Notes: a model not told the origin generated them from the sequence alone. DNA of 18,254 bases from Promethearchaeota archaeon (GCA_030603385.1 JAUVXW010000048.1:1-18254); one strand, 5' to 3'; shown: positions 1 through 18,254, counted from the stretch's first letter. Made by a program: numbers and translations.

Positions 1-273
1 ATAAAAATAAAAATAGTTGAAATCCCTTGGAGATCAAAGGAAGGGAGAGTAAAGGATATGATGATTAGAAAGGCTAAAACAATGGGAGCAAACGCAATTA
101 TAAATTTTATTAATAGGGGACAGGGATTTTGGGCCATAAGATCTACTTATTCAGGAGTCGCTGTTATTGCAGAGGATATCAGAAAATATTGGCAAAGCCA
201 AAAATGTAGTCATTGTGGTAAGCGGGTAAAGGTTACCGATTATTTCTGTGGATTTTGTGGTACTAAACAATAA
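1..273 (+). CDS. 3' part of a YbjQ-like (heavy-metal-binding) domain protein with a C-terminal zinc ribbon; 5' end lies outside the window
   Basis: Frame 1 is open from base 1 (IKIKIVEIPWRSKEGRVKDMM...). KAKTMGANAII...YSGVAV resembles the YbjQ-like motif (A..lGAnAi...~.GtAV). The C-terminus CSHC-x10-CGFC is a zinc ribbon. A T-run follows the TAA. Confidence 0.7.
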   Translation: MKIKIVEIPWRSKEGRVKDMMIRKAKTMGANAIINFINRGQGFWAIRSTYSGVAVIAEDIRKYWQSQKCSHCGKRVKVTDYFCGFCGTKQ

Positions 274-407
274 GTTTTTTCTTGCCTTGAATCATATAAC
301 GATAAGAATTTTAGAGGTTTATTATCCTATAGTTATTTTTACCTTTTGGTAGCGTTAACTACTTGAGACTTGTTTACACGATTTTTGAATTAAGTGGAAG
401 ATCATAG

Positions 408-506
408 AGAAAGAAAAAGAGGAGTAATTTTCATTACTCCCAGAGGGGCGATAAGTATTCGCAATATTAAAAAAAATGTGGTACGAAAAAAATAGCGATC
501 GTACCT
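408..506 (-). ncRNA. Candidate small structured RNA or terminator cluster (three hairpins)
   Basis: Inverted repeats: GGTACGA/TCGTACC (480-505), GCGA/TCGC (448-462) and GGAGTAAT/ATTACTCC (421-440). On the minus strand the last has a GAAA tetraloop followed by a U-rich tract. A minus-strand TTTAAATA box lies at ~522-529. Confidence 0.3.
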
Positions 507-595
507 GTATTCTAAATTAACTATTTAAATGCCACCCAAAATTTTTATCCATCTTTTTTTTGTTTTTATATTCGTATAATTAAATTCATTAACTT

Positions 596-1054
596 ATTCA
601 ATTAAAAAGAAGTGAAAATTGTGAAAGATTAGGAGAAAAAACTTTTTTTGGAGAGAAGATTACCACACCAGAAAAATTCATAACAGATTTATGTGAAAGA
701 ATAGATGGTGCGTATAGAATTGCGATGGAGGTAGAAAGTAAAACGGGACAGCTGGCGTGTATAATGGGCTTTTTAAGGGGGCTCAAAGGGAGGCTTAATC
801 GTGTGCATGATGGTTCATTCGATTCAAAACTTAGTATTGACCGCGGGTGTGAATTAAGATTTGAGGGAGAAGAGACTTTTTTCGCTGAAAAGATCAGCAC
901 TTCGGAAGAATTCATAACAGATTTTCGCAACAGAATTGATATTGTCTATGCAACCGCAATGGAAGAAGAGTAAGAAATGCCTCGATTAGCTTATTTGGTA
1001 AGCGCTTTAATTGGTCTTAAAAGTAGATTGAATCGAGTCTGTGGAACCATTTAA
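596..1054 (+). pseudogene. Two-domain tandem-repeat protein interrupted by an in-frame TAA at 971-973; the ORF-track entry 725..973 is only its middle part
   Basis: Copy 1: GEKTFFGEKITTPEKFITDLCERIDGAYRIAMEVESKTGQLACIMGFLRGLKGRLNRV. Copy 2: GEETFFAEKISTSEEFITDFRNRIDIVYATAMEEE*EMPRLAYLVSALIGLKSRLNRV. They align without gaps across the stop. There is no in-frame ATG/GTG/TTG before copy 1, only ATT at 596. Confidence 0.7.
632..1039 (+). repeat. Diverged direct repeat with a 234-bp period (632-805 vs 866-1039)
   Basis: Shared blocks include TTCATAACAGATTT at 677 and 911. The protein alignment is colinear, with a 78-codon period. Confidence 0.9.
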
Positions 1055-1159
1055 CTAAAATTTTTTTATATTTTTACCTTTATTCTGGTCTTATTTACTA
1101 GATCAATATATCAAGCGGTAGATGAATTAATAAAGGATCGTTCCTAATTTTGTGGTGAT

Positions 1160-1489
1160 ATGCCGAAATTCACAGAACGAACTGCTCTAAAAGAAATCGT
1201 AAAGTTTGCGAAACGAGAATTTCGGGAAAAGAAGCCTCAAAATGTACGAGTTTTAAGAGTTAAAGATGAGAAAATCCTCTCGATTGGCGGTCCAATTCCA
1301 GCCATAACGATAAAAGAATCGCAAATTCCTTATTGCATTGTAGCTTTAGATTATGGCGATATATATAGGCTCTATAACTTTAGGAAAGATGGGACTCTCA
1401 TCGGTGGGGAAAATGTTGAGAAGGCTTCTGATAAAATGAAGAAAATCGAAAAATCTACTAAAACTGAATATATCATTCCGAGAAAATAA
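1160..1489 (+). CDS. Hypothetical protein (109 aa, basic)
   Basis: Clean ORF with GGTGAT directly before the ATG. No motif recognised. Confidence 0.8.
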   Translation: MPKFTERTALKEIVKFAKREFREKKPQNVRVLRVKDEKILSIGGPIPAITIKESQIPYCIVALDYGDIYRLYNFRKDGTLIGGENVEKASDKMKKIEKSTKTEYIIPRK

Positions 1490-1664
1490 TTTACTCATTT
1501 TTCCAGAATAATAAAAATGTACTGTAACAAAATAGTAAAAAATTAAAAAAGTAAAAACACATTAATTCATAAAAAAGATTACAATCCTTTTGTGGTAGCA
1601 TCTATTTGAAGTTAAAAAAAAAATGAGGAATTAAAAGATTCCTTATTGGATGTACTACTATTGA

Positions 1665-1682
1665 TTTAAATATAAGAGGTGA
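1665..1682 (+). promoter_or_regulatory. Archaeal TATA box (TTTAAATA) and Shine-Dalgarno-like GAGGTGA upstream of ATG 1691
   Basis: TTTAAATA at 1665-1672 and GAGGTGA at 1676-1682. The GTG at 1679 used by the ORF track is part of this motif. Confidence 0.55.
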
Positions 1683-1690
1683 AATACAAA

Positions 1691-4099
1691 ATGAGGCGAA
1701 AGATTATCTTTATCCTATTTATTCTTAGCATGATGACGTTATTCTCTTTTTGTGAATTAGAAAAAGAGTATTTTCATAGTATAGATATTTTCCCCAATTT
1801 ATCTATCCTCCCAGAACTTGACTGGTGGGAAACATGGGATAATGGTGATGGAGATAAAGCATTTGATATTGCTATTGACTCTGAAGATAATATCTTTGTT
1901 GTGGGCGAGACTGATGTTGGGAATGTTTATGATATTGTTTTACTAAAATATAATTCTTCAGGTTCTTTAATATGGAATAAAACATGGGATAGTTATGATT
2001 ATGAAAGACCATATGCTATCGCGCTTGATACTTCAGGTAATATTTATGTAACAGGAAAATCTGGACCGAGTACTAGCCTTTATGATGTCTTTTTAGCAAA
2101 GTTTAATAATGAAGGGCAAGTTCAATGGAGTCGCTATTGGGGTGGTCCTGATCTTGATTATGGATATGATGTTGCTATAGATTCAGAGGGTAATATATTT
2201 GTAACTGGACTTACTTACACGCCTACTTCATCTGATATTTGCCTCTTAAAATATGATAATATGGGAAATTACCAATGGAATAGAACTTTTGGTGATATAA
2301 CTCAGTTTGATTCTGGTTATGGGTTGTCTATTAATAACAATACTGATGATATCTATCTTGTAGGTCAAATAGGTATATATGATGGTGGTGGTGATGTATT
2401 TATATCAAAATTCAATAATCAAGGGATTCAGCAGTGGAATGCTTCATGGGGTGCTGGTATAAATCACCAAGTAGCGACGGATGTTGTGTTTTATTCATAT
2501 GATAGTATTTATATCACAGGGGAAGATGCCGGCGATTCTCTGGTGATGAAATATAATGATACAGGGGATTTACAATGGTCTAAGACTTGGGGTGGGGTGT
2601 ATACCGAATGCGGTCGGAGATTGGTTGTAGATAATGATGAAAATATTTTTATTACAGGTTATTCTGGAGTTGACTATAGTTATGATATTTTTATATTAAA
2701 GTATAATATTGCTGGAATTCTACAATGGGAGAAAGTATGGTATTATACTCACAGGGCAGAGGGAGAAGGCATTGCTTTAGATTCAGAAGAAAATGTATAT
2801 GTTGTAGGATGGACTACTAGCCCTTGGGATGCGGTCATTTTAAAATACATTCAGTATCCACCTGGAGATTTTCTTCTTACTACTAACGCTTCAATTCCCC
2901 ACCTTGATGATAAATTTATTCTAACTTGGAATCCTTCGGAACGTGCAAAATCTTATTCAGTATATAAATATGACAAGTATATTACCTCGATTAATGATAG
3001 TGTTATTCTACTCAAAGACAATATTGTTGAAAATAATTATTTAGTTTCGAATTTAACAAGAGGAGATTGGTTTTTTATAGTAGTCGCTTTCAATCCGCTA
3101 GGTAATATCAGTTCAGACTGTATTAATATCTCAATTGTATTACCCCTTGATATAATTATTAATGATCCAATATCGGATGAATTATTTGGAAATACTCCAC
3201 CCAATTTCAATATCACAATTATTGGGAGATATAAAAATACTACGTGGTATACTCTTGATAGTGGAAGCACAAATTGTACCTTTAAAGAAACTGATGGTAT
3301 GATAAATCAATCAATATGGGACGACCAACCAGAAGGGATTGCCACAATTAGGTTTTATGCAAATAATAGTTTTAGTAATATATCATATAATGAAATTTCA
3401 GTTAGAAAAGATACACTTACCCCTAATATATCAATTTCAGATCCTTTACTTAATGAATTATTTGGAAATGATCCTCCTTTCTATATTATCTCAATAGATG
3501 AGATAAATTTGGATATATGGGGCTATACTTTTGATAACATTACTAGTTATACAATTACTAATTTTACAGGATACTTTAATCTAACTGCTTGGCAAGGTCT
3601 TGATAATGGTACAGTATTAATAACATTCTTTGCTATCGATAAAGCAGGTAATATGAATTCAAGCTATGTAGTTGTCAGAAAAGATTCTAATAATCCAGAC
3701 ATTATAATTCTTTCTCCAGACCCAGGCGAAATTTTTGGAGACATGTCCCCAGAGTTCAATATATCTATATTTGAAGATGACTTAATAGTCTCTACGTGGT
3801 ATACCGTGGAAGGGAGCACAACTCAATATCCCTTCACAGGAGTAACTGGAACAATTAGTCAAGAAGTATGGGAAAACTTAGTTGAAGGACAGATTACCAT
3901 AACCTTCTATGCCCAAGATCGAGCGGGAAATATAGGGAACGAAAGTATAATTGTTATAAAATCTATTCCAGCACCACCGACCGGCATTTCTGGAATTATT
4001 CCCGGAATAATAGGTAGTGTATCTGCCATTCTTGTAATTTCTCTAATAATATGGGCAATATTTAACCAAAGAAAAAGAAAAAAATCAGATTTTTTTTAA
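1691..4099 (+). CDS. Cell-surface glycoprotein: signal/TM, 7-bladed SBBP beta-propeller, FN3-like domain, three Ig-like repeats, C-terminal TM anchor (Loki-CTERM-like)
   Basis: Seven repeats of W/F-G-x-D-x-I-A-I-D-S-x-x-N-I-Y-V-T-G...L-K-Y. Three I.I..P...E.FG..P.F.I.I repeats, two ending in A.D.AGN. Many NxS/T sequons. C-terminal ISG/IPG, hydrophobic helix, then RKRKK. Confidence 0.88.
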   Translation: MRRKIIFILFILSMMTLFSFCELEKEYFHSIDIFPNLSILPELDWWETWDNGDGDKAFDIAIDSEDNIFVVGETDVGNVYDIVLLKYNSSGSLIWNKTWDSYDYERPYAIALDTSGNIYVTGKSGPSTSLYDVFLAKFNNEGQVQWSRYWGGPDLDYGYDVAIDSEGNIFVTGLTYTPTSSDICLLKYDNMGNYQWNRTFGDITQFDSGYGLSINNNTDDIYLVGQIGIYDGGGDVFISKFNNQGIQQWNASWGAGINHQVATDVVFYSYDSIYITGEDAGDSLVMKYNDTGDLQWSKTWGGVYTECGRRLVVDNDENIFITGYSGVDYSYDIFILKYNIAGILQWEKVWYYTHRAEGEGIALDSEENVYVVGWTTSPWDAVILKYIQYPPGDFLLTTNASIPHLDDKFILTWNPSERAKSYSVYKYDKYITSINDSVILLKDNIVENNYLVSNLTRGDWFFIVVAFNPLGNISSDCINISIVLPLDIIINDPISDELFGNTPPNFNITIIGRYKNTTWYTLDSGSTNCTFKETDGMINQSIWDDQPEGIATIRFYANNSFSNISYNEISVRKDTLTPNISISDPLLNELFGNDPPFYIISIDEINLDIWGYTFDNITSYTITNFTGYFNLTAWQGLDNGTVLITFFAIDKAGNMNSSYVVVRKDSNNPDIIILSPDPGEIFGDMSPEFNISIFEDDLIVSTWYTVEGSTTQYPFTGVTGTISQEVWENLVEGQITITFYAQDRAGNIGNESIIVIKSIPAPPTGISGIIPGIIGSVSAILVISLIIWAIFNQRKRKKSDFF

Positions 4100-4142
4100 A
4101 AATAGAAGTGATTAATAATTAATATACACCCCATCTATGAGC

Positions 4143-6113
4143 CTATTGATAGAGTTCTTGAATAGCTTCTTCAAACTCCATATATTCCATGAACTCCACC
4201 CACACTTTCACCATTCTTTCCCGTGATGCAGAGAGAATAAAAACTCCATCGTTAGAAATTGCCAAGTGATTCAACTCCTCATAATATCCGTGAAAATCTT
4301 GTGTAATTGGCAGACTCTGTATAATCTCTCCGTCTGAAACCCTCCAAATAAATAACATACCTCCATCTTTCAGAGAAGGACCTTGTAGACCGGTGACAAC
4401 AAATTCTTGGTCAGGAGTCAAAACAAAAGTAACGATCCCATATCTTGCTTTCGGGTCTTTTGATTTACAAAATTCCATCTCTCTGAGTACATTCCCCGTA
4501 TCGATATCCCAAACCTTAATTGTTTCGTCATATGAGGCACTTATTATTTGCCCATCGTCTGTAATTGCAACATCAATGATCGCATGTTCATGTCCTACTA
4601 ATGTGGTGATAAGTCTTCCTTTTATGGTGTCCCAGACGTTCACAGTCTTATCAAATGCCCCGCTTACTAAATAATCTCCATTAGATGAAAATGAAAGTGA
4701 AGTAATTGAACCCCAGTGAGAACCCTTTGTCGTTTTTAATTGCCCTTTTCTTAAATCCCAGATTTTTATGGCACATTCATTCATATCATAGTCACTTGAA
4801 CCGCTAGCTAAGTAATGACCTTCAGGATCAAACGCCAAGGCATTTACAGAATCTTTATGGCCTTTAAAGGAATGTAGTAATGTACCTGTTTCATAATCCC
4901 ACACCTTCACGAAAGTATCCGAAGAACTTGCTACATATTTGCCATCAAGCGAAATTGCTATAGTAGATACTGACTGCCCTTTGTGGTCTCCGAATGCTCG
5001 AATCAATTCACCGTTGAATATACCAAATACCTTAAGTTTACCATCATTCGAACCCCTTATAAAATATTGTCTATCAGGTGTTATTACCACTGGACTGTAT
5101 TCACTTTGATCTAATTTATGGCTAACAACTTCTACATACACCCTATTATTGGTTAAAAAATCTAAAAATTCTTCCTTTATCCGAGCCAAAAAAGGAGCTC
5201 CATATTTTGAAGCCCTATAATCCTCAATATTTAGTAATAACAGATTAAGGTTAAGAGTGCTATAATCTATTTCATTTAAAATTACGTCAAATTCTTCTGG
5301 AGTTAAATAATCTAAATATTTTTCTTTGAAAAGATATCTCATGACAGGGATGTATCCCCTAACAAATCTTTGGGCTATTTCCTCTTTAAAGACCTTACTT
5401 GCCTTTACATCACCAACTTCGGTTAATTTTTTAAGCAGAGGAAATGATAAGTTACTATGAAGGAGTCGAGTGTCATACTCGTTTTCCGCCCATGCTTGTA
5501 AGTTAGAACAATGTGCCCAGAATTCCTGCTCTTTTGTGATCCCCAAATCTTCAGGAGTAAATTGTGTTTCTAAATTATTGTTATAGAGTAACTCAGCCTC
5601 ATCTATAGAATCGATCTCTTCTTGATTTTCATGTTTTTGGGGATCAATTATGAGAAGATAACGACACTGGTTAAAAGGTTCATTATCAACATAGATTTGG
5701 ATGAAATCCTCAATTTTCTTTAAAGAGATATGGCTATTAATGGAAAACTCAAGATTAGAGGAATCTACTGGATCATCCCAATCCTCAAAACTGTCATTTT
5801 TGAGAGCTTGTATTTCTTCTTCAAAAGTATGCTCTTCTTCAAACCCTTCTTTTAACGCAACCTTCTCATCATACGAGCAAAATTGAGCATAATCATCGTC
5901 AACACCACCAATGATATCTGGATCAAACTCAATCCCTTCTTCTTTCCAACGCCTCATCATCTCTGCTAATCCTTCATAGGTCTTTATAAAATCGTCTATA
6001 CTACCAGCTTTCGAAGTAATCCACTTATTCCTCCATATCGTGGTGAACTTTTTCCCTGAACAGGGGGTTGAAGAATCTGCCTCATGGTCTTTATTTTCTA
6101 CTTCTTCTTCCAT
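4143..6113 (-). CDS. WD40-repeat protein with an N-terminal acidic domain and a Lokiarchaeia-type FWxHCSNLQAW domain
   Basis: Seven WD40 blades, e.g. GHKDSVNALAF...IKIWD, SHWGSITSLSFS...VNVWD, GHEHAIIDVAI...IKVWD. The middle block IYVDNEPFNQCRYLL...IDSIDEA...QEFWAHCSNLQAWAENEYDTRLLHSNLSFPLLKKL is one I recall from Lokiarchaeia LRR proteins. Confidence 0.9.
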   Translation of the reverse strand: MEEEVENKDHEADSSTPCSGKKFTTIWRNKWITSKAGSIDDFIKTYEGLAEMMRRWKEEGIEFDPDIIGGVDDDYAQFCSYDEKVALKEGFEEEHTFEEEIQALKNDSFEDWDDPVDSSNLEFSINSHISLKKIEDFIQIYVDNEPFNQCRYLLIIDPQKHENQEEIDSIDEAELLYNNNLETQFTPEDLGITKEQEFWAHCSNLQAWAENEYDTRLLHSNLSFPLLKKLTEVGDVKASKVFKEEIAQRFVRGYIPVMRYLFKEKYLDYLTPEEFDVILNEIDYSTLNLNLLLLNIEDYRASKYGAPFLARIKEEFLDFLTNNRVYVEVVSHKLDQSEYSPVVITPDRQYFIRGSNDGKLKVFGIFNGELIRAFGDHKGQSVSTIAISLDGKYVASSSDTFVKVWDYETGTLLHSFKGHKDSVNALAFDPEGHYLASGSSDYDMNECAIKIWDLRKGQLKTTKGSHWGSITSLSFSSNGDYLVSGAFDKTVNVWDTIKGRLITTLVGHEHAIIDVAITDDGQIISASYDETIKVWDIDTGNVLREMEFCKSKDPKARYGIVTFVLTPDQEFVVTGLQGPSLKDGGMLFIWRVSDGEIIQSLPITQDFHGYYEELNHLAISNDGVFILSASRERMVKVWVEFMEYMEFEEAIQELYQ

Positions 6114-6177
6114 ATTACAACCTTAGTTGATTTTTTTCTAGGCTAATATGTTCAAAATATTTAAAAAGAAAAAAAAA

Positions 6178-6247
6178 TCAATATAGAACTCTATGTTGTT
6201 TTAGCTTGTTGGACTTTGAAATATACTCAGAACATGTCTTAAAGCCT
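6178..6247 (-). repeat. Imperfect 70-bp direct repeat, copy A: orphan 3' end (GFKTCSEYISKSNKLKQHRVLY*) of the small Cys-rich gene at 11167-11337
   Basis: 60/70 identical to 11167-11236 with no gaps. An in-frame TAA precedes it, there is no start codon, and a long T-run follows it on the minus strand. Confidence 0.9.
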
Positions 6248-6322
6248 TATGACAAAAAAGTTAAATATAATGAAGACGATATTGTCACGAATCCAAAAAA
6301 AATTCCAAATTGTGATAAAATA

Positions 6323-9300
6323 ATGAAAAAATTTAAGAAAATTATTTTAACAGTTCTTATAATTCTAATGTTTTTCGGTAGTACATTTAACTCTTTATTT
6401 TACAATAGTTTTGAAAATAAAACTACGACTAAGATTAATGAAAATTTATTGAAATCCTCGAGCAAAGTTGAGACCTCCTTAATTTTATTAGATAATCCTG
6501 GCAAGATGCTTAGTTGGAACCAGACAGGAACAATCTCAGCAATGTTAATTGTGAAAGAAGATCAAGAGCCTATCCCACTAGAACATTTAGAATTATATGT
6601 TTTTATTGACGAAGAATTGATCTTATTCAGCGGAGGGCTTACAAATGAACTTGGAGTCGTTAATTTTACTTTTTTTGTGGAGCTTGATAACGGCGATTAT
6701 CCATATGAAGTTAAATTTGAGTGTAATTCGGTTTTTACATCTACCAAAGCAGAATCTTATTTTACAGTAATAAATGATTACATTAAACCTTATATTTATT
6801 TTAATATGTATAGTTGCACTGATGCGGGAATAGTATTTGACTACACAATAGGTATTGATCTATGGCCGACAGTTATAGGGGGACTTGAATATGCGTATAT
6901 AGAGCTTCTTGCTCGTAAACCTAATACATATAGTATTGAAGTTATACGATTTCGTCATGATTGGCAAGGAAAACATGGAGAATATAAATCAGGACTGATT
7001 ACCTGTACATCGGCTGCATCGGGAAGTATAGGCCTTGGATATCTACTTCAAAACGGTTGGACTACAATCGATGTCCGTATTGAAGCAGAAGCAGAGATGT
7101 TACTTCCAGTACCTTGGCCTCCATTTGTATGGATTTTTGAAGAATCAGAAACTTATTCTAATTCATTTAATCTTATAGACGATGATGATGATGCTCCGAT
7201 TTTTGTTGACAATTCACATGATCCTTCAATAAGTATTCAATATGAAGGAGATTACAACATAAACTTAACATATAAGGACCAATCAGGCTGGGATGCCTAT
7301 ATTCAATATGGTTTCATAAACGAGACGTGTAATGTTATCTATGACGATTATATAGGAGGAACAGGCAATACAAACCTAACAACAATAACATATAGTATTC
7401 CAAAAACCATCTGGGGCTTGTTTCCGGGTACGACAATTAGATATAGGACGAAAGCAATTGATCGCGATATGGATAGAGGAGGAGGGAATAAAGACCTTAG
7501 TGCTAGTAGTTGGACAAATTGGATGGACGCAGGACATATCTTTAAAAGTTTTGGGGGTGCACTAGAAAAAGTTGAAACATGGATTTATTTAGATGATAAA
7601 TGGCAAATCTGGTCAATCTCACCTAATAAACCACCACCTTACAACACATTTTATCTTAGGGACATAAATTTTTTCACATTATCCATTGTCAATCCATTAA
7701 ATGATATTATAACAGTGTCCAATGCATTATTATCATTTTCTTGCCCTAAATTTTTATCAGGACCATCAGCGCCAAGTCCTATAGGTATTATTATCTCAGA
7801 TCCTATACATGAAAAAGAAAGACTTAGTATAGTAAATAATCAACCCTTTAATCCTTCGCATTTTATCATGGATGGATGGAGCTCGACAAATATAACTATT
7901 GAATTCGCTCTTGATTACTATATCGGAATTGACAGTGATAATGTTTTTCATTTTTCAAAGTCATATATATATACAATAATAAGACCACCTCAACCTACAG
8001 TCAATTTTATTGGATTTAGTGGTCCCCTCTTTTATAAGTCGGGTGGAAAAGGGTCTGTAATTGACGCTAAATTCAACATTAAAAATAACGCCCGGGCACC
8101 AATACAAGTTACTCAAAACTACCAATTTTCTAACGATGTAGGATCAGAACTTAGGGAGAAATTAACCATTAGTCAACAATTTAAAGCAGATGTTTTAATT
8201 AAACCTGATGAAAGCGAAGAATTGAGTTTTAAAATGAATGTACCGCTAGGAGGAACAAGATATTTTTGGGATGCTAGTATTATTATATTAAAGGGTATAA
8301 AATATATTCTTAAAATCTTCGGTGCCGCACTCGATGTAAGGCTCATTCAAGTTCTCAAAACAGTAGAAGAATTGTCTAAAACAGGATTAAAAAATTTAGC
8401 CTTAGCCTCTGGAATAATTAATACGTTGTTAGCAGTTTATAATGGTATTGTCCTTACCATTATTGCGGGAGTATCCAGACTAGCTGATTTACAAAGAAAT
8501 TATGATTTTGTTTCCGAAGTTACTTGGAAATATATCCATAATGGAGGCTCTGATGATACTGCTCACAACGTATTGGGATATGGTAATATCAAACCATCAA
8601 TTTATACTTTGAATTTAGTTCCATCTGCTGAACAGGAAGCCTTTTTTTGGGCGGGTTTCGGGCTAAAGATTGCTTTAGGTGTTTCATATGGGATTGCGGC
8701 AGCAATACATTTTTCTGCCTATGCAGGAGGACCTTTAGCCCCATTGATTAAAGCTGCTGCAGTCATATCGACATTAGTTTGTCTTGCTATGGAGTTTCTT
8801 TCTGATTGGTTTTGGTGGGAGGCAAACGATGATGTTCCATTAAACGACAATTACGATGAAACATATGTTCCAGAGTATTCCTCACTTAATATTTCGGATT
8901 ACAATGTAGGAAATGAATTTGAAGAAACTATTATTAACCTTGGAAATACAACTCTTCGAATGACAGAAGATTTAAGGGCATTGAACGAAACTAAATCAAG
9001 AAAAGAATCTGCTATAATAGCTGGAGATTACAATGCCGTTTTAATGCAAAATGAGGCTTTAATGGACTATTCTGGAAGAGTCGCTGACGATTTTAAAGAT
9101 TTAAATAACGACTTAGAATTGCTTAGTTATCATATGAAAGAAAATTCTCCTGAGATTAAGGAATCGATATATAAATTAGAATCTAATTTTTCTCAATCGG
9201 GTTTATCTGAAGAAGAAATTTCATTGTTGCAATCTAATGGATTTAATCAAACTGAAATCCAGAGCCTAAATGCAACTTTGGTAAATGTTACAAAATCAAA

Positions 9301-10954
9301 TACGTTTTCAAGCAATATTACATCACTTGTTTCAGACTTTGAAACAACTTTAAATACTTCCTCTCAAATATTTAATGCGGAGATAATACGACTCGAGGAT
9401 TATTCACTTGAGATAATGAACGAATCGATACAAATAAAAACTGAGATTCTTAACGAGCCGATAACTAGTGCTGATGACGAGACATTACAGCAACTTGATC
9501 AACTCAAGGTAGATATCGAAGATTCGTTTCTTAGGGGAGAATGGAATAACGTGGTTGAAAAATCAGAATTATTAATTGAGTTAGCTAGAAATGTTGCTTT
9601 AGAGACCAATAACAACTCATTTTTGAAAGAATATGTTGAATACGCAAAAGAATACAAAACTAATGCAAAACAATTCCTAAAATTGAATTTATACCACCTA
9701 AAAGAGATTTCAATTACTGATAATGAAACTAAAACATTAAACGTGATTGGTCATAGCGAAGGAGCACCTACTGCTAATTACATCTTGGAAACCAACTGTT
9801 CTTGGGTAACACCAATAGAACAAACCGTTGCGATCGTGCAATACAATAGAACCCCAATACAACTCATTATCTCGACTGAGAACGATTCAACAATAACTCT
9901 CGGAATATATTATGTTGAGTTAAAATTGTATCTACCACAGACAAATACGATAAAATTTTCGTTATTGACAATCAATGTGATGGATGACGATTTAACTCCT
10001 CCAGAGATACTTGTTAGCCCTTTTGATTATAGTAACTTTAGTTGGCAAGCTATGATAATCGATGATGATGGTGAAATAGATAGTGAGGCAACGGCGATCT
10101 ATAAAGTTATTGATCAGAATTCCAACATTATTCTCCAGGGAGAAATTTTAGAAGAATCAAGTCTTGAGACAATATTTATACCTTTCAAAGAGGGTACATA
10201 TACATTATTAATTGAAGCTTCTAATAATGACAATGATCGAGAAAACGATGAGGAACTTAGCTATTTTGAAGAAGTAATTGAAATCACCATAGATGAGATG
10301 TATTCTTATGTTGATTGGCAACTAGAAGAACTAGCAGAATATATAGAGAATCACTTGAATTATAGGTATAGGAGATGTATTATCCATAAACTATCAAAAG
10401 CGCAAGAACAGTTACAGGAAGCTCTTTATCTCATTGAGAAAGGAGATATTACTTGTGGTATATACCATGATCTCATTGCAAAAATATGTGTGAGATTTTC
10501 AGAAATTAAAACCGAGATTTTAAACAGATTAAACAGAATTGATGATGAAATTGCAGAATATATCATAAGCACACTTCATAATATAAGGAATAACATTGTG
10601 ATTTTAATGGGAGCTTCAATTTGTGAACCACTTGCTTACGATATTGCTTTAATAGAAGTGGAATTACTCAATCTAAATGATTTTATTAAAGAAGAGATTC
10701 CCTGCTATACAAATAAATATCTTAGCAGTAAAGTCTATTGTGCTTCAAAAATGTTAGAAATTGCGCTTTTTAGGATCTCAATGGGCTATAGTATTGAATA
10801 TATATTAGAGTGTACTCAATGGAAATTAGAACGAGTCATATGGAGAATTGATTGGAATCTCAAGAAAGGGAGGGTCTCTGAAGATTTAGCTAATTACCTA
10901 ATTGAAGAAATTACCAGAATAATTGAAGCTATAGAACAAGTAATCATAAATTAA
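6323..10954 (+). CDS. Large secreted multidomain protein (~1543 aa): signal/TM, Ig-like domains with DDD..P / D.DR..D motifs, central hydrophobic helices, helical bundle, two FIMAH-like C-terminal domains
   Basis: ATG 6323 (MKKFKKIILTVLIILMFFG) follows GTGAT and gives a proper signal sequence. The upstream TTG 6206 lies inside the repeat. DDDDDAP...AIDRDMDR..D and DDDLTPP...ASNNDNDREND recur. The C-terminal helical units end in RIDDEIAEYII and GRVSEDLANYLIEEI. Confidence 0.85.
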   Translation: MKKFKKIILTVLIILMFFGSTFNSLFYNSFENKTTTKINENLLKSSSKVETSLILLDNPGKMLSWNQTGTISAMLIVKEDQEPIPLEHLELYVFIDEELILFSGGLTNELGVVNFTFFVELDNGDYPYEVKFECNSVFTSTKAESYFTVINDYIKPYIYFNMYSCTDAGIVFDYTIGIDLWPTVIGGLEYAYIELLARKPNTYSIEVIRFRHDWQGKHGEYKSGLITCTSAASGSIGLGYLLQNGWTTIDVRIEAEAEMLLPVPWPPFVWIFEESETYSNSFNLIDDDDDAPIFVDNSHDPSISIQYEGDYNINLTYKDQSGWDAYIQYGFINETCNVIYDDYIGGTGNTNLTTITYSIPKTIWGLFPGTTIRYRTKAIDRDMDRGGGNKDLSASSWTNWMDAGHIFKSFGGALEKVETWIYLDDKWQIWSISPNKPPPYNTFYLRDINFFTLSIVNPLNDIITVSNALLSFSCPKFLSGPSAPSPIGIIISDPIHEKERLSIVNNQPFNPSHFIMDGWSSTNITIEFALDYYIGIDSDNVFHFSKSYIYTIIRPPQPTVNFIGFSGPLFYKSGGKGSVIDAKFNIKNNARAPIQVTQNYQFSNDVGSELREKLTISQQFKADVLIKPDESEELSFKMNVPLGGTRYFWDASIIILKGIKYILKIFGAALDVRLIQVLKTVEELSKTGLKNLALASGIINTLLAVYNGIVLTIIAGVSRLADLQRNYDFVSEVTWKYIHNGGSDDTAHNVLGYGNIKPSIYTLNLVPSAEQEAFFWAGFGLKIALGVSYGIAAAIHFSAYAGGPLAPLIKAAAVISTLVCLAMEFLSDWFWWEANDDVPLNDNYDETYVPEYSSLNISDYNVGNEFEETIINLGNTTLRMTEDLRALNETKSRKESAIIAGDYNAVLMQNEALMDYSGRVADDFKDLNNDLELLSYHMKENSPEIKESIYKLESNFSQSGLSEEEISLLQSNGFNQTEIQSLNATLVNVTKSNTFSSNITSLVSDFETTLNTSSQIFNAEIIRLEDYSLEIMNESIQIKTEILNEPITSADDETLQQLDQLKVDIEDSFLRGEWNNVVEKSELLIELARNVALETNNNSFLKEYVEYAKEYKTNAKQFLKLNLYHLKEISITDNETKTLNVIGHSEGAPTANYILETNCSWVTPIEQTVAIVQYNRTPIQLIISTENDSTITLGIYYVELKLYLPQTNTIKFSLLTINVMDDDLTPPEILVSPFDYSNFSWQAMIIDDDGEIDSEATAIYKVIDQNSNIILQGEILEESSLETIFIPFKEGTYTLLIEASNNDNDRENDEELSYFEEVIEITIDEMYSYVDWQLEELAEYIENHLNYRYRRCIIHKLSKAQEQLQEALYLIEKGDITCGIYHDLIAKICVRFSEIKTEILNRLNRIDDEIAEYIISTLHNIRNNIVILMGASICEPLAYDIALIEVELLNLNDFIKEEIPCYTNKYLSSKVYCASKMLEIALFRISMGYSIEYILECTQWKLERVIWRIDWNLKKGRVSEDLANYLIEEITRIIEAIEQVIIN

Positions 10955-11078
10955 ACTTAATTTATTTCAATTTTTTTTCTTATTCTATTTATAATTTATG
11001 ATTAATTTCCCTTAATAGCCTAATGTCATAATTTCGATCCAAAAATTAAATTTTTAGTTTTTATTATTTGAAATAAAT

Positions 11079-11147
11079 CTATATTACATTCTTTCCACAT
11101 ACATGATATATTGTTTGTCCTTTTGGGAGTTCAGCGCCACAATGCTG
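11079..11147 (-). pseudogene. Startless remnant of a C-terminal zinc ribbon
   Basis: Translates as QHCGAELPKGQTIYHVCGKNVI*, a CxxC-x10-CxxC ribbon missing its first Cys and with the third read as Tyr (TAT vs TGT). Confidence 0.6.
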
Positions 11148-11166
11148 ATTAAAGAGAAAATAAATT

Positions 11167-11337
11167 TCAATAAAGAATTCTATGTTGTTTTAGTTTGTTG
11201 GATTTTGAAATGTACTCTGAGCACATCTTAAATCCTGAAATTTCACATATGAAATGATGTTTTGGAAGGTCGCATTGTGTTATAAAGGGACAGGTAAGCA
11301 AATTAACTTCAGGAATAACTTCTGACTCTACACCCAT
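11167..11337 (-). CDS. Small four-cysteine protein (56 aa; below the ORF-track cutoff)
   Basis: MGVESEVIPEVNLLTCPFITQCDLPKHHFICEISGFKMCSEYISKSNKLKQHRILY*. Seven of the ten differences from the copy at 6178-6247 are synonymous, which supports real coding function. An alternative in-frame ATG lies at 11346. Confidence 0.8.
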   Translation of the reverse strand: MGVESEVIPEVNLLTCPFITQCDLPKHHFICEISGFKMCSEYISKSNKLKQHRILY

Positions 11338-11946
11338 AATTATCATCTTCTTATTGTAGGATTTTTTAAATAAAAAATTGAAATTCTTGGCTTTAAAAAT
11401 CAGAGGGAGTAGAAATTTAGTTATTCGTTTGAGTTTTTTTCTTTATAGGTGGTCATCAGTATTCTAAAAGTGATATATGTGTATATCCTGCTCTATGTAT
11501 TACATTTTCTTCCGTTCATTGATGACGTGGGTTTTATTAAAATTGCTGAAACACTTAGTGAATGGATTAAAAATTAGATATCTTTTTTATCCATTTAGAA
11601 TATAGGATGCTTTTAATTTAACGGTCCTAAAAATTTCCCTATTACAAAATTCAAGCCTAATCCAATCCTTGTTTGTATGGATACTTTATAATCAGGTAGA
11701 GAAAATAAGATGTTATAACTTTAAATCGAAGGGATGGTGTGGCAAAATAAATGTAGCTTAAGCAAAAAATTAACTCTGAGAATTATTCAGAGCAAAATTT
11801 CTATTTAATTATGCACTATCATTTAAAAGATGCACCTACGGTTAAAATTGGGGGTTATTCAAAAGTAATTAATATATTAATTGCCATAGTAACACTCTTA
11901 AGTACATTCTAAATCTATCATTATATGACTATCGAAAATTGAAAGA

Positions 11947-12675
11947 TTAATGTATATATCCTTTAATTAGCTGATGAAATTCTTCAGCAGTAAAACTTAT
12001 TGAAAGAGGTTGAATCTCTCCATTATTTTTATAACTAGGTTTAATAGTAGTCTCACCAGTTAAATTTAATTTAGTAAAATATATTATTATCTCTTTAGCT
12101 ATATTGGTTGAAAAAGATTTATTAGTTAAATCTTCAATTTTTAATATAATTTCGATAAATCCATCAGGAAATTGTTTTACGATATTAGTTTTTAACCACT
12201 GATGATTGTAGCGAGACATATAAATGCATTGAACATAATGTGCTTCCAATTCTGCTCTCTGTGAAATATATTCAATCCAATTCTTTCCATTATAGTCTAT
12301 ATATTCTTGTTCCTCTTGCATTGTGATATGTTGAATTCTATGAACTAACTCATGAGCAATCGCATGTGATCCATTACTTTTGGAATACCTTGGATGAATA
12401 GAAATTGGTCCTAAATCATAAGCAACAGAATTACACCCTGGTACATTATAAACTTTTTCACCTTTTTTACCTATCTTCCCACCGGAAACAATCATTTTTT
12501 CCCAAATAATCTCAACTTTAAATGGATCATCAATTACATATTTATTTCCATTTTTATAATAATTATCAAGATTTACATATTGCCTATCACTTTCACTATA
12601 AGGAAATAGAGTATCTCTTATTTGTAACTTTTTTTCTAACATGATTCTGATTGTATTTTCAGCAATTTTATGCAA
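11947..12675 (-). CDS. Zincin-like HExxH metallopeptidase domain protein
   Basis: AIAHELVHRIQH followed ~25 aa later by Y...RAELEAH, the likely third-ligand Glu. No signal peptide. TTG start preceded by GAGAGAGA. Confidence 0.75.
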   Translation of the reverse strand: MHKIAENTIRIMLEKKLQIRDTLFPYSESDRQYVNLDNYYKNGNKYVIDDPFKVEIIWEKMIVSGGKIGKKGEKVYNVPGCNSVAYDLGPISIHPRYSKSNGSHAIAHELVHRIQHITMQEEQEYIDYNGKNWIEYISQRAELEAHYVQCIYMSRYNHQWLKTNIVKQFPDGFIEIILKIEDLTNKSFSTNIAKEIIIYFTKLNLTGETTIKPSYKNNGEIQPLSISFTAEEFHQLIKGYIH

Positions 12676-12814
12676 ATTATCTCTCTCTCATTGAACTTAT
12701 AGATTGAACAAGTATGTAATTTCCTCCCATCTATTTGAATTCTTTCATTTTAGTTTTTTTCTTTATAAAGACTCATCAATATTCCAGCAGTGATATATCT
12801 CTTAAGGTGATAAA

Positions 12815-12979
12815 ATAAGTCTTGATGAGCTGACTAGTATTGAACGCGTAGAGTTTGAGAGATCGAGAATTCGAGAAACCTATTCGGTAAATAACCTTCT
12901 ATTGTCAAAATTGTTTGAAGAATTAATTTCAGAAATAAAAATAGATGTTTTACCTATTTTAGACATGTATATTTCCTGA
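12815..12979 (+). pseudogene. Possible small gene (54 aa) with an ATA start, or a gene remnant
   Basis: AGGTGAT-AAA-ATA, then (M)SLDELTSIERVEFERSRIRETYSVNNLLLSKLFEELISEIKIDVLPILDMYIS*. Composition is protein-like and helical, but there is no canonical start at the expected position. Confidence 0.35.
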
Positions 12980-13308
12980 AAGTAGTTTGCCTAATTATAT
13001 CAAATGAAATATTTTTTTTTTTCCAAAGTCTCAATAGCTTTAGGATTATGATCTATTAAATTTTTTTCTTTTTTTTATTGGAAATTAAGGTCATTGGAAG
13101 TAAATGTAAAGATTTATAAAAGTGTCGGTATTCTAGGAAATCTAGAATTTAAAAACAAAATTTTTTTATAGTTGTATTTATATATTAATATTGAATAAAT
13201 GATAAATCTTGTTTTAAGGTGTATAAATTTGGAGTTGTAGAAATTCTTAAATTTATAATGTAGGGATCATATACATAAATATCTAAAAATTTATTAATAA
13301 TTATCTTA

Positions 13309-13584
13309 ATGGTTATTTTTATGAATAATGGTCCCATTGACGTTGTTTATAGACCTGGCTTAATGAAAAGTTCTTTATTAAATAAGGTTGAATTTAGACG
13401 TGTCACTAAAGAAATAACCGATACAGGAATAAGAGATAATGAATCGTATAACAGAAAAATAGACAGAGTGGTGAAGGAATTAAGAAGTAGAAACTTAGTT
13501 CATGTTATGTATGAATGGAAGAAAAGCCGGGATAATAGAGATGTTTTATACATAAAATATATGAAAAGAACAGGAACATTTTAA
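13309..13584 (+). CDS. Candidate RelE/ParE/MqsR-fold toxin (start may be 13321)
   Basis: Small, basic protein. IDVVY (strand), two helices, KELR, HVMYEW and VLYIKYMKR follow RelE-superfamily topology. It ends 23 bp upstream of a Panacea-like gene. Confidence 0.5.
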   Translation: MVIFMNNGPIDVVYRPGLMKSSLLNKVEFRRVTKEITDTGIRDNESYNRKIDRVVKELRSRNLVHVMYEWKKSRDNRDVLYIKYMKRTGTF

Positions 13585-13607
13585 AAAAAGAGGAGGTTAT
13601 TATAATT

Positions 13608-14309
13608 ATGTTGTTAAGACCAACAGAAAAGAAAACAAATGTAGAAACATTAGATAATCAAAATAAGGAAATCATTTTAGAAGATATTCCGATTTATGTT
13701 GAAGAAGAAAGTGGAGAAGAGCTTGTTTCTCTTGTTGATATTCTAAGAGCTGATGAGCAAAGGATCGCAAAAAAGTATAACATTAATATATATAATATAT
13801 TTGAATTAGCATTATTATATGCTGATGTGAAACAACGAGGGAAATGTATCAAGCAAAAATATCGATTTAACAAAATGTTATTTTATGTTTATAAAAAATT
13901 CGAAGAAGAATATGGAGAAAATGTATTAATATTTGATGGAATGAAGATAGCTGAAAAGGGACCAATTCCAATACATCTTAAGGAAGATATGATAAAATTA
14001 CAAAAAGAAGGGATTCTTGATGTCTTCCTTGCAAGATCTGGGAAGAAAATTCCTGGAAGTAAAGAAGATTGGAAATCTAAAAAATGGATTTCAATTGATT
14101 GCACTCTTACTAATAAAGGAGAAGATATAGCAAGAAAAATTTGGTCTGAGCTAGATCCTGAAATGAGAGAAATCATTATAGAAGTGAAGGAAAAATTATA
14201 CTACATGAAAACAGGAAAATTAAGAAAAAAAGTTCATAAAGAATACCCTGAATATAAGAAATCCTTTGTTCTAAATGATGAAGAGACGTTTGCTTATTTA
14301 CTTAAATAA
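13608..14309 (+). CDS. Panacea/SocA (DUF4065)-like antitoxin with a cysteine-less MqsA/YgiT-type N-terminal domain
   Basis: FNKMLFY...F......KGPIP..L.EDM..L...G.L...TLTNKG...L.K.VH.EYPEY matches the SocA/YwgA-like pattern. The N-terminal IILEDIPIYVEEESGEELVS matches the YgiT finger (ii.nvPa.vC..CGE...s) without the cysteines. Strong AGGAGG ribosome-binding site. Confidence 0.72.
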   Translation: MLLRPTEKKTNVETLDNQNKEIILEDIPIYVEEESGEELVSLVDILRADEQRIAKKYNINIYNIFELALLYADVKQRGKCIKQKYRFNKMLFYVYKKFEEEYGENVLIFDGMKIAEKGPIPIHLKEDMIKLQKEGILDVFLARSGKKIPGSKEDWKSKKWISIDCTLTNKGEDIARKIWSELDPEMREIIIEVKEKLYYMKTGKLRKKVHKEYPEYKKSFVLNDEETFAYLLK

Positions 14310-14336
14310 AAATTGATTATCTCATTAACTATTATT

Positions 14337-14358
14337 ATTTTTTTTATTATCTTTTTTT
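14337..14358 (+). terminator. Oligo-T archaeal terminator-like tracts after the toxin-antitoxin-like operon
   Basis: Two T-runs ~30-50 bp after the TAA at 14309. Confidence 0.45.
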
Positions 14359-14570
14359 GATATTTTGTATTATAGAAATGATCAACCTGAATTATCATCA
14401 AACTGAAGTTATATTAAATCTTTTATGCAACTTTTCTTTTTCCTTTGCTTTACTTTCAATTTCCTTTAGTCTTGGCACAATTATAAGCCTGTAAATCTGC
14501 GAAACAAGTTCGTTAATCCCAATAGCAATTAAAACAAAAATACTGAAGAGTAAAAAATGGTGGTAATGAT

Positions 14571-15104
14571 ATGAACAGTATTTCACACTACAAATCAAGA
14601 AATCTTGAAGTATTAAGGGAATTACATGAAATCACTTTTAACTATACAAAAGAGATGGAGGAGACATTTGAATTCCTAAGAGACTCAAAAGACTACTTAG
14701 AGTTTAAGAAAATCAAAAAGGACATCGGCGAAAGCACCTATTCAGTAAGAATGAAAAGCCTTATGAATATGGCATTAACTTATTTTTACTCGGTATATGA
14801 AGCCTTCACACGTACTTTTTTTGCAAAAGTGATGCATTATGACGAAGGGATGAGTATTGAATACTTTAATTCAGAATTTCATAAGCTCCATGAACTTAGA
14901 AAGCGAGTTATCAAAAAAAAATACCAAATACGCTTACCAAATCATATATTTAGAGTTTTGAGGTTATTCCAAACCGATCGTAATGACATTGTACACTTGG
15001 GTAAAAAAGCTAAACCTGAATTTGAAAATATAGAATATTTCTTTAGGGTTATAGCGGAATATTTCGAATATATTGAAAAAGAAATCTTCTCAAGGTTAAG
15101 TTAG
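14571..15104 (+). CDS. HEPN-domain protein (putative RNase)
   Basis: All-helical protein with YFYSVYEAF (the conserved N-terminal Glu helix) and the RxxxxH motif RNDIVH (14979-14996), followed by a terminal amphipathic helix. Confidence 0.75.
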   Translation: MNSISHYKSRNLEVLRELHEITFNYTKEMEETFEFLRDSKDYLEFKKIKKDIGESTYSVRMKSLMNMALTYFYSVYEAFTRTFFAKVMHYDEGMSIEYFNSEFHKLHELRKRVIKKKYQIRLPNHIFRVLRLFQTDRNDIVHLGKKAKPEFENIEYFFRVIAEYFEYIEKEIFSRLS

Positions 15105-15286
15105 CAGAAAAAACCAAATGTCTTTGAATAGGAGTGAAACTAAAAAAAAAGAGAGAAATTTAAAATTATAATTAAAAATTGTTAAGTGGCATATCTTTTA
15201 CTATTTTAAAAATAACACTAAATTTTATTAAAGATTTGAAGTAATTATTAATTAGAGATTCAATTAAAGTAAAGTGAGATTGAGTT

Positions 15287-16105
15287 ATGCCATCAAAGAA
15301 AACAATTAAAGATAAAATTAAACAGAAAGGCCTATTAATACTAATTTCTTATAGTTTAGTTATAATCATAATAATTTTACTCTTATTCTTACTATTTTCA
15401 TATAGCTCATTTGTTTTTAAGATGATAGATAGAAACACTTTTAATGACTTTAATCAGTTTATTGCAAGTATAATAGCATTGCTTGGTATTGTTACAGCTT
15501 TAATCATTCCCTTTACTATGAAAGAAATTGAAAAAAAAAAAGAAATATTAAAATTAGAAGAAAAAAACCTTAATGTTGCTAAAATATTAGCTGCTGATAT
15601 GCAGCATCAAATGACTGAATTAATTTATTTTGGAAATAAGGTTTTGGGTGCTTTAACTAAAGCGATTAAAGATCATAAAGTAGAGGATTTAAAAAAGCTA
15701 AATAGCATGGGCTATCTGTATTATTTTTTAGAAGGACATAAACCAACTCAAACCGATGAAGTATTCATAGTTTTACTTTCAGAATTGTCATTTCTTGATT
15801 CTGTCACATACTTTACCGTAAAGGATTATTATTCGGTTATAAGAGAATTAGTAAATTTCATTAATATGTCCACGAATAATAAAACTTTTTTTTATAGTTT
15901 AGGACAATATTTTATCATTTTTCGGAGATTATCTCGGCAAAGCATTATAACCCTAACAAGCCTATATAGAGACGCTATTAAAACTGAGGAAGAGTTGACT
16001 TCAGTAGATGTTATTAAAAATCCCTGTGAAGAACTTTTAGATAACCTAAATAATCTACTTAAAGTGTTTTCAATCAAGATGCCTAATGAGGCAACTAGAT
16101 TATAA
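15287..16105 (+). CDS. Membrane protein with two N-terminal TM helices and a helical soluble domain
   Basis: Hydrophobic segments LLILISYSLVIIIIILLLFLLFSY and FIASIIALLGIVTALIIPF, followed by the charged coiled segment KEIEKKKEILKLEEK. Confidence 0.75.
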   Translation: MPSKKTIKDKIKQKGLLILISYSLVIIIIILLLFLLFSYSSFVFKMIDRNTFNDFNQFIASIIALLGIVTALIIPFTMKEIEKKKEILKLEEKNLNVAKILAADMQHQMTELIYFGNKVLGALTKAIKDHKVEDLKKLNSMGYLYYFLEGHKPTQTDEVFIVLLSELSFLDSVTYFTVKDYYSVIRELVNFINMSTNNKTFFYSLGQYFIIFRRLSRQSIITLTSLYRDAIKTEEELTSVDVIKNPCEELLDNLNNLLKVFSIKMPNEATRL

Positions 16106-16127
16106 AAAAATTATGGCTAAAATACAA

Positions 16128-16495
16128 TTATACCATGATAATAAGGTTTACATCAAAATCTCTTTTCATATGGCTGATTACCAAATTTAATGCTGCTATC
16201 TTTTGCTTTTTAATAGGGACTTTGATAACGGACACATCTGGAATAGGAGTCTTAATTTTTTCCCAAGGTTTACCCTTTCTTAAGAAGCTTCTTAATCTGA
16301 CTTGGATATGTGTCCCGTTATTTTGTTTCTTGGACTCGGTTTTGGGAATTTTACCTATATATGCCTTTAATTGGACTAGAAAATCGAAGTCTTTGGGATT
16401 CGGTGTAATACTGGTGGTTATTTTTGATGTTATCAAAGAGGATAACTTTATTAAAACCTTGTGTAATTCTTGTTCTGAATAACTGAATTTGGCAT
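16128..16495 (-). pseudogene. HicA-like basic protein with an apparent 1-nt frameshift just after the ATG
   Basis: The frame of ORF 16128..16436 stays open upstream (KFSYSEQELHKVLIKLSS). ATG 16495 is 59 nt from 16436, one base out of frame. The restored MPKFSYSEQELHKVLIKL...NGTHIQV...VIKVPIKK...LNLVI resembles HicA (GSH motif) with insertions. Confidence 0.4.
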
Positions 16496-16579
16496 TCTGA
16501 TTAGTTTATAGTTCAGTTAACTTGGACCGATTATTTTCGTTTAATGGTGTATTAAAAAAAAAAAAATTCATTCATCAAT

Positions 16580-17482
16580 TTAATATGCATCAAAATCCCT
16601 CGTATTATTTTGCATCAGAAAATTAGTGGATTTCCAGAAAGGTGCGTAATTGGTTCTCTTAACCTTTAAATGACCCTTTCTAGTTATGGAGATGCTTGAT
16701 TGCTTATGGTGTTTATATGTAGCGTGGGTTGGTATAGACATTACATTCCATTCTACAAGCTGAAAGGGTTGGTGAAAGACAGGGGATTTTATTTTAACAT
16801 CGGATATACAAGGTGTCAATGCAATTGAAACTATGTCATTTGATCTCTGAGCTATATTATGGCAAAAGAGGGAAATACCTTCAATATTTTCTTTGTAACC
16901 AAAATTGTCCAACCATAAATCGTTTAAACAATGCCACGCCCTTAATGGGTCGATAAATGGGTGTTGGGATATATCTATAACGGCAATCTTTCTTCCATCT
17001 TCCGAAATTTTACTTAGTTGTTTAGTGGCGGTGTCAACTCTTGAGCAAATATCACTAAAGAGTTTCATTTCATCCAAAAAATTTTTGTCGTACATAAAAA
17101 TACTCGATGAATCCTTCGCTAATGGGTTATACACAGATTTTTTTTGAACTATTTCGGGTTCTCGACCTCTTCCAAACCCCAGATAGAACTTTCGTTGGGA
17201 AGATGAGACGATATCACAGAATTCTCTATTTATTTTTTCAAATCTCTCCAAGATCCCTTTTTGCTCAAAAAATAGAAGGGATTTTACCTCTAAAAAATAC
17301 TGTTCCAAATCGTAAAATTGAATATCGGATAAATCTTCTACTACTATCTCGTTACAACTAGATCTTGAAAGAATGTTCCTACAAATCCGATATATGCTCT
17401 GTTTAACTCTATTATTCAACTTATTATATTTTTTGTCGTTGACAATCCGAATTTTCCTCTGTAGTCCATTTCTTATATACAT
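16580..17482 (-). CDS. Putative PD-(D/E)xK nuclease-fold protein; the first ~50 aa look TnpB-derived
   Basis: SD-x11-EVK (E65-K67), then ATKQL and KIAVID, a pattern typical of restriction-endonuclease-like proteins. Confidence 0.55.
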   Translation of the reverse strand: MYIRNGLQRKIRIVNDKKYNKLNNRVKQSIYRICRNILSRSSCNEIVVEDLSDIQFYDLEQYFLEVKSLLFFEQKGILERFEKINREFCDIVSSSQRKFYLGFGRGREPEIVQKKSVYNPLAKDSSSIFMYDKNFLDEMKLFSDICSRVDTATKQLSKISEDGRKIAVIDISQHPFIDPLRAWHCLNDLWLDNFGYKENIEGISLFCHNIAQRSNDIVSIALTPCISDVKIKSPVFHQPFQLVEWNVMSIPTHATYKHHKQSSISITRKGHLKVKRTNYAPFWKSTNFLMQNNTRDFDAY

Positions 17483-17690
17483 AATTACAATTGGGAAAAT
17501 TTTCTATAACTTAAATCTTTTTCGGTGTTTCTTTTGATTTTTATTCATCAATCCAATTAATCTTATTGCCCTTGATTTTATAAAAGAAGACGTACAATAT
17601 AGGATATCCATTGAAATTATGGAATCTAAAAACTTATCTCTGATATATATATCATTAATTTTAACAAATACATCTATATTCTTTTCATTT
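17330..17690 (-). mobile_element. Decayed TnpB-like segment (IS200/IS605 family; RuvC-I to RuvC-II)
   Basis: One frame across a TAG at 17504-17506: IISMDI (RuvC-I-like) ... IRNGLQRK...KLNNRVKQSIYRICRNIL...NEIVVEDL (RuvC-II-like). D-to-E spacing is 90 codons. No zinc finger, element ends or tnpA seen. Confidence 0.4.
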
Positions 17691-17729
17691 CCATTATAAC
17701 CGATTAATTCTTCTGCGTTTCTCTTTCTT

Positions 17730-18110
17730 TCAACCCTGCTTTCTCCAAGGATTTGTAATGAAGAATTGACTGTTCCCAACAATTGTAAAATATAATCTAG
17801 TAAGTGTCCTTTCTAATTCGCACTTTTTTCTTTCGAATATAGCAGTTCTTCGTAATTCCAGTACTGCTTCCCCTACTGTTTTACCTTCAATTAGACTGGT
17901 TAGGAATATATTATAACACTTTTGCTTAGTGGAAGATAGAAAAAATCTTTCCTAACACCATTTTAGCTAAAGACCTATTCAAAATAGAGCTAAAATAATA
18001 GAATGCATTTTGAGGAATTTTCCGATATATTCTAGATTCAGAACTTCTCCTCGACTGTTCTCGAACACAATAATCCCAGTGTTGCACTCCTGATTCAAAA
18101 TAAAAAGTGA
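17730..18110 (-). pseudogene. Remnant of the C-terminal part of a CHAT (caspase-like) protease domain
   Basis: LFILNQECNTG (like the catalytic-Cys motif) ... IFLTSLIEGKTVGEAVLELRR...TLTRLYFTIVGNSQF matches the CHAT C-terminal pattern F...L..G.tvgeAl..R.....~~~~G.p. Stops interrupt it at 17979, 17967 and 17952, and there is no N-terminal half. Confidence 0.5.
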
Positions 18111-18124
18111 ATAAAAAAAAAATA

Positions 18125-18253
18125 TTAAAGGGGGCTTAGTTGCTTGATAAATGAACAAATTTCTGTCATAATTTGATAAATCGATCCCTCAATTGTGTTT
18201 TCTTCAGGATCTTCACCGTTCCACTTCATTATTCTGTTAATCACCAAACGTGA
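18125..18253 (-). CDS. 3' end of a gene that starts beyond the window
   Basis: Open frame SRLVINRIMKWNGEDPEENTIEGSIYQIMTEICSFIKQLSPL*, followed by a minus-strand T-run (18113-18122). Confidence 0.65.
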   Translation of the reverse strand, partial: SRLVINRIMKWNGEDPEENTIEGSIYQIMTEICSFIKQLSPL

Positions 18254-18254
18254 T

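Follow-up and report, generated by a model that had tools for sequence, protein, structure and literature searches.

Firmicutes (the EsaA/YueB/PIP type) and animals (prominin and Tweety) have polytopic membrane proteins whose extracellular helical domains are very large. The giant protein described here, encoded in a window of 18 254 nucleotides from a Promethearchaeota archaeon (GCA_030603385.1 JAUVXW010000048.1:1-18254), may work in an analogous way, as a hub plus stalk, in that it too would join membrane helices to a long glycosylated or exposed stalk. However, it shows no sequence or fold match to these proteins, its helical domain follows the last putative membrane helix (H4) with no return to the membrane, and one of its hairpins is inserted in a β-sandwich. 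A second group for comparison is the α-pore-forming toxins and translocation domains (colicin, ClyA/Hbl/Nhe, diphtheria T-domain), which the giant resembles in having an Ala/Gly-rich hydrophobic hairpin beside long amphipathic helices, and here occasional acidic residues occur on the hairpin or near its tip. In contrast to these toxins, its hairpin is not wrapped by amphipathic helices in the models and lies upstream of the helical bundle instead of within it or at its tip, and the protein has a Sec-type signal as well as Ig domains and a stalk with very many sequons. Finally, cadherins have a Ca2+-binding linker, D-x-N-D-N-x-P, between their β-sandwich repeats. The giant's A-N-D-(D)-x-P motif past H4 and the DDD..(T)PP motifs between its Ig-like domains are reminiscent of it and might likewise bind metal, but the protein has no cadherin Pfam match and the motif past H4 follows a helix, not a β-sandwich.

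As originally predicted, the giant gene is a single ORF that runs through to its stop codon at 10952-10954 (Table 1). Translation from ATG 6323 gives a basic n-region followed by a hydrophobic stretch of 13-16 residues, and since the homologs begin alike, this start is favored over an upstream TTG at 6206. The signal segment is the only clearly insertion-grade stretch of the protein on a crude translocon scale. The gene product is most likely a large, N-glycosylated cell-surface protein of an Asgard archaeon. Its hydrophobic core looks more like two helical hairpins that hold the protein in the membrane of its own cell than like the pore-forming device of a toxin, and we consider the chances about evenly balanced that the central 190 residues form a four-helix hub in the producer's membrane, bearing two large outer arms.

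Table 1. Features of the giant gene and its flanks. Nucleotide positions are those of the window; KD, Kyte-Doolittle; AF2, AlphaFold.
Feature	Residues	Nucleotides	Strand	Basis and remarks
Left copy of 89-nt direct repeat		6159-6247	+	81% identical to 11148-11236; spacing 4989 nt
Giant gene, 1543 aa + stop	1-1543	6323-10954	+	ORF list and translation; ATG 6323 from signal-like N terminus and homolog N termini
Signal peptide or signal anchor	1-27	6323-6403	+	KD peak 2.15; crude translocon-scale sum -0.5
Variable N-terminal arm, β-rich, DDD..P linker motifs	28-551	6404-7975	+	Kept only in the closest homolog (38% identity over 1371 columns)
Ig-like β-sandwich, first part	552-640	7976-8242	+	AF2 strands, pLDDT 81-95; VIA-align
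H1, H1b and H2, inserted in the β-sandwich	651-666, 672-687, 692-720	8273-8482	+	DSSP of AF2 model
Conserved β-hairpin completing the sandwich	723-768	8489-8626	+	Conserved columns R.Y.F.S...W.Y ... L.LKPS..Q; AF2
Hairpin H3, GGP turn, H4	769-800, 806-835	8627-8818	+	AF2 helices, 32 + 30 residues
Acidic linker (putatively juxtamembrane), W..AND(D).P..NY..Y.P.Y		8819-8914	+	Conserved columns, 18 sequences
Helical bundle A, long helices, sequon-dense	865-1045	8915-9457	+	AF2 pLDDT mostly 70-95; low block of 59 at model residues 311-320
Three-helix MIT/TPR-like bundle B	1050-1120	9470-9682	+	VIA-align matches MIT domains and designed three-helix bundles at Z about 10, below the meaningful range for helical folds
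PapD/MSP/macroglobulin-type Ig domain	1121-1222	9683-9988	+	VIA-align Z 10-12.3, rmsd 2.1-2.6 over about 97 residues
Second Ig-like domain	1223-1330	9989-10312	+	AF2 strands, pLDDT 34-59 (low)
C-terminal helical domain, no sequons, 7 Cys	1331-1543	10313-10951	+	Common to paralogs and other Asgard proteins
Right copy of 89-nt direct repeat		11148-11236	+	Overlaps the 3' end of a 56-aa Cys-rich minus-strand ORF (11337-11167)

AlphaFold models and fold searches give the order of the domains: a signal peptide, a variable N-terminal arm, an Ig-like β-sandwich with H1, H1b and H2 inserted, the H3-GGP-H4 hairpin, the W..AND(D).P..NY linker, a two-part helical domain of 256 residues (865-1120), two Ig domains, and the C-terminal helical domain. 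A Pfam search with the N-terminal arm gave no match, and the arms of the remaining family members differ. Residues 552-640 and 725-767 make up one sandwich, because the VIA-align matches (HAP2 domain III, integrin calf, and TMEM106B lumenal domains) extend across model residues 8-225; pLDDT of the completing β-hairpin is mostly 79-94 (model residues 181-230) and 65 at its start (171-180). Together with the Ig fold at 1121-1222 (Z 12.3), this places the hydrophobic helices between Ig-like regions, just as had been proposed, and the sequence ANDDVP..NY indeed occurs at residues 834-844, ahead of a helical domain close to the predicted 250 residues. Bundle A resembles only generic 3-4-helix bundles (VIA-align Z about 11), and both this score and that of bundle B (about 10) fall below the Z of roughly 13 that helical folds need to be meaningful. 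The second Ig-like domain has a weak, below cut-off Y_Y_Y match in Pfam (E 5e-4). By contrast with these agreements, the two FIMAH-like units proposed at the C terminus were not confirmed: Pfam searching at E<=10 returned two chance-level matches only, and the two halves of residues 1331-1543 have no significant similarity to each other (E 0.24). This C-terminal domain, which has no Pfam or PDB match, is also found in two paralogs of the same genome and in 20 further large Asgard proteins (from Promethearchaeota/Hermodarchaeota where the source is named), where it is joined to CARDB, NosD, PKD, FG-GAP or LVIVD ectodomains.

The relatives that share the hydrophobic helices number about 20, are unannotated, and, where the host is named, come from Asgard archaea (Promethearchaeota, Freyarchaeia). 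Among 400 genomes from the phylum, such a relative occurs in only 7. A look-up by sequence revealed no look-alike among other giant Asgard surface proteins with a central hydrophobic block, and the family thus appears to be a separate one. The hydrophobic block, the ANDD motif (N835 invariant, A834 nearly so) and the helical domain all align in 18 homologs, and because the flanking Ig-like folds are confirmed as well, the central feature is not a product of chance; the greasy helices are genuine and, within a small unnamed family, conserved. The original prediction also saw a mobile cassette here. The DNA is variable: in G213, a genome of the same genus, the small flanking gene adjoins the ortholog of ORF-1160 and the segment corresponding to window positions ~1490-11160 is absent. 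In addition, direct repeats bracket 5 kb that hold the giant gene alone; these 89-nt repeats occur in just these two copies in the genome, plus one weak match (65%) on C4. The sparse, variable distribution and the repeats thus fit that claim, but no recombinase was found inside the bracketed segment, and integrase families were absent from the eight window proteins scanned.

All the hydrophobic peptides quoted in the original prediction are present in the translation, including those of the helical domain. The three hydrophobic helices occupy residues 692-717, 774-797 and 802-826 (nucleotides about 8396-8800), and Kyte-Doolittle 19-mer peaks reach 1.59 (652), 1.86 (697), 1.55 (777) and 2.05 (805). 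Charged residues make up 3% of H2, 4% of H3 and 11% of H4, versus 27% of the adjoining helical domain, and in the 18-sequence alignment charge is absent or rare (<=0.1) in most columns of H2-H4, apart from 697, 700, 707, 710 and 712 in H2, 782 in H3, and 817/821/824/828 in H4, the last four forming an acidic stripe. Gly, Ala, Ser and Thr account for 30-46% of the helices. Small residues recur every seven positions in H3 (778/785/792/799) and H4 (813/820/827), a pattern seen in tight antiparallel helix pairs, and conserved aromatics stand at the outer helix ends (FF 647-648, F775, W831). H1 and H1b are amphipathic, with three Lys in H1 of this protein, and are modeled with low pLDDT (39-65, versus 62-77 for H2). 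Beyond residue 830 a single segment exceeds the Kyte-Doolittle threshold (1425-1444, peak 1.70, crude translocon scale +6.4), and since it holds Glu and Asp, the absence of a C-terminal membrane anchor is upheld.

These helices are even in number, of bilayer length, and conserved in hydrophobicity, as in a multi-pass anchor: H2-H4 have 29-32 residues each, and H1 plus H1b would provide the fourth leg. The low charge of H2-H4 means that a four-helix unit has too many apolar faces to bury in water, and an in-and-out path through the membrane fits, given that both hairpins start and finish at the same β-sandwich. The distribution of N-X-S/T sequons also argues for a hub: across 18 proteins, 12 occur in the core versus 19 expected (0.6 times), and 235 in the 290 residues past the motif versus 86 expected (2.7 times), many of them in conserved columns. 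The Asn of such a sequon has been found glycosylated in an Asgard archaeon (PMC11284389). Moreover, the H1-H2 connector (667-691) is the sole net-basic segment of the module (K+R 11.5%, D+E 7.9%), whereas every outside segment is net acidic, including the linker past H4 (K+R 4.8%, D+E 17.1%, family values). The outer-end aromatics and the small-residue heptads point the same way, as does the lack of another anchor in most members; P0006, in which H3 and H4 are degenerate, has a C-terminal transmembrane segment.

Several observations argue against such a hub. Crude translocon-type sums, on a scale in kcal/mol-like units without positional terms, are marginal for insertion (H2 +2.3, H4 +2.6, H3 +4.2, H1 +5.8), and true single-pass anchors encoded in this genome greatly exceed these helices in hydrophobicity and have K/R-rich tails. 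The H3-H4 turn has as many basic as acidic residues (3.7% each) and thus no positive-inside signal, and only 9 of the 17 sequences have an H1-H2 connector with a net positive charge. Several homologs, among others P0005, P0006, P0007/L012, L013 and P0018, carry Asp or Glu within the helices or a single transmembrane-grade segment only (KD>=1.6), and the amphipathic, lysine-bearing H1 and the low pLDDT of H1/H1b fit poorly. Ordinary constitutive transmembrane segments, the outcome that would run against the toxin idea, nevertheless appear the likelier one, with conserved low charge in favor and marginal hydrophobicity against.

If the hub exists, its assembly may be pictured as follows. Guided to the Sec translocon by its N-terminal signal, the chain would first pass its variable arm across. 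The H1/H1b-H2 hairpin, in a loop of the Ig-like sandwich, would then dip into the membrane and back, leaving its lysine-rich connector in the cytoplasm, and the conserved β-hairpin would close the sandwich outside. The tightly packed H3-GGP-H4 hairpin would go in next, after which an aromatic belt and then the AND(D).P..NY linker, which is acidic, would lead the chain out into a stalk presumably coated with glycans, the two Ig domains, and the C-terminal helical domain common to many Asgard surface proteins. Such a protein could serve in adhesion or in a surface coat.

The reading as a latent membrane-inserting device (pore-former, fusogen or contact protein), with hairpins shielded on export and released into another cell's membrane once contact, low pH or the like triggers them, seems unlikely to us. 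The marginal hydrophobicity on the crude scale could let the helices pass Sec, and their richness in small residues, the acidic residues that recur along a single face of H4 and at the tips of some hairpins, the turn without basic residues, the absence of a classical anchor in most members, and the location in variable DNA adjoining toxin-antitoxin-like genes would all suit it. Yet the comparison with known toxins, proposed as its check, lends it no support: Pfam, Foldseek (PDB, BFVD) and the top 50 matches of VIA-align gave no likeness in sequence or fold to colicin, ClyA/Hbl/Nhe, the diphtheria T-domain or viral fusion proteins. PF01024 had no match at E<=10 for residues 640-1130, and the 20 family members had no toxin-family match at E<=1; Foldseek against PDB returned nothing below E 1e-3, with no colicin chain there or in the VIA-align top 50, and against BFVD nothing below E 0.07 and no fusion protein. 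A colicin-type pore-forming domain is a globular bundle of about 10 helices in which amphipathic helices bury a hydrophobic hairpin. Here AlphaFold places H1-H4 as a separate bundle unshielded by amphipathic helices, because in VIA-align a designed helical bundle matches model residues 3-200 alone (Z 9.3), with no sensible match uniting them with the helical domain (model residues 225-405). A ClyA/Hbl/Nhe/XaxAB-type toxin needs a hydrophobic head between tail-bundle helices; in both AF2 models the hairpin precedes the bundle, with a 30-residue extended linker between. A class I viral-type fusion protein requires a C-terminal transmembrane anchor, and there is no transmembrane-grade segment past 830. 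In addition, no conserved partner or immunity-like neighbor was found among the homolog loci, a PADLOC search had no match, and the layout is that of modular surface adhesins, with a C-terminal domain common to many surface proteins that are not toxin-like. Of the proposed membrane-inserting toxin, fusogen or contact protein, the hydrophobic, membrane-grade element in a probably glycosylated surface protein stands and "contact protein" is reasonable, but toxin and fusogen are not favored.

The apolar surfaces need burial, though not necessarily in lipid, and it is also improbable, if conceivable, that they form an extracellular oligomerization core in which helices from several subunits pack together without ever entering a bilayer, much like the base of a trimeric or pentameric stalk. 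Small-residue heptad stripes occur in soluble antiparallel coiled coils too and would suit such a core; retention could fall to the very hydrophobic N-terminal segments of 18-22 residues that several homologs have and might keep as anchors, or to the C-terminal domain, which is found in paralogs without the hydrophobic core. However, about 80 consecutive, nearly uncharged helical residues would be odd for an extracellular domain when the protein is very acidic elsewhere, and the basic connector and aromatic belts suit a membrane interface better. More doubtful still is a monotopic anchor, with re-entrant, interfacial or lipid-binding hairpins confined to the outer leaflet: the bilayer-spanning length of H2, H3 and H4 and the long, length-variable, basic H1-H2 connector, more like a cytoplasmic loop, disagree with it, whereas the short, uncharged H3-H4 turn (GGP, GP, PP), the weak positive-inside signal, and an H4 too short or too polar to span in some homologs, such as P0006, would be explained.

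Thus, a hub in the producer's own membrane is our preferred reading. There is a small chance that the unit of hairpin, ANDD motif and helical stalk is instead a latent insertion device, whose hairpins escape the producer's membrane and later enter that of a partner or rival. If this were true, relatives of eukaryotes would possess a protein for making contact with, fusing or attacking membranes.

The window comprises the whole of contig C56 (18,254 bases); its source genome measures 3.9 Mb, with a completeness of 94%. Within it, the giant gene is one open frame with its stop at 10952-10954; the longest variant starts at TTG 6206, and the ATG at 6323 gives 1543 residues with an N-terminus in which a hydrophobic stretch follows a basic n-region, as is also seen in the homologues. 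The peptides quoted in the original prediction (three hydrophobic helices, ANDDVP..NY and two peptides of the helical domain) are all present in this translation. Besides the N-terminal segment, a Kyte-Doolittle scan of the protein reveals peaks at four central positions, residues 652, 697, 777 and 805. Past residue 830 the sole segment above threshold is 1425-1444 (peak 1.70), and because it contains Glu and Asp, the proposed lack of a C-terminal anchor is borne out.

Two AlphaFold2 models, built on alignments of 19-20 sequences, cover residues 545-1330 (mean pLDDT 76) and 640-1130 (mean pLDDT 78). In VIA-align, model residues 8-225 are covered by matches to Ig-like domains (HAP2 domain III, integrin calf, TMEM106B), and therefore the two beta segments on either side of H1, H1b and H2 make one beta-sandwich (Table). 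The packing of helices H1-H4 was likewise derived from the residue ranges of fold matches. Acidic DDD..(T)PP motifs mark the Ig-like domain borders and, like the invariant AND(D).P that comes after H4, have a putative likeness to cadherin-type calcium-binding linkers.

Table. Features of the giant protein and of its locus
Feature	Residues	Window positions	Remarks
DDD..(T)PP motif	~285-294	~7170-7200	At Ig-like domain border
Beta-sandwich	552-640 and 725-767		Basis: VIA-align Ig-like matches
H1	651-666		Within loop of beta-sandwich
H1b	672-687		Within loop of beta-sandwich
H2	692-720		Within loop of beta-sandwich
Hairpin H3-H4	769-800 and 806-835		GGP turn between helices
Extended linker			30 residues; bears W..AND(D).P..NY..Y.P.Y; N835 invariant
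Bundle A	865-1045		Long helices
Bundle B	1050-1120		Three-helix, MIT-like
Ig domain	1121-1222		PapD/macroglobulin type; Z up to 12.3
DDD..(T)PP motif	~1219-1229	~9980-10010	At Ig-like domain border
Second Ig domain	after 1222		Low-confidence
C-terminal domain	1331-1543	10313-10951	213 residues; helical, Cys-rich, without sequons
Left-hand ORF		1160-1489	Orthologue in same-genus genome G213
Region missing in G213		~1490-11160	~9.7 kb; SBBP surface protein, WD40 protein, giant gene
~70-nt element		11076-11146	Immediately left of right repeat copy
56-aa Cys-rich ORF		11167-11337, minus	Four Cys and an HH pair

The family has no relative in Pfam, NCBIfam or the PDB. Searches of Pfam, NCBIfam and PADLOC with the whole protein and four sub-regions gave nothing significant, the sole match being a sub-threshold one of Ig type (Y_Y_Y), and a PDB sequence search with the family profile found no relative; a few homologues bear Ig/PKD-type domains (Big_3_5, PKD). 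A word-indexed search recovered one protein, 42% identical, and an exhaustive HMMER search over 1.8 billion cluster representatives recovered 20 at E<=0.001, of which 11 reached E<=1e-30. Matches occur in 7 of 400 genomes of the phylum and, within the genus, in only 1 other genome out of 53. The search for related loci returned none with a single protein as query and one Freyarchaeia locus with the alignment as query. One carrier is labelled Candidatus Freyarchaeota, and proteins with the C-terminal domain in common bear the label Promethearchaeota, which supports the Asgard assignment. A look-up by sequence turned up no similar stretch elsewhere, and the family would thus seem to be distinct and hitherto undescribed.

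Most homologues align from residue ~690 to 1130, and thus the conserved unit consists of H2-H4, the helical domain and the Ig domains that flank them. A survey of homologue architectures finds the N-arms and C-arms exchanged among family members. Besides a signal that looks cleavable, the shorter relatives P0019 and P0022 contain a beta domain, a hydrophobic hairpin, the motif and the helical domain. The same plan as in the giant protein recurs in a distant paralogue of the source genome (L018, a 1809-aa ORF on G000:C46), which was missed by phmmer queried with the giant-protein core: a signal, beta domains, Gly-rich amphipathic helices, a beta-hairpin and a GGP-turn hydrophobic hairpin are followed by a stretch, basic and acidic, that has DDPDPP..DY at its end; a helical domain comes next, then Ig repeats and the C-terminal domain found in the giant protein. 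In one subfamily (P0011, P0014, P0015 and P0017), the C-terminal tail is of low complexity, rich in Gly, Ser and Glu, and its final residues are always [MI]-P-[TS]-H, which may be a processing or sorting signal.

The original prediction described the core as resembling a pore former or translocator; a likeness to colicin, ClyA/Hbl or diphtheria T was recovered by none of the searches (Pfam, PDB sequence, Foldseek-PDB, BFVD and the VIA-align top 50). Neither PF01024 nor any other toxin family was detected by Pfam in the 20 family members, and the 491-residue model (640-1130) had no match below E 1e-3 in Foldseek-PDB or in BFVD. Against 48,161 chains, the best 50 VIA-align matches of both models were Ig domains and generic helical bundles only, the latter with Z values of a size common with helical models, and included no alpha-PFT, colicin, diphtheria-T, prominin or EsaA chain. 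Complement C3b chains, matched by the 786-residue model in Foldseek-PDB, were rejected as a multi-domain artefact, in which an Ig domain is combined with a helical one (TM-score ~0.1). ClyA-type toxins carry their hydrophobic head between tail helices, whereas the giant protein runs from hairpin through linker to bundle. No neighbour gene common to the window and the homologue loci was found. A latent membrane-inserting module is, in our view, unlikely.

Several features speak for a membrane-grade core. Across 18 sequences, the majority of alignment columns in H2, H3 and H4 hold zero or few charged residues, the exceptions being an Asn/Asp-type stripe at 700/707 and partly charged columns at 697, 710 and 712 in H2, a K/R conserved at 782, close to the outer end of H3, and a partly acidic stripe at 817/821/824/828 in H4. 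The charged fraction is 3% in H2, 4% in H3 and 11% in H4, as opposed to 27% in the helical domain after them. In addition, small residues recur at seven-position spacing (778/785/792/799 and 813/820/827), and conserved aromatics mark the sandwich-proximal helix ends (FF 647-648, F775 and W831). The fold search aligns H1-H4 by themselves to a helical bundle, with no co-alignment of the stalk, which suggests that they form a separate, largely apolar bundle. Counting against membrane grade, a crude translocon-type scale that lacks positional terms rates the core helices at +2.3 to +5.8 against -0.5 for the signal peptide, and several homologues have acidic residues within the helices or a single strongly hydrophobic segment. 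A core serving as the centre of an extracellular oligomer seems rather improbable. As to topology, N-X-S/T sites in 18 proteins number 127 in the N-arm (128 expected, ratio 0.99), 12 in the core (19 expected, ratio 0.62) and 235 in the 290 residues after the motif (86 expected, ratio 2.7), and conserved columns hold many of the last. Asn in this sequon is glycosylated by an Asgard archaeon (PMC11284389). Hence, the stalk is very probably extracellular, and the N-arm, being beta-rich and downstream of a signal peptide, probably is too. With both outside, membrane crossings would be even in number, or zero. A monotopic or re-entrant anchor appears quite improbable to us. The H1-H2 connector is the module's only net-basic segment, the linker after H4 is strongly acidic and the H3-H4 turn is uncharged. 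We judge the chances to be about even that the giant protein forms a constitutive hub of four helices in the membrane of its producer, with two arms outside.

The two FIMAH-like units once proposed for the tail are unsupported, as the C-terminal 213 residues match nothing in Pfam or the PDB and show no internal repeat; the only papers that 'FIMAH' matched in the literature were on fimA/fimH. The domain is shared with two source-genome paralogues (G000:C46:53945-54937 and G000:C32:47860-48867) and ends 20 other large Asgard proteins (Promethearchaeota or Hermodarchaeota where the source is named) with entirely different ectodomains, namely CARDB, NosD beta-helix, PKD, FG-GAP and LVIVD. It could be a general surface-retention or assembly module, which weakens the step from the missing C-terminal anchor to a secreted protein.

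The giant gene is within a variable region, since the region from ~1490 to 11160 is absent from the same-genus genome G213 and a direct repeat brackets the gene. In G213 (locus L024, contig C95), orthologues of the two bordering ORFs are ~230 nt apart. The repeat is 89 nt long with 81% identity between copies, the right one of which overlaps the 56-aa ORF at the 3' end of the latter. It is this 3' end that has a duplicate upstream of the giant gene; the ORF as such has 79% nucleotide identity to its G213 counterpart. For the predicted mobile cassette, a variable region and a bracketing repeat were found and no recombinase was seen, which leaves the cassette mechanism putative; the region looks like a hypervariable surface-protein locus. 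Copies of the ~70-nt element (80-87% identity) occur in many same-genus genomes, often several per contig and 0.07-2.4 kb apart (e.g. G191:C9, G195:C84 and G218:C10). Rfam had no match across the window, and folding of the element gave no structure exceeding shuffles; candidate identities for it are the conserved end of a gene, a MITE and a recombination site.

Eukaryotes have their closest known relatives among the Asgard archaea, whose cells form protrusions and live in close contact with partners; to our knowledge, their surface proteins are almost uncharacterised. In one Asgard archaeon, proteomics did not find an S-layer protein (PMC11284389). The proposed mounting of a giant glycoprotein on the membrane is unusual, with two mid-chain helical hairpins, one within an Ig-like domain, and after them an acidic motif that is invariant and a helical stalk rich in sequons. 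Should the four-helix hub be real, the Asgard cell surface would gain a building block that is defined and testable; should the less likely latent membrane-inserting module be the true reading, the family would constitute a new class of proteins active on membranes.
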